This document shows positions 1 to 64,000 of a stretch of DNA of 64,000 nucleotides, piece after piece. Under the pieces are notes generated by a model, which was not told where the DNA came from, searched no databases, and saw only the letters and a list, made by a program, of their open reading frames with translations. Made by a program: the position numbers and the translations under genes. Location: the UHGV virus genome UHGV-1493261; one strand, 5' to 3'. How positions within the stretch are numbered: position 1 is the stretch's first letter; each line of letters opens with the position of its first letter. The DNA comes from a virus.

Positions 1-2
1 TC

Positions 3-614
3 TTTAAACCACCCGTCGTAAAGGGGATCTACCCAGCACGAGGGCAAATCTACTACGTCAAAGGCTCCAATGGTAGCGGTAAATCCACTGTGCCGTCTCA
101 GCTGGCGGAGAGGGATCCTCAGGCGTATGTCGTGACCCATAACGGCAAGGTAATGCTGACTGTCTGTCCTTCGTTCAACGTGGTCTGTATCGGTAAATAT
201 GACAAGTCGAAGTCCAAGGGGGTTGATTCCCTGAAGGACACTGAGCAGATGTTGTTCGCGTTGTCTATTGCTGACCAACCAGAATACTTGAAATATGATG
301 TGATTTTCGAAGGTATCATTCCATCCACATTATTGAGTTCTTGGATCCCCCGTCTGACACGCCCACCACGTGAATTGGTTGTGCTCTTTATGGACACTCC
401 TCTTGAAACGTGTATCACCCGCGTTAAATCACGTAACGGCGGTGTGGACTTCAATGAAAGTCTGGTGGTCGAGAAGTGGGAGAGAGTTCATGACCATCGT
501 CAACGACATAAAGACTTGTTCCCTACGGTGGCTGCGGGTATGATGAAGTCTCACGGCCTAACAGTAGACCAGGCTGTGATGGCATTCCTCTGTCGTGATT
601 TTGGGAGTATCTGA
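3..614 (+). CDS. P-loop NTPase/kinase, 5'-partial at window edge; candidate kinase of the thymidine-modification pathway
   Basis: Frame is open from nt 3; Walker A GSNGSGKST lies upstream of the first in-window Met. Stop overlaps the start of the next gene (TGATG). Confidence 0.55.
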   Translation, partial: FKPPVVKGIYPARGQIYYVKGSNGSGKSTVPSQLAERDPQAYVVTHNGKVMLTVCPSFNVVCIGKYDKSKSKGVDSLKDTEQMLFALSIADQPEYLKYDVIFEGIIPSTLLSSWIPRLTRPPRELVVLFMDTPLETCITRVKSRNGGVDFNESLVVEKWERVHDHRQRHKDLFPTVAAGMMKSHGLTVDQAVMAFLCRDFGSI

Positions 615-1660
615 TGGAAATCAAAGCAATAAACAACAATGACATGCTGAAACAGGCTGTCTTGGCTATCCGTGAATTCGGGATCGAATCTGATCCTGGT
701 AATGCTGAAATCAATACTGATAGCACCCGCTTCCTTGATGGCGTGACCATAACCGTCGCCGACATCCGTGACCGCTGGCTATCCGTTGAAGGTCGTAACT
801 CATCGGCTATCGCCGCCATCGGCGAGACCTTCTGGGTTCTGTCCGGGCGCGATGACGTTCGCTTCCTGTCCCGCGTGTTGCCCCGCGCCGCCAACTTTTC
901 CGACAACGGCCACACATGGCGAGCTGCTTATGGTCCGCGTCTGTACGCTCATGGTCAGCTGGATAGCGTTATCAACCGCCTGCGCAAGAATCCAAACACT
1001 CGCCAGGCGTACCTCACCATCTATGATCCGGCTCTGGATTCAGATGCTGGTCTGGCGAAGTTCAGTGAGAGTGGCGAAGCAAAGACCAAGGACATGGTGT
1101 GTAACCTGGCTCTGTTGTTCGCCATCGTTGAAGGTCGCCTGAACCTGACGGTTATCAATCGCTCACAGGATGTTCTGTGGGGTATGAGTTCAATCAACTT
1201 CATTGAGTTCTCTATTCTTCAGGAAGTGATTGCTCGGGTGTTGGATGTTGACGTCGGCCAGTACAAGCTCTTCTCCAACAATCTTCATTACTACAACAAT
1301 GAAGTCAGCCAGAAGCAGCTGGGCAAGATCACGAAGGACACCAAAGTAGAAGCTGGGTTCATCAACTCCATGATCCACTTCACGAACGTGACCAACCAGA
1401 ACCATATCCGCGATCTGTTCACTGGCGTGCTTGTTCATTGTGACTTCGGTAGCCCTTGGGAAACTGTTGTTGCCTTCCTGAAGGAGTATGATGCGGATCG
1501 CGGTCTGATTGTGCAGATGGCATACTGCCTGCACTGCAAATTGAATAACAAGCTCATTAACCTGGACCTGATTCAGGATCATGGATTGAACACCGCGCTC
1601 ACCCATTCTCCGGTTGACCGCAAGATCGTTGATCCTAAGTTCCTGGAAGGTGTAGTATGA
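614..1660 (+). CDS. Thymidylate synthase-fold pyrimidine hydroxymethylase (candidate dUMP hydroxymethylase)
   Basis: 348 aa. The segment DMVCNLALLFAIVEGRLNLTVINRSQDVLWGMSSINFIEFSILQ parallels the ThyA / dCMP-hydroxymethylase catalytic core (Cys nucleophile followed by the Q-R-S-x-D-V/F-x-G motif); TRQAYLTIYDP resembles the ThyA R-R-x-I motif. Confidence 0.65.
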   Translation: MEIKAINNNDMLKQAVLAIREFGIESDPGNAEINTDSTRFLDGVTITVADIRDRWLSVEGRNSSAIAAIGETFWVLSGRDDVRFLSRVLPRAANFSDNGHTWRAAYGPRLYAHGQLDSVINRLRKNPNTRQAYLTIYDPALDSDAGLAKFSESGEAKTKDMVCNLALLFAIVEGRLNLTVINRSQDVLWGMSSINFIEFSILQEVIARVLDVDVGQYKLFSNNLHYYNNEVSQKQLGKITKDTKVEAGFINSMIHFTNVTNQNHIRDLFTGVLVHCDFGSPWETVVAFLKEYDADRGLIVQMAYCLHCKLNNKLINLDLIQDHGLNTALTHSPVDRKIVDPKFLEGVV

Positions 1661-2226
1661 TGTACCCAAATCTTGAATTCTTTACGGGGCGCAAGCGTTC
1701 CGGTAAGGACTTCTGTTTGGAGTCCCTCATCAGATATCACCAACTACAGGGTGATATGGACATCCAGCGCCTTTCGTTCTCAGATGAACTGCGCCGGGTT
1801 GCCAACTTCATCTATCCATGGCTGCCAGCGGAGGTAGAGGATGCCGTGAAGGACGTTCCTTACGACCACCCTGATAACCCCAAGGGCTTAACCCCACGGC
1901 AGATCTGGCTTCATCTAGGCAGCGATACGGGCTTACGTTACGTACAACCCGATCTGTTCCTGGCGTTCTTCAAGCGCTTCCAGCTTCCTCTGGTAGAGCA
2001 GAACCCCCACGTCCATTATATCGTGAGCGATCTGCGTACCCCTCAGGAATATGAATGGGCGCTGAGTACGAAATGTCCTATCACCCGTATTTCAAAGGCC
2101 GATCGTGCTGGTATCATAGAGGACGATATAGAGGCTTTCATTGACCAAATGAAAGTGGACTACGAATTCCTCAATCCATTTGATGGTTGGGAACCGTTCG
2201 TTAAATTCTACGGAGAACGTAAATGA
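1657..2226 (+). CDS. Deoxynucleoside monophosphate kinase (T4 gp1-like)
   Basis: 189 aa. N-terminal FTGRKRSGKD matches the gp1 dNMP kinase P-loop (GxKRSGKD). ATGA overlap with the upstream gene. Confidence 0.6.
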   Translation: MMYPNLEFFTGRKRSGKDFCLESLIRYHQLQGDMDIQRLSFSDELRRVANFIYPWLPAEVEDAVKDVPYDHPDNPKGLTPRQIWLHLGSDTGLRYVQPDLFLAFFKRFQLPLVEQNPHVHYIVSDLRTPQEYEWALSTKCPITRISKADRAGIIEDDIEAFIDQMKVDYEFLNPFDGWEPFVKFYGERK

Positions 2227-2777
2227 TCACAGCAGGGCATATCAAAAGCCTGCTCGAACTCCAAAAGGCCACTAACGTGGCCTACTTTGGGGAAGAGTGG
2301 AAGAATGTATGGAGTCAGAACGCAGTTATCAACTCCATCTATCGTGAGTGGGCAGAGTTCCTTGATGAAACCACCCGTGACTGGAAGGTCTATGGCAACG
2401 ACATCGGGTTTGACCATACGAACGCAGTTTATGAACTGGTGGACGTGGTACACTTCATGTTGTGCTTCATCCTTGTGGACCGCACCAAAGGTGAGATCGA
2501 AGAAGAATTTGAAGTCCTGAGTAATCGCGAATTCACCCCATCTGCTTTGGGTGTTGTAGGGCATCGCAATGTTACGTACCGCCTTGGGCAATTCATGAAC
2601 GATCCTTGCGTTGAGACTCTCATGTTCTTCCTGTCGTCTGCGTGTTCTTATATGGAGATCGACATTGAGACTTACATACTGGCGCACAAACGCAAGAACG
2701 ATCGCAATCGTCTGCGTGCTTCTGGTGGTGCGGATTACGACAAGTCCGCAGAAACCCCTCTGACCCTGGAGTTCTAA
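2223..2777 (+). CDS. All-alpha NTP pyrophosphohydrolase (dCTPase/dUTPase gp56-like or MazG-like)
   Basis: 184 aa. Helical, acidic patches (EWAEFLDE, ELVDVVHF) typical of dimeric dUTPase/MazG-type NTP-PPases. Overlapping start couples it to the kinase. Confidence 0.45.
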   Translation: MITAGHIKSLLELQKATNVAYFGEEWKNVWSQNAVINSIYREWAEFLDETTRDWKVYGNDIGFDHTNAVYELVDVVHFMLCFILVDRTKGEIEEEFEVLSNREFTPSALGVVGHRNVTYRLGQFMNDPCVETLMFFLSSACSYMEIDIETYILAHKRKNDRNRLRASGGADYDKSAETPLTLEF

Positions 2778-3319
2778 TGTTTACAGTCGTCGTTTCATAC
2801 CATGCGGAGAACGCTGCTCAGGCATCCTCCAAATTCGCCGAGCACATCATCGGCGGCGGCCATAATGTATTCCTTACCGAATACAACAGGCCTGTTAAAC
2901 CGGGCGACGGTCTTTCGGCGACTGTTACGCATAAGATCGCCAGCGAGCAACCAGAGTCTCTGTTCAGAATGATCGAAGAGTATGCCAGTGGTGGCATCAA
3001 GATACCAGATGAACTGGTAGACGTTTATTTTGAAGGCTCGATCTATTATATCCACGCTATGCCAAAGGATGTAACCATTGAACAGATGATGTATATCCTG
3101 AATATAGCACTGAACACTGCGTGCATCAACCGCACGAACTACAACAATCTGCGCAATATGTACCTAACCGACCGACATAATGAAGCACCGTCACCTATTG
3201 AGACGATGTCCCTGAAGAGCATCCAAGAGGCGGTTAACATTTTGTCCCAGAAGGTTATGGGTGTAGACTTACTAACGACGATTAACAACAAAGAGGAAGT
3301 GAAATGGCCAGTTCATTAA
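2777..3319 (+). CDS. Hypothetical protein
   Basis: 180-aa ORF, co-directional; start overlaps the upstream stop. Confidence 0.5.
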   Translation: MFTVVVSYHAENAAQASSKFAEHIIGGGHNVFLTEYNRPVKPGDGLSATVTHKIASEQPESLFRMIEEYASGGIKIPDELVDVYFEGSIYYIHAMPKDVTIEQMMYILNIALNTACINRTNYNNLRNMYLTDRHNEAPSPIETMSLKSIQEAVNILSQKVMGVDLLTTINNKEEVKWPVH

Positions 3320-4389
3320 TGGACCGCATGCTGAAGGTTGCTAAGAAACACGATGACCAGGCTTCAGTGCTGTCCCAATCAGACGCTCTGGAACCGTCTA
3401 TCATCTGTTCTACTGGTATTCCCCTGATCGACATCGCATGGTCTGGGCGTATTGACGGCGGCCTGATCTCCGGTATCAAGATGATGGTGGGTGATTCCCG
3501 TACCTTCAAAACGATGTTCGGTCTGGTGGACGTCAAGGCGTACATGGACAAGTTCCCTGACGCTATCTGTGTATTTGCTGACTCGGAAAAGGGTGCCAAC
3601 GCCGATTACTGGACCTCTATGGGCATTGACATGGACCGCGTCCTGTACGTACCGATCGACAACGTTGAACAGACCAAGATCCGCTTGCTGCAGATCCTAC
3701 AGGAAGTCAAGAAAGGCGACCATGTTATAATCTTCATCGACTCTATCAGCCAACTTCCCTCCACCAAGGAAGTTGAAGATGCGATCAAAGGGAACGACAC
3801 TCAAGACATGACCCGCGCCCGTGCCCTCAACAGCTTCTGGCGTGTCATGACTCCCGAAATCAACAGCAAAAATCTCGTGTGTGTTTGGATCAACTCCTAT
3901 TACGATGAGATCGGCAACCAATATGCCGAGCCTAACATCAAAGGTGGCAAACAGGGCTTCTTATCCTCCAACTTGATCTGGTTTATCACCCGTTCTCAGG
4001 TGAAGGAAGACAAAGATCTGCTGGGCTGGAACTTCAACATAAGCATCATGAAAGGTCGCCATGTCAAAGAGAAAGCCAAGCTCCCTGTGACGGTACTGTA
4101 CAACGGTGGTATTGATCGCTGGAGCGGCCTGCTTGAGATCGCTCGTGCTCTGGGTTATGTTGATATGCCGTCTTCCGGCTGGTATGTGCGTACAGCCAAG
4201 GGTGGTTTCGATCCTGAGAAGGAAAAGAAATATCAGAAGCGTCAGATGGGTGATGATTTCTGGTATCCGCTGCTGGAGAATGTCAACTTCGCCGATGACG
4301 TGAAGAAAATGTTCGGTGTTTCTAACGGTACTGTTATGCCTGCTAACATGCTGGAGCAAATGGACCATGTTATTAACACAAGCGAATAA
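3304..4389 (+). CDS. uvsX: UvsX RecA-like recombinase
   Basis: 361 aa. Collinear with T4 UvsX: VCVFADSEKG vs VCLFYDSEFG; FIDSISQLPSTKEVEDAIKGNDTQDMTRARALNSFWRVMTPEINSKN vs FIDSLGNLASKKETEDALNEKVVSDMTRAKTMKSLFRIVTPYFSTKN. Confidence 0.92.
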   Translation: MASSLMDRMLKVAKKHDDQASVLSQSDALEPSIICSTGIPLIDIAWSGRIDGGLISGIKMMVGDSRTFKTMFGLVDVKAYMDKFPDAICVFADSEKGANADYWTSMGIDMDRVLYVPIDNVEQTKIRLLQILQEVKKGDHVIIFIDSISQLPSTKEVEDAIKGNDTQDMTRARALNSFWRVMTPEINSKNLVCVWINSYYDEIGNQYAEPNIKGGKQGFLSSNLIWFITRSQVKEDKDLLGWNFNISIMKGRHVKEKAKLPVTVLYNGGIDRWSGLLEIARALGYVDMPSSGWYVRTAKGGFDPEKEKKYQKRQMGDDFWYPLLENVNFADDVKKMFGVSNGTVMPANMLEQMDHVINTSE

Positions 4390-4696
4390 CAGTGGAGGGG
4401 GAGGAGACTCCCCCAATAACTACACAATCATCGACCCTGGTGCTGATCAGCTGGCGATTATCAAGATCACTTCTGGCAAATTCCGTGGAGTTCAATTCCG
4501 GTTCGGCAAGGTGGCCATCAACGAAGTGGACGGCGAACCCCGCCTGTCTTTCGTGACTGATATATTGAAGAAACCATTGCGTCTGATGTTTGTGAATTTG
4601 AAAGAAAATGACTTGTTCACTGAGGTGTCAGGGGATATCCTTGTAGATCTCATGCAGCGTAATGCTCAGGAATATAATAAATTTTTGGTGGGGTAG
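4367..4696 (+). CDS. Hypothetical protein (start uncertain)
   Basis: ORF-track frame begins with GTG at 4316 inside uvsX; first ATG at 4367. Contains a GGGGGAG-GAGA-CTCCCCC hairpin near its 5' end. Confidence 0.35.
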   Translation: MLLTQANNSGGGGDSPNNYTIIDPGADQLAIIKITSGKFRGVQFRFGKVAINEVDGEPRLSFVTDILKKPLRLMFVNLKENDLFTEVSGDILVDLMQRNAQEYNKFLVG

Positions 4697-4702
4697 TGGC
4701 CA

Positions 4703-6127
4703 ATGTTACTCGAATCTGTCGTGCTTTCACAGTTGATTTACAATGAAGATTACCAAAGAAAGATCCTGCCGTACCTGAAAGCCGATTATTTTGACAACGA
4801 AGGCGAAAAGGTCATCTTTGGTCTGATTGACAGTTATACCTCAGAGTACAATGCCCGCCCGTCTGTCGAAGCACTATCTATAATTCTTGAACGGACAAAG
4901 CTGAACGAATATGTGTTTGACCAGGCGGTATCTGCCCTGGAGAACATCAACGACAACACCTTCAATGAAGAGTGGCTGGCGAAGGAAACCGAGGCTTGGG
5001 CGCGGCAAAAGGCCGTACACAACGCAATCAAGACCGCCGTCAACATCTACGGTGACGAGAAGCGCAAGGACGAGATGAACAACATCCCGACCATGTTGCA
5101 GGAAGCCCTGGCGATCCGGTTTGATTCATACCTCGGTCACATCTATTGGGAGATGGCGGCAGAGCAGTATGACCACATGAACTCCAACGAGGCCAAGATC
5201 CCGTTCGCAGTTGAGATATTCAATAAGGCGACACGTGGTGGCGTTGGTAAGAAGACACTGAACATCGTAACAGGCGCGATCAACGCAGGTAAGACCACAA
5301 CGCTGATTGACCTGACCGCAGGGTACTCGGAGCAGGGGCTGAACGTCTTTGTCTTCACCCTTGAAGTGGCTGAGAACGTCTGGCGACACCGCCTTGATGC
5401 CCGTATCATGCGTCGCGACTTTGAGTCTTTAGAGAAACTCACAAGGCACGAGTATATTGCAACGATAGAGAAGCTCCGCAGTCGCCAAGATGGTGCGCCC
5501 AAGGGTGATATCGTCATCAAGGAATATCCTTCCGGTACTGGACACACAGGTTTATTCCGCCGCGATATCCTTGAGTACATCCAGGCAACTGGTCGTGCTC
5601 CCGATGTTATCGTTATTGACTATCTTGGCGAAGCTGCTTCCTCGCGCCTGCCTGCCCACCTGATGCAGAACACGAACGTCTATTACACGTCTGTGGCTCG
5701 TGAGTTTCGTGCGCTGGGATTTGAGTTTGATGTCCCTGTATGGACTGGTATGCAGTTCAATCGTGAGAATCAGAATAGCACTGATGGCGGAATCAGTGAT
5801 TTGGCAGATGCTATCGGTATTCCGAAGGTGGCCGACTTCATCATGGCATTCTATGCTCCTGACGAACTGGCGGCGGTCAAGAAAGCCCGAGCCTCAATAC
5901 TCAAGAACCGTTATGCCAACAAGCAGAAGCTGAAATCATTCCTGTTTGGTATGGACCAAGACAAACAGATCCTGTTTGACCTGGACTGGAATGAAGTTAA
6001 GAAGGACCTGACTGAGGCTGAGGCCAAATATGTCGAAAACGTACACATCAAACATGACCTCAACAAGTCCGGGGCTGCTGCCAGCGATGAGCAGAAAGCC
6101 CAAACAGTCAATAATTGGAAATTCTAG
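4703..6127 (+). CDS. Replicative DnaB-like DNA helicase (T4 gp41-like)
   Basis: 474 aa. Walker A GAINAGKTT; N- and C-termini collinear with T4 gp41 (MLLESVVLSQLIYNEDYQRKILPYLKADYF vs MVEIILSHLIFDQAYFSKVWPYMDSEYF; ends NNWKF vs ANELKF). Confidence 0.9.
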   Translation: MLLESVVLSQLIYNEDYQRKILPYLKADYFDNEGEKVIFGLIDSYTSEYNARPSVEALSIILERTKLNEYVFDQAVSALENINDNTFNEEWLAKETEAWARQKAVHNAIKTAVNIYGDEKRKDEMNNIPTMLQEALAIRFDSYLGHIYWEMAAEQYDHMNSNEAKIPFAVEIFNKATRGGVGKKTLNIVTGAINAGKTTTLIDLTAGYSEQGLNVFVFTLEVAENVWRHRLDARIMRRDFESLEKLTRHEYIATIEKLRSRQDGAPKGDIVIKEYPSGTGHTGLFRRDILEYIQATGRAPDVIVIDYLGEAASSRLPAHLMQNTNVYYTSVAREFRALGFEFDVPVWTGMQFNRENQNSTDGGISDLADAIGIPKVADFIMAFYAPDELAAVKKARASILKNRYANKQKLKSFLFGMDQDKQILFDLDWNEVKKDLTEAEAKYVENVHIKHDLNKSGAAASDEQKAQTVNNWKF

Positions 6128-6130
6128 GCA

Positions 6131-6160
6131 ATTCAATAAAGCGGGTCATAGGGTATAATT
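6131..6160 (+). promoter_or_regulatory. Sigma70-like early promoter candidate
   Basis: TTCAAT (6132-6137), 16-nt spacer, TATAAT (6154-6159); AGGAG RBS and ATG at 6192. Confidence 0.35.
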
Positions 6161-6191
6161 CTATGATCTGAATGTAAACCAGGAGCACATC

Positions 6192-6527
6192 ATGTCACAC
6201 AATGATTTTATGGCTGGCCTGGTGCAGGCCGCCAAACAGGTGTGCCACACCAAACAAGCGATTGAGCTGAGTCCGGAGCAGACTCTGGAGTTCTTCAACA
6301 ATCGTAAAATCTGGGAGGAATATGGAATTGGTATGATATGCCAAGAGGGTGAACTCGTACAGCTGGATCTGCCGTCATTTCCCCTTCCAGTGCGCACCAA
6401 CACAGTGGAATGGTATACGACGGAAGATGGTGTAGAGATCATCCCGAAGTTCCAGTATCACTCAATCGTAAACTTCTTTTTACGCCGTTGCGGGACTAAT
6501 CTGATCCCACAAGGTATGAGATCTTAA
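6192..6527 (+). CDS. Hypothetical protein
   Basis: 111 aa; AGGAG RBS 6 nt upstream; TATAAT box at 6154-6159. Confidence 0.55.
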   Translation: MSHNDFMAGLVQAAKQVCHTKQAIELSPEQTLEFFNNRKIWEEYGIGMICQEGELVQLDLPSFPLPVRTNTVEWYTTEDGVEIIPKFQYHSIVNFFLRRCGTNLIPQGMRS

Positions 6528-6542
6528 CAAGAGGAACACCAA

Positions 6543-6857
6543 ATGTCTGTAGAACAAATCGGCTTTTATGTACTACCATCTGATCCTGAATCCCGTCGCA
6601 AGCTGATAGGTGCGATTGAAAACTGTCGTGCCGCCCAAGTCCGCATCAAGTCGGAACAGACTTTCATTACTGAGACTCTGGCCGAGCTGGCGAAAGACAC
6701 GGGTATCAAGGCCAGCGACTTGCGCAAGGTTGTATCCGACCGCGCCAATGGAACTTACCATAAGACGATCGAAACGAGCGAGAAATATCAAGACTTATAC
6801 GAGTCTCTATTCCCGAACGCCAAGCCCGATCGAGATCCGAATGCCAGTGGCGAATAA
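6543..6857 (+). CDS. Hypothetical protein
   Basis: 104 aa; followed by an intrinsic terminator. Confidence 0.55.
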   Translation: MSVEQIGFYVLPSDPESRRKLIGAIENCRAAQVRIKSEQTFITETLAELAKDTGIKASDLRKVVSDRANGTYHKTIETSEKYQDLYESLFPNAKPDRDPNASGE

Positions 6858-6875
6858 ATCAATAGAACACCAAGA

Positions 6876-6900
6876 AGCCCAGTCAAGTACTGGGCTTTTT
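6876..6900 (+). terminator. Intrinsic terminator
   Basis: AGCCCAGT-CAAGT-ACTGGGCT followed by TTTTT, after the stop at 6857. Confidence 0.65.
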
Positions 6901-6972
6901 AACTTCAATAACTTTACTTTCAAGAAATAATCGCCTAATATTTAATCTGTATTGAAGAGTTACAACTACATC

Positions 6973-8178
6973 ATGAGGCTGGAAATGAACGTCAAAACAT
7001 TCAATATTCCGATCGACAATGAAGGGTTGGTAGTTGAGCGACTGAAGAAGCTCGAGCGCACTGCCGAAAGGTTGGGTGTTCCGTTTCCGACTGTGACTTA
7101 TGGTGAACCCTTCAAAACCCACACCCGCGACTTCACTGGTGAGATCCTTACTCACTGGTGGAAACCTGTCACTCTCGAAGGCGAAGGCATTGACCACCCC
7201 ATCTCTTATGGTGGCTGGAAGATCATCGGTCAGTTCAATCACGAATATCCAAAGGTTATTCTTAACCGCCTGTCCGACAACATCAATCCTGACTTCATCC
7301 GTCGCTTCGAGACAGAGAACGTCTCTTGGTGTCAGCATTGCAATCTAGCCATCCGTCGCAAGAACACGTATGTGATTGAAAATGAGGAAACGCATACCCA
7401 GATGCTGATTGGTAGCACCTGTATGCATCATTATGTGCCTCATCAGAAATCGCTTGACGCGATTATGTCTTACTATCTGGAAATCCAAGAGTTCTTCATG
7501 CCAGACGAGGACGACCCAGAGGGTATATATCGCGTCCAAAATGAGCGCTTCACCGACACCCACAGTTACCTGCGCGCATGCTTCCAGGTGATGCTGGCAG
7601 GCGTGGATATCAAGTCTGAACTGTTTGACAAAGTACTGGGCTATGTCCGGTCTCATCAGAAACCAAAAGCAGGTTCCGATGAAGAGTATTTCGTAAACAA
7701 GGCACACGAATACCGTGAAGATGCCGAGTCGGAAATGTACCATATGAAGCTTTTCATCAGTGCGCTGTCCGAATCTAATGAGTTCAATGTTCGCCTGAAA
7801 CGCATGTGTGAACCCGGCTATCACCTCATCAAGGATAACAACACAGTCTGCTGGGGTGCCAAGAAGTATTACGATTACATCCATCGTCCTCGTACTGACC
7901 GCAAGGCGGAGAACAAATGGGTGGGTGAAGTCAGTGAAATGCTGGAAGTGCAAGTCAGATTCGACAAGCGCACCTTCCTCTTCTCCAATGAATATGGTGA
8001 TAGTTACCTGTTTACTTTCAAAACAGCAGAAGGCAATACAATTACCTGGAAGACCTCTTATATGGATACAGAGTTCTTGCAGGGCGATATGATCATCCGT
8101 GGTCGTGTCAAAGAACTGACTGAGTACAACGGCGTTAAACAAACTCAGGTCACCAGAGCCAAATTGAGGAAATTATGA
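6973..8178 (+). CDS. Hypothetical protein with Cys/His clusters
   Basis: ORF-track start 6952 is TTG; first ATGs are at 6973 and 6985. Contains CQHCN and STCMHH motifs. Confidence 0.5.
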   Translation: MRLEMNVKTFNIPIDNEGLVVERLKKLERTAERLGVPFPTVTYGEPFKTHTRDFTGEILTHWWKPVTLEGEGIDHPISYGGWKIIGQFNHEYPKVILNRLSDNINPDFIRRFETENVSWCQHCNLAIRRKNTYVIENEETHTQMLIGSTCMHHYVPHQKSLDAIMSYYLEIQEFFMPDEDDPEGIYRVQNERFTDTHSYLRACFQVMLAGVDIKSELFDKVLGYVRSHQKPKAGSDEEYFVNKAHEYREDAESEMYHMKLFISALSESNEFNVRLKRMCEPGYHLIKDNNTVCWGAKKYYDYIHRPRTDRKAENKWVGEVSEMLEVQVRFDKRTFLFSNEYGDSYLFTFKTAEGNTITWKTSYMDTEFLQGDMIIRGRVKELTEYNGVKQTQVTRAKLRKL

Positions 8179-8288
8179 ATTTGATTGAGTTTGTTCTGAA
8201 GTCGTTCGCCTTTGGTCTGATAGCATGTGGGATGATTACAGCTATGCTTCTCGTCATAGCCCTGGTCATCCCCTTTAAGAGGAAATAG
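8175..8288 (+). CDS. Small hydrophobic peptide (37 aa, single predicted TM helix)
   Basis: Not in ORF track (below 60 aa). ATG overlaps the upstream stop (ATGA), GAGGAAA RBS; sequence MNLIEFVLKSFAFGLIACGMITAMLLVIALVIPFKRK. Confidence 0.4.
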   Translation: MNLIEFVLKSFAFGLIACGMITAMLLVIALVIPFKRK

Positions 8289-8290
8289 AG

Positions 8291-8491
8291 ATGAAACGTG
8301 AAATCATGGATGTGTACGAGCCAGGATCTTGTTGTCCTGGCCATGACAAGTATCCATCCGATACTTACAAGAATCGACGTTCCAAAGCGCAACGCTCCAA
8401 GAGCATTAAGAAGGAGCATCGCCACGCTCGTCGTGTCAAGCGTCTGGGGCTGAAATCTGACCTGAATACCATTACGCGGGAGGACTTTTGA
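8291..8491 (+). CDS. Hypothetical small basic protein
   Basis: 66 aa, Lys/Arg-rich; AGAGGAAA RBS. Confidence 0.5.
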   Translation: MKREIMDVYEPGSCCPGHDKYPSDTYKNRRSKAQRSKSIKKEHRHARRVKRLGLKSDLNTITREDF

Positions 8492-8703
8492 TGGAATGTT
8501 CATGCGGAGGGCAGGGCACAAGTGCCTACATGCCATTCACCACTGTGAAGGAAGCCGAAGCCGCTGGATTTGCCGTGGACAAGGCTCCCTGTGTAATCGC
8601 CACGAAGGATTGCCCGTGCTGTAAGAGGCACTCTCAGGACGTCTTCTACGCCCCTGATGCGCGTCCGGCTACGGTCAACCTGCTCTCACTGATGAGGAAG
8701 TGA
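8488..8703 (+). CDS. Hypothetical Cys-rich small protein
   Basis: 71 aa with CSCGG and CPCC motifs; ATGA overlap with the upstream gene. Confidence 0.45.
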   Translation: MMECSCGGQGTSAYMPFTTVKEAEAAGFAVDKAPCVIATKDCPCCKRHSQDVFYAPDARPATVNLLSLMRK

Positions 8704-8826
8704 CATGATAAAGTTTATCGACTGGTTGTTCTGTATACCGCCGCTGAGTGCTGAGATCCGTTCCCTGATAATATATTGAAGTCTCTGGGGTTATAATAGC
8801 ATCACATATAACCCTGGAGACACCAC

Positions 8827-10257
8827 ATGATCCCTATCCTTGAAACAGTCCACCGACTTCGCGAAACCAAAGGCAGCAATGCGAAGAAAGCCGTGCTGAC
8901 CGAAGCATTCAAGAACAACCCAGACTTGGCAGACTTCCTGCAGTATGTCTATGACCCAATGACGTCGTTCTATCGGACTGAGTTGAAGCTCAGCGCGTAC
9001 CCTCGCATGCTCGTCCGTGAGAAGACCGATGACATTAGCGAAGTCTATGGCGTCCTCGACCAGATGGCGCAGCGCCTTGTCGGTGGCCAAAAGGCTGATG
9101 CCCTGTTGGCCTCTGTCGCCCTGAAGATGGATCCCCAATACCACGAACTCATTCAGATGATCCTAGACCGTGATATCAAGGCGGGTATCGCTGAGAAGGG
9201 CATCAATGCAGCGTTCAAAGCAGCGGGTGGCACAGGCCGACTGATCAACATTCTTCCGTATCATCGTTATGACAACATGACGATTGACCTGCTGAAGAAG
9301 ATGGACTTCAAGCGTGGTGTCTACAGCCAGCTGAAGTCAGACGGTATGTTCGCCAACATCATATGTCGGTACAATAAAGAGCCTGAGATTCGCTCTCGAT
9401 CCGGTTCCCTTATCGCAGGCGGTTCGGTTGACAACCTGTCACTGGTGTTCAAGGACATCATCTACGATGCGGGGATTGGTGAGAGTGTGTTCCATGGTGA
9501 ACTTCTCGTTGTTGACCTCAAGTCGAATACCATCCTGCCTCGTGCTGTCGGTAACGGTAAACTCAACAGCGTGATTCAGACAGGAGAACCCCTAGAAGAT
9601 CGTTATCGGGTGATCTACCGGGTGTGGGATGTTGTGCCGTATGAACAATGGTTCAACGCCCAGCGCGTGGATACCCCGTATGAGCGCCGCTTCGATATCA
9701 TCCAGCAACTGTTTGATGAAGACGACGGTCTGGTTCAGGTTCAGGAAACTCGTGTTGTTCACTCATTTGCCGAAGCCGTCGACCACTTCAAAGACGCGCT
9801 GGCTCGCAAAGAAGAAGGCACGATATGTAAGGCCGCAGACATGCCGTGGGAAGATGGTACTTCTTCTGAAGGTCTGAAGCTGAAGATGGAGGTTGAGTGT
9901 GACCTTGAAATCGTGGGCTTCAACGAGGCCGACAAGAAGGGTAAACACGCCAAGACTTTTGGCTCACTGATTTGTAAAACTTCCGACAGCCTGCTTGTTG
10001 TTGGCGTATCAGGGATCTCAGATGAGCTGAGACGCCATATGTGGGAGAACCAGGGCGATTACATTGGCAAGATCGCCGCAGTGCTCTCCAATGGCGTACA
10101 GGACAAGACAGACGATGCGATGAAGTCTTTGTTCCTACCTCGCCTTGTAGAAGTCCGCATTGACAAGAAAGTGGCCAACACACTGGATGAAGTCTATGCG
10201 ATACAGAAAGCGTACATCGAAAACATCGCATTCCTGTTGGAGAAGGGAAATGGGTGA
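8827..10257 (+). CDS. ATP-dependent DNA ligase (T4 gp30-like)
   Basis: 476 aa. Adenylation motif I KSDG (K-x-D-G); motif IV-like EEGTICK; motif V-like LKLK. Confidence 0.8.
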   Translation: MIPILETVHRLRETKGSNAKKAVLTEAFKNNPDLADFLQYVYDPMTSFYRTELKLSAYPRMLVREKTDDISEVYGVLDQMAQRLVGGQKADALLASVALKMDPQYHELIQMILDRDIKAGIAEKGINAAFKAAGGTGRLINILPYHRYDNMTIDLLKKMDFKRGVYSQLKSDGMFANIICRYNKEPEIRSRSGSLIAGGSVDNLSLVFKDIIYDAGIGESVFHGELLVVDLKSNTILPRAVGNGKLNSVIQTGEPLEDRYRVIYRVWDVVPYEQWFNAQRVDTPYERRFDIIQQLFDEDDGLVQVQETRVVHSFAEAVDHFKDALARKEEGTICKAADMPWEDGTSSEGLKLKMEVECDLEIVGFNEADKKGKHAKTFGSLICKTSDSLLVVGVSGISDELRRHMWENQGDYIGKIAAVLSNGVQDKTDDAMKSLFLPRLVEVRIDKKVANTLDEVYAIQKAYIENIAFLLEKGNG

Positions 10258-10483
10258 GTACATGAGTTTCTGGTGGGCGAAGTTCTTGGTTGAACTTCAG
10301 ATATCCGGCATCGTCTTCTTGATCGCCGTGATCCTAGTTGCCCGTTCGGCGTTCAAGCAATGGCGCTGCAAACACAGCACCTATCGTGAGAACCATGCTT
10401 GCCATGCTATCTGCACCCATTGCGGGAAGGATCTTGGGTTTGTGGGCACTGTTCGCAAGATGAAGAATCACAAAGAGGTGTGA
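10250..10483 (+). CDS. Small membrane protein with C-terminal Cys/His cluster
   Basis: Internal ATG of ORF 10160-10483 with GGAGAAGGGAA RBS; hydrophobic helix then HACHAICTHC. Confidence 0.4.
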   Translation: MGEYMSFWWAKFLVELQISGIVFLIAVILVARSAFKQWRCKHSTYRENHACHAICTHCGKDLGFVGTVRKMKNHKEV

Positions 10484-10487
10484 TCTG

Positions 10488-10745
10488 ATGGACGAGCTAT
10501 TCGCATTGGTGATTGCATTAACGTTCTTACTGTCCTTGATTATCAGCTCGCTTGTGTTGTTGCTGGTGTGGATAGCTGTTCCCGAGATCAATAACCACAA
10601 GGCGCTCGTTGTCGTGATTATCCTAGGTCTGAGTGCTTCCCTTACTCTTCACTATTCCAAACAGGAGTATAATCCTAACAAATATTACAAGACATTAGCG
10701 GACAAGTATCATGAGTTTAAGAATGAAAGAGCTTCCGGTAAATGA
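10488..10745 (+). CDS. Hypothetical membrane protein
   Basis: 85 aa with two hydrophobic helices; AGAGGTG RBS. Confidence 0.5.
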   Translation: MDELFALVIALTFLLSLIISSLVLLLVWIAVPEINNHKALVVVIILGLSASLTLHYSKQEYNPNKYYKTLADKYHEFKNERASGK

Positions 10746-10965
10746 CAAGAAGTACATGTACAAGGTTCTGCTGAGCCTCGGGGTGTCACAATCTGGGCTG
10801 GCTCGTTTATTGGATTGTTCTAATGTTGTGAACTACTGGGCGAAGGGATATCGTGTTGTCCCCCGCTCATTCCGTCGCTTCATCCTGGTGTTACAGTTCA
10901 TCAAGAAGAAAGGGCTGATGGAAGAGTTATTGCAATTTATTAAAGAAGAGGAACGCAAATGCTAA
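10711..10965 (+). CDS. Small helix-turn-helix protein (start uncertain)
   Basis: HTH-like GVSQSGLARLLDCSNVVNYW; candidate ATGs at 10711, 10723, 10759. Confidence 0.4.
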   Translation: MSLRMKELPVNDKKYMYKVLLSLGVSQSGLARLLDCSNVVNYWAKGYRVVPRSFRRFILVLQFIKKKGLMEELLQFIKEEERKC

Positions 10966-11618
10966 CAGAGTGGCAGAAGATGGAGTTCGAGCGGGCGTTC
11001 AACGTTTACTGTGTCTTCATGGCGATCAAGCTGCACTTCACCACTAAGGACTTCGATTACAGCTTGTATGGACCTATGAATTACAAGTTCGAGACGTTCT
11101 TGGCGAAGGAGGCCGTGTGCAAACAGTTTGCTCGCCTTGCCCGTCGGTTCGAGTCGTCACAGGGTGAAGTGGTAGAGAACTACATCATTGCCAACTTCAT
11201 CAAATCACCCAAGACATGGGTGACGACATTGCTTACACGCCAGGCTCAGGCCAATTATGATGAATACCGTAAGCTGTACGAGAACTTCACATATAACTTC
11301 CTTGAGGAGTTCGAGCGGGAGATGATCCCTGCCATAAGGGAGCGCAACTGCACCTTCATTGAGTACATCAAGGGGACGGGTACAGGTCATCCACCGTTGC
11401 TAACAGACATCATCATCAAGAAGTTCCCGATTTGGTTCCTTGTCGGTCTGAACAAGATCGTTGGTTTCATTCATCTATACGATACGATTCTGCGTGATGA
11501 CATCTACTGGAACTCAGAGGCGTTCTTGCTCAGGAAGACGAATGCTGTGGTTCCGGATGAGGATACCACATATTCAAAACAGAGACTCCGTGAGCTAATA
11601 CAAGCCCACGGAATCTGA
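10959..11618 (+). CDS. Putative helicase loader (T4 gp59-like)
   Basis: 219 aa (T4 gp59 is 217 aa); lies between ligase and the hub block; weak remembered similarity only. Confidence 0.35.
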   Translation: MLTEWQKMEFERAFNVYCVFMAIKLHFTTKDFDYSLYGPMNYKFETFLAKEAVCKQFARLARRFESSQGEVVENYIIANFIKSPKTWVTTLLTRQAQANYDEYRKLYENFTYNFLEEFEREMIPAIRERNCTFIEYIKGTGTGHPPLLTDIIIKKFPIWFLVGLNKIVGFIHLYDTILRDDIYWNSEAFLLRKTNAVVPDEDTTYSKQRLRELIQAHGI

Positions 11619-13613
11619 TTACCATTCCCACAGGATGCGGGAATTATCTGTTTTGTTCTCAGGCTCAAGATATGAGCTGTTGAAGTTATTGGTCGTGTTG
11701 ATCCTCTTAGAAGCATCCACATTCTGCTGTACTGGCATCACGACGCTGGCTGGAGGCGGTGAATAGCCGCCTTGTACTTGCTCGATATTAGACAGCGCCC
11801 TCCCTTGTGATGGCATGGCCCCACCCAGAGTACCACCCCCGATAGAACCATACGCAGCTTTCAGCTGAGAGGTGCGGTCATTAGCCATATTCTTGTGATC
11901 TGAAGACACACCAGAAGGTATCGGAGTCAGCGTCTGTGGATCGTTGTTCGGTTTTGGATCGTTGTTCGGTTTTGGTGACGTCTGTGGATCGATGTTCGGT
12001 TGTGGTGACGTCTGTGGCTGCGAGGTCTCTGCCACATTAGGAGACGGATTCTCATCAGTGTCAATCAGCATAGACTGGCGAGCCTCATCCATCTTCTGCT
12101 TCGCAGCCTGTCCACCCAGAGCGTCAGGGATGATGCTGACGAACTTGTCAACGATATCGAACATCGCATTGGTGATTGTGTTCAGCATGTTGAAGAAAGG
12201 TTTCTTCACATTTTCGGCAAATCCCTTCTTGATTTCGTCAATAACCTTGTTGGCCACACCCATGCCCTCGTCGATCACACTACTGATACCCCCTGTGATC
12301 CAGTCTACCAGCTTCATCAATTCCGACTGAAGGTTGTCTGCCAGCTTGCCAGGGATATCCGTAAGAGACGTGTCTCTCCCGATCCCTGCAAACAAGTCGT
12401 TGCTAATCCAGTCGATAATACCATTCAGCCAACGAGCGGGAGCCTCGGTGATCATGAGGGTGTATTTGCGCAGGGTTTCTCCCGCCTCGGTATCAAAGCC
12501 AAAGATCTTGGACACCCAGTCAAATATATCACCAAATCCACCAACCAGTTCTGATATCCCCGCCCGTACTCGGTCAACTATCGTGACAGCACCTTTACCC
12601 AGGATCTCCTTCGCATCAATGAAGCCTTTACCGAAGTCCCAGATCATAGACAGGAGAGCCAGTGGACCGACTTTCAGGAACTTGAACACCTTCCCAAATG
12701 GGCCCAGAAGTTTGGTGATACCTTCTCCCAGCTTGGAGAACATGCCGAGGAAAGTCCCGACAACACCACCGATGATCTTGAACGGCTTGAGCAAGAAGCC
12801 CTTCAGTGCATTCAGGCCAAGCATGGCCGCCACAGCAGCCCCGATACCGGAGGAATCGTCTTTCTGGTCATCGTCTTTGGGTATAACAGAACCCGCCTGA
12901 GGATGACCACCCGTTTCTTTGTCGGTTTCCCCACGGCGCATCTCGTCCTTCTCACGCCACTTCTGGTCTTCATCAAAGATGCGTGTCAACACTCCAACGA
13001 TATGACCGCCCGTGCGTCCAATCTTGTTTTCAATGCTAGACAAGCGAGTAAGGGTGTCATCGGAGTTCTTTTTCAGTTCAGCAACATCGTCACGAACCTC
13101 GATCATCACTCCGTCGATCATGTTCAAGAATGATCCCACGCGGACCAGAGACACACTCTGCTCGTCCATGCGCTTGAGGGTGTCATCATTGGCAGACTTC
13201 AGCTGGTCTGAGATCAGGTTAAGATACTCCAGGGACGTGTCATCTGTTGGCATGCGGGTGATCTCACCGAGGCGGTCAATCTTGCCTGCGATATTCTCCA
13301 GTTCCCGATTGCCTTCGTTACCCACATCGACAGTATCCTTCATCCATACGCTGAAGTCGCGGGTGAAGATCGGAGACATGCGAGCGAATCCCATGACGAT
13401 CTCATTGACTGTCGGGATACGGATTTCAAATGGCTTGGACTCGGCCTTGGTGCCCTGTTTAGTGGCAGATTCCAGCTTGGCCAGATTCTTGTTCATCCGG
13501 TCAAGCTGTCTGTTGGTTTCATTCTGAGCGCGGAGTTGTTTGCGCTGCATCATCTCCGCCTTGATCTTGTCTAGAACTTTGACAACATCATTGTTCGTTG
13601 CTTCCTGTGCCAT
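11619..13613 (-). CDS. Putative tail tape-measure / baseplate hub protein (gp29-like)
   Basis: 664 aa. Coiled-coil N-terminus, Gly-rich hydrophobic centre, Pro-rich repeat linker (PQTSPQPNIDPQTSPKPNNDPKPNNDPQT). Position matches the T4 hub block. Confidence 0.4.
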   Translation of the reverse strand: MAQEATNNDVVKVLDKIKAEMMQRKQLRAQNETNRQLDRMNKNLAKLESATKQGTKAESKPFEIRIPTVNEIVMGFARMSPIFTRDFSVWMKDTVDVGNEGNRELENIAGKIDRLGEITRMPTDDTSLEYLNLISDQLKSANDDTLKRMDEQSVSLVRVGSFLNMIDGVMIEVRDDVAELKKNSDDTLTRLSSIENKIGRTGGHIVGVLTRIFDEDQKWREKDEMRRGETDKETGGHPQAGSVIPKDDDQKDDSSGIGAAVAAMLGLNALKGFLLKPFKIIGGVVGTFLGMFSKLGEGITKLLGPFGKVFKFLKVGPLALLSMIWDFGKGFIDAKEILGKGAVTIVDRVRAGISELVGGFGDIFDWVSKIFGFDTEAGETLRKYTLMITEAPARWLNGIIDWISNDLFAGIGRDTSLTDIPGKLADNLQSELMKLVDWITGGISSVIDEGMGVANKVIDEIKKGFAENVKKPFFNMLNTITNAMFDIVDKFVSIIPDALGGQAAKQKMDEARQSMLIDTDENPSPNVAETSQPQTSPQPNIDPQTSPKPNNDPKPNNDPQTLTPIPSGVSSDHKNMANDRTSQLKAAYGSIGGGTLGGAMPSQGRALSNIEQVQGGYSPPPASVVMPVQQNVDASKRINTTNNFNSSYLEPENKTDNSRILWEW
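11937..12024 (-). repeat. Intragenic tandem repeats encoding a Pro-rich linker
   Basis: Plus strand shows ggatcgttgttcggttttg twice, then gtgacgtctgtggatcg(a/t)tgttcggtt(t/g)tg twice. Confidence 0.6.
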
Positions 13614-13624
13614 GGGTCACCTCG

Positions 13625-15013
13625 TTAAACCTTCTGTGCTTGGCCTTTCTCAATCGCCTGAGGAGTAGTGGTGGAAGCAGTTGTCTGATTGGTCTGAGGT
13701 GGAAGCACCTGCTCCAGCAAACTGTCCTTGGCAATCTCAGCGATGCACTGATAATCTTTGGTCAGGCGGGAAATCTTGTGACGCACTTTGGTCACGATAT
13801 AGTGGCCTGTCGATAGCTTACTTAACTCTGCCAGGTTTTCGTTCTTCTTAGGACGGTTGGACTGGTCTTCGACGTAGAACACCTGACCGACGTTCAGGCG
13901 GTTATCACCAACGAGCAACACGCGCATCACAGTGCTGGCAAGACTGAAGTTGATAACACGACTAGCATAATCAATCTGCTCCGCTCCATCCGGCTGGGCT
14001 TCAATGTAACGGACGTTCTGACGATTGAATTCATCTGAGAACATCGGGAACGGATCAAGGTGAGCCGTCTCTGCAAACCACTCAGTATAGATGCGCTGTG
14101 TTGGGGTGACTGTCTTGGTCTCAAAGTCGTAGACGCGCTCGTTCACCGCCAGGACATCGCGGTAGTTTGCCATGAACTGGTCACGCGCCAGCTTCTTCTC
14201 TGCCTTGATGATCGTGCGCATAAAGCGCTCAGAGTTGAAGTTGTTATCCTGCATGAGCGGCGCGTCCTGAGGATCACGGAACAACTTGTTCTGTTGAGCT
14301 AGTTCCTGCTTCTCTTCTGCTGTCAATGACTGGCTACCCTGGTTGAACAACGTCGTCAGGCTCTTGAAGTGATAGCCATTGAAGTCTTCATAGAACACGA
14401 ATGGCATGAACAATTCGTCATAAGAACGGCTCGCCATATAATCAATAGATCGCAGCACAGGCCAGAGAGGGGTGGCGAACCGCTCTTGAATTCCATATGA
14501 CGGGTCGATGTCTTCGAACTTGGTGCGCGACTCCAGCTGATTGAAGATTGTCTTCGCCATGTCAGAATACGAACCGTCAAGACCGAGGGAGCATCGGATC
14601 ATGCTGTCCTTATAGGCATCGGTGGTCACCATGTGCAACCAGAATGCTTTCTTGGACGAGCTGTTGGACTCATCAGCTACGCGCCCAACACGCGCTACGC
14701 GCAGGGAGAGAGTGGTGTAATCCGAGGCCGCCGGACTCTTGAATGACACCACAACTTCTTCGCCACCCAAGATAGGCATTGTGTCAAGAATGTCCCACCC
14801 CTCTTTTATCAAGACATTGGCTGTAAGCGATGGAGATGACTTCCCTTCAAGACCCAGATCCTGGAAGACGTTGAACTCCTCAAACAACGCCGTCAGGTCA
14901 TATGGCGTTGGTGATCCGCCCTGGGGTGTATGAGGGAGTATCGCCATATACTTCAGGTCAAATGTTGTTGACGGTGTTACAATACCGTCTTGGGTCTCTC
15001 TGTTTTCGATCAT
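13625..15013 (-). CDS. Putative baseplate/tail assembly protein
   Basis: 462-aa ORF in the minus-strand structural operon; no diagnostic motif recognised. Confidence 0.45.
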   Translation of the reverse strand: MIENRETQDGIVTPSTTFDLKYMAILPHTPQGGSPTPYDLTALFEEFNVFQDLGLEGKSSPSLTANVLIKEGWDILDTMPILGGEEVVVSFKSPAASDYTTLSLRVARVGRVADESNSSSKKAFWLHMVTTDAYKDSMIRCSLGLDGSYSDMAKTIFNQLESRTKFEDIDPSYGIQERFATPLWPVLRSIDYMASRSYDELFMPFVFYEDFNGYHFKSLTTLFNQGSQSLTAEEKQELAQQNKLFRDPQDAPLMQDNNFNSERFMRTIIKAEKKLARDQFMANYRDVLAVNERVYDFETKTVTPTQRIYTEWFAETAHLDPFPMFSDEFNRQNVRYIEAQPDGAEQIDYASRVINFSLASTVMRVLLVGDNRLNVGQVFYVEDQSNRPKKNENLAELSKLSTGHYIVTKVRHKISRLTKDYQCIAEIAKDSLLEQVLPPQTNQTTASTTTPQAIEKGQAQKV

Positions 15014-15564
15014 TTCGCCAACTCCTGCTCCAGCTGATTGACAAACGAAGACACATAATCTGGGTCGAGTACTTGGATGTTCCGTTTGGCTTCATTCTTA
15101 CTGATTGCATCATCATGATATGAAACTGCCGTCAGACCATAGTTAGCAATTATGGACGGCTCATCCAGGTCTAGGTTATATGCAAATTTGATAGCACGGG
15201 CGTCGGTCACGTTGTTGAACTGGTCGACATAATAGGCTGTATCCCACATACCATCGATGCCGTAATCTGCAGTCAGTTCTTCAATAATACGGCGTTCCGG
15301 TTTCGGCCAGTCCTTATTGATGTCCATGATGCCGTTTATCAGACAAGGTATCCAAAACAACTCGAAGGATCCGTAAACGCGTTCTGCGAAAGACCTTGGG
15401 GTTTCCCCCTCTTGAATCGTATACGGCAGGAGAAGCCCTTCGATGTCCTTAATTTTCTGTAAGATCATCACCCGGCGCGTTAAGTTCTGTAACAGCACCT
15501 GATCATTCTCTTGGACATCTTGCAATTGATGCCAAACAAGTGGAAACTTCTCAAAATATTTCAT
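15010..15564 (-). CDS. Putative baseplate hub-associated protein
   Basis: 184 aa (T4 gp28 is 177 aa); overlapping start/stop with neighbours. Confidence 0.4.
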   Translation of the reverse strand: MKYFEKFPLVWHQLQDVQENDQVLLQNLTRRVMILQKIKDIEGLLLPYTIQEGETPRSFAERVYGSFELFWIPCLINGIMDINKDWPKPERRIIEELTADYGIDGMWDTAYYVDQFNNVTDARAIKFAYNLDLDEPSIIANYGLTAVSYHDDAISKNEAKRNIQVLDPDYVSSFVNQLEQELAK

Positions 15565-15575
15565 GGCATCCTCTC

Positions 15576-16544
15576 TTAGAAGCTATCGCCTTCGGTTTCA
15601 AAGCGCCCTTTATGCAGAGGCTCCAGTTCGATGAAGGTCATGTCAACCTGCGTGGACACGATACCATCATCTTTGTGAACCGCGTATGAACTGTCCGGCG
15701 TCTCGTTGACGAACATGTTGGAAAGTACACAAGTGGAGATGCGGTGCAGCCACTGGTTACGCTCCCCATTGACCATGAACGTAATGTCGAATGTTGAAGG
15801 ATGCAAGTAAAACGCGCTGGAATTCTTGTTGTACTTGTACTCTGGGTACATGTGCATCTTGAACATGCGGATGATCTCACGGACCATTTTGGCTTCCTTC
15901 TGAGATCGCGGCGTGAATTTGAATGTAAACGGAATCTCACGGTTGCGTACCCCCTGGAAGATCATCTCCACATACGGGTTGGTCATCGTACCAGTGAACA
16001 ACTCAAGGGTGTCATGAGCGTTGATGGTAGGCATGAACGGGATAGCCTCCGATGCAGACTGAATGGCCTTGGTCGCTGCAAATCGACCCATTTCCTTCCC
16101 GACGTTGAGCGCATCACCCAGTTTAAACTGAGTCATGTCTTGGGCGGCGCGGGAAAGGAACTGTGCCCCCATACCAGCCAGCCCCAGCTCGCTACCGTTC
16201 CAGCCAACGCCATAGTTGGTTGTAATGGACTCGGGCATACAAAGTACGATAGACTCGTTTGAACGAACGTGACGCGCCCATGCATATTTGGTGATGGAAC
16301 CAGACTTGGACCCATAGACCACAGGAGTATTCCCCAGAGGGTTCTGTATTGGGTTCTCGATAGTCTGAGTAGCCGTGTTGCCATAAGATGAACCGGAGAT
16401 GCGGTTGATGTTGAATAGGACATAGTGTCCCAAGGTCTTACCCCCAGTGACGTCTAGGGGATAAGACAATTGCTTCTGAGCCTGGGACAATCCCTTCGTG
16501 TTCAGAACCTTGATCTTATCGATTGTCTTTTTGAAGTCGGACAT
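15576..16544 (-). CDS. Putative baseplate/tail-tube initiator family protein
   Basis: 322-aa first gene of the minus-strand operon; assignment by position only. Confidence 0.4.
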   Translation of the reverse strand: MSDFKKTIDKIKVLNTKGLSQAQKQLSYPLDVTGGKTLGHYVLFNINRISGSSYGNTATQTIENPIQNPLGNTPVVYGSKSGSITKYAWARHVRSNESIVLCMPESITTNYGVGWNGSELGLAGMGAQFLSRAAQDMTQFKLGDALNVGKEMGRFAATKAIQSASEAIPFMPTINAHDTLELFTGTMTNPYVEMIFQGVRNREIPFTFKFTPRSQKEAKMVREIIRMFKMHMYPEYKYNKNSSAFYLHPSTFDITFMVNGERNQWLHRISTCVLSNMFVNETPDSSYAVHKDDGIVSTQVDMTFIELEPLHKGRFETEGDSF

Positions 16545-16594
16545 AGTCTCAGCCCTTAAATAGATAGAGTGTTATGGCTATTTAGGACTAGATT

Positions 16595-17209
16595 ATGAGC
16601 AACTATCTTCAGGGGAAGTACACCCCAGTTAATCCCAAGAAGTATCAGGGGAATGTGAATAACATCATCTTCCGCTCTTCGCTGGAGTTGGTGGCTTTCA
16701 AGTTCTGTGATATGAACTCCGCGATAGTGAAGTGGTCTAGTGAGGAGACCGTAATCCCTTACATTTCCCCAGTCGACGGGCGCACCCATCGTTACTTCAT
16801 GGACCTCAAGGTCTGGACGCGCCGTGAAGGGCAAGAGGAACTACAGGTCACCCTCATTGAGATCAAGCCCAAAGACCAGATCAAGCAGCCGAAGAAGACT
16901 CCGAACATGAAGGAGTCGACATTCAACAATGCGATGCGAACCTGGTTGGTCAATTCTGCCAAGTGGGAGGCCACCCGCGAACTGTGTGCCAAGAAGAACT
17001 GGAAGTTCATTATCTGGACCGAAGAGCATCTTGTTCCAGGTGAGGATCCGGATGTTCGTAAACAGTTTGAGCTGAAGTCGAAAAAGAAACGGGATATGGA
17101 GATGCAAGATCGCCGACATGCTGAGCGTGTCAGGGTGCTGAAGGAACAGATGCGGAAGGAGATTAAACCCGCCCCAACGGAGCGGGATGATGGACTTCTA
17201 TTACCTTAA
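16595..17209 (+). CDS. PD-(D/E)xK-like protein, possibly head-completion nuclease-like (gp4-like)
   Basis: 204 aa. D...E-x-K arrangement (PVDGRTHRYFMDL ... LIEIKPK); basic C-terminal tail; divergent from the hub operon. Confidence 0.3.
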   Translation: MSNYLQGKYTPVNPKKYQGNVNNIIFRSSLELVAFKFCDMNSAIVKWSSEETVIPYISPVDGRTHRYFMDLKVWTRREGQEELQVTLIEIKPKDQIKQPKKTPNMKESTFNNAMRTWLVNSAKWEATRELCAKKNWKFIIWTEEHLVPGEDPDVRKQFELKSKKKRDMEMQDRRHAERVRVLKEQMRKEIKPAPTERDDGLLLP

Positions 17210-17418
17210 CTTCTTTTGTGGCCAGGGGCGTAGCAGGTATGCCTGTCGCGCCCGATTTGCCAGCCGTCTGCTCGCGCCTGTTTGACACAATCACCCCAAG
17301 TCTCACCAGTGTATTGTTTGAACCCGCACTTGGGGTGATGCTCTTCCCAAGCCCAACTGCACGCCTTGCAATCTGAGCATTCACAATAAAGATCGATGGT
17401 GTAACCTGAAGTGATCAT
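17206..17418 (-). CDS. Hypothetical Cys-rich small protein
   Basis: 70 aa with 6 Cys (CECSDCKAC ... C). Confidence 0.45.
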   Translation of the reverse strand: MITSGYTIDLYCECSDCKACSWAWEEHHPKCGFKQYTGETWGDCVKQARADGWQIGRDRHTCYAPGHKRS

Positions 17419-17420
17419 AA

Positions 17421-17828
17421 TCAGTCTTCTAGGTGATCGTAGATCTTCTGACGGAACGCATTACCACCAGCACAACCCTTGGCCAGCAGGTGGGTGCCGC
17501 CCGTACCGATCACGCTGATTGTTGAGAAGCCCAAGATACGGCCTGTGATGGACTGATCAACCTTCACTGTCTCCACCTTACCGATGCGCAACTCATCAGC
17601 ATCACGACGGATGAAACCACGTTTGACGATGACGCGCTTGTTAGTCACAGCGAATTCAGTTGTCAATACATTTAAAATTGTTGGTATCAGAAATAACAAG
17701 CTGAATCCAAATGTTGGGATAAACGTTAAAATAACCAGAACGTAAATCCAAAAACCGCTCCACCAAGTCGGGCGGGTGAAGGCAATAACGTGCTCGTCTT
17801 TGCCGAGCATACGATCTACATAACGCAT
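17421..17828 (-). CDS. Membrane protein with bacterial PH (bPH_2/YdbT-like) domain
   Basis: 135 aa. Two N-terminal TM helices, then VTNKRVIVKRGFIRRDADELRIGKVETVKVDQSITGRILGFSTISV, typical of bPH domains. Confidence 0.55.
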   Translation of the reverse strand: MRYVDRMLGKDEHVIAFTRPTWWSGFWIYVLVILTFIPTFGFSLLFLIPTILNVLTTEFAVTNKRVIVKRGFIRRDADELRIGKVETVKVDQSITGRILGFSTISVIGTGGTHLLAKGCAGGNAFRQKIYDHLED

Positions 17829-17838
17829 GATAAATTCC

Positions 17839-18348
17839 TTATTTGTCAGGGTTCACTAAAACAGGGGTGGATACCAGTTCGCCGTTCTTCACAGAATGCT
17901 GGACTACAACAAACTGATCGACCATGCGATATACTTCAATTCCAGCAGCCAGCATGTCAATAATACCGTCTATGATACGATATGGTCGGTCATAGAACAC
18001 TTTAGCGATCTTGCCACTGTCGATAATACGACGGGTGCACTCTGGGCATGGACTATGAGTGACAAACATCACCAGGCCACAACAGTCTTCGGTGTGCTGG
18101 GGGAGTTTGCTCAGAGCATTCTCCTCGGCGTGGATAACACCAACCGATACCAGTTGACCGTCTACTTCCTTCTCACAGACATTAGGAGCGCCAGGAGCAG
18201 TCCCGTTCCAACCGATAGACAGGGGCTGGTCAACACGCGGGTCAACGATAACACAGCCGACCTTCAGGCGCTGGGCATAGCTGGACAGAGCGTATGCATG
18301 AGCCGAGCGCATATGCGCAAACAACATACGGGGTTTGATAGCCATCAC
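17839..18348 (-). CDS. dCMP deaminase (cytidine/deoxycytidylate deaminase family)
   Basis: 169 aa. Zinc-binding HAEENAL and PCPEC motifs. Confidence 0.85.
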   Translation of the reverse strand: MMAIKPRMLFAHMRSAHAYALSSYAQRLKVGCVIVDPRVDQPLSIGWNGTAPGAPNVCEKEVDGQLVSVGVIHAEENALSKLPQHTEDCCGLVMFVTHSPCPECTRRIIDSGKIAKVFYDRPYRIIDGIIDMLAAGIEVYRMVDQFVVVQHSVKNGELVSTPVLVNPDK

Positions 18349-18659
18349 ATCACCAGTTTCTTTTCAAGGAGGAAGATCATGTCGTCTTGGTCTGCACGAC
18401 CAAAGATCTGACCCATGGCGACCATCTGGTGGACTTCCCTGACAATGATTTCTTTGCCAGGAGTAACTTCATCCAGGTCCATGATAGTGCTGACGCGGTC
18501 TACCATGCGCGGCGGGTGATTAATGTAGCGCTGCAGGTACTTCTCACGAGTGGCGATCAGGTTGTTCAGCTCGGACAGCTCTGTCTCTTCTTCTGAGAAG
18601 CGCTTTTCCTTCGCCTGTAGTTCAGACAGACGCTCATACATTTCTTTTAATGGGGTCAT
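18345..18659 (-). CDS. Hypothetical coiled-coil protein
   Basis: 104 aa; overlapping stop/start with dCMP deaminase. Confidence 0.5.
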   Translation of the reverse strand: MTPLKEMYERLSELQAKEKRFSEEETELSELNNLIATREKYLQRYINHPPRMVDRVSTIMDLDEVTPGKEIIVREVHQMVAMGQIFGRADQDDMIFLLEKKLVM

Positions 18660-18728
18660 TTCCGGTTCCTCTTAATAAACGAAGGGAAGTATATACTCCC
18701 CCTTCTTCAATAACCGCTGAATCTTTAT

Positions 18729-19058
18729 TCAGAGATAAGATTTACCGAGTTCGGTCAGGCGATAGAACGTCACCTCAGTGTTCGGCCAGTTCACGTAAGA
18801 ACCGTCATGAACCATTGAGCCAGCTGGTTCAATCAACCCTTTGGACAACAGGGAAGCCCCAGTGCGGGGGTTGCCTTTGACGGAGGTGAAACCACCAGCG
18901 TTCGGGCATACCTGGAACGTCCAGACGGTGTTGCCCTTGTCATTGGTCCAGGATTTGGGATGAAAGTACCATTCACCATAACGGCAATGACCTTTCTCAA
19001 AGTTCAACATTCCTAAAAGGACGCAGAGTTGATGTCCTGTGATGCGTGGCTTTTTCAT
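18729..19058 (-). CDS. Hypothetical protein
   Basis: 109-aa ORF. Confidence 0.5.
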   Translation of the reverse strand: MKKPRITGHQLCVLLGMLNFEKGHCRYGEWYFHPKSWTNDKGNTVWTFQVCPNAGGFTSVKGNPRTGASLLSKGLIEPAGSMVHDGSYVNWPNTEVTFYRLTELGKSYL

Positions 19059-19255
19059 GACAATACTCCTTTCAGAGCTAAAACGGAAAGCACACCAATA
19101 ATCAACACAATCGGCCTGATATAATAACCCGTTTTAGTTTGCTTCAAGATACATGGAGAGGAGAAGCGCAGATATGGATCCCCTTTCCGGTAGCCTGTGA
19201 TTGTAACCTTCTGCACTTTATAAGGCACTTTTTGACCAGAAAAATAAATTTTCAT
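19055..19255 (-). CDS. Hypothetical small protein with C-terminal TM helix
   Basis: 66 aa; ends [18 protein letters not shown]. Confidence 0.45.
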
Positions 19256-19812
19256 ATTTCAATCCCCAGATTGGTGTATAACAACTCAGACAGGGTTACA
19301 GGGCGCTTGAATTGTTCCCAACTACAGTTCAGGTATTCACGTTCTTCACGCATTTCACTGTGAAGATGACCATGGATATTATACGCCCAGCGGTCTAATT
19401 GATAAGGAACGTGAGTGGTCAACACACGACCAACCGGAGTATCACGCTCATACATCGCACCAAAGGAGCTAATCCATCCCTCTTGATACAGCTGCATCAA
19501 CATCTTGAAGCTGTCATGGTTGCCTTGCGCCACCCTGATGATAAAGTTCGGACGCCAGTCATCGGGAACCGGGCGGCGCTTGAACTCATCAATATTCCTC
19601 TTGGCACCCTCGCGCATCAGGCGAATGAACCCCTCAGCCCCGATGAAGCAGATGTCCCCAGCCAGTTCAAGGACGTCTCGGGACTTCAGCCCCTGAAAGA
19701 TACTGTCGATAACTGCAGCATCATGTGCCTCTTGGGTATCGAACCCACGGGGATTGAAGATCTTCTTGTGCCCAAGGTGGGTGTCGCCCAGATACTTTAC
19801 AATTCCTGCCAT
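19252..19812 (-). CDS. Calcineurin-like metallophosphoesterase
   Basis: Motifs GDTHLG, GNHD, GHLH. Start set at the internal ATG (MAGIVKY) that overlaps the upstream stop by 1 nt. Confidence 0.7.
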
Positions 19813-20153
19813 TATGGTTTCCTCAACCATTCTAAAATCGGTACGTTCACAAACCCTTTATGCCAGCGATGGGGTTTATGGCCTCTGTTGTGTTCGAGCA
19901 AACACGTGTCCGGTGGGACACTGAAGTGGATGCCGTCGATGTCGTAGTAATGCCCATCAATCAGAGTATACACATGACCTTCGGTCTGACTGTAATGGAT
20001 CTCTGCTTGAGGGTACACGTGCTTCAACAACAGAGCGACCTGGTAACACTTCCCGTTCTTCCCCACATACTCGACATCCACCTGTTGTGGAAACACATCT
20101 TTGACAAGGTTTATCAATCTCGTGATGTCATTTACGACAACCGAACGTTTCAT
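19812..20153 (-). CDS. Hypothetical protein
   Basis: Start moved to the internal ATG (MKRSVVV) preceded by GGGAGAGGTGAT; 113 aa. Confidence 0.5.
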
Positions 20154-20205
20154 ATCACCTCTCCCGAGGATTCGTTGGTGAACCAATGATACTCTATCCC
20201 GGATA

Positions 20206-20228
20206 TAGAAAAGCCCCTCACGGGGCTT
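20206..20228 (-). terminator. Intrinsic terminator
   Basis: Minus strand reads AAGCCCC-GTGA-GGGGCTTTTCT; overlaps the stop of gene 20218-20520. Confidence 0.5.
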
Positions 20229-20520
20229 GATCGTCTTCATCAGGGAATATACGCCATCGACCTATTCCATACCACTCACCGATAGAGTTCCACGTCCTTT
20301 CCCCAGGCCAGCCACCGACCGAGTAGTAATGCGCCACCAGCCGCCAGTAAGGAAGAGAGGCCGTGTTCACGCCGCCGTCGGCCTTTAGGCAGGCCAAGTA
20401 CCAATTCGTGAGACTGAACGCCTGAAATAACGGATGAAGGAACATGAAGTACAGGTAGCCCAATATGGCTGTGAATACCCCAGCTGTTACGATCACACCG
20501 ATGACAGTGAATACAATCAT
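20218..20520 (-). CDS. Hypothetical membrane protein
   Basis: 100 aa with two hydrophobic helices. Confidence 0.5.
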   Translation of the reverse strand: MIVFTVIGVIVTAGVFTAILGYLYFMFLHPLFQAFSLTNWYLACLKADGGVNTASLPYWRLVAHYYSVGGWPGERTWNSIGEWYGIGRWRIFPDEDDQAP

Positions 20521-21149
20521 CCCACAACCTCCAGTCCCATCAGATCTTCCATGGTCTTCTGAATACGCAGCCAGTCAAGCGCAGCGTCATAACGAGGGTC
20601 GTGATAGACCATACCTTCCAGTTCCCACGCCTTGATGCCAGCATACCGATCCTGCTGTCCAACACCCTTCAGCCAACTCACGATGTCGAACGTGTGGTGG
20701 TAATCCCATGGCTCGTTGGAGTCCTGCTTACACGTCACTTCAATGATGTGCTGAGCCTTGCGTAGATCGAACAAGTTACGGTCACACCAGTCAACCGAGC
20801 GCGGGTCTACCCCAAGACGATGACAACCCTTGCGGATTTCATCGGCCAATTGGAAGATAGAGATGTCATCTTCCTTGGGATACAGACTGACGGCGCGAGC
20901 CGCATCACACGGGTTGCGCTTGCCCGTGCCCAGCCACCATTCAACTGTCCCAGCGTCCTTCACGCGACCAAGTTCGAGCTGCTCTTTGACATTCAGCTTA
21001 ATGAACGTCGTGCGCTCCTCAACCAGCTGCTGAAGAGTATAACGCTTGGTCAGGTCGGCGATGGTGTGTGCCCAAGACAGCATGACTGCATCATCCCAGC
21101 GCCCCAGGGTTTCGCTGTCGGCCACAGCCAAAAAATTTGATTTATACAT
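20517..21149 (-). CDS. DEDDh-type 3'-5' exonuclease (DexA-like)
   Basis: 210 aa. Exo I AVADSETLG (D-x-E); Exo III YHDPRYDAAL (H-x4-D). Confidence 0.6.
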   Translation of the reverse strand: MYKSNFLAVADSETLGRWDDAVMLSWAHTIADLTKRYTLQQLVEERTTFIKLNVKEQLELGRVKDAGTVEWWLGTGKRNPCDAARAVSLYPKEDDISIFQLADEIRKGCHRLGVDPRSVDWCDRNLFDLRKAQHIIEVTCKQDSNEPWDYHHTFDIVSWLKGVGQQDRYAGIKAWELEGMVYHDPRYDAALDWLRIQKTMEDLMGLEVVG

Positions 21150-21393
21150 GTTTATTCTCCCAACACTTTATTTTGGCTTTTACTGTATAATAATTTTCAT
21201 CAATGAACTTTTTGTTGACGCGCTTAATTTCTATCTCTGGGCAAAGTAACCCTATAGTTTCCCTCAAAATCTGGCTCACCCTGGCCTGTGAAATACAATA
21301 AATTTCTGATACTTCTTTCGAACTAGATCCAGACATGACAAGTTTTAGAATATTGACCTTTTTATAAAATTCTTGATCAAACGCGCATATCAT
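21142..21393 (-). CDS. Small HTH protein (sigma-70 region 4 / LuxR-type helix-turn-helix)
   Basis: 83 aa; SSKEVSEIYCISQARVSQILRE resembles sigma region 4.2 / LuxR HTH. Gene is markedly AT-rich versus its neighbours. Confidence 0.45.
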   Translation of the reverse strand: MICAFDQEFYKKVNILKLVMSGSSSKEVSEIYCISQARVSQILRETIGLLCPEIEIKRVNKKFIDENYYTVKAKIKCWENKHV

Positions 21394-21396
21394 TAT

Positions 21397-21996
21397 TCAC
21401 CCCTCCTCGTCGATGATTTCTTGCTCATCTTCGACAATCATGATACCTTCTGTGTCTAGATGAGAAAGTTCCATCAGATCATCATCGAATCCGTCTCCTT
21501 CCCTGATATAGAAGACTGGGACGACACGGCGGCGGGTCTCTTCATACACGCTTTCAGAGATTCGATTGATATGGCGCACTACACTGTAGAGGTTCAGGCC
21601 ACCAATACCACAGCCGATAGCAGGCAGGCCGACATAGACAGTTTCGTCTTTAGTTGCTTCCACAATTTCATGCACCTGCTCAAACAGGGTCTGAACAGAA
21701 CTGATGACTGACGGCATTCGAGCGTTCGGGCCTGGATAAAACTGAGTGTAGAGGTTCGCACCCCAGACACCAGTGCTATGGTCAAATGCATAGGACATGC
21801 CACCCAGGCGTTGCTCTGGACCACGAGGGTCGTTCGCATCGACTTCGCGCAGCGCTGGGAAGTTGTTGCCGATGTGCAGGGCAATACCCGCGCCCATGGT
21901 AGACCAACAGTTGGCACCGTGGGCAAAGATGTCGATCAGATTGAAGCTACAGGCGGCTTTCAGTAAATCGCCGCCATTGATTACATAGGCTGTCAT
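21397..21996 (-). CDS. Macro-domain (ADP-ribose-binding/processing) protein
   Basis: N-terminal INGGDLLKAACSFNLIDIFAHGANCWSTMGAGIA parallels the macro-domain GD-x7-DAIVNAAN-x5-GGG signature. Start set at the ATG forming an ATGA overlap with the upstream stop. Confidence 0.5.
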   Translation of the reverse strand: MTAYVINGGDLLKAACSFNLIDIFAHGANCWSTMGAGIALHIGNNFPALREVDANDPRGPEQRLGGMSYAFDHSTGVWGANLYTQFYPGPNARMPSVISSVQTLFEQVHEIVEATKDETVYVGLPAIGCGIGGLNLYSVVRHINRISESVYEETRRRVVPVFYIREGDGFDDDLMELSHLDTEGIMIVEDEQEIIDEEG

Positions 21997-22235
21997 GCGT
22001 ACTGTCTCCATTCAATAATGCTGTTGTCAACACATGACACCTGGATGATGCCTGTGCGGTGGTGATAATCAGTCATCTGCATGATAAAGTTGTTCCCATT
22101 GCGGATAATGGTGTTGACAACGATACCCTTGGCAGCAAGGCGTATTACAATGGCAGTGCAAAGGCGGTCCATGTAACCGGACACAGAACCTGGTTCGAAG
22201 CATCGCTCGAACAGATTTTCAAATTCTGGGCTCAT
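21993..22235 (-). CDS. Hypothetical protein
   Basis: 80-aa ORF translationally coupled to the macro-domain gene. Confidence 0.5.
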   Translation of the reverse strand: MSPEFENLFERCFEPGSVSGYMDRLCTAIVIRLAAKGIVVNTIIRNGNNFIMQMTDYHHRTGIIQVSCVDNSIIEWRQYA

Positions 22236-22253
22236 TTGATGTTACCAAACAAG

Positions 22254-22275
22254 GGGTCGAGGCGGTAATAATACC
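22254..22275 (+). terminator. Hairpin + T-run (plus-strand orientation)
   Basis: GGCGGTA-ATAA-TACCGCC followed by TTTTTCTTC on the plus strand, inside a minus-strand gene block. Confidence 0.35.
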
Positions 22276-22285
22276 GCCTTTTTCT

Positions 22286-22696
22286 TCAATAGAGGTCTTC
22301 TGAAAAGAGTTCGCGGAAAGGGGTTGTCTTCAGGCGCACCTGATTGATCTGCCCAGCTTCACGGGCTACGATGCATGCCTCTTCACGAGTGAGGAAGTTG
22401 CCCTGGTTGTCGATGAATCCCTGTTCGCGGGTATGGGTGGATTTAATGACGCCTGCTTCTTTCAGGATCTTGAGCTGGCTGTTCATGAATCGGCTGTGGT
22501 GACGGTCGGCAACGACGATTACATCACCATATTTGTTGGCAGCAGCGACCACACGGCGCTCCCAGGCACCTTCGACAGGAAGTTCACGAGTGTACAATGG
22601 AATCATCGTATCACCGATGTCATCCCCCTTCACCTGTGAGAACAACTTGCCTTCAGTGCCCGTTGGGAGTTCACGAAAATATCCCAGTAATTTCAT
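22286..22696 (-). CDS. Hypothetical protein
   Basis: 136-aa ORF. Confidence 0.5.
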   Translation of the reverse strand: MKLLGYFRELPTGTEGKLFSQVKGDDIGDTMIPLYTRELPVEGAWERRVVAAANKYGDVIVVADRHHSRFMNSQLKILKEAGVIKSTHTREQGFIDNQGNFLTREEACIVAREAGQINQVRLKTTPFRELFSEDLY

Positions 22697-22698
22697 AA

Positions 22699-22977
22699 TC
22701 TATTCAATCCAAATTTCAGGTTCAGAGATGTCAACCATATCCACTGTCTGGTTCTTCAGATCATGGAAACAGTCGCCGAGGAATTGTATTTTGCCGTCGG
22801 TCAGGAACAGATGGCAAATGATGCTGGATCAGTTGCATTCACCAGCAGGCTCGGTGTGAACGTAGGCTCAATAACATTGTTGTTCCACGACCACATCGGA
22901 CCTTGGGTTTCGCCCTTAATGCGATATAGATGAAGTATACCACACCCAGGACAATGAAAATACAAGGAATCATCCAT
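22699..22977 (-). pseudogene. Candidate frameshifted small Cys-containing gene (Zn-ribbon-like)
   Basis: 58-codon ORF (MDDSLYFHCPGCGILHLY...AICS, stop at 22801) is followed in the -1 frame by a 35-codon open stretch without a start (…LTDGKIQFLGDCFHDLKNQTVDMVDISEPEIWIE) ending 2 nt before the next gene. Confidence 0.3.
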
Positions 22978-23012
22978 AGACAGAAGTTTAGGGCTCAGAA
23001 GCTATGTTATGA

Positions 23013-23300
23013 TCAACCATCTACAGTGGCTTCAGGATCGTAGGGGCGCAGTTCACCAACCAGTTTCGGAAAGAGTGCAAGCCCGAACAGGTTGAAAGAA
23101 CGCATAGTGCCTACCATTGCAACATCTTCCCCTTCCTCGATATCTTTCAGGGCGCACATTGGATAATATTCATCGACCTCTGGGTCTTCCGTCTCACCAT
23201 AGAGACCAAACGCCACCTCCTCTTTGATAAAGCGAGGAACCAGGAAATCAAATAGGATAATGATGAATACTATAGGTGCTGCAGAACGGAAATAGAACAT
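23013..23300 (-). CDS. Hypothetical membrane protein
   Basis: 95 aa with N-terminal hydrophobic segment; GGAGGG RBS preceded by a GGAGGGG-CGAA-CCCCTCC hairpin. Confidence 0.5.
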   Translation of the reverse strand: MFYFRSAAPIVFIIILFDFLVPRFIKEEVAFGLYGETEDPEVDEYYPMCALKDIEEGEDVAMVGTMRSFNLFGLALFPKLVGELRPYDPEATVDG

Positions 23301-23341
23301 AGCACAACCCTCCAGGTGAGGAGGGGCGAACCCCTCCGATG

Positions 23342-24673
23342 CTATAGGCCAAGAGCCTTTTCAAGGTCATTAAGGTCTTCAGTGTAAAGATCGATGTCCT
23401 CTTTCTTACTTAATTCCTTGTGCTGTGCTTCAAGGTTCTCAATCTGCTTCAGTAGGCGCTCACGGGCGTCCAGAGTAATAGACGACAGAGGCATCTTGAA
23501 CAACTCGTCAAGATCACCACCAAAGTCCGGGTAGTCCTGCATGAACAGAGACTTCAGCACGTCAATCTTTTGGCGGAGATCAACACGCGTCGCCCATTCA
23601 ATGAACACCGCCCGGTCACCCAGCTTGCGGATCCTGTCTGCCATGTCCTTCAACAGATACTGGCGACGGTCTTCGTACCGTGACAGGCGATAATTGAAGA
23701 ACGGCAGCAACATGTCCCGCCAACCAGAATAACGATGAATAACACCGTCTTCATCCCAGGCCGTCCAAACAGGCTTGGTGGCTGAATACAGCTTGAACAT
23801 CTGCTCAACCTGCTCGTCACTCAGCTTAGAGAGTTCGCCGCGCTTAAACACAACCGTGATATCCCAGCCATCTTCGGTCGTGTCGTTGGCGTACTCGGTC
23901 AGGATACCTGCCTTATACAGAGGCAACAACACCTTGGTCTCATAAGTCTTGGCGAACCAACCCACTGGGACTTCGGTGATATGCAGGGTCGTGGCATTGA
24001 CCCGACGGAAGATACCGCGACTGTATGCTCTTCCTTCCTCAGTATAGCCTGTCTCCCCTTTGTAGCCGTTCCAGTACGGTTTTAAGTCTTTCGGGTCTTC
24101 GCCACGGAGAAGCGCTCTCAGGGCACTGAGCACGGACTTAACGCAATGACACGGGGTGTCGGTAGAATATCCGGTGCCGATACCATTGATCCCATTCACC
24201 AGGAACATGGGTAGGATGGGCAGAAAGAACTTCGGCTCCAGTCTTTCTTCACCAAGGTAGTTGTATTCCAAGATACCCTCATCCTCCTTACGGAAGATCT
24301 TGCGGATAACATCAGATACAGCGACGGATATGTATCGGGCAGATGAAGCATCACGCCCCATGATAGAACCAAACTGGCCATCGCGGTCAAAGTACGGGAT
24401 GTTGTTCGTGCCTGGGAACCCCTGAGCCATGTTCACGATAGTGCCGCTCATGTTCTCACCACCAGACTTGTAGTTGGTGCGAGCGGCGGCGAACATACCA
24501 AGGCGGTCAACGATCTCCTCCTTGTTGTACTCAAGAGCAGCAAAGAGGATCTTGCGCTGGCTTGGCTTGAGGCTGTCAATCAGCTGAGGGATTTGACGGA
24601 TGCTGTTGACCACAGAAAACTGCTTATGGTCAGTGTTGACAAAGTCCGTTACAGTAATGCTCTTGGCAACCAT
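23342..24673 (-). CDS. DNA topoisomerase II medium subunit (T4 gp52-like)
   Basis: Collinear with T4 gp52: LKPSQRKILFAAL vs FKPVQRFVIARAL; active-site Tyr context ARYISVAVS vs SRYIFARVS; KFFLPILPMFLVNGINGIGTGYST vs AFYLPIIPTVLLNGVSGIATGYAT. Start set at ATG 24673 (ORF-track TTG at 24736 not used). Confidence 0.85.
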   Translation of the reverse strand: MVAKSITVTDFVNTDHKQFSVVNSIRQIPQLIDSLKPSQRKILFAALEYNKEEIVDRLGMFAAARTNYKSGGENMSGTIVNMAQGFPGTNNIPYFDRDGQFGSIMGRDASSARYISVAVSDVIRKIFRKEDEGILEYNYLGEERLEPKFFLPILPMFLVNGINGIGTGYSTDTPCHCVKSVLSALRALLRGEDPKDLKPYWNGYKGETGYTEEGRAYSRGIFRRVNATTLHITEVPVGWFAKTYETKVLLPLYKAGILTEYANDTTEDGWDITVVFKRGELSKLSDEQVEQMFKLYSATKPVWTAWDEDGVIHRYSGWRDMLLPFFNYRLSRYEDRRQYLLKDMADRIRKLGDRAVFIEWATRVDLRQKIDVLKSLFMQDYPDFGGDLDELFKMPLSSITLDARERLLKQIENLEAQHKELSKKEDIDLYTEDLNDLEKALGL

Positions 24674-24674
24674 C

Positions 24675-25124
24675 TTACCCACGATAACCTCCCACTTCAT
24701 ATGGATCGACAATGTAGTCCACAATCCAAGTTTCAAGTTTTACCGCCAGAGGAGATTTGTCTTCTTCATCCAGGGTGTAATATCTTTTGCCAGTACCCTT
24801 CAGTGGGTCGTACACAACAAGTTTTTCATGACGAGTGTCTAAGATGATCTGGTGCAATAACCCTGGCGTTGCTGGACTTGGCACGCAAAGCAGATAAACA
24901 TAATCATGATAGATGGTGGCAGTTTGGTTGATCCCTTTCCCTTGCAAGAACGGAACCCCTTCCATACAAAGAACGTCACCAATCGTGGTTTCCCAATTCG
25001 CGAAACTTTCATGCCATATTTCAGCAACCTCGGCGACCGGACGCTCAAGTAACATCGCCAGGCACGTTGACATACACGTGTCTTTTGTTGGCTGCATCTG
25101 ATGAGTTAGTGGATATTCCATCAT
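24675..25124 (-). CDS. Hypothetical protein
   Basis: 149-aa ORF between the two topoisomerase subunit genes. Confidence 0.5.
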   Translation of the reverse strand: MMEYPLTHQMQPTKDTCMSTCLAMLLERPVAEVAEIWHESFANWETTIGDVLCMEGVPFLQGKGINQTATIYHDYVYLLCVPSPATPGLLHQIILDTRHEKLVVYDPLKGTGKRYYTLDEEDKSPLAVKLETWIVDYIVDPYEVGGYRG

Positions 25125-27031
25125 TCATCCTCGGTTTCAAATAGACAAACATCGCTAAACCAGGTTTTGCGGTAATCGGCGGCCTCATCACCGAAGCCAT
25201 TCTTCAGTGACTGTTGATAGCCATCGTCCAGCGTGACCGTCGTAGTATACGCATCCAGGTTGTTTAGAATACGCTTGAAGTCTTCAGTGCTGTTGCCACC
25301 CAGACCTTTCAGATATTTCTTCTTCGTGATCTTCTTGGCATCGGGGGTCTTCAGGAACTCCTCATACTCGGTGTTGTTCATGAACTCATGCATCACCTTA
25401 CCACACCACACGCGCATATAAGGAGTACGCAGCAGCTTCAGCCTGCCCTGACGGACGTACTCTGGCCAGAACGTACAATACAGGGTGATCAACAACCCAC
25501 GGATGTGAATGCCGTCGTCGTCCGCATCGGTAGCCACAACAGTCTGTGGGTAACGGCTGATGTCAAGGGGCTGGCCTGGTACTGCACCACCGTGGATGGT
25601 ACACAGATTCTTGAACTCTTCGTTTGCCATCACCTTTGAGCGCGGGGCGTTCAAACAGTTGATGAACTTACCACGAAGCGGGAACAACCCGATCTTCTTG
25701 GTGTCGCGGGCGTTCAGGATAGGATTGGAGGCACTATCACCCTCTGTCAGCAACAGGGAGCATCCGCTGCGGTCACCACGGGCGGTCGCCGGGTAATACT
25801 TCTCAATCTCACGATAATCCCGCTTGCTGATGTCCTTCTTGGCCTTTTCAAACTCAGCATCATCCTGCTCATTGCGCAGGGAAGCCAGTTCTTTACTCAG
25901 ACCAGCCGTAACGAACTCAAGCGCCTTGCGGATCAGTTTATCGCTGGGCTTGTACGACGTACCGAACTGGCTGACAGGAGTGGTCATGCGCTCCTTGGTC
26001 TGGCTGTCAAAGCGTGGGTTGTTGATGTCGGCAGCGATGAACAAGGACATGTGGTTCTTGATCATTGCTGGCTTCAGCTCGGTCTTGAACTTCTTCACCA
26101 GCTGGGGACGAATCGCTGCCACGATCTGGTCGGCAACATAATCAACGTGAGGACCACCGATGTGGGTGGCAATAGAGTTCACGTATGATGCGTGCATGAA
26201 CGTACCGGATGAAGGGGCTACAGCAACAGACCAATCCCCGGTTTCGTCAACAGCCGAGCCAGCATGGAAGTAATCAACGAAATGGCCAAAGCGGTCAATC
26301 CGGATTTGCTTCCCGTTGAGAACAATCTTCAGGCGCGGGTTACACGCAGCCACTTCAAACGCGCGGCGATAGATCATCAGCAGGTTGTTCTGGTCAAGTC
26401 CTTTGACGCCCAGGCGAGCATAGTCAGGGATCCAGGCGATGGATGTGCCAGGACTGTTCACGTTGCTGATGACTGGGTTAGATTTCTTGCTCATGTTATC
26501 TTCAAACGTCTGAGTATAAGACTTCTTGCCGTCATTAGTCGTGACGCGGAACCATTTGGAGAACACGTTGACGAGGGACGCCCCTTCGCCATTCTGACCA
26601 CCGGACTTCTGGTTGTTGTACTCTTCGTCTTCGTCGTTGAAGTTCGATCCCGCATATAGAGAGCCGAACAACATTTCAGGAAGCCACTCGTTGGTGACGC
26701 CATGCTTGACCACAGGGATACCCCCGTTGTCAGCAACGATGATTTGACCGTTCATCGGGGAAACTGTGACGGTGATTTCCGTCAGGGATTTGCCCTCAGG
26801 GGTCTTGCTGTGGTCAACACAGTTGGTGATGATTTCATCAAACTGTTTGATCAGCGCGGGGGAGTACTCAAAGTTGTCACGGAAGATGACTTTGTCCTTA
26901 GTTGGGTCATACACCCACACCGTCCCCACAGACGAACGAATACTGCCCAGATGACGCTCTGGGCGGAGTAGGATATGCTCAACGTGAGTGAGCTTCTTGT
27001 ACTTGCGTTCAATATCAATTTTGTTGGACAT
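25121..27031 (-). CDS. DNA topoisomerase II large subunit (gp39-like, GyrB-type ATPase + Toprim)
   Basis: 636 aa. GyrB-like N-terminus (LTHVEHILLRPERHLGS); Toprim LLTEGDSA. Confidence 0.88.
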   Translation of the reverse strand: MSNKIDIERKYKKLTHVEHILLRPERHLGSIRSSVGTVWVYDPTKDKVIFRDNFEYSPALIKQFDEIITNCVDHSKTPEGKSLTEITVTVSPMNGQIIVADNGGIPVVKHGVTNEWLPEMLFGSLYAGSNFNDEDEEYNNQKSGGQNGEGASLVNVFSKWFRVTTNDGKKSYTQTFEDNMSKKSNPVISNVNSPGTSIAWIPDYARLGVKGLDQNNLLMIYRRAFEVAACNPRLKIVLNGKQIRIDRFGHFVDYFHAGSAVDETGDWSVAVAPSSGTFMHASYVNSIATHIGGPHVDYVADQIVAAIRPQLVKKFKTELKPAMIKNHMSLFIAADINNPRFDSQTKERMTTPVSQFGTSYKPSDKLIRKALEFVTAGLSKELASLRNEQDDAEFEKAKKDISKRDYREIEKYYPATARGDRSGCSLLLTEGDSASNPILNARDTKKIGLFPLRGKFINCLNAPRSKVMANEEFKNLCTIHGGAVPGQPLDISRYPQTVVATDADDDGIHIRGLLITLYCTFWPEYVRQGRLKLLRTPYMRVWCGKVMHEFMNNTEYEEFLKTPDAKKITKKKYLKGLGGNSTEDFKRILNNLDAYTTTVTLDDGYQQSLKNGFGDEAADYRKTWFSDVCLFETEDE

Positions 27032-27080
27032 CGGCCTATCCCGTCAATGGTAAACACACAAGATTATGTATGGGGTCGGC

Positions 27081-27662
27081 TTATAGACCAAATTTGCTGC
27101 GCCACTTTTCAACCTTGTGTTCAATAGCGTGCTCCACTTTAATGCGAGTGGCCATCAAAGAGGAGCCACGGATCGCCCCTTCCCCACACCCCATGCGCGC
27201 AGCATGCTTGATTAGGTCATTGACAAGATGATCCAATCTGTCTTGACTGCGATAAGGCTGGTTGCACAATCGGATAATCCGGCCATGATAATGATGGATA
27301 AGATTCAGATGCTTTTGAGGATCACGATCAATCAGACGGAACCAGTCTTCTTCCAACAGATTAGAAGAAATATCGTTCACCGTCGCCATGTGGTTGATGA
27401 CAGAGTCGATCATTTCGACCTTGTTCAGAGAGCCGCGCATTTGGACGTCGTCATAATCCATGACGTACATAAGGTCAATGGCAGAGATAATGACATCAGC
27501 AACTTCGCCATTCAACGGCTCGGAAGATGCTATGCCATGAAACACATCAGACAGTTCACAGATCTCTTCACCTAGTTTGTTCAGAACAAACACAGGCGAA
27601 CGGTCTGGGGTATGAGCAGTGCAGTCATAAGAAGTGTCGACGATAGTGTGTAGAAATTTCAT
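27081..27662 (-). CDS. MazG-like nucleotide pyrophosphohydrolase
   Basis: 193 aa; LNKLGEEICELSDVF matches the MazG E-E-x-x-E-L core. Confidence 0.5.
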   Translation of the reverse strand: MKFLHTIVDTSYDCTAHTPDRSPVFVLNKLGEEICELSDVFHGIASSEPLNGEVADVIISAIDLMYVMDYDDVQMRGSLNKVEMIDSVINHMATVNDISSNLLEEDWFRLIDRDPQKHLNLIHHYHGRIIRLCNQPYRSQDRLDHLVNDLIKHAARMGCGEGAIRGSSLMATRIKVEHAIEHKVEKWRSKFGL

Positions 27663-28162
27663 TTCAAAGTTCCTTGTATGCGGAGACGATTAATGTGGGC
27701 AATGATATAGTCCATAGAGTTTTGAAAACTGTATTTCCCGTTCCGAACATATGCATGGATCAGGGGTAGGCGACTGTAAGCCAATCTGATCTTCAGACGT
27801 TCAGGCATTGTCTGGAGTTTCATGCTAGTTGCAAATAGGATATTGCGCTTGAATTCTTCGGTAGACGGGTCCAGGACAATGACGCGGGAAGCCGCCAATC
27901 CCTGTCCATATTGCTTGGCCTCATAACCGTCGAGCAGGCGCAGGTTGTCATCCCTATACTTCAGCCAATACCAGTACCCCTCCATGGAGTTAAACACACC
28001 ATGTTCATGGGTAGTCATTGGATGATGGGTAAAATGCGAGAGGAAGCGCCCGAGTTCCGTCTGGCTCCGGCTGTAGATGTTGAAGTGATTCTTACCCTCT
28101 GTTGCAGGGGTCATCTTGTTCTGTGGAACGTTCATTAACAGCATCATGATGTAGTTTCTCAA
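27659..28162 (-). CDS. Hypothetical protein
   Basis: 167-aa ORF. Confidence 0.5.
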   Translation of the reverse strand: MRNYIMMLLMNVPQNKMTPATEGKNHFNIYSRSQTELGRFLSHFTHHPMTTHEHGVFNSMEGYWYWLKYRDDNLRLLDGYEAKQYGQGLAASRVIVLDPSTEEFKRNILFATSMKLQTMPERLKIRLAYSRLPLIHAYVRNGKYSFQNSMDYIIAHINRLRIQGTLK

Positions 28163-28189
28163 ATCAAAGTATTGCTGTGTGCAGCCAGT

Positions 28190-28387
28190 TTATTTCTTCA
28201 CACACCCCAAATAGGAGCAGAGTAAACCGACAACAGAAAATATAATGGCAAGAAGGTAACGAGTTACCTGCATTTGTGGTGTTGTAAGCAGGCCGATAAC
28301 GCTTTCGAGCGCCAGGAACAAACACACCCCAGCGACTACACCGAATTTGAACGAATTACGTTCTCTGTTAATTCTGAACTTGTACAT
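28190..28387 (-). CDS. Small two-TM membrane protein
   Basis: 65 aa with two hydrophobic helices and a basic C-terminus. Confidence 0.45.
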   Translation of the reverse strand: MYKFRINRERNSFKFGVVAGVCLFLALESVIGLLTTPQMQVTRYLLAIIFSVVGLLCSYLGCVKK

Positions 28388-28409
28388 TGCGCACCTCCTG
28401 TTAGGGAAA

Positions 28410-28432
28410 TAGGGGAGGAAACTCCCCTGTAA
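28410..28432 (-). terminator. GNRA-tetraloop hairpin terminator
   Basis: GGGGAG-GAAA-CTCCCC; identical 17-mer to the one at 48901. Confidence 0.45.
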
Positions 28433-28436
28433 CTAT

Positions 28437-28937
28437 CTAGCCCAGAAACACTACTAAAGTCAAATTAGTGAGGGCGCTGCGACCTTCCCGCAGCATTTCA
28501 TGCGCAGATGCAAGGCGCTTGGGGTCATGCAACGTATCAGAGAACACGATGATGTTTGCTTTATCGATGTCCGTGCCCATGTAATGGGATATGGTTGTCG
28601 TGTGCTGTTTCTTGTCTACATCGGGCAATGATACATCCGCACCTGCTCGGGAGCGGAAGAAAGAATCGCGTTCACTAACGCTATGGAAGACACCCATGAT
28701 GTTGAGGTTGTTCTCTGTCTGGAAATCATAGGACAGAATCTTCTTCAGCGCGGCGGTGTGCCCAGTCTGGCGCAGCATGCGATAGTACAGTATGTTTCCA
28801 GGACAGGTGGGGTCCGTCACACCTCCCCTCGATTGGCGATCTTTCTGGATTTCATACGCATCCAGGATAAGTTGTTGGACCATTTCAATATGGGCAGTCA
28901 GGGAGATTTCGACTTTACGTTTGACCATGGATTTCAT
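28437..28937 (-). CDS. Hypothetical protein
   Basis: 166-aa ORF. Confidence 0.5.
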   Translation of the reverse strand: MKSMVKRKVEISLTAHIEMVQQLILDAYEIQKDRQSRGGVTDPTCPGNILYYRMLRQTGHTAALKKILSYDFQTENNLNIMGVFHSVSERDSFFRSRAGADVSLPDVDKKQHTTTISHYMGTDIDKANIIVFSDTLHDPKRLASAHEMLREGRSALTNLTLVVFLG

Positions 28938-29004
28938 TTGGTGTATCCTCAGTTAGGTTCCGCTCATGGGGAACGAGTCCATTATACACCGAATACCGGA
29001 AATG

Positions 29005-29029
29005 AAAAAGAGGCCGGAGCCTCTTTTGT
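29005..29029 (-). terminator. Intrinsic terminator (bidirectional shape)
   Basis: AAAAAGAGGC-CGGA-GCCTCTTTTG; A-run and T-run flank the hairpin. Confidence 0.55.
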
Positions 29030-29055
29030 TAACCCATGATCATCGCGTTCATGGC

Positions 29056-29313
29056 TCATTCCTCTTCGTATTTTCCTGTCCTGAAGTTCCACTTTCGCGC
29101 ATTCTTCAGGTCCAGGTCTTTGAAGATGTTTCCAAAGATCTTTTGGAAGGAGGTCTGCTCTTGTTCTTCCTCAAGATCCTTGGGCTTCTTGACAGGCTCT
29201 TTCACCATACCGCCTTCGGGTTTCCCCACATCGGCGGTCGTGGTTCCAGGGGCTGCCGAGTCTTCAAGGAAGTCCTGGAAGCATTTCATGATTAGACCGC
29301 AGCCATTTCGCAA
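29056..29313 (-). CDS. Hypothetical acidic/basic small protein
   Basis: 85-aa ORF; start may be the internal MKCFQDF. Confidence 0.4.
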   Translation of the reverse strand: MRNGCGLIMKCFQDFLEDSAAPGTTTADVGKPEGGMVKEPVKKPKDLEEEQEQTSFQKIFGNIFKDLDLKNARKWNFRTGKYEEE

Positions 29314-30113
29314 CGAGTAGAGGTCACAGAGTGGCCGTCAGCGTCTTCAACAACACACCAGTACTCACCCTCGTTTTCGGCAGCAACTGCAGTGATAACC
29401 AGGCTCGCAGTTGCAGCAGTGGGGTTAGTGCCAGCATCGATCACCTCACCTTCACCACCAGGGACATCAGAGAAGTACCAAGTATGTGTGTATGGGGTAG
29501 TGCCGCCTGTAGCAGCGATGGTGAAGGTTGCGGATTCACCTGTTGTTACATCCTGAGAAGCAGCCAGATCGGTAGACAGAGACAGAGCGCCAGCCACTGT
29601 GATGACGGTAGAGTCAGTGTGGTCACCTTCAATGGTTACACCGTATACAGTCACTGAACCCGGCGCCAGCAGCTTGAATTTACCACCACCGATGTGCACA
29701 GCTTTGGTCAGATCGCCAGAGTACCAGTTGACACCCTGGTAGGTCGCGTTCTCCGGAGCGACGGCCGCCTTCAGTTCAACAACCTGACCGACTTCACCAT
29801 TAGCAGTTTCAGGGGTGATGGTCAGGCCAGTGGTCAGCACAGCGCTTGGGTCGTGGATTTCATAAGACAGCTGGAAGCCAACGGGCTTGGTTGGATCCAC
29901 TTTGGTGACGCCATCGGCCTGCAAATTGCTCTTAGTCAGCAGTGCATCCAGACCTTTACACTCAGTCAGGATCTCGTCTGGGTCTTGGTTAAGACTGGTC
30001 TTTTCCCAACCACGAGCAGTACCTGTTACAGTGTGAAGACGCTCAGTTTCCGGTTTGTTGCGAACAACTTCCGGTGCTACTAATACAGTGATCGTTGGCA
30101 TGGTTTCCTCCAC
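29292..30113 (-). CDS. Ig-like domain protein (Hoc-like / Big_2-type)
   Basis: 273 aa, Thr/Val/Gly-rich beta-strand pattern; C-terminal Ig signature TFTIAATGG...YTHTWYF...GEYWCVVEDADGHSVTS (Y-x-C). Confidence 0.5.
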   Translation of the reverse strand: MEETMPTITVLVAPEVVRNKPETERLHTVTGTARGWEKTSLNQDPDEILTECKGLDALLTKSNLQADGVTKVDPTKPVGFQLSYEIHDPSAVLTTGLTITPETANGEVGQVVELKAAVAPENATYQGVNWYSGDLTKAVHIGGGKFKLLAPGSVTVYGVTIEGDHTDSTVITVAGALSLSTDLAASQDVTTGESATFTIAATGGTTPYTHTWYFSDVPGGEGEVIDAGTNPTAATASLVITAVAAENEGEYWCVVEDADGHSVTSTRCEMAAV

Positions 30114-30472
30114 TCATCCAAATCGTTGTTCAGAGCCATCATCAGCTCATTATCTGGTTCGTATGAACCGGAACATAAATCATCGCGCCATACGCCTAAT
30201 GTCAACAAAGCAGCCTTGAGGCGTGGCAACTGGGGCTTATCCACCTTCAAAACGAGCATACGGCAAGCGGCCTCTGTTTCGAACGTATTGAAGACAGTAA
30301 TCAATTGATTGAGAATCAACCGAGGACTCTTACCAGGGACAAATCTCTTCAATGATTGATTAATTAGCGAAATCCGCTGAATGTCTACCAACAGTTCATC
30401 CCACGAGACAGAATCTACAATATAATGCCTCAGTGCATAATCCATCAAGTTGCTTTCGTCAACGATAGGCAT
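30080..30472 (-). CDS. Hypothetical protein
   Basis: 130-aa ORF. Confidence 0.5.
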   Translation of the reverse strand: MPIVDESNLMDYALRHYIVDSVSWDELLVDIQRISLINQSLKRFVPGKSPRLILNQLITVFNTFETEAACRMLVLKVDKPQLPRLKAALLTLGVWRDDLCSGSYEPDNELMMALNNDLDEWRKPCQRSLY

Positions 30473-30502
30473 ATTGAATAAGTTCAGCTGTTGTACATCG
30501 GC

Positions 30503-30928
30503 TTATTTAATCTGCAATTTTTCGATCAGCTTCGCAATCAGCTGAATGCGATCTTCTTCTGTGATACCCAGCGGCGCAGCCAACAACTTGAGATCGTCAA
30601 CCCCCAACAGGTTCAGAGTCTCGGCTGTGATGTTGGTTTCAATCACAGCCCCGGTTTCAAACGGCTTACCGAACTTGTCGCGACCATAACGCTTGAGGGT
30701 CGCAGCCAGCCCTGGAAGCTCCTGGAGGAGTTCCTTCGTGCCGTCTTGGTATTCGCACACCCAACCGTACCCGCCAGCGTAGACGACGCCTCCGTCTCCC
30801 CCTGGAGGGATGTTATCGATGGCGCGTTGTAGGTAAGTGGGCAACACACCTTCCTCCTTCGCCTGGATGTCATCGACTGGGGCTTCGGTTTTGATTTCAA
30901 CTTTCTTGACTTCAGGTTTCTTCGCCAT
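30503..30928 (-). CDS. Hypothetical protein
   Basis: 141 aa; AGGAGA RBS. Confidence 0.5.
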   Translation of the reverse strand: MAKKPEVKKVEIKTEAPVDDIQAKEEGVLPTYLQRAIDNIPPGGDGGVVYAGGYGWVCEYQDGTKELLQELPGLAATLKRYGRDKFGKPFETGAVIETNITAETLNLLGVDDLKLLAAPLGITEEDRIQLIAKLIEKLQIK

Positions 30929-31152
30929 GTTTGGTTCTCCTATAGACTGTTACGTATTTACCACAGCAATTGCAACAGTATACGTGCATCGCGTATCCTT
31001 CGCCTGTGAAGTCGCAACCACCACAGCGACAGAACAATTTCACGAACTGTTGGTCATGAACTTCACGGGGAGGAAAGTTCTTGTGGGAGTATTCCCTGGT
31101 CTCGCCTTCGAACTGAAAGGAGGCCGGAGCCTCCTTGGTGGATGGGGTTTGG

Positions 31153-32718
31153 TTACTTGTACAGACCTGTCACGTCAATAGACTTGTGCTGGCGATTGTA
31201 CTCAGCAGTGTAGTCATCCAACACCAGGTATTCACAGCAGCGGATTTTGCTTGAACCAAAATCATCGGTGACCGACACGATGTCACGCGGGTTCAGCTTA
31301 CAGCGAACGACACGCTGTCCCACAGAACCGAAACACTCCTTCAGGTAGGCCAGGGAGCAAACGTGCAAACCGTATGAACACAGGTCAGAGTTGTTGTCGT
31401 TCACGAATGAGCGAGCCATCCGCACGATAGTGCCTGGGGCGTTGCTGATCGTGTTGCTGTGCTTGTCCATGTAGTTGCCGCGCACCGATTTGTAGAGGAT
31501 GATGTCACCATCGTCGTCAATTTCGATGTCAGAGTACGCCATGAACTCATAGATGCGCCCGGACTGAACCAGAGAAGCTGACGGGTTCTGGAACATTTTG
31601 TCCATAAACTTCGCCATGCGGTCCAGATTGTGGAAGTCACCCTTCAGCATCAGCGCCAGTACACGCTTGGCGATGGATGTGCCTGTGATGTCATGACCGG
31701 ACCAGCGGACACGGTTGTCAGACACGTCTACCAGACCAGCAGCGTACTTCGCGATGGCTTCACGAGGTCGCATCAGCGAGTAGGCCAGCTTCACGTCTTT
31801 GTCTTTGATCGCCTGTACGATGCGGTCGTAGGCCGGGTGTGAAGTGGTGATCGTTTCCGGCTTACCGTCAATCGCGATAACAACGCTGTCAGGCAGAATC
31901 AGGATCTGGTGTTCGTTCAGGAACACGTCCAGGTCTTTCGCACCGAAGTCCTGCTTGGTCTTCTTGTCATCAGCCACTTCTTCAACGTCTTTGACAGCGA
32001 CGGTGAATTCTACAGAAGACAGAGCCAGACGCAGGGTGCGACCGAGGATGCCATCAAAGTAACCAACACGGCGACGGGCATCCAAGGATCCACGGATAGG
32101 ATAGGTTTCCCCGTCAACCACAACGCTGATTTCAACGTTACTCGGAACTTTGTCCGCACCTTCTGACAGTGCCACAGAAATTTCTGCCATCTCGCCGATA
32201 GCTTCAACATCGAAAGCGCGACTATCACCTTCCACAGGAGTCAATTCAGACTTTTCAAAGAAAGCCCCTTTGAAATTGCCGTCGTTAGTGAGACACAGAT
32301 ACTTGTTGTGGTTCGGCAGATATGCCCCAACATACCATTCTGTGCCATCTTTGTCTTTGGCCGTGCCGCCCGGTTGGACCTCGAATACTTCCTGCTCTTC
32401 CGGCTTGATAGGAGAGATCACAGTTACCTTGTTTTTCTCCTCGGTAATCCGGACCAACAGGGCACGGGCGATCGTCTTGGCTGACACACCGTACACCTTG
32501 GCCAAGAATGCATTGCTGACATTACCTGCCGCCGAATCCCTTTGGATATTGGCGATCTGATCTGTTGTCAGGGATTTCAGCGAAGTAGGGTCAACACCGA
32601 GTTCCGTGTCGGAAACACGTTGTACAGTCGAGCGGGGTATGCCCAACAGAGTAGCAATTGCGCTCTGGCTTTTGCCTTCCTTCAAATACTTCAGGATCTT
32701 TTCGTCAATCTTGTTCAT
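31153..32718 (-). CDS. rIIB: RIIB protein
   Basis: C-terminal half collinear with T4 rIIB (DDDGDIILYKSVRGNYMDKHSNTISNAPGTIVRMARSFVNDNNSDLCSYGLHVCSLAY vs TEDGYFYAWKVVRSNYFDCHSNTFDNSPGKVVKMPRTRVNDDDTQTCSRGLHVCSKSY). Start set at internal MNKIDEK, which carries an N-terminal HTH as in T4. Confidence 0.85.
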   Translation of the reverse strand: MNKIDEKILKYLKEGKSQSAIATLLGIPRSTVQRVSDTELGVDPTSLKSLTTDQIANIQRDSAAGNVSNAFLAKVYGVSAKTIARALLVRITEEKNKVTVISPIKPEEQEVFEVQPGGTAKDKDGTEWYVGAYLPNHNKYLCLTNDGNFKGAFFEKSELTPVEGDSRAFDVEAIGEMAEISVALSEGADKVPSNVEISVVVDGETYPIRGSLDARRRVGYFDGILGRTLRLALSSVEFTVAVKDVEEVADDKKTKQDFGAKDLDVFLNEHQILILPDSVVIAIDGKPETITTSHPAYDRIVQAIKDKDVKLAYSLMRPREAIAKYAAGLVDVSDNRVRWSGHDITGTSIAKRVLALMLKGDFHNLDRMAKFMDKMFQNPSASLVQSGRIYEFMAYSDIEIDDDGDIILYKSVRGNYMDKHSNTISNAPGTIVRMARSFVNDNNSDLCSYGLHVCSLAYLKECFGSVGQRVVRCKLNPRDIVSVTDDFGSSKIRCCEYLVLDDYTAEYNRQHKSIDVTGLYK

Positions 32719-32749
32719 CTTGTAGTTCCCACGTTGGTTAACAGGACTA

Positions 32750-35506
32750 TTATGCCCTGATAATGGAATTTGAAATAACGTCCAAGTAATCCGAAGAATT
32801 TTCAATCGGGTTCAGGGCGCTTGGTTTGTAATTCTCTTTCAAGAACCGGACAACACGATGACGTTCTACGGTCATGCGGTTCGCCTTTTTCGCGTTCCGT
32901 GTTGGCGTCTTCAGTAAATCAAACGGTACGAATCCGTGAATCCTCAGAACTTCCGATGCGCGACTGAAGATTTGCAACATACGTTGTTCCGCGCGGAACA
33001 CCCTTTCATCCCGCTCATTGGTATACAGATTCAGATTCAGAGTGCTGATCGTATCCTGGAAATGTTTGAAGCGGCGAACCTCATGAAGAGAAACATTACG
33101 CTTCGACATCGCCTGATAATGGCGGATAGTTTGTTCGTCCAAGATATCGTCAACATAATCCAGCATTTGGTTATACCGATTAACCAGCTGATTATAACGC
33201 CCGTCTTCCCCTTCACCGAACGCCTGTTTTACCAGATGACACCCGTATTTCAGGCGATTAGAACCAAGATGAAGTCTCTGATGAGATTTCAGCAACTGTA
33301 TCGCGTTGTGGCGTTCCAGCATCGGCCTGGCATTCTCCAACATGATCTTCAGGATTTCATCGATCGGGATGAAGACCTCTGGGAACTTCTTCATCATTGG
33401 CACGGATTTACGGCGAGCCAAGAATATTCTGTCGTGAATGTTGAGCATGTCGCTGATATACACTGGCTTGCCTTCATCGTCGACACTGACTGCGTGCTCA
33501 TACAGAGATTTGCGAATACCCCGCGCCGCAGCTGTGGTCAACGTTCTGTCCATCACCTGATGGATACACTCATAGCCAGACACCTCAATATAGACGATGC
33601 GCTCGCCCTTGTTGATGATATCTGAGATCTGGTCGCCCGTCAGTTCTTCATACTGTTTTATGTCGAAGTTTCTGGACGTGAACGGAAACAGACCAGGGTC
33701 TTTGGTGACCGGAGGCGTGACATACGTCAGTTCGTTCATGAACTTAACTTCAGCAGGCTCCAGCACCGCACTCAGCCAATCGACGAACTTGTCGGCGAAG
33801 CACAGATAATCAACCGTCGTTTCTTCTTTACCAATCCAAGTTTCAAAGAAATCATAGAGAGCCTGAGAATTCTTGAACGCAGGGTTGTCCTTAGATTGGT
33901 TGCGCTTGGTGACATAGGATGTGTTCGGCTTGGCCACGATGACTATCGTCCCTGTATCTTTCAGCTGCTTGATCTTCAGGTTACGAGCACGAACACTATC
34001 TTCGATCACCACAGTAACATGCTGGCCGCGATCAATCCACTTCTGGATTTCTGAAATGGTCAGGGTACTGGACTCACCCCAGTCATAGAAGATCTCCATA
34101 GAGAACGGCGATGACAGCTCATTGAACGGCGCGGTATGGTCATAATCGCGATCAATCTCAACAGGCAGCGGGTAACGGTAATATGAATCGTGGAAGCGCT
34201 TGTCAGCCGGGTATTCCTTTTCAACCATCTTGCGGAACCCACTGCCGAACATTTCACTCAGTTTTACCTTCTCCATATACAGGGCAAGAGGACCGCGCTT
34301 ACACGCCAGCTCCAGGTCACGCATCTTTTCTGTCAAGATTGCATTGGCGGTGCCCTTAAACTCCTCAGAGAGCGTCTCACGCGTGAATTCGTCATACGAC
34401 AGGTCTTCACGCGACGGTGGTACGTTCAGCGAGCCAAGTTCAAAGAATGTATAAGACGACGGGAACTTACTCATGATAGAGGAAGTGTCTGGGTCGAGCT
34501 GATTCAGGTCAATCGGGTACGACACGCCACCCATTACAGCATAATGGATGTTCCCCTGGCCTTTCGGCTGGATGTACGTGTTGTTGACCTTGAAATCATA
34601 ACTGATATCTTCCCAGCTGAAGCGGTATGAAGCGTTCTCAACAATTGGACGTTGTTCAGGGCGCATAACACGACCAAGGCGAACCAGTTCATCGGAGAAT
34701 GCAGAGAAACGAGCGTTCTTCACCGGGATCTTCACCGTCATGCCGTTGAACTCATCGGTGTCTTCCGGCTTAGGATCACGGGTTTCAAGATCTTTGGTGA
34801 TCAGATCAACAGTCGGGATGCGCTTGGCATTCAGGTACATCAGGAAGCGATGGAGTTTACCGTCCATGCGGCTTTCCACAGTGAACGAATCCGATACCGC
34901 AAATGGTGATTTGGAGCCAAGACCGAATGCCCCAATCTGATCATCATCTTCTTCCTTCGTACTGTGGAAGAGGGTGGTATACAATCCAGGCGTACGAATG
35001 ATCTCGCCGTCTTCACGACGGAACACCAAAGACCCATTGTAGAACCCTGGAATGCCGATGACTCCGGCCGAATCGGGGATCTCATCTTCCTTGACCACCA
35101 TGTTTCCTTCCAGCAGCACCTCATCTTCCTGTGCTGGGATAGGCTCGCCAATGATCTTCTCAAGTGGCAGACCGATGCCGTAATCACGTATTTCCAGCCA
35201 TGGTTCAAAGTCATCAGGTAGATGCACAACAACCTGCTTACCCTTCGGTGCAAGGTATTTGCTATGGCGGGCAGGAGGCGGAGTGAGAGGCGCGTAGTGG
35301 GACGCCATCACACGGTGCATACGATCACGCATGCCATGGGAGTCGATGGCGTTACAGACGGTTTCGCGCAGGGCTGCAGCCTCTTTGTAACGATACAATG
35401 ATGAGAACAGAGTCTCAAACATCTTATCGTTCATCTTCACGTTGAACGCCTGCCCCTGAATGGAAGACGACGAGCGGATAAAGTGCTCGGACTTGCGCAT
35501 TTTCAT
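32750..35506 (-). CDS. rIIA: RIIA protein
   Basis: 918 aa. Matches T4 rIIA: [28 protein letters not shown] vs [49 protein letters not shown] vs [21 protein letters not shown]. Confidence 0.88.
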   Translation of the reverse strand: [918 protein letters not shown]

Positions 35507-35582
35507 AGTATAGAAATCCTATCAATGTCAAAGGGGAACATATTGGTTGAGTGGGTATAATACGGTGGGCGTCTTCAATTGA

Positions 35583-35606
35583 AAAAGCCCTCGGCTGAGG
35601 GCTTTG
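35583..35606 (-). terminator. Intrinsic terminator
   Basis: Minus strand AGCCCTC-AGCCG-AGGGCTTTTTC, downstream of gene 35613-35960. Confidence 0.55.
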
Positions 35607-35612
35607 TTCAGA

Positions 35613-35960
35613 TCAATCTTCAGTGGCAAATTGCGCCTGGAAGTTGAATGTCGGTCGGGTGGCACCAGGCTCAAGGGTTTCCTCAAGATAGCCCACGACC
35701 GTGCGGGTGACTGACACAGTCTCTTTGCGCGGTTTGACTGGAGTGGCCAGTGCGATGATAGATGCCTTCTCTTCTTCAGTGCGGGTATAATCCACGTTGA
35801 AATGATAACGGCTACCGAACGCTGCCACTTCCACTTTGGTGATCTGTAGATCTTTCAGTTCAGTGCTGTTCAGGGTTCCCACGTTCAACTGTGAGCGCAG
35901 GTGCTCAACAATATTGGAGTACACATACTGTGGGGTGATCAGCTGTTCAATAGAACTCAT
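35613..35960 (-). CDS. Hypothetical protein
   Basis: 115-aa ORF. Confidence 0.5.
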   Translation of the reverse strand: MSSIEQLITPQYVYSNIVEHLRSQLNVGTLNSTELKDLQITKVEVAAFGSRYHFNVDYTRTEEEKASIIALATPVKPRKETVSVTRTVVGYLEETLEPGATRPTFNFQAQFATED

Positions 35961-36101
35961 AACATATCCTCTACTTTTTGGGTTCGGTTTTACTTAATCG
36001 AGCGACCTCTGCTCGAAGGAAGATTATCTCGTCGGTCATCAAACATCACCCATGATCTGGCCAACTTTGAAGTGCCTGCAGAAAGATCCTTCAGGCACTC
36101 C

Positions 36102-36302
36102 TCACTTACGTTTGCGCTTGTTCTTTCCATAGGTCTTCGCCTTCTTCTTGCGGGTTACAGACGGGCGACCATGTCCCGGTTCGCCGGGTGTGCCACCCTG
36201 AGTGTAACGACGCCCCCACATGTCATCACCACGATGCGCGGCGACGATTTCCATTTCTGACAGCGCTAGCATAGCAGCAACAGCCGCAGATGATTTCTTC
36301 AT
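36102..36302 (-). CDS. Small protein with highly basic C-terminal tail
   Basis: 66 aa; hydrophobic N-terminus, ends RKKKAKTYGKNKRKRK. Confidence 0.4.
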   Translation of the reverse strand: MKKSSAAVAAMLALSEMEIVAAHRGDDMWGRRYTQGGTPGEPGHGRPSVTRKKKAKTYGKNKRKRK

Positions 36303-36754
36303 TTCGTTTCCCCCTTGGCAGCATAGGACAGTGCCTGAACAATCATTACAGCCAGATCGATCGGCGAGTAGGTGCTGTTCAGATCTTCTCGAACACTCTG
36401 CTCGATTTCTTCATCAGACTGGACCACAGGACAGTTCTTCCCCTGGCGACGGCGTTCTGCGTTGATCATATCACGCAGGAGCAGATCGGTGAAGGAGTAC
36501 TCATCAAAGTTTTCCAGATAATTCTGAATCCCAGTGGATACAGGGGTTGGCTCCGGCTCCTGTGCCCCAGGATCTTTCAGGGCAGCAACAGTGGCATCAA
36601 TATCCCACAGAGGGTTCATCAGTAACAGAAGATTAACTGTTTCTCCTGACTCTGAAGTCGGGTTATTTCCCAGCACCTTGTAAAGATTCTTCAGGGTGCT
36701 GTCAAAGGTCAGAACGGTCTGCGCCAGTTCTTCATAAGTTGGTTTGGTAGTCAT
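36299..36754 (-). CDS. Hypothetical protein
   Basis: 151-aa ORF; overlapping stop/start. Confidence 0.5.
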   Translation of the reverse strand: MTTKPTYEELAQTVLTFDSTLKNLYKVLGNNPTSESGETVNLLLLMNPLWDIDATVAALKDPGAQEPEPTPVSTGIQNYLENFDEYSFTDLLLRDMINAERRRQGKNCPVVQSDEEIEQSVREDLNSTYSPIDLAVMIVQALSYAAKGETK

Positions 36755-37116
36755 CAGCGTTTGCTCCGGCGTTTGTTCTTCATCTTAGTGGCCTGACGTT
36801 TGTGAGCAGCGGCTCCACGCAGGCGTGTGGGTTCTTGATAGCGGCGGTCGGCATAGAACTCCCGCATATCACATTCAGTGTCTCGTTGTTTAAGTTTGGC
36901 AATCAGAGCCTTGGTGTCCGGCATCTGTTCTAACTCGTCACAGATGATCATGCGCTCACCAGGCTCATTCCGACGCTTCGGGATATCATCGGGAGTGATG
37001 TGCACAACCTCAACTCCTGGTAGCTTCTCTTCCAGTAGAACTTTGATCAACCGAGAACCCAGTCCGGCTCCAACAATCACAATCTTTCTTGGCTTGTCTG
37101 TCATGTTCTTGTCCAC
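36754..37116 (-). CDS. Hypothetical protein with N-terminal GxGxxG motif
   Basis: 120 aa; KIVIVGAGLGSRL; basic C-terminus. Confidence 0.45.
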   Translation of the reverse strand: MDKNMTDKPRKIVIVGAGLGSRLIKVLLEEKLPGVEVVHITPDDIPKRRNEPGERMIICDELEQMPDTKALIAKLKQRDTECDMREFYADRRYQEPTRLRGAAAHKRQATKMKNKRRSKR

Positions 37117-37117
37117 G

Positions 37118-37155
37118 AAAAAGGGGATAGAGCAATAATACCCTATCCCCTTTTA
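37118..37155 (-). terminator. Intrinsic terminator (bidirectional shape)
   Basis: AAAAGGGGATAG-(13 nt loop)-CTATCCCCTTTT. Confidence 0.55.
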
Positions 37156-37166
37156 TTGAAGAACGA

Positions 37167-37580
37167 TTAGACTTCAGATTCTACTTTGCCGCCTCGTAGA
37201 TCCCGAACTGGTTTACCGTCCGGTGCCATCACATAAATGGTGTTGATTGTCTCAAACCAAGACAGCTGGTCAACACCCTCGGTGTATGGGGTCACCGGAA
37301 CAGAAGTCTTGACCTCTTTGCCTTTCGTGTTCGGATGTTCAACCACATCCAAGAACGCACATTTCCCGCTCGGAAGGATCACACCATCAGTAAACAGCAC
37401 GATCTTCTTGCGAGGGTTGCTGGCCTCACCCAGGCACACCACCAGATGATGGATCATCTCGGGGCGGGTAATCAACATGTCGTCTTTGATAATCCCTTGC
37501 TTGATAGCAGAGATCACCACTTCATCCAACAGAGCCTGCTGTTGGTCCAGTGTCAGGGATTCAGTGAGTTTCACGCTCAT
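37167..37580 (-). CDS. Hypothetical protein
   Basis: 137-aa ORF. Confidence 0.5.
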   Translation of the reverse strand: MSVKLTESLTLDQQQALLDEVVISAIKQGIIKDDMLITRPEMIHHLVVCLGEASNPRKKIVLFTDGVILPSGKCAFLDVVEHPNTKGKEVKTSVPVTPYTEGVDQLSWFETINTIYVMAPDGKPVRDLRGGKVESEV

Positions 37581-37584
37581 GACA

Positions 37585-38154
37585 TCAGCCTTTGAAGTTA
37601 ATCGGTTTCTGAATACCAGCGTCGAACGCGGCCTGGGTACGGGTATCGCTCACCACCTGGCAGGTCTTGTCAAGGTCGATGCGCGGGTAGCCGAACATGC
37701 CAGCAATCAACGAACCAGGGAACTGAGCCAGCTTGGTTTCGTATATTGTGCAGATATCCAGCTTCTTGGTCTGGCTGATGCGGAATTCATCACGCCCAGA
37801 ACTGATCACCACCTGGATCTCTTTGTACAGGCTGGAATCGAACTGAATATTCTGCTCCTGGATCCACTGCATGACGGCCTTGGAACCATCAGCGCCATAA
37901 CGCCCTTCGAACGTGCCTTTGATCACTTCCTTCAGGCCGTCTTTATACATGTCAGGAATCTGCGCCGTCTCTTGAACTTTGAGCGTGTAGTTGCTCAGGT
38001 AGTTCTCGGAGTCTTTGTTGAACTTCTTGACCTGCTGCTCAGTGCGGTTGAAGTCGTTGAAGTAGCTGATGACTGTACTGATGCCGAGAATCACTATACC
38101 CAGCAAAGCCAAACCAACTATCCAACCTGTTGCGATACCCTTAGATTGAGACAT
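37585..38154 (-). CDS. LemA-family membrane protein
   Basis: 189 aa. N-terminal TM helix; C-terminal YETKLAQFPGSLIAGMFGY resembles the LemA signature Y-N-x-x-I-x-x-FP-x-x-I-x-AGMFGF. Confidence 0.55.
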   Translation of the reverse strand: MSQSKGIATGWIVGLALLGIVILGISTVISYFNDFNRTEQQVKKFNKDSENYLSNYTLKVQETAQIPDMYKDGLKEVIKGTFEGRYGADGSKAVMQWIQEQNIQFDSSLYKEIQVVISSGRDEFRISQTKKLDICTIYETKLAQFPGSLIAGMFGYPRIDLDKTCQVVSDTRTQAAFDAGIQKPINFKG

Positions 38155-38172
38155 TCTTACTTCCTCTTTTGA

Positions 38173-39288
38173 TTAAAAATTAAACGGATAACGACGACGG
38201 CCACCATTGTACTCCATTCGCTGTAATATGAAAATTGCGGTGAACGGTAGACAGCCCAGCAGAACAACAATCACAACTTCCCAGGTCTTGAGTTCCCGCC
38301 ACTTCAGGTACTCCATTTCCTTCATCTCAACGCGGTTGTAGCCTTTGGTGATGTTAGCGACAACATCAGCCATGACACCGACACCCATGTCGTGGCCTGT
38401 GAGAGCCATACCATTGCGAGAATGGAGTTCACGGTTATGCATACCATCAGCGAACGAAGTGCTCTTACCCCAGTTGATCTTCATGTCTTTGTTGATGTCG
38501 GTCACGACGATAACGTCGTTCTTTTTACCACCATCCCAAGCATAGACCAAGCCCTGGAAGTATTCAACTGGCTGGCCGGAAGTCACAACCCAGACGATGT
38601 TCACCTGCTTGGCTGCGCCCAGCTTCTTCAGGACATCATTCAGATAGTCGTTCCAGTATGTGGTCGGTAACGCCAGACCAGACACATTCAGTACACGAGT
38701 GACGCGATAGTAGTCATAGACTTCGGGATACTTCGGAATCTTGTCTTTGAAGCGCTCAGCAAACTGCTGGTCTGAACGAGAGAACAGAGAGTCTTTGTTG
38801 CCCAGCACATAATTCATATATGAATGTTCACGTGCCGCAGGTTCCCCGATTTTAACTTGTGCCCAGCGCGGCGGTTGACCAAGACCACGACGATCAATAC
38901 GATCAATCGTCAGATTACCAACAGTCGTCAACACATCCCAGTCCACGTCATACGAATGCTCATAGCATGTGCTGCAATGGCGGGTGCGGGTACATGACTT
39001 GCTGCTACCGGAACCGGAACATGATGTGGTGTAGTAGCAGTTGCATTCATATGAATGCTCACAACTCACCTTATTCCGCTCCTTTGCAGTGACGTACCCG
39101 TTCAGGATCTCAACATCCCCAGAACTGCCAAGGGAGAACGCAGCATAAGTCCCCGCCTGAATCAGACAGGATAGCACCACTACAATCGCGGTCGCTATCA
39201 GAGTCTCTTTCGGCTCATGGGTCTTGCGGTGGTAGGTCACAAACAGGATAGCCAGTACCAATGGCACACCAAACAGGAGGTAGATCAT
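38173..39288 (-). CDS. Membrane protein with Cys-rich extracytoplasmic segment (possible LemA partner)
   Basis: 371 aa. N-terminal TM, C-terminal TM pair, Cys cluster CEHSYECNCYYTTSCSGSGSSKSCTRTRHCSTC. Confidence 0.45.
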   Translation of the reverse strand: MIYLLFGVPLVLAILFVTYHRKTHEPKETLIATAIVVVLSCLIQAGTYAAFSLGSSGDVEILNGYVTAKERNKVSCEHSYECNCYYTTSCSGSGSSKSCTRTRHCSTCYEHSYDVDWDVLTTVGNLTIDRIDRRGLGQPPRWAQVKIGEPAAREHSYMNYVLGNKDSLFSRSDQQFAERFKDKIPKYPEVYDYYRVTRVLNVSGLALPTTYWNDYLNDVLKKLGAAKQVNIVWVVTSGQPVEYFQGLVYAWDGGKKNDVIVVTDINKDMKINWGKSTSFADGMHNRELHSRNGMALTGHDMGVGVMADVVANITKGYNRVEMKEMEYLKWRELKTWEVVIVVLLGCLPFTAIFILQRMEYNGGRRRYPFNF

Positions 39289-39503
39289 TTGGATTCACCG
39301 ACGAGCTGCGCCTTGGTCATCCCAAGGAGTTGATCTTTATGCTCAGGATTGGCGCCGTTCTTTAACAACAAATCCCAACGCTCTTCATGGTACTGTGGGT
39401 CCAGTGCTTCATCAAATGTGATGTGGTGGCGGAACATAATAGTTGCCACTGAATGGACGCAGTGAGCGATTGCGCGCTTCATTGTTCGGGTATTCTTGAT
39501 CAT
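39285..39503 (-). CDS. Hypothetical protein
   Basis: 72-aa ORF overlapping the stop of the upstream gene. Confidence 0.45.
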   Translation of the reverse strand: MIKNTRTMKRAIAHCVHSVATIMFRHHITFDEALDPQYHEERWDLLLKNGANPEHKDQLLGMTKAQLVGESK

Positions 39504-39606
39504 TTGGATTCTCCCATGACGATAACGGAAGCACCAAAAGCCGCTTCCATGTTGAGTAGAGACATATCTTCAATTCGTTGCATTGCCATGATGTATATTC
39601 TTGCAA

Positions 39607-39648
39607 AAAGAAAGGGGAACGGGCTAATAATAACCCATTCCCCTTTAT
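39607..39648 (-). terminator. Intrinsic terminator
   Basis: Minus strand GGGGAATGGG-(loop)-CCCGTTCCCC followed by TTTCTTTTT. Confidence 0.5.
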
Positions 39649-39671
39649 TGAAGGAAGCAACCCCAGTCAGA

Positions 39672-39839
39672 TTACTTTTTCTTCAGCTCTTCCAGTTTGG
39701 CTTCGATTTGTTCTAGGATATCTTTACCCTTCTGAACAATCACTTCACCATCTTGCGCGTGTTTACGGAAGACCAAAGCACCAGCGATGAAGCCGACAAC
39801 CGCGCCAGGAAGCGCATAAACCAGCAGATCTTGTAACAT
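39672..39839 (-). CDS. Small TM protein (55 aa)
   Basis: Not in ORF track. GAGAGGA RBS before ATG; MLQDLLVYALPGAVVGFIAGALVFRKHAQDGEVIVQKGKDILEQIEAKLEELKKK; terminator directly downstream. Confidence 0.45.
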   Translation of the reverse strand: MLQDLLVYALPGAVVGFIAGALVFRKHAQDGEVIVQKGKDILEQIEAKLEELKKK

Positions 39840-39875
39840 GATAATATCCTCTCTTTATAGGCGAGGATATTTATA

Positions 39876-41111
39876 TCAGCGTTTCAAGAGTGCCATGAGG
39901 TTGACGCTGCTGGACTTCGGCTTGTCCTCAACCTTGCGCACAGGCATCTTCAGGTTCGTACATACCTCGGATGGTTCCCAGCGCGTACCCTTTTGCAGGT
40001 GCCAGATATGCAGAGGAACACCAGTCTCAAAGAACACAGGCATCTTCCACTTCTGGACGCCTGGAACGTGCCCTGCAGGAGCCTTTTCACATAACAGGGT
40101 ATCTGGCAGCCAGAGCGAACGGGCTTCCCAGAGCGCTGCGCAGGAGTATTCAGGCCAGACGCGTTCCATGTAGTCTATCTCATCCCAGGTACGCTCTGCG
40201 TCCCACCCGATGTAACGGGTATTCTTCAGTCGGAAGAATTTCTTCAGCCAACAAGCACCGGAGGTTTCAAAGTTCAGGCGGTTGATGAACGTCAGGTGCC
40301 CGAACTCAGCCACACAATCCTGGAACGCCTGCTCAAGGTCGGCCTCAAGGATGTCACACTCTTCATCCGTGATAGGACAACCGTTGATCTTTTTCTTCCC
40401 GTGCTTGGTCACCCAATCGTCACGGTTGGACAAGAACGCCGCACCGTTGCGGTTGGACTCGCTTCCATCACGATCACGCAGCATGAAGCCAGGGACGTCA
40501 ATGGTGTATTCGTTCCCGAAGACCATGTTCAGGGCTTCCAGGAAGTTCCAGGCGCTCAGGCGACCGAAGTATTTCCAGGACATCGCCGTGTCCCACAGCT
40601 GGGTGAATTGTTCTGTCTTATCGATGCACACCAACATCCCACGGAAAGCGTCATATTGAGTACGACCAGCCAGCCAGTCAATATAGGACTGAACACACGG
40701 AATCATCTTGGACTTGCGGTAGCGACAGTCAGTATCGAATCGCATGCGTTCAAAGTTCAGGTTGTACCAGTCTGAGAAGCGCTGCATCTCTTCCTTAGAC
40801 TGAGGCGGCACAGGGAACTCACTGTAGATAGTCCACGGCCCGACGGCGTTATAGCAACAACCCCACAGGAATGCCATCCAGATCTTGCGCTCGACTTTCT
40901 GTTCGAGGCTGATGCCTTCAGTGACTTCGATCGCATAGTCCATCAGACGCATCTGCTGGTTGTGCTCTTCTGTGTAGGACAGCGCCTCCACCCAAGCCTT
41001 GAGCAGGTACATGCGATTCTCAGGTTTACGGTAGTCAACAGCTAGGTCAATCGGGTACTTCCATTCAGTAGGAGGCGTATAGCCCGTCGGCATTTTAGAT
41101 AGATGCGTCAT
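39876..41111 (-). CDS. Hypothetical protein (candidate DNA-modification enzyme by neighbourhood)
   Basis: 411-aa ORF adjacent to a P-loop kinase; no motif recognised. Confidence 0.5.
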   Translation of the reverse strand: MTHLSKMPTGYTPPTEWKYPIDLAVDYRKPENRMYLLKAWVEALSYTEEHNQQMRLMDYAIEVTEGISLEQKVERKIWMAFLWGCCYNAVGPWTIYSEFPVPPQSKEEMQRFSDWYNLNFERMRFDTDCRYRKSKMIPCVQSYIDWLAGRTQYDAFRGMLVCIDKTEQFTQLWDTAMSWKYFGRLSAWNFLEALNMVFGNEYTIDVPGFMLRDRDGSESNRNGAAFLSNRDDWVTKHGKKKINGCPITDEECDILEADLEQAFQDCVAEFGHLTFINRLNFETSGACWLKKFFRLKNTRYIGWDAERTWDEIDYMERVWPEYSCAALWEARSLWLPDTLLCEKAPAGHVPGVQKWKMPVFFETGVPLHIWHLQKGTRWEPSEVCTNLKMPVRKVEDKPKSSSVNLMALLKR

Positions 41112-41586
41112 CTTTCGCTTCCTCTTCAGGAGCCAGCTGAATGTCTTCTGGTTTCACGAACCCCATCGGACGTTCCCACATATCGATAAAGCGACGGTCA
41201 GCGGTCACGAACCACAGACGGGCTGCAGTGTGGGTCTTACTCGAGATGAACATCTGAGCATTCGTCTGGGTACGGAACGGAGCAGCCTGCAACCACTTGC
41301 CGAAGTCTTTGGACGACGGGTTGGCGTTCAGCTGGAACTGAGGGATGACGCAGTTCTTTTCAGGAATCAGGCGCACGGCAGTAATGTGCTTGGCGTTTCC
41401 GGTGTAGTCAATCGCAACAGCCACAGCATCGCGAGGGATTTGAATTTTCATTTTGGTTCCTTGAATATTTTGTAACCAGCAGCGCCGATAGACATCACCG
41501 CGCCAATACAGTACATCACAGTCACGTTCAACTTCTCTGAGGTTGTTAAGTCCAGAGGGGTGAAATGATAAGCTAGGGCAGTACAC
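41095..41586 (-). CDS. Hypothetical protein
   Basis: 163-aa ORF. Confidence 0.5.
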   Translation of the reverse strand: MYCPSLSFHPSGLNNLREVERDCDVLYWRGDVYRRCWLQNIQGTKMKIQIPRDAVAVAIDYTGNAKHITAVRLIPEKNCVIPQFQLNANPSSKDFGKWLQAAPFRTQTNAQMFISSKTHTAARLWFVTADRRFIDMWERPMGFVKPEDIQLAPEEEAKDDASI

Positions 41587-41647
41587 ATTGAAACGGCTGC
41601 CATAACCAGACCAATGAACAACAGATAATTAGACAACCGTTTCATGA

Positions 41648-42565
41648 TCACCCCTTCTTCATCAGGTCAAGGAGAGAGCGCGACGCTGCCTTCGTTGCTT
41701 CTGGCTGGGCGCTCGCCTTGGTTTTAGTTTTGGATGCCTTCTGTGGCTTCTCAGGCACTCTGTGCGCCAAAGGATCCTGGCCGCCGATTTCACGAGTCAT
41801 CGGATTGGTTTCACAGTAGGCGTAAAAGTCTTTGGTGTCCATGTTAACTTCACGCAGTTCGGACCGTATCTGATGACAAATCGCATTACCCACAACCCAC
41901 AGCGGGGCGTCGTATGGGAGCACCGCCAACTCGGACTGCTGTTTGGTCGTGAACTCCTGGGTGTTGGTCTCTGGCGCTTTATACAGGATATCCTGTCCGC
42001 TGTAATCATCAACAGCCACAGTGAAGCCCAGCGCCAGCATTTCGGCCTTCGACTTCTCAAACTCCTTGGAGTAAGATTCGTTGCGCGACCAGCCGGAGTT
42101 CCCTGCTTCTTTACCAGAGCGACCACGGATACGAGCATCGTACTGATAGCGGTCGGGGTACGCAAAGTACAGCAGCGCCAATGATTCAATCGGATAGTTC
42201 TTGAACATCCATTCAGGACGCCATTTGTCCGATAGCATGAGGGGTTCTCCATCACACACCAGAGTGTAACCCTGAACCAACCAGCACTTGATTAGATCAC
42301 GAGCAATATCGCCTGAGCCTGTAGCAGCATGGATTGCATCCATTGAAGTCCAGGAAGCCAGGCCGGATTTGTTAGACACGGTGTACTGTCCAACGAAGAT
42401 TAACTTCAGCTCTCCGAACTTCAAGCCAAACGGGCGAGTCTTGTCACCAACGGTGTAGGTCAGTTCGGTAGGCTCCAGCTTAGTGCGCAGCCATTCGATG
42501 AACTGGACAACACGGGTGCCCTTACCCGTACCGCTGGTTCCTTTCACTACGATAATTTTTGCCAT
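41648..42565 (-). CDS. P-loop kinase (candidate 5-hydroxymethyl-dU DNA kinase)
   Basis: 305 aa. Walker A GTSGTGKGT at the N-terminus; Lys-rich C-terminal tail. Confidence 0.5.
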   Translation of the reverse strand: MAKIIVVKGTSGTGKGTRVVQFIEWLRTKLEPTELTYTVGDKTRPFGLKFGELKLIFVGQYTVSNKSGLASWTSMDAIHAATGSGDIARDLIKCWLVQGYTLVCDGEPLMLSDKWRPEWMFKNYPIESLALLYFAYPDRYQYDARIRGRSGKEAGNSGWSRNESYSKEFEKSKAEMLALGFTVAVDDYSGQDILYKAPETNTQEFTTKQQSELAVLPYDAPLWVVGNAICHQIRSELREVNMDTKDFYAYCETNPMTREIGGQDPLAHRVPEKPQKASKTKTKASAQPEATKAASRSLLDLMKKG

Positions 42566-42870
42566 TACACAGCATCCTCAATACGCCAGCTCACGCCGCC
42601 CAGCCAAGGTGCCCAGAACACAGCAACCTGTGGGCGGCCATTCTCTTCAAACTTAACTTTATACTGGTCGTCGAAGTTATAGAAGATTTCATCTGCTTCA
42701 GAGCGCTGGCCGATCTTCACCAGTACATCATGAAGAGCCTTGGCTGCACCGATAGGAGTTGGAGTCTCCTGCTGACGAATGAAGTTGTTCACATAGATAA
42801 TCACACCATCCATGTCGCTATCACCGGAATGCTTGTCTGGGGTTTCCCCAAACTTGGATTGTTCTTGCAC
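42565..42870 (-). CDS. Hypothetical protein
   Basis: 101-aa ORF; overlapping stop/start. Confidence 0.5.
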   Translation of the reverse strand: MQEQSKFGETPDKHSGDSDMDGVIIYVNNFIRQQETPTPIGAAKALHDVLVKIGQRSEADEIFYNFDDQYKVKFEENGRPQVAVFWAPWLGGVSWRIEDAV

Positions 42871-42879
42871 GATGTCCTC

Positions 42880-43659
42880 CTATCGGACGTATTGATAATG
42901 ACTAATCAGGCGGTTTACCACTTCGACAATATTGCGGTTCAGGAAGTCGAAGTGGTTCTGGCCTTCTACTGGTTTAATATAAAGCATATCTTCCGAATTC
43001 GAAAGATCCAGTTTTTCATAATTGCCCTGAGGAACAAAGATGACAAAGATGTTGTTCAGGCCACACGGCTCGACATACTTCGGATTGTCATCAATCAGGA
43101 CATCGCCAGCCAGCAGATGCTTTTCGTCGGTGCTGACAAACCCGTTGAAGATACCAGGGAACTTATCATAGACAAACTGACGCTTGCTGCGCTCGTGTTC
43201 CGGCTCGCACTTCGACACCGCGATGAATTCAACATTGTCGAAATCTTCAAGCAAGATCTCCTTCAGATTCACCAGGAACTCGTAAGCGCCGGGGAGCGGG
43301 TTCATCTTGGCGTACAGGTCAGGGCGACGCCACCAATCCATAGGATCGTTACCGCTTGGCACACGTTGTTTGTGCATCCCCAATTGGACTTCATGGTATA
43401 GCCACGCCGGATGCGCACGTTCACGCATCAGAATAGCCAGGTCGCCAGCATGGGACATATAACACTCTTTGGTGATCGGCTGGAACTGGTATGACTTATG
43501 TTCCCCCGTAGCGATAGCAGCGGCGGCGATGTTCTCTTCGTTGAACCACTGCACCCAAGGGGAGAGGCTGTCGACCAACGTCAGGTCAACATCCACGAGG
43601 ACGCGATACAGGCCACCGACCTTTGATTTCATATCATAGATACAAACCAGGTTGTTCAT
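42880..43659 (-). CDS. HAD-superfamily 5'(3')-deoxyribonucleotidase-like protein
   Basis: 259 aa; N-terminal LVDVDLTLVDS resembles HAD motif I (D-x-D-x-T). Confidence 0.45.
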   Translation of the reverse strand: MNNLVCIYDMKSKVGGLYRVLVDVDLTLVDSLSPWVQWFNEENIAAAAIATGEHKSYQFQPITKECYMSHAGDLAILMRERAHPAWLYHEVQLGMHKQRVPSGNDPMDWWRRPDLYAKMNPLPGAYEFLVNLKEILLEDFDNVEFIAVSKCEPEHERSKRQFVYDKFPGIFNGFVSTDEKHLLAGDVLIDDNPKYVEPCGLNNIFVIFVPQGNYEKLDLSNSEDMLYIKPVEGQNHFDFLNRNIVEVVNRLISHYQYVR

Positions 43660-43997
43660 TTGTCTTCCTCAACTTTATCGTAGCCTGTAGCAACACACTG
43701 TTCTTCGGTACAATCTGCATACAGAACGACGGAGGCCTGCTTCACGTAGGTGGTGCAGTGGTAAGTTTCGTCTTCCTGGATGGAATCGTCATAGTTGCAG
43801 ACAGTTTGGAGCGGACCCGGAGTAGTGTTGTCCAGTGCTGCATGCGCCTTGATGGTGTCTTCCATCTTGGACACGGCCTGCTCATTGGTGAACGTCGGCG
43901 CGTCAAGGTCTACAGTAGACGCAACGTCCAGAAGGGTGGAACACGCAGTGGTAGAGAAAGCCAGAGCACACACCAGAAGAATCTTATTGAGTTTCAT
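43656..43997 (-). CDS. Putative lipoprotein
   Basis: Start at MKLNKILL with AGGTGA RBS. Signal peptide ILLVCALAFSTTAC with a lipobox-like Cys, followed by 4 further Cys. Confidence 0.5.
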   Translation of the reverse strand: MKLNKILLVCALAFSTTACSTLLDVASTVDLDAPTFTNEQAVSKMEDTIKAHAALDNTTPGPLQTVCNYDDSIQEDETYHCTTYVKQASVVLYADCTEEQCVATGYDKVEEDK

Positions 43998-44026
43998 TTC
44001 AATCACCTGTTTGTCAAAGGGTTAAC

Positions 44027-44052
44027 AGGGGGAATTATATCCCCCTTTGGTT
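44027..44052 (-). terminator. Hairpin / putative terminator
   Basis: AGGGGGA-ATTATA-TCCCCCT with a T-rich flank; sits between the polymerase stop and the lipoprotein start. Confidence 0.4.
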
Positions 44053-44059
44053 TATTGAA

Positions 44060-45641
44060 TCAACCTTTCTTCTTTTGCATCATGGCAAGAAGGTTCACAC
44101 GGCGCTTGTGTGACCAGCCGACCACGTCGAGGATAGACTGAATCGGATCAATGAAGGACTTCTCAAAGGCCGCCTGATAATCCACCCATTTGCCCAGACC
44201 AAGCTCCTCAGGGAAGAACTCAGGATATGCGAAGTAATTCTGGCCGAATGGGTTGCCCGGCTTCAACAACACCATCTGTACCTTATCACCAGACTCGATC
44301 ATCGGTAGACCCAGATCTTCGTTCTTCTCAACCAGACGGTTGTAACCCACACAAGCCTTGGCAGCAAAATGAGCACCAGAGATGAACGATCCGTCAGCAG
44401 CCACACACTTCTCTATGTCGGACACGCCTGACGCCTTGGCGATATCGTCTACAGAGAGTTTCATGTACTCCTCTTTGTACTGGGAGATGAGCGTCTGCAC
44501 TTCCTCTTCGGTGCCGAGTAGGATCTTCTCATAGCACTTAACAAGACGCTCACGACACCATTCCGGCGTGGTGGACTTGCGGGCTTCCAGACCTTTGAAC
44601 TTGATCTTCGGCTTCTCGTACTTGATACCCTCACTGTCGTACACGGCCATGGCATACATCTTCTTGGCTCGCCAGACAGCGGCTGACGCAATGACCTCAC
44701 GCTCCCATACCATGCGCTGTTCAAATCCGTTCATGGTGTTACACAGAAGCTGTGCCCACTCATTGGTCTTCGGCTGGTAGTTGTCTTTGATCCATTGGTC
44801 GATATTATCAACCATAGCATGATGGTCAGTAACATCAGGCCACAACTGCTTGACAAGACGCTCAATGCAGATGTAGTTGGAGTCGGTATCCCCTGCGATG
44901 ACGAAGTCCTGGCCTGTTGTACCACACAGCTTGTTCAGATAGTCATCAGTGTAACGCTTGTTCCACTTGTTGATCAGCTGACCGGATGTGGTGATGGCTT
45001 CGGCAATGTTGAGGTTGAAGTACTCTTTGAACCAGACGTTCGAGATAGCGCCATAACCTGCGTTCATCAAGATCTTCAGACCTTGCTGTAGGGTGTCTTG
45101 AGCAACACCCAGATCTTCCCACTTCTTCATCACTTCGGTCAGGGCATCAAGATCAATGTTCTTGTGCTCTTCATACCACTCTGGGTCATAGTAGCGAGAC
45201 TTCATGGCAGACTCAAGATGGAAGTCGCCCTTCGACATCTCTTTACACCAGCCAGCCCACTGCTCATACTTCAGACCCTTGGCCTTCTCTACTTTACGGT
45301 CGCTGTAGATACCACGCATGATTTCAGACAGGAACGACATCTTCTCGTTGCTGAAGAATTGAACGTTCGGCGTGAACGACACGTTGTAGCGGCGCAGGGT
45401 TTCAAAGTGGAACTCACCCAGGGCAACCAACTCATCAACAACCTGCAGGCGTTCGTCAACCGCACGCAACAGCTTGTCGTGAAGGGCTTTCATCAACCGA
45501 CGTTTGTGCATCGGCGTTGCCATGTTATTCATCTGAGCAGCCAGCTCTTCACACATAGCCTCAATAATCTCACGGCGCTGGTGTTTGTCGCCAACGATAG
45601 TCTCTGGACCGAGGTTGTACTGCTGAATGATGTGTGGATAT
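44060..45641 (-). CDS. DNA polymerase (family B, T4 gp43-like), exon 2
   Basis: Begins YPHIIQQYNLGPETI (completes motif A; T4 SLYPSIIRQVNISPETI). Motif B KILMNAGYG; motif C VIAGDTDS. The first 16 codons of the ORF-track ORF are assigned to the intron. Confidence 0.8.
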
Positions 45642-46824
45642 CGCTTGTGTTCAGGGATGCTCGCTATTTCATCCCCCGTGTTCGTCATTCAGTTTACCGA
45701 ACACTGCTGTATGTCACCATACAGGCCAGACTATATCACAATCTCCAGAACTGTCTAGAGATTCTCTCCATTTCGAGGCGCTTGCCCCTACTCTACTCGC
45801 TTCAGATCAGACGCTTAGTCGTCGGTCTTGCTTTCGATAGTCGTTGAACCTTGTCACCCACTACTTCAAGGAAATCATCTGGGTTTAACCCAGCGTAACC
45901 AAAGAGTCGTTTGAAGTTTCTTGCCAACTTGCCCCACTCTACAGTCTTCTTACCTAAATCCTGTTGTGTCAAGCAATGAGCGGTTATTTCTTCCCCACTC
46001 ATTCTGGCAAACATTTCCTTCCTTTTCTCTAAAGAATCTTTAAATTTCTTCTTCGCTTTCGGATCGGCGTTTGGTCCCACCTGGCCTTTCTTTGCGCCTA
46101 TTATACATTTCAACTCACCACTCAAATATCTCGGGTCTTGCGTTGAAACTTTGATAACACTACCATCCAGGAGTCTTACGGGGACAGTGCCTTTGTGAAC
46201 AAGACTGGAATTGGCTTTAATTCTTTCAGCTGTTTCTTTATCAGCGCCGAAATAAGCCTTACCCTTCATATCTGCCCTTTTAACACCCTTCTTAGATTTG
46301 GATATCTTTCTTCTGACATCTTCCCTCTTCGAAGGATTCCCTTCTCCCGTCAACATTTCAACATTCTTTCTTCTCAATTCCTCACTTAGTTCCCCGTTAT
46401 GGGATTTCATCATGAAGTAGGCGAAGAACGCTGATTTATCTTCTGGTAATGCTTCATGCAATAGGCGATGAGCCTCCACATGATCTTTGTACAACAGGTT
46501 TACGATATTCCATTCTTCTTTAGAGAACTCAGGATAATGCGCCTGGGGCAGTATATGATGGTGCTCACTGTATTCATCACCATCATAACTGTGTTCCTCA
46601 CAGAACTTCAAATATTCTTCTATCTTAGATTCTTCAATTACCAAATCATTTCGATAGAACAGACTCTTGATTTCCTTCATGACCTTACTCCTTCACCGTG
46701 GTTACAGAGTATTTAGGTCTTCGTGGCCGACCTTGGCTGCTGATTATCTCTAAAGAGACTTCCCAGCAATTAAGAGAGTTATTCGATGGTTGTCGCCAAC
46801 CAAAGCCCCTATGCTGCTAACTTA
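45642..46824 (-). mobile_element. Group I intron (inferred) in the DNA polymerase gene, carrying an HNH homing endonuclease
   Basis: Exon 1 stops 5 codons after DLNSL; exon 2 resumes at YPHII. Boundaries placed so the 5' exon ends in U and the intron ends in G, giving DLNSLYPHII. GATATAGTC (S-element-like) lies near the 3' end. Confidence 0.6.
45802..46680 (-). CDS. HNH homing endonuclease (intron-encoded)
   Basis: 292 aa. HNH motif HHILPQAHYPEF...NIVNLLYKDHVEAH; Lys-rich C-terminal DNA-binding region. Confidence 0.75.
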   Translation of the reverse strand: MKEIKSLFYRNDLVIEESKIEEYLKFCEEHSYDGDEYSEHHHILPQAHYPEFSKEEWNIVNLLYKDHVEAHRLLHEALPEDKSAFFAYFMMKSHNGELSEELRRKNVEMLTGEGNPSKREDVRRKISKSKKGVKRADMKGKAYFGADKETAERIKANSSLVHKGTVPVRLLDGSVIKVSTQDPRYLSGELKCIIGAKKGQVGPNADPKAKKKFKDSLEKRKEMFARMSGEEITAHCLTQQDLGKKTVEWGKLARNFKRLFGYAGLNPDDFLEVVGDKVQRLSKARPTTKRLI

Positions 46825-48242
46825 AGGGAGTTCAAATCTTCCGAGAAGACCCAGAAGTAGATTCCTGGTGTCACATCCATGACGTATGCACCCTCAAAGT
46901 CGGTCGGACCATCGTATACACGCTGGATCTTAGGCACTATCCCCTTCTCATACAGGCGATAGTAGCACATGGCCAGCCACGGAGCCACAGTGCCCAGACC
47001 GTCTTCATAGTTGGACTTGGTGCGGTACGCAAGGACGAACATCAGCTGGAGCAGACGCAGCTTCTGTTCAAGTCGCCATACCAGCTTAACGTCTTTGATA
47101 CCATATCGGGTGTGTTTGCAGTAGTCGTTGAAGTACAGATCAAAGAGCGACTTGCTCTCACTGTAGTCCATCTTCTTCTCACCCAGCTCACAATACGCAA
47201 TCCAGTCAAGAGAGTAGCGTTCACGGGTGGTGTACGTGTGTTTCTTGTAGATCTGCATATAATCGAGCATAGGGCAACCCACGAACTGATACGTCGTGAT
47301 GTCACCCTTCTTATCACGGATGATGCGCTTCTTAATGATGCCCCAAGGACTGAGGCGCGACGTTTCAGCCTCACCCAGAACCTGATTCATGCGCTCAACA
47401 AGATAAGGGCTATCAAACGTCTCAATGTTCCAGCCAGTCCATCCGTCGAACTGACGCTGTGACCAGAAGTCTAGGAACGAGCGCAGCAGATCTTGTTCGG
47501 TGGTGAACTCCTGATAAACAACCTCAAGGCCGCCGATCTCTTTGTCTTCGGTGTCATATGCGAACTTATTGCGGTCTTTGGCACAGGGCATACCCCAGAC
47601 CATGAACTTATTGGTCGCCATATCCTGAAGCTGGATCAGGGTAATGGGGAACGCCGCATTCATGTCTTGGGTGATCTTGCCGTTGCTGTCAATGATAGGG
47701 AACTGATCAGTGACGTTGTTGCTGATGAAAGAACCAGGGAAGTGCTCACGGACAAAATCATGGTTGGCCAGCACTTGTTTATGGAAGCGGCGAATGCGCG
47801 CCTCATTCCCTTTGAACGTCTGCTGCTCAATGGTTGGGTGAGGGAATGGACCTTTGGTCATCTTTCCGTCTTTCCACCCGGCGGAGAACACTTCGATATC
47901 GAGGTTAGCAATATGGATGTTGGTGTAATCCGGCTCAATCTTTCCAGGAAAGCTATGGGCGATGAACTGGTATGCATAATCGGTCTGCCCGTAAATGGCA
48001 GCACCCTGGACTTCCTTGTACTCTTCAAGATAGTTGTCAGCGTCACGCATGGAAGGGAACTGCTTGGCTACCAGGGGTTCATTGAGCAGGCCGACCTTTT
48101 CAACATTTGAATAGTCAGCCGTGGGTAAATAGAGAGTAGGTTCGAATTTCTTTTTCAACAGACGGCGATTACCCATGTCATCTGCAATTCGAATCAACAG
48201 GTCATTGCCCCTGCGGGCAACGTTCGTATAGAAAACGGTCAT
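46825..48242 (-). CDS. DNA polymerase (family B, T4 gp43-like), exon 1
   Basis: N-terminal 3'-5' exonuclease domain (Exo I ANLDIEV); ends in the first half of motif A (DLNSL). Confidence 0.8.
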
Positions 48243-48321
48243 GTAATTCTCCAGGTTATCCGTGCCGTTAGCACGTGGGCATATTTAACCATAGAGCCAT
48301 TCATTGACCAAGGAGTTTATT

Positions 48322-48894
48322 ATGGCAATCCCCCTCGTTGGTATGATCCCAGGGGTGCTCAAGCAACTCTGGAACCTCGGGACTGATTTGATCCAATATA
48401 AGCGGGAAGTTGTACAGGCCAAACACGACGTCAAGCTGGAGGCCATCAAGTCCTCCTCAGATTGGGAGCTGTCTAAGATTACCGAAGTCGGCGGATCTTG
48501 GAAAGACGAATTCTGGACTATCGTGTTGGCCATACCCGCCATCCTCGTCATGACTGCTCCGGTTGTGGAACTGATTCTGTTCCCTGGTGAGTATCATAAA
48601 GGGGATTTCATCAAAGCAGTAATCGGTGGCCTTCAGGCACTAGATACCGCGCCTGAATGGTATACCTATTCGTTATTGACAGCAATTAGTGCATCATTCG
48701 GTATCAAAGGCTACAACCACTACAAAAGCAACAGGCGAAAAGCCCAAGCTATGGATGCTCTCAAGCAATTTGGGGTTCGGGTCGTACAGAAAGATCCCAC
48801 TGTTGTTACTCAGTCGGGTTCTCCCGATCTTGAGTCTGCTCCCCCAGCTGGGTCTACTGCGACCTCTGGTGCGTGGCCTGATCTGAAGAAATAA
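48322..48894 (+). CDS. Hypothetical membrane protein
   Basis: Start at ATG after AAGGAG (ORF-track TTG at 48304 not used); hydrophobic segments. Confidence 0.5.
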   Translation: MAIPLVGMIPGVLKQLWNLGTDLIQYKREVVQAKHDVKLEAIKSSSDWELSKITEVGGSWKDEFWTIVLAIPAILVMTAPVVELILFPGEYHKGDFIKAVIGGLQALDTAPEWYTYSLLTAISASFGIKGYNHYKSNRRKAQAMDALKQFGVRVVQKDPTVVTQSGSPDLESAPPAGSTATSGAWPDLKK

Positions 48895-48900
48895 GTTCAA

Positions 48901-48925
48901 GGGGAGGAAACTCCCCTTTCTTTTG
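48901..48925 (+). terminator. Intrinsic terminator (GNRA tetraloop)
   Basis: GGGGAG-GAAA-CTCCCC followed by TTTCTTTT, right after the stop at 48894. Confidence 0.65.
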
Positions 48926-48936
48926 GTGTTTAGGGA

Positions 48937-49149
48937 ATGAAAGTGGTAAACAAGAGATTGCTCGTCACCCAAGGCGGGGCGACGATAGTGCGCGGAAGGA
49001 TCTATGAACAGACACAGCTGGGTGATCACAAGACGCGCCTGACTGTCAAGGCTCCCGATGGTGGTTGGCCGACAAAGGTGATTGTCCCTGACGGTCTCAT
49101 AGAACGAGGGACGGCAACGTACAAGGGAGCAGAGTTCAAAATTTATTAA
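48937..49149 (+). CDS. Hypothetical protein
   Basis: 70-aa ORF. Confidence 0.45.
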   Translation: MKVVNKRLLVTQGGATIVRGRIYEQTQLGDHKTRLTVKAPDGGWPTKVIVPDGLIERGTATYKGAEFKIY

Positions 49150-49244
49150 AATATTTATTGAATAAAGTTTACTTCTTCAATAACTGGCGTATACTTCTAA
49201 TTGTAGTACGAACAAACAACAATCTGAAGAGAAGGAAATACATC

Positions 49245-49802
49245 ATGGCAATCGAAATTATCGCTCAATCCAAATCTGGCAAAACTGTAATGTACGGTAC
49301 TGAAGAAGGCCGCACAATCACCACTCTGGTCACAATTGACGGTTCCAACCCAGTGAAAGGTGGTCGCTACCTGGTTGAATACGGTTCACGCCTGCTGATG
49401 GTAAGCAAAGTCGATGGTCGTGAAATCATGATTCCCCGCAAAGAGTACTTCGACTCACGCATTGAAGCCATGAACTTCTTCCTTTTCCAGGAACGTCACG
49501 AACTGTTCGTTGAAGCGAAAGACGCAGGCCTGGACGATGCGACTGCCGAGCTGATTGCCGAAGGTAAAATGTCCCTCGAGGAAGCTCTGGGTGACATGGA
49601 TTGCGAAGCCGAAGCCCATTACATCGAATATTCCGCTTATCAGAATGAATGTGAAGACGATCTTGAAGATGACGGCTTCGACCCTGACCTTCACGGTGGC
49701 GAGGATGACAATACTCCTTCACTGGAAGTGATCATGGCAGGCGGTCAGGCCGCCTGGGAGTGGCAGAACGAAAAGAACGCCTGGCTGGATTCCCGCCTTT
49801 AA
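49245..49802 (+). CDS. Hypothetical protein with acidic C-terminus
   Basis: Start at internal ATG (MAIEIIAQSK) with AGAAGGAAA RBS; promoter-like TTTACT-16 nt-TATACT upstream. Confidence 0.5.
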   Translation: MAIEIIAQSKSGKTVMYGTEEGRTITTLVTIDGSNPVKGGRYLVEYGSRLLMVSKVDGREIMIPRKEYFDSRIEAMNFFLFQERHELFVEAKDAGLDDATAELIAEGKMSLEEALGDMDCEAEAHYIEYSAYQNECEDDLEDDGFDPDLHGGEDDNTPSLEVIMAGGQAAWEWQNEKNAWLDSRL

Positions 49803-49816
49803 TGTGAAGAAATAAA

Positions 49817-49842
49817 GAAAGGGGCTTAACGCCCCCTTTCTT
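49817..49842. terminator. Bidirectional intrinsic terminator between convergent genes
   Basis: AAAGGGGC-TTAAC-GCCCCCTTTCTT between the plus-strand stop (49802) and minus-strand stop (49841). Confidence 0.6.
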
Positions 49843-50299
49843 ATTCATCCCAGAAGTCGTCATCATCCCCGACAGCAGCCAGTTCCGTGTCAAGTTCTTC
49901 ATCAGTAAACGGTGGCAGCACCCCGTTCTGAATCAGATAATCCATCTCATCGTCTTCCAGCTGCAGATCAGTGGCAATATACAGCGCTCCACTGCCCTCT
50001 TCGTCCGTCTCGATGCTATACGAAGTGTATGGCACCCCATTCACCGTGATGATAATAGAGGTCGGATCCTCTTGATCTACGTGCGCCTCAAACGGTACGC
50101 CATCAATCGGCGCATCTTCCAAGAAGGTGGCAAGGGCTACTGCAGCACGAACAACATCAGTGCCTTCAACGCCTGCATAGATCTCTTCCGCACCCGTCTC
50201 TTCACGTTCAAACAACTCAATCGTGATACCGTCTTGAACACCAGTCCATACGGGGATGTCATTGGTGTATTCTGATTCAAACAATTTGGAGGTTGGCAT
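49841..50299 (-). CDS. Highly acidic protein
   Basis: 152 aa, extremely Asp/Glu-rich (ends DDDDFWDE); preceded by two copies of the CCTAAATACCCC motif. Confidence 0.5.
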   Translation of the reverse strand: MPTSKLFESEYTNDIPVWTGVQDGITIELFEREETGAEEIYAGVEGTDVVRAAVALATFLEDAPIDGVPFEAHVDQEDPTSIIITVNGVPYTSYSIETDEEGSGALYIATDLQLEDDEMDYLIQNGVLPPFTDEELDTELAAVGDDDDFWDE

Positions 50300-50444
50300 G
50301 TTAGGTTCCTCAGTGGGTTAGCCATATGGGGTATTTAGGCTTCCCGCTTGGCAAAGCCTGGTTTGTACAGGACGCATATCGGAAATGTTGGAGGAAGGTT
50401 TTCATAGATACCCCACACTGGTTGTATGGGGTATTTAGGAGGGA

Positions 50445-51659
50445 TCAGGAAGGGGTGAATTCGTTTACAGGCACTGCTTCGGGGATAGCCAGTTCAGGAC
50501 ATGCTGCCTTCATCGGCTCGATGTACGGCTTGCTACCCACAATCCAGAACAGAGTGTTCTCATTGAGCAACTCTGGCTTGTTCTGCTGGATCCAGGTCAT
50601 GACCTTGCCTTCATAGCGAGGATGCAACTCAATATCACCCCACTGATATTCCATCAGGTCATTGTAACGAACCCAATTAGTGGTGTGAAGATCCCAATGG
50701 TGTACCTCAAAGCGAGGAAGCACGACCTCTGGCTCTTCCTTCTGCCTGATACCACTTAGGAGGCCAGCCAGAGAAACGCTCTTAGAGGCATGCTGAAGCT
50801 CCTTCTTACCGTGTACATAGTCTGGGTTGTCGTGATAACGACGAGTGAAGTCGACAATGTGTGGCAGATTCGCCTGTTTACCGATGATGCGCAGGCGGCT
50901 CTCGATAAAGTCAAGGCGGTTAGGACCGATGCCGATCAGATACACACGCTTCAGATTAGGTTTAGGGTGCATCGCCAGTCCAGTCAGAATGCTTGTGCAT
51001 GAGTTGCAGGATCCAGCAGGGATAATCAGATCGGTAATATGGTCAGGGATGTTGGCAACCTGCTCGCCACCCAGCATATGGAACCCAGCAATCCTCTCAG
51101 GGGAGTGGGTTGTATGGTCGAGAGTGATACCATACTCCAGATAATACGCCTTTGGATTCTGTTGTTCGATCAACTTCTTACAGCGCGGCTGGATGGTGCT
51201 GTTGTATCCCGATCCGACGAAGTTGAACTCACTACCAAACCAGGCCGACATTGCCACCATGTCGTGGTTCATACATGTCGTGGGTTTGGTCGCGCCGAGT
51301 ACAGTAGTTGTGTGGCCACCGAAGTGCCGAGAGACTGCTGTCGCCATAGGGGACTGTGGACTACCAACGACAGTGCCGTGGATGATGTCGGGGGAGCCTC
51401 CGGCCTTGAGGTGCTCAACCATCAGCCAGATGGCCTGACGGAGTTTGCTGCCGTTGATACCCTGTTGGCCATTCGCGTAATTGGACAACGGTGCGAAGTA
51501 ATCTTCACGCTTGAACCAGACCTGCTGGTTGGTTTCGGGATTGACGACAAGTTCACACGGGGTGTGCTTGTAGAGATAGTCTTCCCAGTGAACCAGATTG
51601 CGGTCGAGGGAAAGGGTATCGAAAATGGTCTTGTTCATTCTATTTTCTCCTGTAGACAT
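50445..51659 (-). CDS. PLP-dependent fold-type II enzyme (ACC deaminase / D-cysteine desulfhydrase-like)
   Basis: 404 aa. FKREDYF ... GINGSKLRQAIWLM ... GTVVGSPQSPMATAVSRHFGGHTTTVLG parallels the ACC-deaminase pattern KRDD ... GGNKTRKLE ... TAGGIQSNHARQTAA with the PLP Lys in N-G-S-K. Confidence 0.55.
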   Translation of the reverse strand: MSTGENRMNKTIFDTLSLDRNLVHWEDYLYKHTPCELVVNPETNQQVWFKREDYFAPLSNYANGQQGINGSKLRQAIWLMVEHLKAGGSPDIIHGTVVGSPQSPMATAVSRHFGGHTTTVLGATKPTTCMNHDMVAMSAWFGSEFNFVGSGYNSTIQPRCKKLIEQQNPKAYYLEYGITLDHTTHSPERIAGFHMLGGEQVANIPDHITDLIIPAGSCNSCTSILTGLAMHPKPNLKRVYLIGIGPNRLDFIESRLRIIGKQANLPHIVDFTRRYHDNPDYVHGKKELQHASKSVSLAGLLSGIRQKEEPEVVLPRFEVHHWDLHTTNWVRYNDLMEYQWGDIELHPRYEGKVMTWIQQNKPELLNENTLFWIVGSKPYIEPMKAACPELAIPEAVPVNEFTPS

Positions 51660-51708
51660 TGGCTTATCATAGTGTATCTACAGGAGTATAGAAAAGGAGA
51701 ATCTCGGC

Positions 51709-52371
51709 TTATTTCTTGAATAAACGAAGGAACTTCATCATGTTGTCCATGAAAGTCGGCTTCTTGACCTTTTGTTTTACCGGAGCGCCCTGATCATTCA
51801 GAACACGACTGACCGGAGGAGTAGGCGGTGTCGGCGCTTTCGTTTCACAGGCCGGAACGATGTTCACGTCATGATGAGAAGACTCAGCTGTAGTGTTAAC
51901 AACATTGTTCTCCTGGACGACGACAGGCTTGACGAGATTCTTTTCATACTCGCGAGCCATGGCCTGGTACTTCCGATTCTCTGCGTCAAAGTCCATAGAA
52001 ACGACTTTACGACGGCGGCGCGTCGCGCTCTCATCACCATAGAAATCGTATCCGTTCTTGACCAGCCAGTGTACAGCTTGGACAAATGAATGGAAGATCA
52101 TGAACGGCTGGCCATTACCCTCTTCAGCAGCGGTGATGCCGGTGTAGCCCATGAGCACAACCTGACCCTTTACGTCGAGGTCAAAGGATGTACATTCACC
52201 GTGCTGGTTCAGATCACGCGGAGCCAGCTGGGAATCACGATGGATATAATTCGGCGACAAAAACTCATTCAGAGTTCGTTTGTTGCCTTTGTATTCAAAC
52301 AGACGAATACAGATGGGAGTTGTCAGTTCATGCCATTCGGCATCGTTGACCCAGATAGAAACATTACGCAT
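51709..52371 (-). CDS. Hypothetical protein
   Basis: 220-aa ORF; Pro/Thr-rich linker and basic C-terminus. Confidence 0.5.
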   Translation of the reverse strand: MRNVSIWVNDAEWHELTTPICIRLFEYKGNKRTLNEFLSPNYIHRDSQLAPRDLNQHGECTSFDLDVKGQVVLMGYTGITAAEEGNGQPFMIFHSFVQAVHWLVKNGYDFYGDESATRRRRKVVSMDFDAENRKYQAMAREYEKNLVKPVVVQENNVVNTTAESSHHDVNIVPACETKAPTPPTPPVSRVLNDQGAPVKQKVKKPTFMDNMMKFLRLFKK

Positions 52372-52471
52372 CGGTGTATCCTCAAATCAATGGATAGGGG
52401 TTTAACGGTTAAATTTTAAACCATTCTATCTCATTGAACAAATACAGAATGGGAAGGATGGACAAAAGAAA

Positions 52472-52500
52472 GCCGGATAAGGACATCCGGCTATACCACA
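52472..52500 (-). terminator. Intrinsic terminator
   Basis: Minus strand AGCCGGAT-GTCCTT-ATCCGGCTTTCTTTTG, downstream of the tRNA island. Confidence 0.55.
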
Positions 52501-52709
52501 TCGATGGGATGGGTTGAAAGACTACACGCTTGCACTGGTACTGCCTTATGGGAGAGCGCGTCAGGAGTCGAACCTGAAGTCGTAAGCGTAGAGAAAGCTA
52601 TTTGCATTTCACTATCCCCGCTCCGATTTTCTTAACTTCCTAAACACCCCGATTACGAGAGAGTCGACATGCACATCTTCTAACTCTTCAGGAAGTCACG
52701 CCCGTAATT

Positions 52710-52798
52710 TGGCGGAAGGTGAAGGATTCGAACCTTCGGGGGCTAAAAGCCCCACTCGATTAGCAGTCGAGTCCCTTAAACCTCTCGGGCAACCTTCC
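52710..52798 (-). tRNA. tRNA-Ser (anticodon GCT)
   Basis: Manual cloverleaf: acceptor GGAAGGT/ACCTTCC, anticodon loop CTGCTAA, long variable arm GGGGCTTTTAGCCCC, T-loop GGTTCGAATCC, encoded CCA. Confidence 0.7.
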
Positions 52799-53016
52799 AA
52801 TTTGGACGGGCTTCGCACCCGATTGAGCATTTGATCTGCCGTAGCCCAACTCCCCGCGCTTCACAGCGCCGATTGGTTAACTGGTGACCAGTGCCTTCTG
52901 GTTAGATCCCCTGGAACTTTACAGGCTTCGCGCCCAACCATTTCTGGAAGTTGAGGCATCGTTTCCGATGTGGAGTCCCCTCATTTTACACAGCTGGCTG
53001 CAACGCTTACCGTGTT

Positions 53017-53100
53017 TGGTGTGAGTGGATGGATTCGAACCACCGCGCTGTTACGGGGAGATTTACAGTCTCCTGCATTCGACCGCTCTGCCACACTCAC
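53017..53100 (-). tRNA. tRNA-Tyr (anticodon GTA)
   Basis: Acceptor GTGAGTG/CACTCAC, anticodon stem GGAGA/TCTCC with loop CTGTAAA, 12-nt variable arm, T-arm GGTGG-TTCGAAT-CCATC, encoded CCA. Confidence 0.65.
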
Positions 53101-53216
53101 ATTTGGTGGGTGTTACTATCGTCGTCTTCGGATTCCGTTCGGCTATTGGACGTCGCTTCAAGAGCTTGTCGGTCGCGTACTTCTTGCCTATTCACTTTCG
53201 TTCACACCCATAATTC

Positions 53217-53291
53217 TGGCGGTGCCTCAAGGACTCGAACCTTGCTATCACGGATTAACAGTCCGCCGCTTCACCATTTAGCTAAAGCACC
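53217..53291 (-). tRNA. tRNA-Asn (anticodon GTT)
   Basis: Acceptor GGTGCTT/AGGCACC (one G-U), anticodon loop CTGTTAA, T-arm CAAGG-TTCGAGT-CCTTG, discriminator G, CCA. Confidence 0.7.
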
Positions 53292-53299
53292 TGAATATT

Positions 53300-53375
53300 T
53301 GGCATGCCCTCCAGGACTCGAACCTGGGTTGTACGGTTTTGGAGACCGACCTCATAGCCGCCAGATCAAGGGCAC
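53300..53375 (-). tRNA. tRNA-Trp (anticodon CCA)
   Basis: 76 nt with canonical numbering: T-arm CCAGG-TTCGAGT-CCTGG, anticodon loop CTCCAAA, acceptor GTGCCCT/AGGGCAT, CCA. Confidence 0.7.
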
Positions 53376-53443
53376 ACACCTTACAACGAACTATACTGTA
53401 TAAAGGTTATTGAAACAAACGTTTATTTTATTCAACCATAATA

Positions 53444-53520
53444 TGGTGATCCTGATTGGGTTTGAACCAATGACCAATGAATTATGAGTTCACTGCTCTA
53501 ACCGACTGAGCTACAGGACC
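53444..53520 (-). tRNA. tRNA with CAT anticodon (elongator Met or Ile-lysidine type)
   Basis: Acceptor GGTCCTG/CAGGATC, canonical D-arm TAGCTCAGTCGGTTAGAGC, anticodon loop CTCATAA, T-arm ATTGG-TTCAAAC-CCAAT, CCA. Anticodon stem lacks initiator features. Confidence 0.7.
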
Positions 53521-53736
53521 AAATTATTGTGTGACCAACCAAGGACTGTCAACCCTTTATCCCGTTTGTGCATGATCGGTTCATGCAGGCCTCTTTGTGC
53601 TGCCTCACGGCATGCGCTTCTGTTGGTCATTGGCTTACACTGTGGCCTCACAACAGGCGTTTATTTTTCCAGGGCTTTCCACTTGCAAGTCTTGACCATA
53701 CAGGGATACGGGCTTGCAAGATCGGGTTGGACACAA

Positions 53737-53811
53737 CTTTGATGGCTCTGGTATTAAAGATCCCGCGTCACCCATAGACATGGTTTATAAATCCAGAGCC
53801 ATCAAAGTTGC
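53737..53811. repeat. 18-bp perfect inverted repeat around a ~39-nt AT-rich spacer
   Basis: CAACTTTGATGGCTCTGG (53737-53754) and its exact reverse complement CCAGAGCCATCAAAGTTG (53794-53811). Confidence 0.7.
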
Positions 53812-55490
53812 AACCAATGTCGTAACTCGCAGCTTCCATACAGAAGCAACTTGTCCTCTAACACTCGGACCAAACGAGGCTGGCTGGTTGATTCAGAGCC
53901 GCTGGTTGATTCAGCAAGCATGGGTTGATAGCCCGGCAACATAGAATCACCCAATGCTCTCTCAAGTTCATAAATCGAAGTGCCCTGACTCAACAGTATG
54001 GCCCAATATGCTGTTATCGTCCACCGGATTGGCCGCCCAATTTGTAGATCAACCTTTGGGTTTAAGATAAATTGCCAAGGCACTTCGATTTGTGTGCCCT
54101 TCACCTGCCAGGGATCAGGGCTGATGGCAAGACTTCGCTCACATCTTTCAAGATACTCGTGAGAATATCCTCAAAGATGTGGTGCCGTTTTAGGGAGTCG
54201 AACCCAAATGTTCGGCCAGCGCTGACCTTACATCCCATCTGACTTAGGCAACCCACCTCTGCTTACTCAGGAGCTTATCCCCTTTGGACAGTCAGATGTA
54301 ACGGCATTTTATTTAACAATTCATTCAACTGATAACTTCAGGGGACCACTCTCATCTCCCCACATTTCGACCGCCCGGGACGGTTTAGTGGTACGTCACT
54401 TGGTCTGTTACATGGTAGGAGCCGATTCTCCCTCGAATTACCTCTTGTTCGTATGCCTACAAACAATTTCACAGATTGCTGACAAGTTATCATGTGAATG
54501 AATTGTCATTGTATGCCCTGACTTATTAATCACATCTCAGGGCCGCGATGCGCCAGATTCTGTTACAGGGAACTGGAATACCCCGCTGACTTATAGGCTA
54601 TTACGCCGCCATCAGAACTTCGGAATCATTAGCAGTTATTTGCTTGGTCAGTTTCTAAAAACCCGCAAAGTCACGCACAACGAAAACGAAAACCTGTTTG
54701 AGTCCTAAACGTACCTGTCTTAGTCTCACAACGCTATGAGTGGCCAGGACTCAAACAGCTTGCCGTTCAGTAGGTTAACTATACTTTGTAACCCGTTATT
54801 GATAAAACTTTTTATTTTGTTGGCGAGGGTGTCACCATCGATTTACCGGAACTTACGCATCCGGCCTCGCCTGTTGGTGCTCCTTCGAATCCGGGAAGAT
54901 CAGTAGGAACTATGAATCAAGTTAATTCAACCAACAGGAACCTTGTTGCCCTTTGACGCAACATTATGAACCCTCTGTGAAGACTCATAATGTTGTCGGC
55001 GTGATGGAGATTAGCGCCCCCGACCTCCCCTTGTGTTGGTGTCGACTTGCCAACGGGGTGCTCTCTGATTCTGAGCTAATCACGCTACAACAGGGAGTTT
55101 CGTTCTCCGACGGTCAAGTGCGTCCACTGACACCATGCAAGGTGGATATTGACTTATGGAGCCGGAGTCCTCGTCCTAGGACTGTGCTTGGCCTCAGCCT
55201 TTACACCGCTGGTAGCCCGACTCTTTACACCATAAAATTTACTATACTACAGCCCAACTAATTTGAAAAGTCCTCTCCTCTTTGAGCTACACTGCCCACA
55301 GCAGTGCGGACGAACCTGAACTCAAAACCGGATGCGCCGAAGTGGGCGCCTGTTTACCGGACTGATCGGGTCGACCCAGGAGAGAGCAGGTAATCCCGAT
55401 CAGAAGGATGAGGAGTAACATCATGTAAAACATAGTGTTCCCTCCCTTCCATGCAAATAACTTTACTGCAATTATTTATTGAATAAAGCG

Positions 55491-56060
55491 TTATTTTAAC
55501 ACTTCTAACTTCACAATACGACGCAGAAGGTAAACATATTCGCCAGCAGCTTCATGCGTCATATAATGGGTAGAAGGTGTGGAATGAGTGTTCTGGGTTT
55601 CTTTTAATCCAACGCGTTCAGCCCAACCATTAATAGAGTTCCCATAGAAACCGATAATCGCGCCAAAATAAATGCGCCCGCTTTCTGGCTCTAAAACATA
55701 GTTGACAGTGAAGCAAATGTCAGAACGAATAGACTCCAGTTTCATACCAACACGACCTTCAGAGAATTCGTTACGAACATATAAATGACGGAAGCGATCG
55801 CGCCGTGCTTGTGATGATTCTTCCAATTCTTGTCGAAGTGAAGAAGTTATGTCAATATTAAATGAAAATGTTGGATTTCGTAAATCAGAACGGGCCAACT
55901 CTAACGCAGATTCAATAACGCGACGGAAATTGATACTTTTACCTGTCAGGCGTTTCACTTCATCGGTGATTGTTCCAAAAGGGATTTTCGTGGCGTGTTC
56001 CCCTTCGTATTTTGCTAACAAAGGAATAATGTGTTTCATGATTGCTGTGTTAATGTGCAT
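55491..56060 (-). CDS. Hypothetical protein (AT-rich gene)
   Basis: 189-aa ORF in an AT-rich segment between the RNA island and the late structural genes. Confidence 0.45.
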   Translation of the reverse strand: MHINTAIMKHIIPLLAKYEGEHATKIPFGTITDEVKRLTGKSINFRRVIESALELARSDLRNPTFSFNIDITSSLRQELEESSQARRDRFRHLYVRNEFSEGRVGMKLESIRSDICFTVNYVLEPESGRIYFGAIIGFYGNSINGWAERVGLKETQNTHSTPSTHYMTHEAAGEYVYLLRRIVKLEVLK

Positions 56061-56425
56061 TCCGGAGCCTCACTCGATTGATTAAATGTCTCCGTTATTA
56101 TATTGGAGGTATGTTTATTGAATATAAACACAGGAATGACCAATAAAATAATGACAGTGATTATTAATAGGTAAAAACTACTTTTCTACAACATCAAGAA
56201 ACTGTATCCTAACGCAGTGCCCTTCGAGTTGTGAGTGTTAACGAACAACGAGAAGCAGCCTCCATGGCTGTGGAATGGTGCTGCCCGCACAGGGCGGTGT
56301 TACGAGCGAGGGCGTCAGCCCCCTCGCGAGTTATATTCGAATAAATTAAACGCGCGCGAGCGTTTTGATTCCCGTTGGCTAAATATCTTCAACACCATAT
56401 TCAAACTCAGGTGATGGAGATTATC

Positions 56426-58204
56426 ATGGCCACGCAAACAGTCCCTTCACTCGATGTCAGGGCTTTCGAGTATCTTATCAAGAAGCGCATGAAAGCTGAT
56501 CCAACTTTCAAGGATTATGACTTTGAAGGTTCTGGTCTCAGTGCAATCGTGCGTATCTTGGCCTCGGATGCCAACTCTATCGGGTTCATGCAGAACATGC
56601 TGAATGGCGAAAGCCATCTTCACTCTGCTCAACAGCGTTCTAATGTCGGTCTGGCGGCGGGGTTCTTATCTTACACCCCTCACAACTACCAGGCGGCGTA
56701 CCTGTACGCAAACGTCACAGTCACTCCATATGACGCCAGCACGGCTCCGGACACGATTATAATGGATCGCCGCGCGATGTTCATTGGGGCGAAGGATGGC
56801 AAATCCTACAACTTCACGGTTGAACAACCTGTGAGTGCCTCTCTTGTAGACGGCTCTTACAAGTTCGAGAACATCAAACTCGTACAGGGCAACTGGCTAT
56901 ACAAGTCCTATGACGTGGAAGGCAGCGCGATCTCTACCTATGTGATCCCATCTTCTTCCGTGGACATCGACCATATGGTGGTGCAGGTGCAGGAATCTGA
57001 GACATCTGACGTGCGGTCTACCTTCTCACGATATGTCAGCCCGTTCGATTTGAGCCAGTATGCGCAACTCTACTTCGTTGAGCTGGGGTTGGACGGGATG
57101 TACACGTTCGAATTCGGTGATGGGTATATCTGTAAGCGAGTAGAAGACGGGAACGTCGTGTACCTCCAGTATCTGGAGACAGCTGGTGCAGACGGCAATG
57201 ATATCACTGCCTTGTCCTCCGCGTCTTCCATCGGGGGATTCAACCTTGTGGATGTTGAGCTGGTGTCAGAACGTTCTTCCGGCGGTGCGGACCCGGAGAG
57301 CATTGAGGACATCAAGCGCCTTGCTCCGCTGGCTTATCAGGCTGAGGGTGCGGCAGTGGCCGAAGTCGATTATGCTGTGTTGACCGAGCGTCTGTTCTCC
57401 AACGTCTCCCGCGCCAAAGCATATGGCGGCGACACGCTCTCTCCGCCTGACTCCGGATACGTTTACATTGCTGTGATACCTTCTGTTGGTGAGGCGCTCT
57501 CGGACGCTGAGAAGGCAGATATCGTGGCGACGTTAGACAAGTACAATGTGGGCACGATCACACCCAAGATTGTCGACGCTGAACTGACTTATGTTGATGT
57601 CACCACCCGCGTGTTCTGGGATCCGACTTCCACGTCCTATACCGAAGAGCAGTTGAAGACAGTCGTGAAGAACGGTGTTGTCAACTGGGGCTTGGGGAAC
57701 CTAGAAGGATTCGACGAACTGTTCGATAAAGAGCAATTACAGTCGGCCATCACCGACATGGACAGATCTATAGTGTCAAACATCACTTCTGTGAAGTACA
57801 AGCGCCATTTCAAGCCAGACTATGGGGTACTGGACAGCTTCACATTCGATTTTGGGCGCTCGATTGCGTCTGGTTCTGTGCGTATCAGTGGGTTTAAGCC
57901 GCTTCCGGCCGAGGTCGAATTCACTTACTATATACGCGACGTCAGTGGTGTCCTGAATATGTACAAGGTGAGTACAACAGACACAACCAAGGAATATCTG
58001 GTACAAGCTGTTGGAACGGTTGATTATGCGACTGGCGTTGTTGAACTCCAGCGTATCATAGTATCCAACTACAACACTGAGGGTGTGACAATAATTGTGT
58101 CTCCAGACGGTCTTGACCAGAACATTCAGGCCACACAGAATCAGGTGCTCCGCATCGGTGCTGTAACTGTGGAGCCGGAGGTGCGTTATGTCCAAAGATC
58201 TTAA
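56426..58204 (+). CDS. Baseplate wedge protein (gp6 / Baseplate_J-like)
   Basis: Start at ATG with GGAG 8 nt upstream (ORF-track start 56375). Large beta-rich protein heading the plus-strand late block; assignment by size and position. Confidence 0.5.
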   Translation: MATQTVPSLDVRAFEYLIKKRMKADPTFKDYDFEGSGLSAIVRILASDANSIGFMQNMLNGESHLHSAQQRSNVGLAAGFLSYTPHNYQAAYLYANVTVTPYDASTAPDTIIMDRRAMFIGAKDGKSYNFTVEQPVSASLVDGSYKFENIKLVQGNWLYKSYDVEGSAISTYVIPSSSVDIDHMVVQVQESETSDVRSTFSRYVSPFDLSQYAQLYFVELGLDGMYTFEFGDGYICKRVEDGNVVYLQYLETAGADGNDITALSSASSIGGFNLVDVELVSERSSGGADPESIEDIKRLAPLAYQAEGAAVAEVDYAVLTERLFSNVSRAKAYGGDTLSPPDSGYVYIAVIPSVGEALSDAEKADIVATLDKYNVGTITPKIVDAELTYVDVTTRVFWDPTSTSYTEEQLKTVVKNGVVNWGLGNLEGFDELFDKEQLQSAITDMDRSIVSNITSVKYKRHFKPDYGVLDSFTFDFGRSIASGSVRISGFKPLPAEVEFTYYIRDVSGVLNMYKVSTTDTTKEYLVQAVGTVDYATGVVELQRIIVSNYNTEGVTIIVSPDGLDQNIQATQNQVLRIGAVTVEPEVRYVQRS

Positions 58205-59042
58205 TAACGGACACAATGGGGTGAAATATGAAACCCCATTGTTCTACCAGAATGAATTCCCAGTATTCATCGAGTTCATGGATACGTTCTTCAACTGGTT
58301 GTATCGCCAGCAGGGATTCACCGAAGAGGAGATCTTGGCGTATCTGGCAGACACTGGTGGTTGGGTGAACCCAAATACGGATCAGTCTCCTATTGAGCAG
58401 TTGATTGACATCAAGAAGCGCAAGACGCCAGGTACTGAGGCCAAAGACTTCTTGGAAGACAAGTTCCTGACGCGCACGTTTGAGAACATGATGGCGCTAG
58501 ACTTCGAAAAATTGCTGGATGTAGATGGTCGGCCATTAATCTCAGTAGAAGACAAGAACGAACGCATCGACGATTGGTATGCTGATTTTGGATTCCAGAG
58601 AACGGTTGATAAGTCCTTCCTGGAGTTCGGGAAGTTTGTGCCAGTTGGTTCAGACAGTTTGGTGACTTCAGACGGAGACACACTCTCTGTGTATGTCGAG
58701 GGAACTGAACGCCGGACGCTGGACCATGTACGCTGGTTGAAGTTACTTAAACACATTTATCGCATTCGCGGGACGAAGAAAGCGATTGAATTGTTCTTCT
58801 GGATTTACTTTGGTTGCCCAGTGAGTGTGTATTATCCCAAGGAAGAAATTGGTGGCCTGGATGACAACTTTGAATGTGACGGCGCGACAGGAATGCGTGA
58901 CGATTACTACTATGATGAATTCACGTATGTGATAAGAGTTCCTGGCAACGTATCTGATTTTGAAGGTGTGTTTGATCGCGTCTTCCGTCAGCATTTCCAT
59001 CCTGCTGGGTTTACTGTATTCCTAGAAAGTACAAGGAGTTAA
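58188..59042 (+). CDS. Baseplate structural protein
   Basis: 284 aa; start overlaps the upstream gene end. Confidence 0.45.
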   Translation: MSKDLNNGHNGVKYETPLFYQNEFPVFIEFMDTFFNWLYRQQGFTEEEILAYLADTGGWVNPNTDQSPIEQLIDIKKRKTPGTEAKDFLEDKFLTRTFENMMALDFEKLLDVDGRPLISVEDKNERIDDWYADFGFQRTVDKSFLEFGKFVPVGSDSLVTSDGDTLSVYVEGTERRTLDHVRWLKLLKHIYRIRGTKKAIELFFWIYFGCPVSVYYPKEEIGGLDDNFECDGATGMRDDYYYDEFTYVIRVPGNVSDFEGVFDRVFRQHFHPAGFTVFLESTRS

Positions 59043-59044
59043 AA

Positions 59045-60235
59045 ATGGCCGATTTTCTGAGTCAATACACAGGTCAGCAGATTGATGCAATCCTTTCTTC
59101 TGTTGACGATAAAGTAAGTAAGTCTGATGTTGTCAACGATTTCTCTGTTGATGACCCGTTGTTCCCTCCGTCAGCTCATTTGACATACGAGCTGAAGCGT
59201 TCTGTGGATAATATCTACGACACACTGGAAAACAAAGTGATCCGCACCGACGGCGGTGAACAAACGATCAACGGGAGAAAGACTTTTGTTGCGTTGTTGA
59301 CCGCCAACGGCGGCCTGACTGTTCCGGCTGGAAAGAAACTGTCTATCGCGGATGAGCCTACGATAGCGACAGATGGTGTTAACCTGAGCATGTTGAGAAA
59401 GCATGGTGTCAGTGAAGACACTACCCCACCTGGTTCTGGTTTGGCTGGGGAGTTGTTGACATCCGGATATTACAAATTCAATTTGGATTTCACCAAATTG
59501 TCTGCGTATACCGGATCAACGTTGCCGACTTCAGTTCCAGTACAAACAGATTCTGGAGCGCGTTATTGGACAATGACTGCATTTTTTGATGCGTTGTTTG
59601 CAGACAACCGATTTAATGGATATGTGGCAACGACAGCGTATGATGCAGATATGCTGAGTTTAGAGTCCCAGATTAATAACATCAACACATCGTTGAACGG
59701 GAAAGTCAACACCTCGACTTACAACACGAAGATGGCGTCATTGGATTTGAGTATCTCCAATATCAATACGTCTCTGGGTAATAAAGTCGAGGTTAGCACG
59801 TACAACACGAAGATGACATCTCTGGATAACAGCATCAGTTCTCTTTCCAGTGATAAAGTTAGTGTATCAACGTATAATGCCAAGATGACCTCTGTCGACA
59901 ATAGTTTAGGGAACGCCGTTTATCGTACCAAAACGAATTTGTCTTCTTACACGGTTTCGGCTTCTGGGACGACGGCTCTTCCAGATTTTGATTTGGTGAA
60001 CCTTTGTCAAATACTGGTAACTGCGCAATGGGGGACAGGTAACGTTGTTGATACATATCGAGTAACCATAACTCGTGACGGAACGATCAAATCAGAGTTG
60101 TTGGTTCAGAAAAGTACGAGCGGTACAGTGACGTTCACAGGGGCTGTGGTGGGTGGTAAATTGAGAATTTCCGTTGTTAATGCGAATACAACAACTGCCT
60201 GTTCGGTCGATTATTCTATTGTAGCTTCTTTCTAA
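59045..60235 (+). CDS. Tail fiber protein with internal 21-aa tandem repeats
   Basis: 396 aa. Repeats NINTSLNGKVNTSTYNTKMASLDLSIS / NINTSLGNKVEVSTYNTKMTSLDNSIS / ...VSVSTYNAKMTSVDNSLGN. Confidence 0.6.
   Translation: MADFLSQYTGQQIDAILSSVDDKVSKSDVVNDFSVDDPLFPPSAHLTYELKRSVDNIYDTLENKVIRTDGGEQTINGRKTFVALLTANGGLTVPAGKKLSIADEPTIATDGVNLSMLRKHGVSEDTTPPGSGLAGELLTSGYYKFNLDFTKLSAYTGSTLPTSVPVQTDSGARYWTMTAFFDALFADNRFNGYVATTAYDADMLSLESQINNINTSLNGKVNTSTYNTKMASLDLSISNINTSLGNKVEVSTYNTKMTSLDNSISSLSSDKVSVSTYNAKMTSVDNSLGNAVYRTKTNLSSYTVSASGTTALPDFDLVNLCQILVTAQWGTGNVVDTYRVTITRDGTIKSELLVQKSTSGTVTFTGAVVGGKLRISVVNANTTTACSVDYSIVASF
59682..59915 (+). repeat. ~63-nt tandem repeats within the tail fiber gene
   Basis: About three diverged copies encoding the STYNTKM-containing heptad-like unit. 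Confidence 0.6.
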
Positions 60236-60236
60236 A

Positions 60237-60280
60237 ACTAAATACCCCCTAGATGACATGAATACATTTAGGGGTATTAC
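60237..60280 (+). promoter_or_regulatory. Promoter-like CTAAATACCCC motif with hairpin leader upstream of the tail spike gene
   Basis: CTAAATACCCCCTA...TAGGGGTATT inverted repeat ending 5 nt before the ATG at 60283; same architecture at 63485-63523 and, on the minus strand, at 50326-50439. Confidence 0.4.
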
Positions 60281-60282
60281 AA

Positions 60283-63200
60283 ATGGCCAACAAACCAACA
60301 CAGCCTCTTTTCCCTTTGGGTTTAGAAACTTCTGAGTCTTCGAATATAAAAGGCTTCAACAACTCCGGCACTATTGAGCATTCCCATGGTGCCGTAATGA
60401 CATTTCCTGAAGATACTGAAGTTACAGGTCTTCCATCTTCTGTACGTTACAATCCTGATAGTGATGAATTCGAAGGTTATTACGAAAATGGTGGTTGGTT
60501 GCCGCTGGGTGGCGGTGGCATCCGCTGGGAAGTCCTTCCGCATGCCTCTACGGCAACGCTCACTGAAGGGCGAGGCTATCTCATTAATAATACCACAGGG
60601 GCATCTACAGTGGTTCTCCCTTCCCCTACGCGTATTGGGGATTCCGTTACTATTTGTGACGCTTATGGGAAATTTGCCACTTACCCATTGACCGTGTCTC
60701 CTTCTGGAAATAATTTGTATGGCTCCACTGAAGACATGGCTATAACAACTGATAACGTATCAGCAACGTTCACTTGGTCTGGACCTGAACAAGGTTGGAT
60801 TATTACATCCGGCGTCGGTCTTGGCCAAGGTCGTGTCTACAGTCGTGAAATCTTTACAAAAATTTTGGCGTCTGAAACAAGTTCTGTCGCTCTCAATACC
60901 CCACCAACAATCGTGGACGTGTATGCTGATGGAAAACGTCTTGCGGAATCCAAATATTCACTAGATGGGAATGTAATCATTTTCAGTCCTTCTTTGCCAG
61001 CCAGCACAGAACTTCAGGTGATTGAATATACTCCTATTCAATTGGGTATTGGGGATGGTTCTGGCTCTTCCACGATTACCTGGGTCTATAATGGGGGTTC
61101 AGCGATTGGTGGTGAAACCGAAATCACGTTGGACGTCGTTGTTGATGATGTTCCGGCCATTGATATAAACGGAAGTCGCCAGTATAAAAATCTGGGATTC
61201 ACATTCGATCCATTAACCAGTAAAATCTCTCTTGCACAAGAACTGGAACCAGAGGATGAAGTTGTTGTAATTATCAATGGAACACCAAACATCTATAATC
61301 AAATTGATTATACTTTGCGGGAAGTTGCTCGTGTAACCAATGTTAAAGATACAGAGGTCGTTTATTTTAGTGTTGGTGCTGCGTTAAGTGGGTATAAAGT
61401 TATTTATGACAAGGAGACGCAAAGGGCTTATCCCTTGCCTGCTGATATTGTCCCTGGTACTACTGCTGTCAGTCTTAGTTCTTCCGCTGTACTTGTACAT
61501 TCAGCGGGTTCTGTAGATCTCGGGGAATTGGCTGTATCTCGTGAAGAGTACGTCACATTGTCCGGGTCATTTGATACCGGTGTAACAGTTAATACCAAGA
61601 ATGAACTGGTTGTCTTTACTGACGGCAAGTACCGTTGGGATGGGGTGTTGCCTAAAGAAGTTTCTGCTGGTTCAACCCCTTCGACAACTGGTGGAATTGG
61701 TTTAGGGAAGTGGGTTAGTGTTGGCGATGCATCACTTAGATCAGAGTTGTCAAAAAGTGATGGTTTTTTATTGATTGGTGGACTGAAAGAAACATTTTAT
61801 CGAACATTTGATAACATCCAAATCATGAAGTCAGATGATAATCTAAAAGATGGGGATGTAGTTTCAACCAAGGGGTTTTATACAAAAGGTGATTTAGGTG
61901 GTTCGACATACCGAATAACAGCATCTGCTACGGCGGATGGTTGTAATGTGATTGCATTAGATAACGGTTTGTTCGCAGTTAACACTAAAACCCGCGTGCG
62001 TATCCAAGAGTTGGGGGTAGTAGATAACCCATCCGTGGATCAGTCTGCAATATTTAACACAGCTATGTCATACGCTGGTGGGGAAGTTATCATTGATGGT
62101 ATCTCAATTTTACTTACAGCAACCGTAACAGTTGCACGGTCTATGCATTGCGTGAACGGGGGGAAACTAATAACTACCTCAAGTACATACGCAAATATTG
62201 TGAGGATTTCAAAGGATAACGGATTTTTCACTTTAAACATAGACGCTAATAAAGCGGCGTGTATGCCAGTCAGGGTGACAGGGAACGGTAATAAATTTAC
62301 AGCAATTTCCATTACTGGACTTTATGCACCTTCTGGTTCCGGGACGGGAGTTATTGGAGTCCAGTTTCAGGGGTCTAATAATGTCGTGGATTCTATTGTT
62401 GGTTCTGACTGTGTAAACACCGGAAACACAAACGCGTCAATGCCGCAGTTGTTTATGTTCTATGATGGTTCTAAGAATAACTACATAGGGTCTGTGTATG
62501 CCTCTGGGTGCTGCTCTATTTTAAACTCAGCACAAGATATAGAAGTTACGGTGGGCAGGATGTATCTTGTTGACTGCCAGGACAATGGGATATATGGCGG
62601 TGGGCGTATTCATGTCGATTACTTCCATTACGATGGTAGTGAGGAAGCAATCGCTGGCTCATCCCTAGCGGACCTTACCATAACTTACGCAGAAGTTGGT
62701 GGTGAAGGGCTTGGTGCAGTTTCGTATGCCGATATGACCCGTATGAGCATAGACCATTTGCACATATTTAGGGGTACGGATGGGGATACCCCAAAATCAG
62801 TGGTAAATGCCCGAACAGTCGTCACAACGGCTGGCGTATTATCTATTGGGCGTTTAACAGGTGAGATTGAAGGTGTACGTCTTTTTTCATGCGACAAAGG
62901 TATGTTAAATCAGTTTATTCTTGGGGCGTGCGATATTTTGTTTGTATATAACGCTTCCCGTATGAACGAGCGGATAGCCGACATACGCAACGTCAGGTCG
63001 TTTCGTATCGGCGACATGAGCGTGAGATTTTGGGATAAAGGTAATGCTTTGGCTAGTACATCCCTTAATGTACCCTTTGATTTCCCTGTTTCCCCGTCAG
63101 CACCGAGCACATTAAACAGTCTTAACTTCATCGGTTTGATGGTTGACCAGGCAACACCTCAGCCGAATGTAACATTTCAAGGGCGCGGTCTGAGAAACTC

Positions 63201-63423
63201 TAATGTATATGTCAGACACGGTTTATGGCAGACAAATATTGGGCCATACCTGCGAGAAATGACTTATTCGCTAGGCTACAACGGGGATAATGGGATACAA
63301 CAAACACCGACAACGGGATACTGGCGTAAAGGTGAAGATTTTGCACTCATAAACGCTACTGCGGCTCCATTCCGGTTAAGGTGCACCGTATCTGGCACAC
63401 CAGGTACTTTTGTTGCCTATTAA
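60283..63423 (+). CDS. Tail spike protein (long form with N-terminal anchor domains and C-terminal beta-helix)
   Basis: 1046 aa. Residues ~360-490 are near-identical to the N-terminus of the next gene; C-terminal half is beta-helix-like and Gly/Asn/Val-rich. Confidence 0.65.
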   Translation: MANKPTQPLFPLGLETSESSNIKGFNNSGTIEHSHGAVMTFPEDTEVTGLPSSVRYNPDSDEFEGYYENGGWLPLGGGGIRWEVLPHASTATLTEGRGYLINNTTGASTVVLPSPTRIGDSVTICDAYGKFATYPLTVSPSGNNLYGSTEDMAITTDNVSATFTWSGPEQGWIITSGVGLGQGRVYSREIFTKILASETSSVALNTPPTIVDVYADGKRLAESKYSLDGNVIIFSPSLPASTELQVIEYTPIQLGIGDGSGSSTITWVYNGGSAIGGETEITLDVVVDDVPAIDINGSRQYKNLGFTFDPLTSKISLAQELEPEDEVVVIINGTPNIYNQIDYTLREVARVTNVKDTEVVYFSVGAALSGYKVIYDKETQRAYPLPADIVPGTTAVSLSSSAVLVHSAGSVDLGELAVSREEYVTLSGSFDTGVTVNTKNELVVFTDGKYRWDGVLPKEVSAGSTPSTTGGIGLGKWVSVGDASLRSELSKSDGFLLIGGLKETFYRTFDNIQIMKSDDNLKDGDVVSTKGFYTKGDLGGSTYRITASATADGCNVIALDNGLFAVNTKTRVRIQELGVVDNPSVDQSAIFNTAMSYAGGEVIIDGISILLTATVTVARSMHCVNGGKLITTSSTYANIVRISKDNGFFTLNIDANKAACMPVRVTGNGNKFTAISITGLYAPSGSGTGVIGVQFQGSNNVVDSIVGSDCVNTGNTNASMPQLFMFYDGSKNNYIGSVYASGCCSILNSAQDIEVTVGRMYLVDCQDNGIYGGGRIHVDYFHYDGSEEAIAGSSLADLTITYAEVGGEGLGAVSYADMTRMSIDHLHIFRGTDGDTPKSVVNARTVVTTAGVLSIGRLTGEIEGVRLFSCDKGMLNQFILGACDILFVYNASRMNERIADIRNVRSFRIGDMSVRFWDKGNALASTSLNVPFDFPVSPSAPSTLNSLNFIGLMVDQATPQPNVTFQGRGLRNSNVYVRHGLWQTNIGPYLREMTYSLGYNGDNGIQQTPTTGYWRKGEDFALINATAAPFRLRCTVSGTPGTFVAY

Positions 63424-63429
63424 AACTAA

Positions 63430-63455
63430 CCCCGCTTTGGCGGGGTTCTTATTAT
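63430..63455 (+). terminator. Intrinsic terminator
   Basis: AACCCCGC-TTTG-GCGGGGTT followed by CTTATT. Confidence 0.55.
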
Positions 63456-63484
63456 ACCTTTGTTCATAAATTTTATTAGTTCAG

Positions 63485-63523
63485 CCTAAATACCCCATAT
63501 TGGTCATCCTTTATGGGGTATTA
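63485..63523 (+). promoter_or_regulatory. Promoter-like CCTAAATACCCC motif with hairpin leader upstream of the second tail spike gene
   Basis: CCTAAATACCCCAT-(14 nt)-ATGGGGTATT, then ATG at 63526. Confidence 0.4.
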
Positions 63524-63525
63524 TC

Positions 63526-64000
63526 ATGATTTCTCAATTCAATCAACCACGCGGCTCCACTTCCATAGAAGTTAACAAACAATCTATCGCTCGAAATTTC
63601 GGTGTCAAAGAAGACGAAGTCATTTATTTCACTGCTGGTATTGATCTCAGCGGATTTAAAGTAATTTATGATGAGTCTACCCAACGGGCTTATTCTCTTC
63701 CTTCAGGTATTGTTTCAGGAACCACTGCTGTTAGTCTTAGTGCTGACGCTGTTCTTGTGCACTCAGCTGGTTCTATAGACCTCGGAGAATTAGCCGTATC
63801 CCGTGAGGAATATGTTACATTGCCCGGGTCCTTTAATTCTGGTGCTACGCTTAATGCTAAAAATGAAATACTTACCCATACAACAGGAAAATATCGTTGG
63901 GATGGTGAATTACCTAAAATAGTGCCTGCTGGTTCAACTCCAGATAGTACTGGCGGTGTTAAATTAGGAGCATGGGTTAGTGTTGGTGATGCATCACTGC
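63526..64000 (+). CDS. Tail spike protein (second paralog), 3'-partial at window edge
   Basis: N-terminus MISQFNQ...VIYDESTQRAYSLPSGIVSGTTAVSLSADAVLVHSAGSIDLGELAVSREEYVTLPGSF...GKYRWDGELPK...WVSVGDASL duplicates the internal module of the upstream spike. Confidence 0.65.
   Translation, partial: MISQFNQPRGSTSIEVNKQSIARNFGVKEDEVIYFTAGIDLSGFKVIYDESTQRAYSLPSGIVSGTTAVSLSADAVLVHSAGSIDLGELAVSREEYVTLPGSFNSGATLNAKNEILTHTTGKYRWDGELPKIVPAGSTPDSTGGVKLGAWVSVGDASL

Follow-up and report, generated by a model that had tools for sequence, protein, structure and literature searches.

Thymidine hypermodification genes of an Agtrevirus-like coliphage and a polymerase-like tail shared by a DNA kinase and an amino acid:DNA transferase

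What is the role of the genes that surround a 305-aa P-loop protein in the viral genome UHGV-1493261? The initial annotation of a 64,000-nucleotide stretch of this genome (the window; all positions refer to it, with + or − for the strand) placed this protein in a DNA-level thymidine hypermodification cluster, among open reading frames that it called unrecognised. All five frames that it listed from 39876 to 43659 (411, 163, 305, 101 and 259 aa) were found again, and all match known phage protein families. The DNA is 89-96% identical across its full length to about 20 Ackermannviridae genomes, and the source phage is an Agtrevirus-like Ackermannviridae coliphage that resembles ViI. The named open reading frames of the cluster are all on the minus strand, and all of them have a match to a family of phage proteins with E <= 1e-34; judged by these matches, they are real genes and not chance frames.

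Enzymes of the 5-NeOmdU pathway

The 305-aa protein (41648-42565, −) matches Pfam family PF18747 over its full length (527.3 bits), which identifies it as a clade 2 5-hmdU DNA kinase (HMUD2, here kinase 2), and it is 85% identical to its ViI orthologue gp243. Checking the translation confirmed the Walker A motif (P-loop) GTSGTGKGT at residues 9-17 (42515-42541, −), in which G9, S11, G14, K15, G16 and T17 do not vary across 22 homologues. The AF2 model of kinase 2 has a pLDDT of 84. The kinase at the start of the window (1-614, +), partial because its N-terminus is cut off by the window edge, is also real: it is a clade 1 5-hmdU DNA kinase (HMUD1, here kinase 1; Pfam HMUDK_HMUD1 PF18748, E = 8e-107) and is 88% identical to its orthologue ViI gp67. 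Either protein had been proposed as the 5-hmdU DNA kinase, and both orthologues, gp243 and gp67, convert 5-hmdU in DNA to 5-PmdU in vitro; in the same system gp247 transfers serine and gp226 decarboxylates (PMC8989533). The ViI kinases (Lee et al. 2018, 2021; PMC5889632, PMC8989533) have the same Pfam families, neighbours and P-loop as the window kinases, and gp243 has the same C-terminal tail as kinase 2. ViI belongs to Cvivirinae (Kuttervirus), whereas the nearest classified relative of the window phage is in another subfamily, Aglimvirinae.

The 411-aa protein (39876-41111, −) had been taken for a novel enzyme without a nameable motif. It is instead an amino acid:DNA transferase (AADT, aGPT-Pplase clade 2; Pfam ADDT PF18724, E = 4.5e-60) that aligns without gaps to its ViI orthologue gp247 across all 411 residues with 90% identity. 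gp247 is a serine:DNA transferase that was purified and mutagenised, and its Cys and Glu are essential (PMC8989533). The two transferases share these catalytic residues, the site downstream of kinase 2 and the tail, and differ by point substitutions only, mostly in residues 61-75 and 150-175. The active-site segment ETSGAC (40251-40268, −) was located by invariance and alignment: Glu282, Thr283 and Cys287 are invariant in 28 homologues and align with Glu243, Thr244 and Cys247 of PaMx11 gp46 (PMC11472151). The same protein is the top structural match (8Z2N, probability 1.0, target-normalised TM 0.58) of the AADT model (AF2, pLDDT 89.6). PaMx11 gp46 (PUGT, a 5-PmdU glycinyltransferase; PDB 8Z2M/8Z2N) shares the family, the fold and the E-T-x-x-C catalytic segment with the window AADT; however, the two are 15-21% identical, gp46 has 292 aa versus 411 aa and takes the amine of glycine as its nucleophile, and it has no C-terminal extension, linker or tail.

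The remaining genes of the pathway are also inside the window. Besides kinase 1, these encode a thymidylate-synthase-family enzyme (614-1660, +; Pfam PF00303, E = 1.5e-15), presumed to be the dUMP hydroxymethylase that supplies 5-hmdUMP, a role taken from PMC8989533; a dUTPase_2-family nucleotide pyrophosphatase (2223-2777, +; Pfam PF08761); and a PLP-dependent decarboxylase (50445-51659, −) for the last step to 5-NeOmdU, which is 92% identical over 394 residues to its orthologue ViI gp226 and has a weak Pfam PALP match (29.1 bits versus a cutoff of 35). The hydroxymethylase gene adjoins kinase 1 as in ViI, and the gene order from the polymerase to AADT is identical in the two phages. Profile searches, which could have assigned these proteins to unrelated families, assigned them to hypermodification families; therefore, the pathway assignment stands. 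We consider it very probable that the region encodes the DNA-level steps of the known 5-NeOmdU thymidine hypermodification pathway, with polymerase-copied tails on the kinase and AADT that most likely dock on the clamp. The functional guess in the initial annotation was thus right and its claim of novelty was not: since the genes are close copies of characterised ViI enzymes, the modification cluster itself is already known and ordinary. Two close relatives, RPN242 and SW16-7 (PMC10458263), have already been annotated likewise.

Because the ViI orthologues are 85-92% identical and biochemically shown, the steps can be proposed for the window phage as follows. Enzymes encoded at the start of the window (dUMP hydroxymethylase, dUTPase and a dNMP-kinase-like protein) would supply 5-hmdUTP, which would enter DNA instead of dTTP. 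Kinase 2, like its paralogue kinase 1, would transfer phosphate from ATP to the hydroxymethyl group of 5-hmdU that is already part of the DNA, yielding 5-PmdU. On AADT, the base would be flipped out of the DNA and attacked at C6 by Cys287, the phosphate would depart, and the hydroxyl of free L-serine would join the exocyclic methylene to give O-serinyl-thymidine, which the PLP enzyme would decarboxylate to 5-NeOmdU. This base, 5-(2-aminoethoxy)methyl-deoxyuridine, has been demonstrated in ViI, CBA120, CBA6 and 1.255.O, none of which is an Agtrevirus.

Two other readings of the central enzymes were weighed. That the 305-aa protein is an ordinary guanylate or thymidylate kinase of free nucleotides, as phrog_4409 ('guanylate kinase') and many RefSeq records label it, is exceedingly improbable. 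GMP, TMP and AMP kinases are indeed the best fold matches of its model, but they are distant ones (E about 1e-3, 9-13% identity, TM-scores <= 0.5) and stand against 527 bits on the dedicated HMUD2 family; in addition, the family always adjoins an AADT in the loci examined, and the 85% identical gp243 phosphorylates 5-hmdU inside DNA (PMC8989533). It is also very unlikely, if a little less so, that AADT installs another amino acid or a polyamine here, so that the final base is not 5-NeOmdU. Members of the family use glycine, serine or putrescine (PMC8989533, Table 1), and the window AADT departs from gp247 at 10% of positions. Against this, the partner decarboxylase is 92% identical to gp226, no extra tailoring enzymes adjoin these genes, and the same product, the 301-Da nucleoside, was also reported from Vibrio phage 1.255.O, which is ViI-like but far more divergent (PMC5889632). 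AADTs of Vibrio phages other than 1.255.O are about 50% identical to the window AADT.

A polymerase-like tail on kinase 2 and AADT

Kinase 2, AADT and the ViI HMUDK_hel protein, the gene for which lies outside the window, all end in a flexible linker and a short tail that matches the C-terminus of the phage DNA polymerase. The reference is the last 14 residues, RRVNLLAMMQKKKG (44063-44104, −), of a B-family DNA polymerase whose C-terminal half is encoded at 44060-45688 (−). In kinase 2, a low-complexity Lys/Ala/Pro linker (residues 268-294; 41684-41764, −), which varies in length through indels among homologues and overlaps a stretch modelled with pLDDT < 50 (residues 280-296), precedes the putative clamp-binding motif SRSLLDLMKKG (41651-41683, −). 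In AADT, residues 393-405, just before the tail, likewise have pLDDT < 50, and the putative motif is SSVNLMALLKR (39879-39911, −). The fourth tail bearer in the window is a 70-aa Cys-rich protein ending in ATVNLLSLMRK (8491-8703, +). Inspection of the kinase 1 C-terminus revealed no polymerase-like tail.

All open frames were scored against the last 12 residues of the polymerase, with a limited C-terminal offset allowed. In the window, AADT ranked third and kinase 2 tied at rank 4 of 522 frames. In ViI, gp247, gp243 and gp160 held ranks 3-5 of 1149 and the 70-aa orf00053 rank 2, and in the Vibrio phage locus ADDT, HMUDK_hel and HMUD2 held ranks 2-4 of 111. Only one of the three enzymes of Cygsa01 came near the top, the tail match of the other two resting on a pattern written after the sequences were seen. 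Nothing was found in the Bue1 locus, since the polymerase motif there lies farther from the C-terminus than the permitted offset. The same type of tail was found on 81 of 82 HMUD2 homologues, and across five phage lineages the tail class on the enzymes shifts along with that of the polymerase. AADTs of phages without a T4-type replisome do not carry the tail. Its presence on modification enzymes is apparently unreported and is the one new point of this analysis.

The C-termini of T4 gp43, gp33 and gp55 match one another and are interchangeable clamp-binding epitopes (PMC2988020). As in the window, a short hydrophobic C-terminal peptide is common to the T4/RB69 polymerase and unrelated proteins and follows a divergent linker of variable length. 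The systems differ in that gp33 and gp55 are transcription factors whereas the window bearers are DNA-base-modifying enzymes, and in that the tail is hydrophobic and basic (…LL.LMKK) in enterobacterial phages and hydrophobic and acidic in T4, clamp binding of the former being putative. The shared tail, by analogy, suggests sliding-clamp tethering of kinase 2 and AADT. The tail peptide, copied from the polymerase, would most likely dock both enzymes onto a gp45-type sliding clamp, and we propose that modification would therefore follow the replication fork. In eukaryotes, DNMT1 is a DNA-modifying enzyme that is brought to new DNA by a clamp-binding peptide, its PIP box for PCNA; the parallel is purely conceptual, and proteins, chemistry and motif position (internal in DNMT1) are all unrelated.

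The tail could be real and yet serve another end, docking a different hub (SSB, helicase loader or clamp loader) or acting as a degradation or localisation signal, which we regard as rather unlikely. In ViI, the gp33-like protein has KSKKLI at its end and not the ViI polymerase motif, and the late sigma factor has no tail. Moreover, the window and ViI both have the tail-bearing 70-aa Cys-rich protein, and in PhiW-14 the tail is also found on an exonuclease and on an NrdA.1-like protein, none of which is known to act at the clamp. However, the reference tail forms the very end of a T4-type B-family polymerase, the position of the clamp-binding peptide in T4/RB69 (PMC2988020), and the gp33 homologues of PhiW-14 and Cygsa01, two of the five lineages, have the tail. 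Annotated sliding-clamp and clamp-loader genes lie directly downstream of the modification genes in Cygsa01, as do clamp-loader genes in the loci L011 and L012, and ViI gp160 is a few genes from clamp-loader and clamp genes; a degradation tag on a replicative polymerase is itself unlikely. Clamp tethering is thus our preferred reading of the tail. As to the two kinases, kinase 2 and AADT may form a module apart from kinase 1, the paralogues dividing the labour, for example with a clamp-bound kinase at the fork and a free one elsewhere, or with one branch leading to 5-NeOmdU and the other, via the HMUDK_hel protein, back to thymidine. In every T4-type locus examined, HMUD2 is the direct neighbour of ADDT, with HMUD1 beside the hydroxymethylase; the tail is on HMUD2 and not on HMUD1; hypermodification reaches only about 40% of T, and which of five ViI genes are necessary was left unsettled (both PMC5889632). 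Such a division is possible but doubtful, since both kinases give the same product in vitro (PMC8989533) and PhiW-14 has a single, tail-bearing kinase.

Neighbouring genes of the cluster

The 163-aa frame (41095-41586) does hold a gene, but its length was wrong. The ViI orthologue (orf00245, 59% identity from Met46 on) and phrog_4163 (residues 46-160) align only from Met46; therefore, the gene encodes 118 aa (41095-41451, −), and the longer frame was carried too far upstream, to a GTG. The extension overlaps a gene missed before, for a 67-aa predicted membrane protein (41448-41651, −) with a hydrophobic sequence, a match to phrog_4514 (E = 1.5e-34) and a ViI counterpart, orf00244. The 101-aa frame encodes a DUF7254 protein (42565-42870, −; Pfam PF23912, E = 3.7e-52), which has counterparts in ViI and Bue1 and none that was found in the Vibrio relative. 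These small frames between the enzymes appear to be lineage-specific passengers. The final gene of the unit encodes a 55-aa small hydrophobic protein (39672-39839, −; phrog_3879, E = 1.2e-31), and 3′ of it lies an intrinsic-terminator-like hairpin with a 16-bp stem and a T run (39611-39646, −), which is taken as a consensus match only because such sites are not above chance overall in the scanned region. A 116-aa DUF7292 protein with a signal- or lipoprotein-like N-terminus is encoded at 43656-44006 (−; Pfam PF23964, E = 2.9e-54). Next to it, the HAD-type nucleotidase-like gene (42880-43659, −) was confirmed as encoding a 259-aa NT5C-like 5′(3′)-deoxyribonucleotidase homologue (Pfam PF06941, 35.2 bits versus a cutoff of 24.8) with the HAD motif DVDLT at residues 23-27 and PDB deoxyribonucleotidase matches at E = 0.0014. 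In five related loci, a gene of the NT5C family lies close to the modification genes, and the probable target of the phosphatase is the pool of deoxynucleotides.

Gene content of the kinase 2 cluster

The open reading frames listed by the initial annotation are present on the minus strand at 39876-43659, and each of them matched a phage protein family (E <= 1e-34). The region is 89-96% identical in DNA over its whole length to about 20 Ackermannviridae genomes; Escherichia phages ZQ1, AV101, LHE287 and A221 are about 96% identical across the 24-kb segment around it, and the relative RPN242, at 95.5% identity, is classified in the Aglimvirinae. In addition, the gene order of Salmonella phage ViI from its DNA polymerase gene to orf00248 is identical in the window. 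The gene proposed as a 163-aa ORF is there, but its length did not hold: the true gene encodes 118 aa (41095-41451), because the ViI orthologue and the PHROG alignment begin only at Met46, downstream of the GTG start of the longer call. The over-extended part overlaps a separate 67-aa membrane-protein gene (41448-41651).

The 305-aa protein (kinase 2; 41648-42565, minus strand) carries the Walker A motif GTSGTGKGT at residues 9-17, as had been noticed, and matched the Pfam family HMUD2 (PF18747, '5-hmdU DNA kinase 2') at 527.3 bits against a cutoff of 25, with residues 1-304 covering profile positions 1-298 of 298. The P-loop residues G9, S11, G14, K15, G16 and T17 are invariant across 22 homologues. 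The AF2 model (pLDDT 84.1) has a P-loop NMP-kinase-type fold whose best PDB matches are GMP, TMP, AMP and NRK kinases (probability up to 0.98); these matches are remote (E ~1e-3, TM 0.4-0.5) and were reached by fold comparison only, and a sequence search of the PDB gave no match at E <= 1. Kinase 2 is 85% identical to ViI orf00243 (YP_004327565) and shares its flanking genes. ViI orf00243 and orf00247 are gp243 and gp247 of Lee et al., who showed that gp243 and gp67 turn 5-hmdU in SP8 DNA into 5-phosphomethyl-dU (PMC8989533). The window contains kinase 2 together with a thymidylate-synthase-family gene (614-1660) and an amino acid:DNA transferase gene (39876-41111), and this co-occurrence of HMUD2, hydroxymethylase and transferase is repeated in a Vibrio phage locus. 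Taken together, these results identify the 305-aa protein as a predicted clade 2 5-hmdU DNA kinase and an orthologue of gp243.

Two database labels for these kinases should be corrected. The RefSeq label 'guanylate kinase' for ViI gp243 (ViI locus L004, 42520-43434) and its HMUD2 orthologues is misleading, and its use in RefSeq and PHROGs probably stems from the remote resemblance to NMP kinases. The RefSeq label 'terminase small subunit' is attached to the 5-hmdU DNA kinases ViI gp67, an HMUD1 (ViI locus L009, 38203-38865), PhiW-14 gp37 (PhiW-14 locus L017, 31347-32132) and PaMx11 gp49 (PaMx11 locus L005, 19218-19787).

The 411-aa protein (39876-41111, minus strand) had been put forward as the most likely novel enzyme. 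Instead, it is a member of the Pfam family ADDT (PF18724, 'amino acid:DNA transferase'; 203.7 bits against a cutoff of 26.2, E 4.5e-60), with residues 49-292 covering profile positions 2-228 of 232, and it is 90% identical, without gaps, to ViI gp247 (orf00247, YP_004327568). Purified gp247 puts L-serine onto 5-PmdU to yield O-serinyl-thymidine, and its conserved cysteine and the adjacent glutamate are essential (PMC8989533). Glu282, Thr283 and Cys287 of the window's transferase (AADT) do not vary among 28 homologues and correspond in the alignment to Glu243, Thr244 and Cys247 of PaMx11 gp46, a protein with an active site defined by crystallography and with essential catalytic residues (PMC11472151). 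Structure prediction, proposed earlier as a check on this protein, gave an AlphaFold model (pLDDT 89.6) whose best solved match is 8Z2N (PaMx11 gp46; probability 1.0), with 8-oxoguanine glycosylases lower in the list. The modeled fold is all-helical and DNA-glycosylase-like (HhH) and resembles the solved PUGT structure; gp46 was reached by fold comparison only, and a sequence search of the PDB with the 411-aa protein gave no match at E <= 1. Given that the protein is 90% identical to gp247 and that the window also encodes an orthologue of the ViI decarboxylase gp226, we infer that the donor is serine, O-linked to the C5 methyl (the gp247 subtype).

The other pathway genes lie towards the two ends of the window. 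At its start are the C-terminal 203 residues of kinase 1 (1-614, plus strand; Pfam HMUDK_HMUD1, E 8e-107; 88% identical to gp67), the thymidylate-synthase-family hydroxymethylase (614-1660), a dNMP-kinase-like protein (1657-2226) and a dUTPase (2223-2777), while a PLP decarboxylase 92% identical to gp226 lies at 50445-51659. No orthologue of ViI gp160 (HMUDK_hel/aGPT-Pplase1) was found in the window by tblastn; the gp160 gene is at ~88 kb in ViI, beyond the span that matches the window, and its orthologue is the sole pathway-associated gene that is absent and maps outside. The proposal of a thymidine hypermodification cluster is thus borne out by the ViI orthologues, as is the candidacy of both P-loop proteins as 5-hmdU DNA kinases by the HMUD2 and HMUDK_HMUD1 profile matches. 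The proteins are not unrecognised; the relatives RPN242 and SW16-7 (PMC10458263) already have such annotations. The cluster is already known: very probably its genes are orthologues of those for ViI kinase 2 and the serine:DNA transferase, both characterised biochemically, and belong to a complete 5-NeOmdU pathway. It adds one more Ackermannviridae example of this pathway, the in vitro reconstitution of which dates from 2018-2021. Only the polymerase-like tails of its enzymes may be new.

The gene described as HAD-type and nucleotidase-like (259 aa, 42880-43659) does encode a putative NT5C-type HAD phosphatase. It matched PF06941 at 35.2 bits against a cutoff of 24.8, over residues 109-198 only, and has HAD motif I (DxDxT) as DVDLT at residues 23-27 and LIDDNP at residues ~187-192; matches to solved deoxyribonucleotidases in the PDB are weak (E 0.0014-0.06). 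An NT5C-family gene also lies near modification genes in the Vibrio phage, Erwinia phage Bue1, two Cygsa01-like contigs and a T4-like phage, and it is plausible that the 259-aa protein shapes the pyrimidine nucleotide pool. The 101-aa (DUF7254), 118-aa, 67-aa, 116-aa (DUF7292) and 55-aa proteins had no informative Pfam or PHROG match and no counterpart detected in the Vibrio relative. For these reasons the small ORFs (101, 118, 67 and 55 aa) were not assigned to the pathway, and all five proteins are treated as lineage-specific passengers. Between 39400 and 48600, sigma-70-like promoters and terminators were no more numerous than the shuffled expectation, and the only notable terminator-like site is a 16-bp hairpin with a T run at 39611-39646, 3' of the last gene.

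Polymerase-like C-terminal tails

In the window and in ViI, kinase 2 (…SRSLLDLMKKG) and AADT (…SSVNLMALLKR) end in short peptides that resemble the C-terminus of the phage's own B-family DNA polymerase, Pol (…RRVNLLAMMQKKKG), as does ViI gp160 (…GSVNLLDRLKKPE). In the Vibrio phage locus, the tails of Pol (…KKARKLW), HMUD2 (…KTKKLW), ADDT (…KTRKLW) and HMUDK_hel (…STKRLW) resemble one another and differ from the enterobacterial set. When every open frame of 50 codons or more was scanned for the motif, 4 of the window's 522 frames matched, namely those of Pol, kinase 2, AADT and a Cys-rich protein of 70 aa; ViI had 5 matches in 1149 frames, and all of these matches are real genes. An unbiased scoring of each open-frame terminus against the last 12 residues of Pol placed orf00053, gp247, gp243 and gp160 second to fifth of 1149 in ViI and the three enzymes second to fourth of 111 in the Vibrio locus. 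Among the 522 termini of the window, the 70-aa protein, AADT and kinase 2 came second to fourth, with kinase 2 tied with the ligase. The C-termini of kinase 1, the decarboxylase, the hydroxymethylase and the phosphatase were also compared and have no such tail, which ruled out the tail that had been considered for the PLP decarboxylase and kinase 1.

The 70-aa protein (8491-8703, plus strand; CxC…CPCC, phrog_4789) is encoded just upstream of the DNA ligase ORF (8827-10257, assigned from ViI and RPN242 gene order). Its C-terminal sequence, ATVNLLSLMRK, is the window's best match to the Pol tail, and the ViI orthologue, orf00053, shares this tail. The protein may be a small clamp-associated factor.

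The class of tail co-varies with the Pol tail by lineage: …NLL..LMKK in enterobacterial phages, …[KR][KR]LW in the Vibrio phage, …V.DFF or …DLF in Cygsa01, …LG.FF in PhiW-14, and …SLEDFF and …LSLFDF in a T4-like TET phage. In Pseudomonas phage Cygsa01, compared through its GenBank record, Pol ends in …KASVMDFFS, HMUD2 in …TTKNVFDLF, AADT in …TTNDLMGFFQ and HMUDK_hel in …TTKSVLDLF. In Delftia phage PhiW-14, the corresponding ends are …AKLGAFFV for Pol, …HGLGGFFKG for the kinase gp37, …TTGLGSFFR for the transferase gp109 and …TTTLAQFAP for gp72. The unbiased ranking recovered one of three enzymes in Cygsa01 and none at the Bue1 locus, where the Pol motif lies more than 3 residues from the C-terminal end; the tail likeness in these two phages depends on inspection and on a pattern drawn up with the sequences already in view.

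A tail of the polymerase-like kind is found in 81 of 82 HMUD2 homologues. The linker between the end of the conserved HMUD2 core (Pro265-Leu266-Ala267) and the tail varies from 0 to ~35 residues, with indels; some variants have lost 20 linker residues and kept the tail; the 285-aa variants retain it. The linker has pLDDT <50 in the AlphaFold models of both kinase 2 and AADT. The variation of the linker, its low pLDDT and the retention of the tail fit a tethered short motif. AADTs of phages without a T4-type replisome, including PaMx11 gp46, end directly after the catalytic domain.

Two further PhiW-14 proteins, an exonuclease (…QGLGGFFA; L017, 26496-27356) and an NrdA.1-like protein (…RGLGAFFT; PhiW-14 locus L018, 31188-31487), also have a Pol-type tail, which may be a mark of replisome-associated proteins more broadly. 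In a metagenomic T4-like contig (L013, 8616-11734), an AADT homologue is encoded between genes for a Tet/JBP dioxygenase and a Ploopntkinase3-type kinase, and this module is a dioxygenase-initiated version of the pathway. Its AADT ends in …EELSLFDF, which is close both to the classical T4/RB69-type clamp-binding peptide and to the contig's own Pol tail (…SLEDFFS).

The tails as putative sliding-clamp ligands

In T4 and RB69, the polymerase binds the sliding clamp through a peptide at its extreme C-terminus; the transcription factors gp33 and gp55 end in 'highly similar' motifs that are interchangeable and are attached by divergent linkers (PMC2988020). The most economical reading of the tails is that kinase 2, AADT and the HMUDK_hel protein are putative clamp ligands and that modification is coupled to replication. 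All three would be tethered to sliding clamps that remain on new DNA, and this tethering would couple hypermodification to replication. The tethering of DNMT1 to PCNA is a parallel case.

The gp33 homologues of PhiW-14 (…TTSLGGFAAT) and Cygsa01 (…TTASLTTLFG) share the tail class of Pol and the modification enzymes. Annotated sliding-clamp and clamp-loader genes lie just downstream of HMUD2, ADDT and HMUDK_hel in Cygsa01 (locus L014, 19022-25900), clamp-loader genes lie just downstream of the hypermodification genes in two Cygsa01-like loci (L011 and L012), and in ViI a few genes separate gp160 from the clamp-loader and clamp genes (locus L006, 27433-32265). The genes for the gp33-like protein, the late sigma factor and the clamp lie outside the window. 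The clamp reading is weakened because the ViI gp33-like protein (…KSKKLI) and late sigma factor have C-termini without the ViI motif, because the enterobacterial motif is basic, not acidic, and because two genomes fit on inspection only. On balance, we consider the chances about equal for and against the view that, in phages with a T4-type replisome, kinase 2, AADT and HMUDK_hel/aGPT-Pplase1 carry Pol's putative clamp-binding peptide and hence would be clamp-tethered.

The 2021 pathway paper makes no mention of the clamp (PMC8989533), and a full-text literature search of incomplete coverage found no paper linking a replicative clamp to modification enzymes. We hold the joint claim, that the tails bind the clamp and that this has gone unreported so far, at roughly even confidence. 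If true, tethering could account for the presence of two kinases, one with a tail and one without, and for incomplete modification, and it bears on two questions of the field, the paralogous kinases and transferases of ViI-like phages and the ~40% limit on modified thymidines. The tails offer a cheap, concrete hypothesis for how post-replicative base hypermodification keeps pace with replication, and with three enzymes carrying a Pol tail, the idea of the clamp as a toolbelt for phage DNA-modifying enzymes is directly testable.

Homing endonucleases, split polymerase gene and tRNA genes

The B-family Pol gene (44060-48242, minus strand) consists of two ORFs, 46809-48242 and 44060-45688, separated by a free-standing gene for an HNH homing endonuclease (45802-46680, phrog_12434). 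The break is inside the conserved stretch DLNSL|YPH; the ViI Pol gene is uninterrupted and encodes 998 aa. Rfam detected no group I intron in the split gene. In RPN242 (locus L001, 7039-7725), a SegD-like homing endonuclease gene lies between the DUF7254 gene and kinase 2, and in AV101, Ag3 and P46FS4 the same match contains a gene for a SegD-like protein or a homing endonuclease; the window has no such gene at the 42565 junction, where the 101-aa gene directly adjoins that of kinase 2. Lengths of 495-537 aa occur among the HMUD2 homologues, and the C-terminal half of phrog_15209 ('endonuclease') aligns with the kinase, which suggests that the long homologues are fused or mis-joined endonuclease-kinase gene calls. 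Five tRNA genes are clustered on the minus strand at 52713-53520.

Follow-up and report, generated by a model that had tools for sequence, protein, structure and literature searches.

Within the window, by which we mean the whole stretch of 64,000 nucleotides of phage DNA that was analysed, the gene for DNA polymerase is split by an intron and is followed on the minus strand by a short open reading frame that starts with an ATG at 43997-43995 and ends with a TGA at 43658-43656. Its translation, its matches to Pfam PF23964 and phrog_3748 and its dN/dS mark it as the complete coding sequence (43656..43997, minus strand; 113 aa and a stop codon) of a putative lipoprotein precursor of the DUF7292 family. 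The C-terminal ORF of the polymerase occupies 44060-45688, and the distance from its stop codon to the start of the small gene is 62 nt. A preliminary description of this DNA had claimed a small cysteine-rich protein with a lipoprotein-type signal peptide next to the polymerase gene, and its structural claims were borne out: the ORF is real and encodes a signal peptide with a lipobox cysteine at position 19 that 31 of 33 family sequences share at one position of the alignment, the mature part carries four further cysteines (Cys67, Cys81, Cys96 and Cys101), with exactly four later cysteines kept in all 33 sequences, and the gene does adjoin that of the polymerase.

The start codon is preceded, at a distance of 5 nt, by a Shine-Dalgarno sequence read from the DNA as AGGTGA (44003..44008, minus strand), and the annotation of phage Maynard places a ribosome-binding site at the equivalent position. 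An alternative GTG start, which gives a protein of 116 aa in the annotations of some relatives, is unlikely, as this GTG falls within the AGGTGA itself. At its other end the gene shares an ATGA stop/start overlap, again read from the sequence (43656..43659, minus strand), with a downstream gene for an NT5C-like protein (42880-43659), which suggests that the two genes are translationally coupled in one operon.

The region is 98.5% identical to Escherichia phage A221, about 98% identical to RPN242 and about 90% identical to Dickeya LIMEstone-like and Shigella Agtrevirus phages, and on these identities the window is assigned to the genome of a phage of the Ackermannviridae (Aglimvirinae). The order of genes is DNA polymerase, DUF7292, NT5C-like protein, DUF7254, 5-hmdU DNA kinase (HMUD2) and aGPT-type pyrophosphorylase, so that the locus is a leftward block for replication and thymidine hypermodification; the same order is kept on metagenomic contigs whose DUF7292 homologues are only about 35% identical.

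Spacer elements and expected expression

The spacer between the polymerase and lipoprotein genes contains a hairpin, GGGGGA-TATAAT-TCCCCC (44028..44045, minus strand), which is unique in the window and present in the minimum free energy fold of the spacer RNA; the 116-nt stretch as a whole gives a folding z of -1.96 against shuffles. The GGGGGA/TCCCCC hairpin is identical in RPN242, Gloob and Maynard, and a GC-rich hairpin can be recognised by eye at the same place in Taipeivirus, Erwinia, Serratia and metagenomic relatives; formal covariation is weak, the alignment of distant sequences being spoiled by indels. No terminator is placed between the polymerase and lipoprotein genes in the annotation of phage Maynard. 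A consensus scan found a sigma-70-like promoter match of 10/12 (TTGATT-18 nt-TATAAT; 44034..44063, minus strand), with a -35 element sharing bases with the polymerase stop codon and a -10 element that makes up the hairpin loop. This match is conserved in Kuttervirus and in Klebsiella phage 0507-KN2-1, and the spacer is nearly identical in Kuttervirus although the synonymous sites of the flanking genes are saturated.

From these sequence features the lipoprotein gene probably has a candidate sigma-70-type promoter of its own in addition to transcription with the block. A position in the leftward block, together with this probable promoter, leads us to expect early or middle expression, as judged from gene position and the consensus match; a literature search for Kuttervirus transcriptomes or other expression data found none. 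A single copy of the T4 late-promoter motif TATAAATA is present in the window; it lies at 39868-39875, away from the lipoprotein gene, and is silent on the timing of that gene. The protein is non-structural: mass spectrometry of the LIMEstone1 virion detected 39 proteins, and the DUF7292 protein was not among them (PMC3296691). The LIMEstone1 copy is about 96% identical to that of the window.

The DUF7292 family and its conservation

The match to Pfam DUF7292 (PF23964) has an E-value of 2.6e-54 and scores 182.5 bits where the gathering threshold is 27; it takes in residues 1-112 of the query and 110 of the 112 model positions (1-110). The match to phrog_3748 has an E-value of 7.7e-63. By these sequence matches the protein is a genuine, full-length member of a family that is already catalogued with no assigned function. 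Searches with tblastn found 278 phage records, with one copy in each, and the listed records are of 120-162 kb, a size that fits Ackermannviridae genomes, and belong to Salmonella, Klebsiella, Escherichia, Dickeya, Serratia, Shigella and Erwinia phages. Proteins of sequenced Aglimvirinae phages are 97-99% identical to that of the window, and several relatives, for example Maynard, Gloob and phiD3, are already annotated with a "putative lipoprotein" or a "conserved hypothetical lipoprotein".

Searches of collections of 5.8 billion and 1.8 billion proteins returned members of the DUF7292 family only; the second of these, an exhaustive HMMER search of representatives, gave 6 proteins, all of this family. 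NCBIfam and PADLOC gave no match to the protein, and our search of the literature turned up no paper mentioning the family and no functional study of it. The gene is under strong purifying selection, with a dN/dS of 0.06 against phage Maynard (Kuttervirus); the amino-acid identity to Maynard is 92% for the lipoprotein, 84% for the C-terminal part of the polymerase and 76% for the NT5C-like protein.

Export signal, lipobox and predicted fold

The predicted signal peptide, MKLNKILLVCALAFSTTA, covers residues 1-18 (43944..43997, minus strand) and has two lysines in its n-region followed by a hydrophobic core. In the N-terminus of the protein, MKLNKILLVCALAFSTTAC followed by serine, these are Lys2 and Lys5 and the core ILLVCALAF, with a Kyte-Doolittle maximum of 3.2. 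The N-terminal regions of the homologues vary in length and sequence and share this character, always being basic and then hydrophobic. The codon of Cys19, the predicted site of lipidation and of signal peptidase II cleavage, lies at 43941..43943 (minus strand) within the lipobox TTAC, with serine at position +2, and is identified by a PS51257-type pattern and by conservation. The segment VCALAFSTTAC fits this PROSITE pattern, with the cysteine at position 19 where the pattern allows residues 15-35. The signal peptide itself contains a sixth, non-conserved cysteine, Cys10.

The lipobox pattern by itself is common, being matched by about 20 ORF fragments in the window, nearly all of them in non-coding frames, and owing to this low specificity the case for a lipoprotein rests on conservation in the family. 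An alignment of 33 sequences was used, comprising the window protein, 31 cluster representatives and the homologue from phiEa2809. Among the 31 sequences with the cysteine the lipobox is TTAC in 11 and LSAC in 8, with LSGC, LTAC, LAGC, VSAC, MSGC, ATAC, TSAC, TTGC and TTSC also found, and the residue at +2 is serine in 23, alanine in 8 and aspartate in none. In Escherichia coli, the residue at +2 determines the Lol-dependent sorting of lipoproteins to the outer membrane, and serine or alanine at this position predicts such sorting here. The two most distant homologues, P0030 and P0031 (32-38% identical), are without the lipobox cysteine and keep the four others; their signal peptides are of the ordinary, signal peptidase I type, ending VSA|M and AFA|F. 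Judged from the alignment, export to the periplasm and two putative disulfides appear universal in the family, and the lipid anchor appears to be the rule, not an absolute.

The existence of such homologues bears on whether the protein is lipidated in the present phage. It might instead be cut by signal peptidase I after STTA or nearby, giving a soluble periplasmic protein in which Cys19 is put to some other use, and it is true that the sequence TTAC fails the stricter lipobox [LVI][ASTVI][GAS]C through its threonine at -3, that T-T-A fits the small-residue rule of signal peptidase I, and that P0030 and P0031 are themselves of the soluble type. However, the cysteine of this column is invariant in 31 sequences, 13 of which have canonical L/V-[AST]-[AG]-C boxes that satisfy the strict form (e.g. 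LSAC, LSGC or LAGC), and TTAC, as the commonest box of the family (11 of 31), is evidently tolerated. A free Cys19 would also leave an odd number of cysteines in the mature protein, whereas the anchorless homologues have exactly four. We therefore consider a soluble product quite unlikely in this phage. The lipoprotein reading is well supported because the lipobox cysteine and the two putative disulfide pairs are conserved family-wide; the protein is very probably secreted into the periplasm, and its attachment to a lipid is predicted to be likely.

The mature sequence was modelled with AlphaFold2 on an alignment of 30 sequences, with a mean pLDDT of 83 and a pTM of 0.70. Mature residues 1-19 have no secondary structure and a pLDDT of 50-69, and the indels among homologues fall in this region, for which reasons it is read as a flexible tether (residues 20-37 of the precursor; 43887..43940, minus strand). 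The remainder is predicted with a pLDDT of about 92 as a globular domain (residues 38-108; 43674..43886, minus strand) made up of a helix (mature residues 20-37) and a four-stranded antiparallel sheet (strands 45-52, 60-67, 72-78 and 83-90), with Cys67, Cys81, Cys96 and Cys101 inside it. In mature numbering, the strand register sets Cys49 and Cys63, and likewise Cys78 and Cys83, opposite each other across two hairpins, and from this register of the model the most likely disulfides are Cys67-Cys81 and Cys96-Cys101 of the precursor. The mature protein is acidic, with a pI of about 4.05.

The modelled fold is a generic one of the cystatin/NTF2-like kind, which is common and points to no specific homologue. 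Foldseek searches of the PDB and BFVD returned the DUF7292 family itself only, and sequence searches of the PDB yielded nothing meaningful, whether the query was the single protein or the family profile. The inhibitory motifs of cystatins, QxVxG in the first hairpin and PW in the second, are absent from both the window sequence and the family consensus. The colicin M immunity protein Cmi (PDB 2xgl) is 7% identical in sequence to the window protein, and its fold matches no better than those of many unrelated NTF2/cystatin-like proteins; Cmi, moreover, is fixed to the inner membrane through a transmembrane segment and not to the outer membrane through a lipid.

Candidate functions and comparison with known phage systems

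Small phage proteins of the envelope are known from several systems, and the window protein belongs to none of the Llp, Cor, Spackle, Imm, imm.1, spanin and cystatin families, homology to Llp, Cor and Imm having been looked for in it and none detected. In T4, the place directly after the DNA polymerase gene and before the base-modification genes is taken by imm.1 and then by the superinfection-immunity gene imm. The product of imm.1 (Pfam DUF5481) is a lipoprotein, MKIAILVIALGLAGC, with four further cysteines, and it thus resembles DUF7292 in its slot after the polymerase, its small size, its predicted lipidation and its cysteine count. Homology between the two was considered and rejected, since hhalign aligns their signal peptides only and the Pfam families differ, so that the parallel is one of position only. 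The literature searched contained no reported function for imm.1, which by analogy might do a job similar to that of DUF7292 from the same genomic slot.

Spackle (gp61.3) of T4 is all-helical. It is similar to DUF7292 in being small, exported to the periplasm and encoded among replication genes, but is soluble and not lipidated, where DUF7292 is a predicted lipoprotein, and the two have no sequence similarity and no fold match in PDB searches. Made early and located in the periplasm, it inhibits the tail lysozyme gp5 (PMC7677548). Llp of T5 and the Cor proteins of phi80 and N15 are small, disulfide-bonded lipoproteins of the inner leaflet of the outer membrane, made early, that confer superinfection exclusion (PMC9586334; bioRxiv 10.64898/2026.03.26.714494).

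The preliminary description had offered two roles for the protein, superinfection exclusion and that of an outer-membrane spanin. The second of these did not survive closer inspection. As an Rz1-like o-spanin subunit, fusing the inner and outer membranes at lysis, the protein would share with such subunits a small size, the status of a phage outer-membrane lipoprotein, a serine at +2 and cysteines able in principle to form intermolecular disulfides; it differs from them in context, composition, foldedness and universality of the anchor. The gene is flanked by those for the C-terminal part of the polymerase and the NT5C-like enzyme, both cytoplasmic, and no i-spanin gene is embedded in it, overlaps it or adjoins it. 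Rz1-like proteins are short, proline-rich and largely unstructured, while the mature part here has 3 prolines in 95 residues and is confidently folded, and an anchor in the outer membrane should be universal for this role, yet P0030 and P0031 lack the lipobox cysteine. The spanin role appears, moreover, to be filled elsewhere. A genome-wide lipobox scan of RPN242, the 98% relative, found that just two ORFs with a lipobox correspond to annotated genes, namely the DUF7292 gene and gp104, which by its database label is an 'Rz-like spanin' (phrog_3843), has the N-terminus MKCKILLLMVLIAGC and abuts gp105, a protein of 228 aa with an N-terminal membrane or signal segment; in that genome it lies about 70 kb from the DUF7292 gene, and the corresponding locus falls outside the window. 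Published gene lists of Kuttervirus likewise place a predicted Rz spanin at a different position (PMC10892097) and count it as a separate hallmark gene (PMC9409062). We regard a spanin role as very improbable indeed.

Two further readings take the protein to act in the periplasm during infection. One is masking of the receptor in the manner of T5 Llp or phi80 Cor, whereby the protein would bind the periplasmic face of a secondary receptor in the outer membrane and inactivate it; a predicted lipoprotein of the outer-membrane inner leaflet, made during infection, would be well placed for this, it is small and, as predicted, disulfide-bonded as Llp is (PMC9586334), and an outer-membrane protein common to the Enterobacterales as its target could explain the strong conservation. 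Against this, the protein has no similarity in sequence or fold to Llp or Cor and two of its homologues are soluble, without the lipid anchor, and the literature searched contained no protein secondary receptor for these phages. T5-type Llp proteins cluster with the receptor-binding protein (PMC12980165), whose gene adjoins theirs, whereas the DUF7292 gene follows that of the DNA polymerase and its product is near-identical (92-98%) across phages that differ in host and whose tailspikes are unrelated, the tailspike DNA giving no match even in the 98% relative. Receptor masking is thus unlikely. On the other reading the protein has no role in exclusion and modulates, from the periplasm, the physiology of the host envelope or the timing of lysis; it would, for example, inhibit a cell-wall enzyme of the host, such as a cysteine enzyme of the NlpC/P60 or L,D-transpeptidase kind, or be a partner in the holin/endolysin pathway. 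The periplasmic location suits this reading, a cystatin-like fold is one that cysteine-peptidase inhibitors use, and a core, single-copy gene under strong purifying selection resembles a step of the infection cycle more than an accessory function. The gene is, however, unlinked to those for the endolysin (gp077 in RPN242) or spanin-like proteins, and no motif or homology indicates a particular host enzyme; the positional analogy with T4 is the sole point that discriminates between a modulator and an exclusion protein. We hold a modulator to be somewhat unlikely.

The exclusion proposal of the preliminary description fared better, and superinfection exclusion is a plausible best guess for the role of DUF7292, argued from analogy. 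Considered as a whole, the data are best explained, tentatively and at a little under an even chance, by a periplasmic lipoprotein tethered to the outer membrane that may block entry in the manner of Spackle or Imm of T4; that the protein serves in exclusion or immunity at all is, on the same analogies, possible rather than probable. If it does, the evidence suggests an entry-blocking mechanism of the T4 Sp/Imm type rather than the masking of a receptor as by T5 Llp, since the protein is conserved across phages with different tailspikes; and because its gene does not cluster with that of a receptor-binding protein, the target should be something that all these phages, or all their hosts, have in common.

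By established pathways, the precursor would be exported by Sec, Lgt would add diacylglycerol at Cys19, signal peptidase II would cut before this residue and Lnt would N-acylate it, while DsbA would close two disulfides, most likely Cys67-Cys81 and Cys96-Cys101. The predicted product is an acidic (pI ~4), cystatin-like domain of 75 residues on a tether of 18, held between the outer membrane and the cell wall, where it may serve to bind or inhibit a periplasmic target conserved throughout the phage family, and so keep a further phage of that family from getting through the envelope, as Spackle and Imm do in T4.

One speculative candidate for the target is the peptidoglycan-hydrolase domain of the gp5-like tail hub. 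Whereas the target of Spackle is a lysozyme domain, the hub of this phage family carries a CHAP domain, a papain-like cysteine hydrolase; in RPN242, the 98% relative from which the hub was read as it lies outside the window, the hub protein is gp068, with CHAP at about residues 180-270 and no lysozyme domain. The CHAP sequence is 90-95% conserved across genera of the Ackermannviridae, and a cystatin-like domain tethered beneath the outer membrane would be in a good position to encounter this hydrolase. DUF7292 could then be a non-homologous counterpart of Spackle, with a cystatin fold on a tether beneath the outer membrane, that captures the CHAP hydrolase of an incoming tail tip and confers exclusion across the family, an idea that we put forward as a long shot.

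The protein is already annotated as a hypothetical lipoprotein, and a conserved hypothetical lipoprotein is in itself unsurprising to the specialist; what is gained here is a cleaner description and a testable hypothesis, and some value lies in the idea of a Spackle analogue. If a role in exclusion or immunity were confirmed, DUF7292 would represent a new family for a type of function already known, and would bring a new fold to the few exclusion proteins that phages are known to have. No envelope-level exclusion factor for the Ackermannviridae was described in the literature searched. Phages of this family (ViI, CBA120 and LIMEstone-like phages) are widely used in biocontrol and in phage cocktails, and a DUF7292 protein that does block re-infection would influence their behaviour both in cocktails and during co-infection.

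Split DNA polymerase gene and adjoining spacer

The DNA polymerase gene (window 44060-48242, minus strand) is interrupted by an insert that separates its N-part (46809-48242) from its C-part (44060-45688). The insert carries an ORF for an HNH homing endonuclease (45802-46680, phrog_12434) and gives a below-threshold match to an Rfam group I intron at 45707-45967 (31 bits, E=4.5e-5). This arrangement agrees with reports of introns in the LIMEstone1 polymerase gene. The 62-nt spacer between the polymerase C-part and the lipoprotein gene contains a conserved hairpin, GGGGGA-TATAAT-TCCCCC, and a sigma-70-like promoter match (44028-44063, minus strand). The -10 element of this match forms the loop of the hairpin, and the -35 element overlaps the polymerase stop codon. 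In distant genera the same spot is occupied by a different GC-rich hairpin, as judged by eye. The hairpin in the window could have promoter activity, act as a leaky terminator or do both.

Other genes of the window, of T4 and of RPN242

In T4, gene 43 is followed directly by imm.1 (L010, the T4 sequence, 4637-5014, minus strand; Pfam DUF5481) and then by imm. The lipobox of the imm.1 product is the canonical LAGC, and the protein contains four additional cysteines; its RefSeq name, 'iduronate sulfatase', looks like a mis-annotation. The thymidine hypermodification cluster of the window (39876-42870, minus strand) encodes DUF7254, the HMUD2 5-hmdU DNA kinase and an aGPT-pyrophosphorylase-like protein (phrog_3271); in the close relative RPN242 a SegD-like homing endonuclease, absent from the window, lies between the kinase and DUF7254. 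Just downstream of the kinase is a protein of 67 aa (41448-41651, minus strand; phrog_4514, function unknown), for which two membrane helices are predicted; its likeness to T4 Imm is confined to size and topology. It has no Pfam match, and its NCBIfam matches are weak and sub-threshold. An ORF of 355 aa (38173-39240, minus strand), whose product has a hydrophobic segment at the N-terminus, also has no Pfam match; its counterpart in relatives, a 'putative membrane protein', adjoins a LemA-like gene.

RPN242 has a candidate spanin pair, gp104/gp105 (L008, 23415-24427, minus strand), in which the start of gp104 overlaps the end of gp105. The former is a lipoprotein of 108 aa (lipobox LIAGC; phrog_3843, 'Rz-like spanin') that is larger and less proline-rich than a classical Rz1, and the latter is a 228-aa protein with many cysteines and an N-terminal hydrophobic segment. 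The same phage's gp068 (L007, 45261-46871, plus strand), the 'baseplate hub subunit and tail lysozyme' of this phage group, comprises Gp5 OB and CHAP domains and lacks a lysozyme domain. The hub proteins of Vibrio phage ICP1 and Ralstonia phage RSP15 contain related CHAP segments with about 45% identity.

Synonymous divergence at the 5' end of the lipoprotein gene

Comparison with the Kuttervirus phage Maynard (L006), alongside L011 and L012, revealed a low-divergence stretch comprising the spacer and the first 37 codons of the lipoprotein gene (43887-44059, minus strand). Against Maynard the spacer is almost invariant and synonymous divergence across codons 1-37 is near zero (dS 0.075 and 0.40), as compared with a dS of 1.9 for the remainder of the gene. 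The signal-peptide DNA is also common to Klebsiella phage 0507-KN2-1, whereas KWBSE43-6, a congener of 0507-KN2-1, has a different signal peptide. Together, these sequence patterns suggest either a recombining promoter-plus-signal-peptide cassette or a constraint acting at the nucleotide level.

Follow-up and report, generated by a model that had tools for sequence, protein, structure and literature searches.

A predicted group I intron with an HNH endonuclease gene in motif A of a phage family-B DNA polymerase gene

The interrupted polymerase gene

The window analysed here is a stretch of 64,000 nucleotides of the virus genome UHGV-1493261, whose source phage is an Agtrevirus-like member of the Ackermannviridae. 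Its minus strand carries a family-B DNA polymerase gene that is interrupted by an insert of 1183 nt (46824..45642). Exon 1 (46825..48242, minus strand), delimited from the list of open reading frames and by comparison of boundaries, encodes the N-terminal and exonuclease domains (Pfam DNA_pol_B_exo1, E = 4.8e-18) and the first half of motif A. It ends with ...SEDLNS and the CU of a Leu codon, the RNA end being ...UCCCU. Exon 2 (44060..45641, minus strand) opens with the third base of this Leu codon and YPHIIQQ... and goes on through the palm, fingers and thumb to the stop codon; it is supported by a Pfam DNA_pol_B match and an alignment with RB69 gp43. The upstream polymerase ORF (48242..46809, minus strand, 477 aa) has the C-terminus ...FSEDLNSLKLAA, that is, four extra codons and then a stop, where an earlier sequence-only reading of the locus had counted five junk codons after ...FSEDLNSL. 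The same reading had the downstream ORF (45688..44060, minus strand, 542 aa) resume the polymerase after 16 codons, and it does so: the 16 codons are MTNTGDEIASIPEHKR, followed by YPHIIQQYNLGPETI. Between the two polymerase ORFs, on the same strand, lies an ORF of 292 aa (46680..45802).

The insert boundaries fall at 46825/46824 and 45642/45641, so that the last base of exon 1 is U and the last base of the insert is G. These splice sites and the 1183-nt length had been placed from the sequence, and are identical to the boundaries given by intronless alleles, which fix the exon join exactly to the nucleotide. The Leu codon of motif A is split between CU and A, and the insertion lies between DLNSL and YPHII. 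Removal of the insert in silico gives an ORF of 3000 nt (999 aa), equal in length to the polymerase CDS of AV101. A 600-nt stretch around the in-silico spliced junction aligns as a single block, at 97.8-99.0% identity, with polymerase genes that closely related phages carry without an insert. The spliced ORF is colinear, with no gap, with the insert-free genes of phages that are 98-99% identical, and the joined protein aligns gap-free with RB69 gp43 across motif A. Ligation after the intron 3’ end ...AAGCG (omega G at 45642) would restore the reading frame, with the predicted junction sequence ...AACUCCCU/AUAUCCAC... The spliced-junction pattern was not found in viral contigs, and its matches in metagenome contigs were unrelated polymerase genes only.

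Conserved motifs of replication genes can also be the insertion site of inteins and group II introns, and this general precedent is the argument for considering either of them here. An intein is rejected because the insert is out of frame and meets a stop 4 codons in, and a separate start codon opens the endonuclease ORF. Neither a group II intron family (Rfam) nor a reverse transcriptase was found in the window. Both kinds of element are already excluded by the sequence, and the chance that the insert is one of them is negligible.

The intron RNA and the case for splicing

In our analysis the insert is very probably a mobile, phage IA2-type group I intron, placed in the Leu codon of polymerase motif A. 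The sequence-only reading had come to the same view, a group I intron that carries an HNH endonuclease and splits motif A, and the fold, covariation and homology with the T4 nrdB intron support it. Against the Rfam model RF00028 the raw window scores 31.2 bits (E = 1.1e-5), below the gathering score of 50 bits, and only the 3’ half is correctly aligned. This low score is explained by the 879-nt ORF that occupies the P6a loop. Phage A221 has a natural ORF-deleted form of the intron, which equals the window intron minus 718 nt of the ORF, plus 3 substitutions, all of them outside helices. It scores 63.6 bits (E = 9.4e-16) over the full model, positions 1-253.

Covariation was assessed over 88 pairs in nine introns of the same family, with slid controls and 500 shuffles. 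Pairing is seen in 90.5% of cells as against 36-44% in the slid controls, and compensatory changes on both sides in 47 of the 88 pairs as against 13-22, a comparison that is inflated because the structure had been drawn by hand from the window sequence itself. None of the 500 shuffles reaches the observed values. The test is uninformative for P7, the junction segments and most of P4, since these never vary. RNAalifold, unaided, recovers P2-P9.2 with 66 pairs, 41 of them compensatory, and the minimum free energy (MFE) fold of the ORF-deleted window intron comprises P1-P9.2 (z = -3.43). Three independent routes, the covariance model on the ORF-deleted allele, RNAalifold and MFE, lead to the group I architecture. 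Helices P3, P4, P5, P6, P7 and P8 are all present, with a P3/P7 pseudoknot core. P7.1 and P7.2, peripheral helices of the kind seen in subgroup IA, lie between P7 and the P3 3’ strand, and there are P9.1/P9.2 extensions; together these are what we take to be the mark of subgroup IA2 in the Michel-Westhof classification.

The intron (45642..46824, minus strand, as are all of its elements), placed by Rfam, covariation, the MFE fold and the intronless alleles, starts with UAAGUUAG and ends with ...GAACACAAGCG. P1 (46806..46828), read from the sequence and found in the MFE fold, pairs exon CCCU (46828..46825) and intron UA with the guide UAGGGG (46811..46806), with a U.G wobble at the splice site. 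This CCCU/GGGG pairing is found in all polymerase-site homologues, while in the nrdB intron the guide is changed to suit its own exon (GCGU/GCGC). The P2 hairpin GGUUG GCGA CAACC (46788..46801) has compensatory changes in all five of its pairs. Rfam, covariation and RNAalifold agree on the next segment (46738..46778), which holds the P3 5’ strand (46778..46773) followed by P4, P5 and their 3’ strands (46768..46738). The 5’ strands of P6 (GCC) and P6a (GUCGGCCAC) follow at 46723..46737, supported by covariation, and P6a has compensatory changes in nine of nine pairs.

The endonuclease ORF lies within the P6a loop, and beyond it the segment 45838..45861 comprises the P6a 3’ strand (45861..45853), the P6 3’ strand, and J6/7 with the P7 5’ strand, the last two forming the R element GUUCAACGACUA / GTTCAACGACTA at 45849..45838. 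P7.1 (45828..45804) and P7.2 (45788..45775, loop AAGC) are given by covariation, RNAalifold and MFE. Rfam and covariation place the next segment (45729..45769), with the P3 3’ strand GGAGAG (45769..45764), the P8 hairpin (45763..45740), and J8/7 with the P7 3’ strand. The latter two form the S element GATATAGTC / GAUAUAGUC at 45737..45729, which is where the sequence-only reading had noticed an S-element-like sequence near the 3’ end. None of the nine aligned introns, T4 nrdB included, departs from GUUCAACGACU in J6/7 and the P7 5’ strand or from UGAUAUAGUCUG in J8/7 and the P7 3’ strand; by homology these segments would form the guanosine-binding site. The remainder (45642..45724), supported by covariation, RNAalifold and MFE, consists of P9 (45724..45707), P9.1 (45704..45678), P9.2 (45675..45654) and a 3’ tail, UGAACACAAGCG, that runs to the omega G.

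The known chemistry of the family suggests how such an intron would be removed. The polymerase pre-mRNA would be transcribed through the intron, whose RNA would fold into P1-P9.2. From its binding site in P7, a free guanosine would attack after the exon-terminal U (46825), held in the P1 U.G wobble, and exon 1, once freed, would then attack after the terminal G (45642). Ligation would give a message for a single family-B polymerase of 999 aa.

The sequence-only reading had also offered an alternative, in which the insert stays in the RNA and the two ORFs are translated separately and assemble as a two-subunit enzyme, from an N-terminal fragment ...DLNSLKLAA and a C-terminal fragment starting MTNTGDEIASIPEHKRYPHII. 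Both ORFs are open; the second has an ATG in frame at 45688, which lies 16 codons ahead of exon 2 and is kept in the window and in close relatives, and database records list the pieces as separate ‘DNA polymerase’ CDSs. Split proteins have precedents in gp43A/gp43B of the Aeromonas phages 44RR and 25 and in NrdA of Aeh1 (PMC2988022). However, the break within motif A would come between the catalytic Asp and the Tyr-Pro that follows it, and leaves no linker. The ATG has no Shine-Dalgarno sequence upstream and sits in the loop of P9.1, a conserved hairpin. A split enzyme would also leave a complete, covarying ribozyme with no reason for its conservation, especially after the loss of the endonuclease in A221. 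In divergent introns at the same site, those of Vibrio, Krischvirus G2494 and POP12, an in-frame stop falls 1-8 codons before exon 2 and no start codon follows it. This disfavours a split polymerase, which we consider very improbable.

It could also be argued that the insert combines a free-standing endonuclease cassette with the relics of a dead intron, the polymerase being non-functional or rescued, for example by ribosomal bypass or trans-complementation. The score of the raw window below the Rfam threshold would fit a dead remnant, as would the frequent decay of endonuclease genes in such phages (PMC6267328). However, the polymerase is an essential protein whose two exons are intact and clearly constrained, the core helices are all intact with compensatory substitutions, and the score is accounted for by the ORF, the ORF-less core being well above the threshold. 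A dead remnant is thus extremely improbable, and an intron that splices remains our preferred reading.

The predicted endonuclease gene and the probable mobility of the intron

The ORF in the P6a loop (45802..46680, minus strand) had been described as a free-standing HNH gene; in the homing-endonuclease sense it is intron-encoded. Its motif, its PHROG matches and its Mob-like homologues suggest that the product is a MobE-like HNH homing endonuclease. The motif residues are H41/H42...N58...H67...H71, followed by a weak NUMOD3 match; among 20 homologues no change is seen at H41, H42, H67 or H71, and at least 90% keep N58. The protein matches phrog_12434 ‘HNH endonuclease’ with E = 4.4e-160 and phrog_655 with E = 5e-22. 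Its structure model (pLDDT 94.5) has strands at 39-42 and 59-62 and a helix at 64-77, a beta-beta-alpha topology. No Pfam, NCBIfam or PDB sequence match was found, the Pfam HNH models missing it, and none of the solved structures, not even I-HmuI, was found to resemble it in sequence.

At its 3’ end the ORF extends over the 3’ strands of P6a and P6, J6/7, P7 and P7.1, with the stop codon falling within P7.1. The sequence 45838..45861 thus doubles as code for the endonuclease C-terminus ...VQRL, and the catalytic core segment GUUCAACGACUAUCGAAAG encodes VQRLSK. Immediately 5’ of the gene lies a hairpin (46681..46719, minus strand; MFE -16.5 kcal/mol, z = -2.17), whose 5’ arm contains the T4-late-promoter-like hexamer TAAATA (46715..46710) and in which the ribosome-binding site AAGGAG (46693..46688) is partly paired with the 3’ arm. 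LIMEstone1 has the TAAATA hexamer too, annotated there as a putative late promoter. The endonuclease gene is probably served by a late-promoter-like element of its own and by a hairpin-held ribosome-binding site, and by analogy with the control of T4 intron endonucleases (PMC2988022) the hairpin may take part in its regulation.

The presence or absence of the intron varies among phages that are more than 97% identical. Compared with that of Kuttervirus maane the intron is 94% identical and the flanking exons only 74-82%, and exon 2 equals that of the window over its first 36 nt in maane and its first 21 nt in KE30, beyond which the Kuttervirus type returns. These 21-36 nt stretches are co-conversion tracts and, together with the patchy distribution and the mismatch between intron and exon identities, lend indirect support to homing. 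In a mixed infection the predicted endonuclease would cut intron-less polymerase alleles near the DNA coding for motif A, and repair from intron-bearing genomes would copy in the intron with a short stretch of exon 2. The endonuclease gene decays while the ribozyme stays intact: in A221, PC3 and PH4 the gene is deleted and the ribozyme kept.

Homologues at the same site were found in Vibrio, Acinetobacter, Krischvirus, POP12 and a wastewater contig, all of them between the L and the Y of D-x-x-S/A-L-Y-P. We tentatively suggest, as a possibility falling somewhat short of an even chance, that the intron belongs to a lineage specialised for polymerase motif-A DNA (D-x-x-S-L, then Y-P) that crosses phage families and was assembled from two sources. 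Such a lineage may have combined an IA2 ribozyme of the nrdB type with a MobE-like HNH gene unrelated to it. It may have moved between the Ackermannviridae and the Straboviridae and, very recently, between Ackermannviridae genera, leaving the 21-36 nt co-conversion scars. A 2010 review saw no convincing evidence of such elements moving between clusters of T4-related phages (PMC2993671). If this reading is true, the intron may serve as a weapon that cuts the essential polymerase gene of intron-less competitors in mixed infections.

Comparison with known introns

The feature described here is real but ordinary, a classical kind of element whose orthologue has already been flagged in the literature. 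That orthologue, in LIMEstone1, was published in 2012 as a “putative intron”, so called only because the gene is interrupted and presented without RNA structure, splice sites or splicing data; a table in the same paper gives the enzyme as GIY-YIG (PMC3296691). A literature search found no paper reporting splicing of the polymerase intron. The LIMEstone1 element has the same site, the same 1183-nt length and an endonuclease of 292-294 aa, with 85% identity in the intron and 85.6% in the endonuclease. LIMEstone1 differs from the window in having a second insert, I-LimIII, about 480 nt further into exon 2. The same insert as in the window occurs in other Limestonevirus, Kuttervirus and Agtrevirus records. 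The record of Dickeya phage Coodle is annotated ‘may contain introns’.

In its predicted structure the insert is closely related to the T4 nrdB intron. The ribozyme cores of the insert and of the T4/RB3 nrdB intron (IA2, encoding I-TevIII) are homologous, to the point of being detectable as DNA similarity: P4 is nearly identical, the P7.2 loop AAGC is common to both, and the P9/P9.1/P9.2 layout and the 3’ tail GAACAYA..G are the same. In both introns the ORF lies in the P6a loop and its 3’ end extends into the core. The nrdB endonuclease is also of the HNH class (PMC2988022), but the two endonucleases have no detectable relation, at least as regards the T4 remnant. The nrdB intron further differs in its host gene, in its guide (GCGC as against GGGG) and in its P7.1, which is far longer in the window intron. 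Reviews count the nrdB intron among the self-splicing introns of T-even phages (PMC2988022, PMC2993671).

Group I introns occur in the polymerase genes of other phages as well. The Bacillus phage polymerases with such introns belong to family A, and their intron enzymes are nicking endonucleases. Like the window intron, the polymerase introns of Bacillus phages are group I introns with an HNH-class homing endonuclease (I-BasI in Bastille, with I-HmuI as a relative that is likewise encoded by an intron), going by titles that a review cites (PMC2988022). Gene 43 introns of T4-related phages include 25.g43B of Aeromonas phage 25 and a putative intron of JSE (PMC2993671), which share with the window intron a location in gp43 family-B polymerase genes of large myoviruses. 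The phage 25 intron itself encodes no endonuclease and presumably relies on a free-standing enzyme (PMC2993671), whereas the window intron has an endonuclease gene. The JSE intron was described with a truncated endonuclease gene (PMC2993671), while the JSE relative Krischvirus G2494 has a full-length homologue of the window endonuclease at the same motif-A site.

A polymerase gene interrupted within motif A

The source phage belongs to the Aglimvirinae/Agtrevirus group of the Ackermannviridae. Escherichia phage vB_EcoM-ZQ1 is 97.9% identical to the window in the polymerase region, and phage AV101 is 97.3% identical to the neighbouring 24 kb. The polymerase region has three consecutive ORFs on the minus strand. 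The upstream ORF (48242..46809, 477 aa) has a family-B exonuclease domain (Pfam) and a C-terminus reading ...FSEDLNSLKLAA before the stop, the middle ORF (46680..45802) encodes 292 aa, and the downstream ORF (45688..44060, 542 aa) starts MTNTGDEIASIPEHKR-YPHIIQQYNLGPETI and has a family-B polymerase domain. The ZQ1 record divides exon 2 (3055..4683) into two CDSs (3055..4449 and 4558..4683), which points to a frameshift or an error of sequencing in that record; in the window exon 2 is a single unbroken ORF.

A reading made from the sequence only had proposed that a group I intron bearing an HNH endonuclease splits the polymerase within motif A. Its coordinates and sequences agree with the ORF list of the window, except that the exon 1 ORF has four extra codons before its stop and not five. 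The observation is confirmed, and the group I interpretation is supported by the boundaries, the Rfam match in phage A221, the fold, covariation and nrdB homology. We are therefore confident that the insert (46824..45642, minus strand) is a mobile group I intron (IA2, nrdB-like) with a probable MobE-like HNH homing endonuclease in its P6a loop, splitting the Leu codon of motif A.

If U46825 is taken as the last nucleotide of exon 1 and G45642 as the last of the insert, 1183 nt are excised, the joined ORF is 3000 nt (999 aa) and the Leu codon is restored as CU|A. The junction ligated in silico reads ...GAACUCCCU|AUAUCCACAC... (as DNA, ...CCCT|ATATCCACACATC...). Alignment to intron-less polymerases, as the sequence-only reading had proposed, fixes these boundaries in three ways. 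Across motif A the spliced protein aligns without gaps to RB69 gp43 (sedlnslyphiiqqynlgpeti and sfdltslypsiirqvnispeti, respectively). Kuttervirus, Taipeivirus and Vibrio phages with an uninterrupted polymerase gene match a 111-aa junction peptide in one piece. In very close relatives the 600-nt junction spliced in silico matches the polymerase gene as a single 600-nt piece, namely in vB_CECAV_050 (99.0%), YX22 (98.8%), fGh-Ecl02 and LHE287 (both 98.5%) and AV101 (97.8%), the last with a polymerase CDS of exactly 3000 nt. The intron-less alleles read ...AACTCCCT|GTATCC..., continuous across the proposed join (in AV101 and CECAV_050 the target site is ...AACTCCCT|GTATCCTCACATC...). This colinearity indicates that the insert is a discrete element, present or absent among near-identical genomes.

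Predicted ribozyme structure and relatives

At the gathering threshold, an Rfam scan of the whole window returned five tRNAs alone (a minus-strand cluster at 52713..53520; RF00005, 44-71 bits) and no intron. At a relaxed threshold RF00028 (Intron_gpI) matched 45967..45707 with 31.2 bits (E = 1.1e-5), and no second intron was found in the window. In this match P7, P3', P8, the S element and P9 are well aligned and the 5' half is forced onto coding sequence. The score is low because the 879-nt ORF in P6a occupies a loop that the model cannot absorb, and this ORF makes the default threshold miss the intron. In phages A221, PC3 and PH4 this insert has lost most of its ORF and is down to 465 nt. 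The A221 intron matches the whole model, from the junction P1 to P9, with 63.6 bits (threshold 50; E = 9.4e-16); relative to the retained segments of the window it has three substitutions, of which two fall in the P6a loop and the third in the 3' tail.

In P1, exon CCCU and intron UA pair with the guide UAGGGG, the exon-terminal U lying in a U.G wobble. P2, P3, P4 and P5 follow, then P6/P6a with the endonuclease ORF in its loop, the R element GUUCAACGACUA (J6/7 and the P7 5' strand) and P7.1 and P7.2, the extra helices of subgroup IA. After P3' and P8 come the S element GAUAUAGUC (J8/7 and the P7 3' strand), P9, P9.1 and P9.2, and a tail with the final G. Readings of the insert as an intein or as a group II intron were rejected on sequence.

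The 465-nt intron aligns with the T4 nrdB intron in two pieces at 81% identity in a sensitive DNA search; reviews count the nrdB intron as one of the T-even introns that self-splice (PMC2988022, PMC2993671). All nine aligned sequences, T4 nrdB included, have the core segments GUUCAACGACU and UGAUAUAGUCUG unchanged. This suggests that the guanosine-binding site, whose presence had been in question, is conserved by homology to the nrdB core. The 3' exons also start alike with G-U-A-Y-C, in nrdB as ...GCGU|GUACCU and in the intron-less and intron-bearing polymerase alleles as ...CCCU|GUAYCC, which could reflect a preference of the ribozyme or a common history of both target sites. The core motif GTTCAACGACTATCGAAAG, with which relatives were gathered, matches over 120 viral contigs. 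A motif-A-like YP follows downstream in only 3/130 matches; one is LIMEstone1 itself, and neither of the others proved to have the motif-A site. The motif is thus common to a wide range of phage introns and does not single out the motif-A site.

Introns at the same position (D-x-x-S/A-L|Y-P) were reached through homologues of the endonuclease in Vibrio phage 1.255.O, Acinetobacter phage SH-Ab 15599, Krischvirus G2494, Pectobacterium phage POP12 and a wastewater contig, all with CCCU at the end of exon 1, the guide GGGG and a terminal G. Covariation was assessed in nine introns with ORFs removed, four from Ackermannviridae infecting Enterobacteria, four from the divergent phages just named and that of T4 nrdB; pair counts took in the P3/P7 pseudoknot, and controls had the partners slid by 1-3 columns. 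Paired cells amount to 90.5%, against 36-44% in the slid controls, and two-sided changes occur in 47/88 pairs, against 13-22, with a reference structure drawn from the window. None of 500 shuffles reached any observed covariation measure. As such a drawing favours the structure over its slid versions, two checks independent of it were run. RNAalifold recovered P2, P3, P4, P5, P6, P6a, P7.2, P8, P9, P9.1 and P9.2, with 41/66 pairs compensatory, and the MFE fold of the ORF-deleted window intron runs from P1 through P9.2 (z = -3.43; 0/100 shuffles as good). The P1-P9 fold, whose absence the sequence-only reading had named as refuting, is predicted by MFE, and P2-P9.2 by RNAalifold. Compensatory changes are abundant in P2, P6a, P8, P9 and P9.2; P7 and most of P4 never vary, and so neither support nor contradict the structure by covariation.

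These relatives also bear on whether the polymerase is instead made as two separately translated fragments, with no splicing, which we consider very unlikely. In the Vibrio, Krischvirus and POP12 homologues an in-frame stop lies 1-8 codons before the Tyr of YP and is followed by no ATG, GTG or TTG, so that a separate C-terminal fragment is impossible there. The downstream ORF of the window does retain an ATG at 45688, but this lies inside the P9.1 loop and is not preceded by a Shine-Dalgarno sequence, and a break here would part the catalytic Asp from the adjacent Tyr-Pro. In A221 the ribozyme is intact despite loss of the endonuclease gene, which is sensible only if splicing is needed. The exact spliced-junction 22-mer is absent from viral contigs, and a degenerate 20-mer was found in 34 metagenome contigs, all of them unrelated polymerase genes or chance matches with at most 44% identity to the window exons. 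Splicing data or RNA evidence for this intron were not found in the literature on Ackermannviridae polymerase introns.

The probable endonuclease and signs of intron mobility

The 292-aa ORF matches phrog_12434 ('HNH endonuclease') end to end, also matches phrog_655 ('homing endonuclease') and is similar in tblastn to T4-type phage genes that are Mob-like or annotated as mobE. H41, H42, H67 and H71 are invariant in 20 homologues and N58 is kept in at least 90%; a confident model of the N-terminal domain (pLDDT 94.5) places them all on a strand-strand-helix unit. Pfam gave no match at E <= 0.01 and a weak NUMOD3 alone at a relaxed threshold (E = 0.084), NCBIfam gave no match, and a search of PDB sequences returned nothing meaningful. 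The protein is probably an HNH endonuclease. It has no similarity to the I-TevIII remnant of T4, and the nrdB kinship of the ribozyme therefore does not extend to the endonuclease; the two appear to have had separate histories.

One stretch, GUUCAACGACUAUCGAAAG (45849..45831), both codes for the C-terminal VQRLSK and makes up J6/7, P7 and the first part of P7.1. Endonuclease homologues of 31-50% identity still keep this peptide, which suggests that the protein is constrained by the RNA. The 19-mer itself was seen in over 120 viral contigs, for the most part at introns of other genes. Upstream of the ORF a hairpin at 46719..46681 (MFE -16.5 kcal/mol, z = -2.17) has one arm bearing TAAATA (46715..46710), which resembles a T4 late promoter and is annotated as a putative late promoter in LIMEstone1, and this arm pairs with part of the endonuclease ribosome-binding site; two of the three A221 substitutions fall inside the hairpin. 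T4 intron endonucleases have the same layout of hairpin and late promoter (PMC2988022). By analogy, we infer that the hairpin may place the endonuclease under late-transcript control, as in T4.

Intron and exons give discordant similarities to relatives. The intron of Kuttervirus maane is 94% identical to that of the window and its flanking exons are 82% and 74% identical; in LIMEstone1 the intron is 85% and exon 1 92% identical. The start of exon 2 is identical to the window over 36 nt in maane (45641..45606) and 21 nt in KE30, after which both switch to the Kuttervirus pattern of intron-less Det7. Exon 1 of the intron-bearing Kuttervirus phages is Kuttervirus-like up to about 12 nt from the junction. 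The intron-less Agtrevirus alleles differ from the window at silent positions +1 and +7 (both alleles) and +16 and +22 (AV101) and are otherwise near-identical to it. The exon 2 pattern looks like what homing with a short, asymmetric co-conversion tract should leave, or it may be a signature of immunity to the endonuclease; it suggests that the enzyme may recognise or cut the DNA within exon 2. At a distance of about 480 nt into exon 2 (near window 45160), LIMEstone1 (3521..4363), maane and KE30 carry a second insert with an opposite-strand endonuclease gene, 'I-LimIII'; the window has no insert at this position.

Two deletions, each between short direct repeats, account for the loss of the endonuclease gene in A221, PC3 and PH4, one of 657 bp (window 46669..46013) between copies of AAGGAAAT and one of 61 bp (46000..45940) between copies of GAGTGGGG. 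The ribozyme is left with three substitutions only, and these phages are a textbook stage of endonuclease decay.

Relation to known phage introns

Group I introns with homing endonucleases are well known within conserved motifs of phage replication genes. The LIMEstone1 orthologue was named 'putative intron I-LimII' by Adriaenssens et al., 2012 on the interruption of the gene alone, without structure or splicing data (PMC3296691), and GenBank records of relatives carry the remark 'may contain introns'. The element is thus of a known kind with an orthologue already flagged; its novelty is low and current understanding is unchanged. Added here are the exact predicted splice sites, structural and covariation support, the link to the T4 nrdB ribozyme, and the picture of a possible motif-A-specific intron lineage common to Ackermannviridae and Straboviridae with what look like fresh co-conversion scars. 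In annotation, the two 'DNA polymerase' CDSs should become one CDS joined at 46825|45641 and the 'hypothetical protein' between them an intron-encoded endonuclease, in this phage and in relatives such as ZQ1, RPN242 and A221. One phage group thereby offers a natural series of the homing-endonuclease life cycle, with empty site, full intron and decayed endonuclease, accompanied by apparent co-conversion tracts. These phages serve in biocontrol and therapy (PMC3296691), where it matters in practice whether phages applied together recombine. Among known systems, gene 43 of phage JSE has a putative group I intron whose endonuclease gene is truncated, and gene 43 of Aeromonas phage 25 a self-splicing group I intron (2010 review, PMC2993671).

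Follow-up and report, generated by a model that had tools for sequence, protein, structure and literature searches.

The internal proteins (Ips) of phage T4 are diverse, injected anti-restriction proteins that are united by their capsid-targeting sequence (CTS) alone, and all of them inhibit type IV restriction enzymes. The CTS comprises approximately ten residues, with aromatic residues at positions 4 and 7, a hydrophobic residue at position 8 and Glu at position 10, and mutagenesis of IPIII indicated that the position 4 aromatic and position 8 hydrophobic residues are important for both targeting and processing (PMC9026906). Phages of the family Ackermannviridae have T4-type gp21, gp22 and gp23 proteins, and the Dickeya phage LIMEstone1, a member of this family, has genes for a late sigma factor, gp33 and a gp45 clamp. 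In T4, genes e, soc and 49 combine late promoters with hairpins that occlude the ribosome-binding site. The ViI-like phages also carry a protein that has been catalogued since 2012 as an 'unknown structural protein', and the acidic gene described here is an orthologue of it and is not a new gene.

The window, which is the whole 64,000-nucleotide stretch of viral DNA that was analysed, was compared with known phages through positions 49000-51700. This region is 95.7% identical at the nucleotide level to Salmonella phage vB_CECAV_050 (Agtrevirus; CECAV_050 below) and matches 266 phage records, with hosts that are nearly all Salmonella, Klebsiella, Escherichia, Dickeya or Shigella, and every record opened among the 266 was from the Ackermannviridae. 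On the strength of these matches, the window can be assigned to an Agtrevirus-like (ViI-like) Ackermannviridae phage, an identity with which its neighboring genes agree, including a B-family DNA polymerase at ∼44-48 kb. The window also contains five tRNA genes (52.7-53.5 kb) and, at 60-64 kb, tailspike genes.

The acidic gene belongs to a minus-strand transcription unit. Its first gene (51709..52371, minus strand) encodes a 220 amino acid protein of the 'MRNV...' family (phrog_4050) and keeps its synteny with the acidic gene in every lineage that was examined. This is followed by a gene for a PLP-dependent enzyme (50445..51659, minus strand; PF00291, 8.3e-7), recognised by this domain, by synteny and as the orthologue of ViI gp226, which lies directly upstream of the acidic gene in the same orientation, and no terminator separates the two. 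ViI gp226 is part of the thymidine-hypermodification pathway and one of the five proteins that suffice to produce the modified base 5-NeOmdU (PMC5889632). The unit ends at an intrinsic-terminator-like hairpin (49815..49842, minus strand) that is bidirectional and common to the acidic gene and a convergent 185 amino acid gene, and the corresponding sites of LIMEstone1 and Ag3 carry terminator annotations. The acidic gene thus occupies its conserved position: it closes the PLP-enzyme unit and converges on the cluster beside the DNA polymerase.

The acidic gene itself (49841..50299, minus strand) starts with ATG, six nucleotides after a GAGGAA Shine-Dalgarno sequence (50306..50311, minus strand). 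A sequence-only reading of the window had described an extremely acidic 152 amino acid protein with a DDDDFWDE tail, preceded by two copies of a late-promoter-like motif. The open reading frame and both motif copies do exist, although their orientation required correction, as the gene and both motifs read on the minus strand. The acidity was fully confirmed: the protein contains 21 Glu and 19 Asp residues (40 in total, 26%) and only three basic residues (1 Lys and 2 Arg), which gives a net charge of approximately -37, and its C-terminus reads ...VGDDDDFWDE as described. It ranks as the most acidic product of the 102 ATG-initiated open reading frames of at least 100 amino acids in the window. 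A direct pKa calculation provides a pI of ∼2.9, while the Biopython value of 4.05 is the same for almost the whole family and seems to be the floor of that program's search. An AlphaFold2 model (pLDDT 78, pTM 0.74) predicts that the first 15 residues are unstructured, that residues 16-125 form a beta-rich alpha/beta core and that residues 132-152 are a disordered acidic tail.

The full length of the protein (residues 1-152) matches phrog_3852 (E 1.1e-81), whose homologues are present in 278 phage records, and this open reading frame is therefore not a chance occurrence. All inspected records are Ackermannviridae. The orthologues include LIMEstone1 ORF174 (YP_007237496, 95.4% identity), Sajous1 gp115 (78%) and ViI Vi01_184 (64%). 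Charge is conserved along with sequence: net values of -33 to -40 are found throughout the family, down to 45% identity, with -25 for the frameshifted Vi01 entry, and many Asp/Glu columns of the family alignment are invariant. The most conserved linear features are an N-terminal M-x-x-S-K/T-L-F-E-S-E motif, in which M1, S4, L6 and F7 are invariant and E8 and E10 nearly so, and a C-terminal D-F-W motif.

Homology searches provided few matches beyond this family. A profile search of 1.8 billion cluster representatives recovered only nine proteins at E ≤ 0.001, two of which (the long repeat proteins P0034 and P0035) were judged to be spurious, as only a 30-residue beta-hairpin stretch aligned. 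Viral contigs were queried with the distant members P0032 and P0029 for related loci and none were found. Pfam, NCBIfam and PADLOC scans of the acidic protein yielded no match, a PDB sequence-profile search returned only three weak, unrelated matches, and Foldseek comparison of the model with the PDB gave E-values of 0.1 or worse, while the same search of BFVD retrieved the protein's own family alone. The type III secretion chaperones ExsC and AvrPphF ORF1 appeared among the weak fold matches, with scores too low to use.

The two motif copies upstream of the acidic gene appear on the plus strand as TATGGGGTATTTAGG at 50325-50339 and 50425-50439, the reverse complement of which is CCTAAATACCCCATA. 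This provides a proximal (50325..50339, minus strand) and a distal (50425..50439, minus strand) copy of CCTAAATACCCCATA, which are identical at 15 of 15 nucleotides and start 100 nucleotides apart. The TAAATA core of the sequence CTAAATAcCcc corresponds to the T4 late promoter. Across the 64 kb window, the 11-mer CTAAATACCCC has four exact and two one-mismatch matches, compared with 0.5 expected, and none of 100 shuffled sequences reached six matches. The remaining two exact copies of CTAAATACCCC are directly upstream of two tailspike genes, and the LIMEstone1 site homologous to the proximal motif is annotated as a 'putative late promoter'. CTAAATAcCcc is listed as an Ackermannviridae regulatory element (PMC7283392), and the CCTAAATACCCCATA motif is identified with this element as a predicted T4-type late promoter from the motif match, its location just upstream of a gene and its association with tailspike genes.

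The doubling of this motif had been taken to imply strong late expression, which comparison with related phages did not support. In Yersinia phage CAU_YEP3, LIMEstone1, ViI and Sajous1, a gene encoding 149-154 amino acids is located between the PLP-enzyme gene and the acidic gene, and this intact intervening gene (459-465 nt in full length) matches the Pfam family ART-PolyVal (PF18760, 3.7e-10) and DUF3990. Alignment of the window with CAU_YEP3, LIMEstone1 and CECAV_050 was used to map a deletion: the window and CECAV_050 retain the first ∼32 nt and the last ∼38 nt of this ART gene, while the ∼395 nt between them are missing. The same scar is carried by Ag3. In the window, the remnant is a 31-codon, frame-shifted open reading frame, MKTFLQHFRYASCTNQALPSGKPKYPIWLTH followed by a stop codon (50310..50405, minus strand), with the deletion junction at approximately 50373/50374. 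In the relatives, the proximal motif overlaps the ART stop codon (GCC TAA ATA) and is in each case the promoter that belongs to the acidic gene, while the alignment identifies the distal motif as the original promoter of the ART gene.

This comparison indicates that each motif copy is the promoter of a different gene and that the internal ART deletion brought the two to a spacing of 100 nt, and a deliberate tandem-promoter arrangement was rejected on the basis of the alignment. As a deletion scar, the doubling is therefore uninformative on expression strength; in the intact relatives, too, both promoters precede the acidic gene, the first of them merely at a greater distance. The locus therefore offers a cautionary rule for genome reading, whereby duplicate promoters at close spacing may reflect a deletion and need not raise expression. 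The acidic gene is independent of the ART gene, as it occurs in 278 records versus 227 for ART and has been kept with its own late promoter where ART was lost.

The deletion left a hairpin in place (50402..50440, minus strand), in which the distal promoter forms the 5′ arm and the 3′ arm, GUGGGGUAUCUAUG, contains the Shine-Dalgarno sequence and ATG of the ART remnant. This hairpin has a minimum free energy of -18.1 kcal/mol (z -4.8), and none of 200 shuffled sequences were equally stable. The same promoter-hairpin design is found at both tailspike genes, and the hairpins of the window range from -15 to -20 kcal/mol (z -3.7 to -4.9). The ART gene is absent from, or located elsewhere in, phiEa2809, Serratia phage 3M and three metagenomic relatives; their acidic gene is preceded by one CTAAATA-type promoter, and the inverted repeat that comes after this promoter closes on the ATG of the gene. 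By analogy with T4, read-through transcripts would have their ribosome-binding site concealed by such hairpins, whereas transcripts that start inside the hairpin would leave it free. In the window, no predicted hairpin sequesters the Shine-Dalgarno sequence of the acidic gene (leader fold z-score -0.27).

An early-type promoter motif of the genus has been named (PMC7283392), and a candidate that is one mismatch from it (TTCAAT-N14-TAAAAT; 52413..52438, minus strand) is positioned just after a terminator at 52471-52492. It stands at the head of the same-strand unit, which contains no terminator until 49842, and could send read-through transcripts into the acidic gene. Promoter sequences predict that the acidic gene is late throughout the family, although its synthesis in the lineage of the window may not be strictly late, given the unoccluded Shine-Dalgarno sequence and the early-type promoter upstream. 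A literature search for Ackermannviridae transcriptomes found nothing relevant.

Published mass spectrometry (MS) of orthologues largely answers the virion proteomics check that the sequence-only reading had proposed, and supports a place for the protein in the mature particle. LIMEstone1 ORF174 is annotated as a 'confirmed structural protein' by ESI-MS/MS, as is the ART protein ORF173. ORF174 was detected by one peptide with 12.5% coverage, which equates to 19 of 152 residues. EETGAEEIYAGVEGTDVVR has this length, and this Lys/Arg-poor protein can provide only one other tryptic peptide of medium size. A single peptide is therefore not in itself a sign of low abundance. In CsCl-purified Sajous1 virions, gp115 was represented by 31 spectra and the ART protein gp116 by 10, and the same table lists 24 spectra for the baseplate tail tube, 13 for the prohead protease and 4 each for the scaffold and large terminase. 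The virion presence of ViI Vi01_184 is indirectly supported, as the LIMEstone1 authors stated that every unknown structural protein of their phage has a structural counterpart in ViI, where Vi01_183 and Vi01_184 are labelled 'phage associated protein'. A literature search for cryo-EM data found no virion structure that assigns the acidic protein.

These data divide the structural or scaffold role that had been suggested from sequence. A structural or virion role is supported by MS of LIMEstone1 ORF174 and Sajous1 gp115, while a scaffold role is disfavored by the presence of the protein in mature particles, the location of its gene outside the head-morphogenesis module and its beta-rich model. 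The scenario in which it is a prohead core component that is removed at maturation was not borne out, since orthologues are found in purified mature virions; the protein is therefore very unlikely to be a scaffold that is expelled at this stage.

The N-terminus of the ART protein, MKTFLEFYRE in ViI and MKTFLQYLQE in LIMEstone1, resembles the starts of T4 IPII and IPIII (MKTYQEFIAE) and IPI (MKTFKEF) in the T4 genome. In LIMEstone1, a strict CTS pattern matches five starts in ORF079, ORF080, ORF082 and ORF167 (two alternative starts), with the ART protein ORF173 as a sixth match, and has no match among the other ∼1,500 ATG open reading frames. Three of the matching genes encode MS-confirmed virion proteins. 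Ackermannviridae therefore probably load internal proteins as T4 does, judging from these strict matches and from the T4-type gp21, gp22 and gp23. A literature search linking the CTS or internal head proteins with Ackermannviridae or CBA120 found nothing. The N-terminus of the acidic protein, MPTSKLFESE, contains L-F-E, an L-x-E motif, and does not match the strict CTS pattern, as it has no aromatic residue at position 4 and no hydrophobic residue at position 8. A loose pattern (M.T...[FY]..E) is matched by one of the 723 ATG open reading frames in the window, which is the acidic gene.

Collectively, the acidic gene is very probably a late gene for a virion protein whose promoter doubling resulted from the ART deletion. 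Our overall explanation, to which we assign a probability of about 0.5, is a conserved Ackermannviridae virion protein that is made late and borne by the particle as cargo, possibly to act as a decoy. The protein would be made through gp55/gp33-type late transcription and then built into the particle, and we tentatively consider it, at somewhat less than even odds, to be internal or ejected cargo instead of a shell or tail building block. This cargo would travel with the small Alt-like ART effector of the relatives and enter the host at infection, as the T4 internal proteins and Alt do. A further step, which we regard as unlikely but worth stating, is that its polyanionic surface would serve in the host as a nucleic-acid-like decoy for a DNA-binding or defense protein, an action to which the disordered acidic tail and its invariant D-F-W would contribute. 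Counter-points to the cargo view are the departure of the N-terminus from the CTS at positions 4 and 8 and the charge of -37, with which the protein would be repelled by packaged DNA. By analogy with the T4 Ips, particle-borne anti-defense cargo would be a reasonable model for a phage with hypermodified DNA. In its most specific form, which we consider distinctly unlikely, this model would have a T4-like CTS system in Ackermannviridae that loads effectors including the mini-Alt ART, with the acidic protein as an ejected polyanionic decoy that uses SKLFESE as a variant targeting peptide, has an acidic-aromatic D-F-W tail, and is delivered with or ahead of the hypermodified genome against host DNA-binding defenses.

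Virion MS does not resolve head from tail, and the acidic protein could instead be a building block and not cargo, namely a structural or adaptor component that is external or associated with the tail, such as part of the neck, baseplate or branched tailspike complex. A late gene for a 'tail needle knob' (LIMEstone1 ORF169, Sajous1 gp119) is a few kb away from the acidic gene, as are baseplate and tailspike genes. The acidic gene has exactly the promoter type of the tailspike genes, and its product fails the strict CTS pattern. In most genomes, however, the acidic gene adjoins and is co-transcribed with the CTS-bearing, effector-type ART gene and not with tail genes. The disordered polyacidic tail and extreme charge were also judged to be unusual for a tail building block, and there is no fold likeness to tail proteins, as the top Foldseek match was the T5 tail terminator with an E-value of 0.1 and a TM-score of 0.18. 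We consider a tail role doubtful, although it is a serious contender. The proximity to ART raises another option, in which the acidic protein is an inhibitor, immunity protein or chaperone that keeps the ART effector inactive or packaging-competent in the producing cell and is co-packaged by association. In LIMEstone1, CAU_YEP3, ViI and Sajous1, the two genes are neighbors in the same orientation and no terminator separates them. Both proteins were detected in virions, and the presence of ExsC and AvrPphF ORF1 among the weak fold matches fits a chaperone. We hold such a partnership to be decidedly improbable.

The charge of -37, its family-wide conservation and the many invariant Asp/Glu residues would also fit the DNA-mimic anti-restriction role that the sequence-only reading had raised, in which an Ocr- or ArdA-like protein would be newly synthesised, act in the cytoplasm and be detected in virions only adventitiously. 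The unoccluded Shine-Dalgarno sequence and upstream early-type promoter could favor such a role in the lineage of the window, but other lineages have only the late promoter plus a hairpin that would block read-through translation, and synthesis would therefore come too late to protect incoming DNA. In addition, the 31 Sajous1 spectra are well above the contaminant level of that data set, and no Pfam, PDB or fold match to any mimic was obtained. Ocr-type mimics block BREX, to which phiHS2, a Taipeivirus relative within the Ackermannviridae, is sensitive; the acidic gene is carried by Taipeivirus phages such as Menlow, and if phiHS2 has it too, this sensitivity would be weak negative evidence against Ocr-like activity. 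This reading is very improbable in our estimate. The lowest probability is given to a component of the prohead scaffold or core that would be lost during maturation by degradation or expulsion, a role that the virion data had already made hard to credit. The protein is acidic like T4 gp22, is predicted to be expressed late and features L-x-E motifs at residues 6-8 and 29-31, but its Sajous1 orthologue is abundant in mature virions, the head module is elsewhere and already contains gp22, gp21 and a gp67/68-like core gene, and the predicted fold is beta-rich and globular, not coiled-coil.

The function of the acidic protein matters because Ackermannviridae, with their hypermodified thymidine, are widely used as therapy and biocontrol phages. 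A conserved, apparently abundant polyanionic virion protein encoded beside a CTS-tagged ART is a candidate host-takeover or anti-defense cargo outside the T-even phages. To our knowledge, no acidic 'internal protein' and no virion-delivered DNA mimic has been described before, and the acidic protein would be the first of each if the decoy-cargo reading is true.

The closest counterparts of the acidic gene are LIMEstone1 ORF174, Sajous1 gp115 and ViI Vi01_184, with which it has in common its length, its place as the final gene of the unit, ahead of a convergent terminator, a late promoter and the SKLFESE and DFW motifs. Unlike these phages, the window, Ag3 and CECAV_050 lack the upstream ART gene, so that two promoters abut. 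The regulatory design resembles that of T4 e, soc and 49, with a TAAATA promoter in the 5′ arm of a hairpin and a Shine-Dalgarno sequence and ATG under the 3′ arm, and recurs at the ART scar and both tailspike genes and, in other genera, at the acidic gene, whereas the proximal promoter of the acidic gene in the Agtrevirus-like window has no hairpin (z -0.27). With T7 Ocr, ArdA and T4 Arn, the acidic protein shares small size, a very negative charge (-37, with 26% Asp and Glu) and conserved Asp/Glu residues, but its promoter is late and not immediate-early, its orthologues are virion-borne, and Pfam, PDB profile and Foldseek searches provided no sequence or fold relationship to these mimics. 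T4 gp22, gp67 and gp68 are encoded in the head module, are helical or coiled-coil and are removed at maturation, features that the acidic protein, with its beta-rich model and virion-borne orthologues, does not appear to share. Like the T4 internal proteins, the acidic protein is apparently made late, based on its promoter motif, and is found in the mature particle, based on orthologue MS, and the neighboring ART of Ackermannviridae has a near-T4 CTS and would be a small analogue of T4 Alt. The acidic protein agrees with the T4 CTS only at positions 1, 3, 7 and 10 (M1, T3, F7 and E10), and its extreme acidity contrasts with the basic T4 Ips (net charges of +2 for IPI, +4 for IPII and +9 for IPIII), which sets it apart from small basic proteins of this type that are embedded in packaged DNA. 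Finally, the T4 Ips are hypervariable, non-homologous and fast-evolving, whereas the acidic protein is conserved across the entire family.

The gene for the acidic protein (phrog_3852) belongs to a small module that also comprises the genes for an ADP-ribosyltransferase-like protein (ART), an 'MRNV...' protein of 220-292 aa and a PLP enzyme. Internal gene order varies among Ackermannviridae lineages, and the acidic gene is last in the module every time, ahead of a convergent terminator (L015:5325-8441, L011:817-3456 and L012:421-3456 in related phages; window 49841-52371). This terminator is bidirectional and is shared with the convergent neighbour, a phrog_4823 gene (49245-49802, +; 185 aa counted from an internal ATG) whose product ranks second in acidity among the window ORFs (22% D+E, pI ~4.2), its C-terminal half being very acidic. 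At the other end of the module, an early-type promoter candidate, TTCAATGAGATAGAATGGTTTAAAAT (52413-52438, -), has one mismatch to the genus motif TTCAAT-N14-TATAAT and lies directly after a terminator-like hairpin (52471-52492, -), 41 nt 5' of a 220-aa ORF. It would head a unit of this ORF, the PLP enzyme gene, the ART deletion scar and the acidic gene.

The window DNA polymerase gene (44060-48242, -) is in two parts, encoding N-terminal (46809-48242, -; 477 aa) and C-terminal (44060-45688, -; 542 aa) portions on either side of an HNH-type endonuclease ORF (45802-46680, 292 aa), whereas the 3000 nt gene of the closest relative, CECAV_050, is unsplit. The interrupting segment is presumably an intron that encodes a homing endonuclease, similar to the LIMEstone1 case. 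In the ViI copy of the acidic protein, Vi01_184 (P0027, L007:2501-2956), a 23-residue stretch, IMHRYRARMCPRCRSPCNVLRRR, differs from all 20 relatives, with normal sequence on both sides. It appears to reflect a pair of frameshift errors in the ViI database entry, the second compensating for the first.

Nearly all full copies of the late promoter, CTAAATACCCC, serve as the 5' arm of a hairpin whose 3' arm, GGGGTAT(T), is directly 5' of the downstream gene's ATG. These hairpins are strong (z -3.7 to -4.9) and occur in the window at 50402-50440 (-), 60238-60282 (+) and 63486-63528 (+), and in relatives at L003:2974, L005:42918, L006:21732 and 23298, upstream of position 3001 in L011 and L012, and upstream of 8001 in L015. 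The sole exception seen was in ART-type lineages, where the acidic gene's proximal promoter has no such hairpin. Given this arrangement of arms, conservation of 'cCcc' in the family motif may reflect a role as an anti-Shine-Dalgarno arm, which would silence translation of read-through transcripts, as a hairpin does for T4 genes e and soc.

The gene lost from the window (scar 50310-50405, -) encodes a 149-154-aa ART-PolyVal/DUF3990 protein in relatives (L003:3007-3465, which is LIMEstone1 ORF173; L007:2016-2465; L009:9642-10091; L001:5091-5555). Phage records with the gene number 227; an Agtrevirus clade has lost it. ART was detected in virions of Sajous1 (10 spectra) and LIMEstone1 (one peptide), and its N-terminus, MKTFLEFYRE, is a near-T4 capsid-targeting sequence. 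In LIMEstone1, five genes have such a start (MK.F..[YF][LF].E): ORF079, 080 and 082 (L005:8540-8779, 8789-9358 and 10520-11011), ORF167 (L006:29807-29992) and ORF173, with no matches among ~1,500 other ATG ORFs. Three of the five encode MS-confirmed virion proteins of unknown function, which together suggests that Ackermannviridae have a T4-style system for loading internal proteins; no literature describing one in this family was found. ART itself appears to be a scaled-down analogue of T4 Alt.
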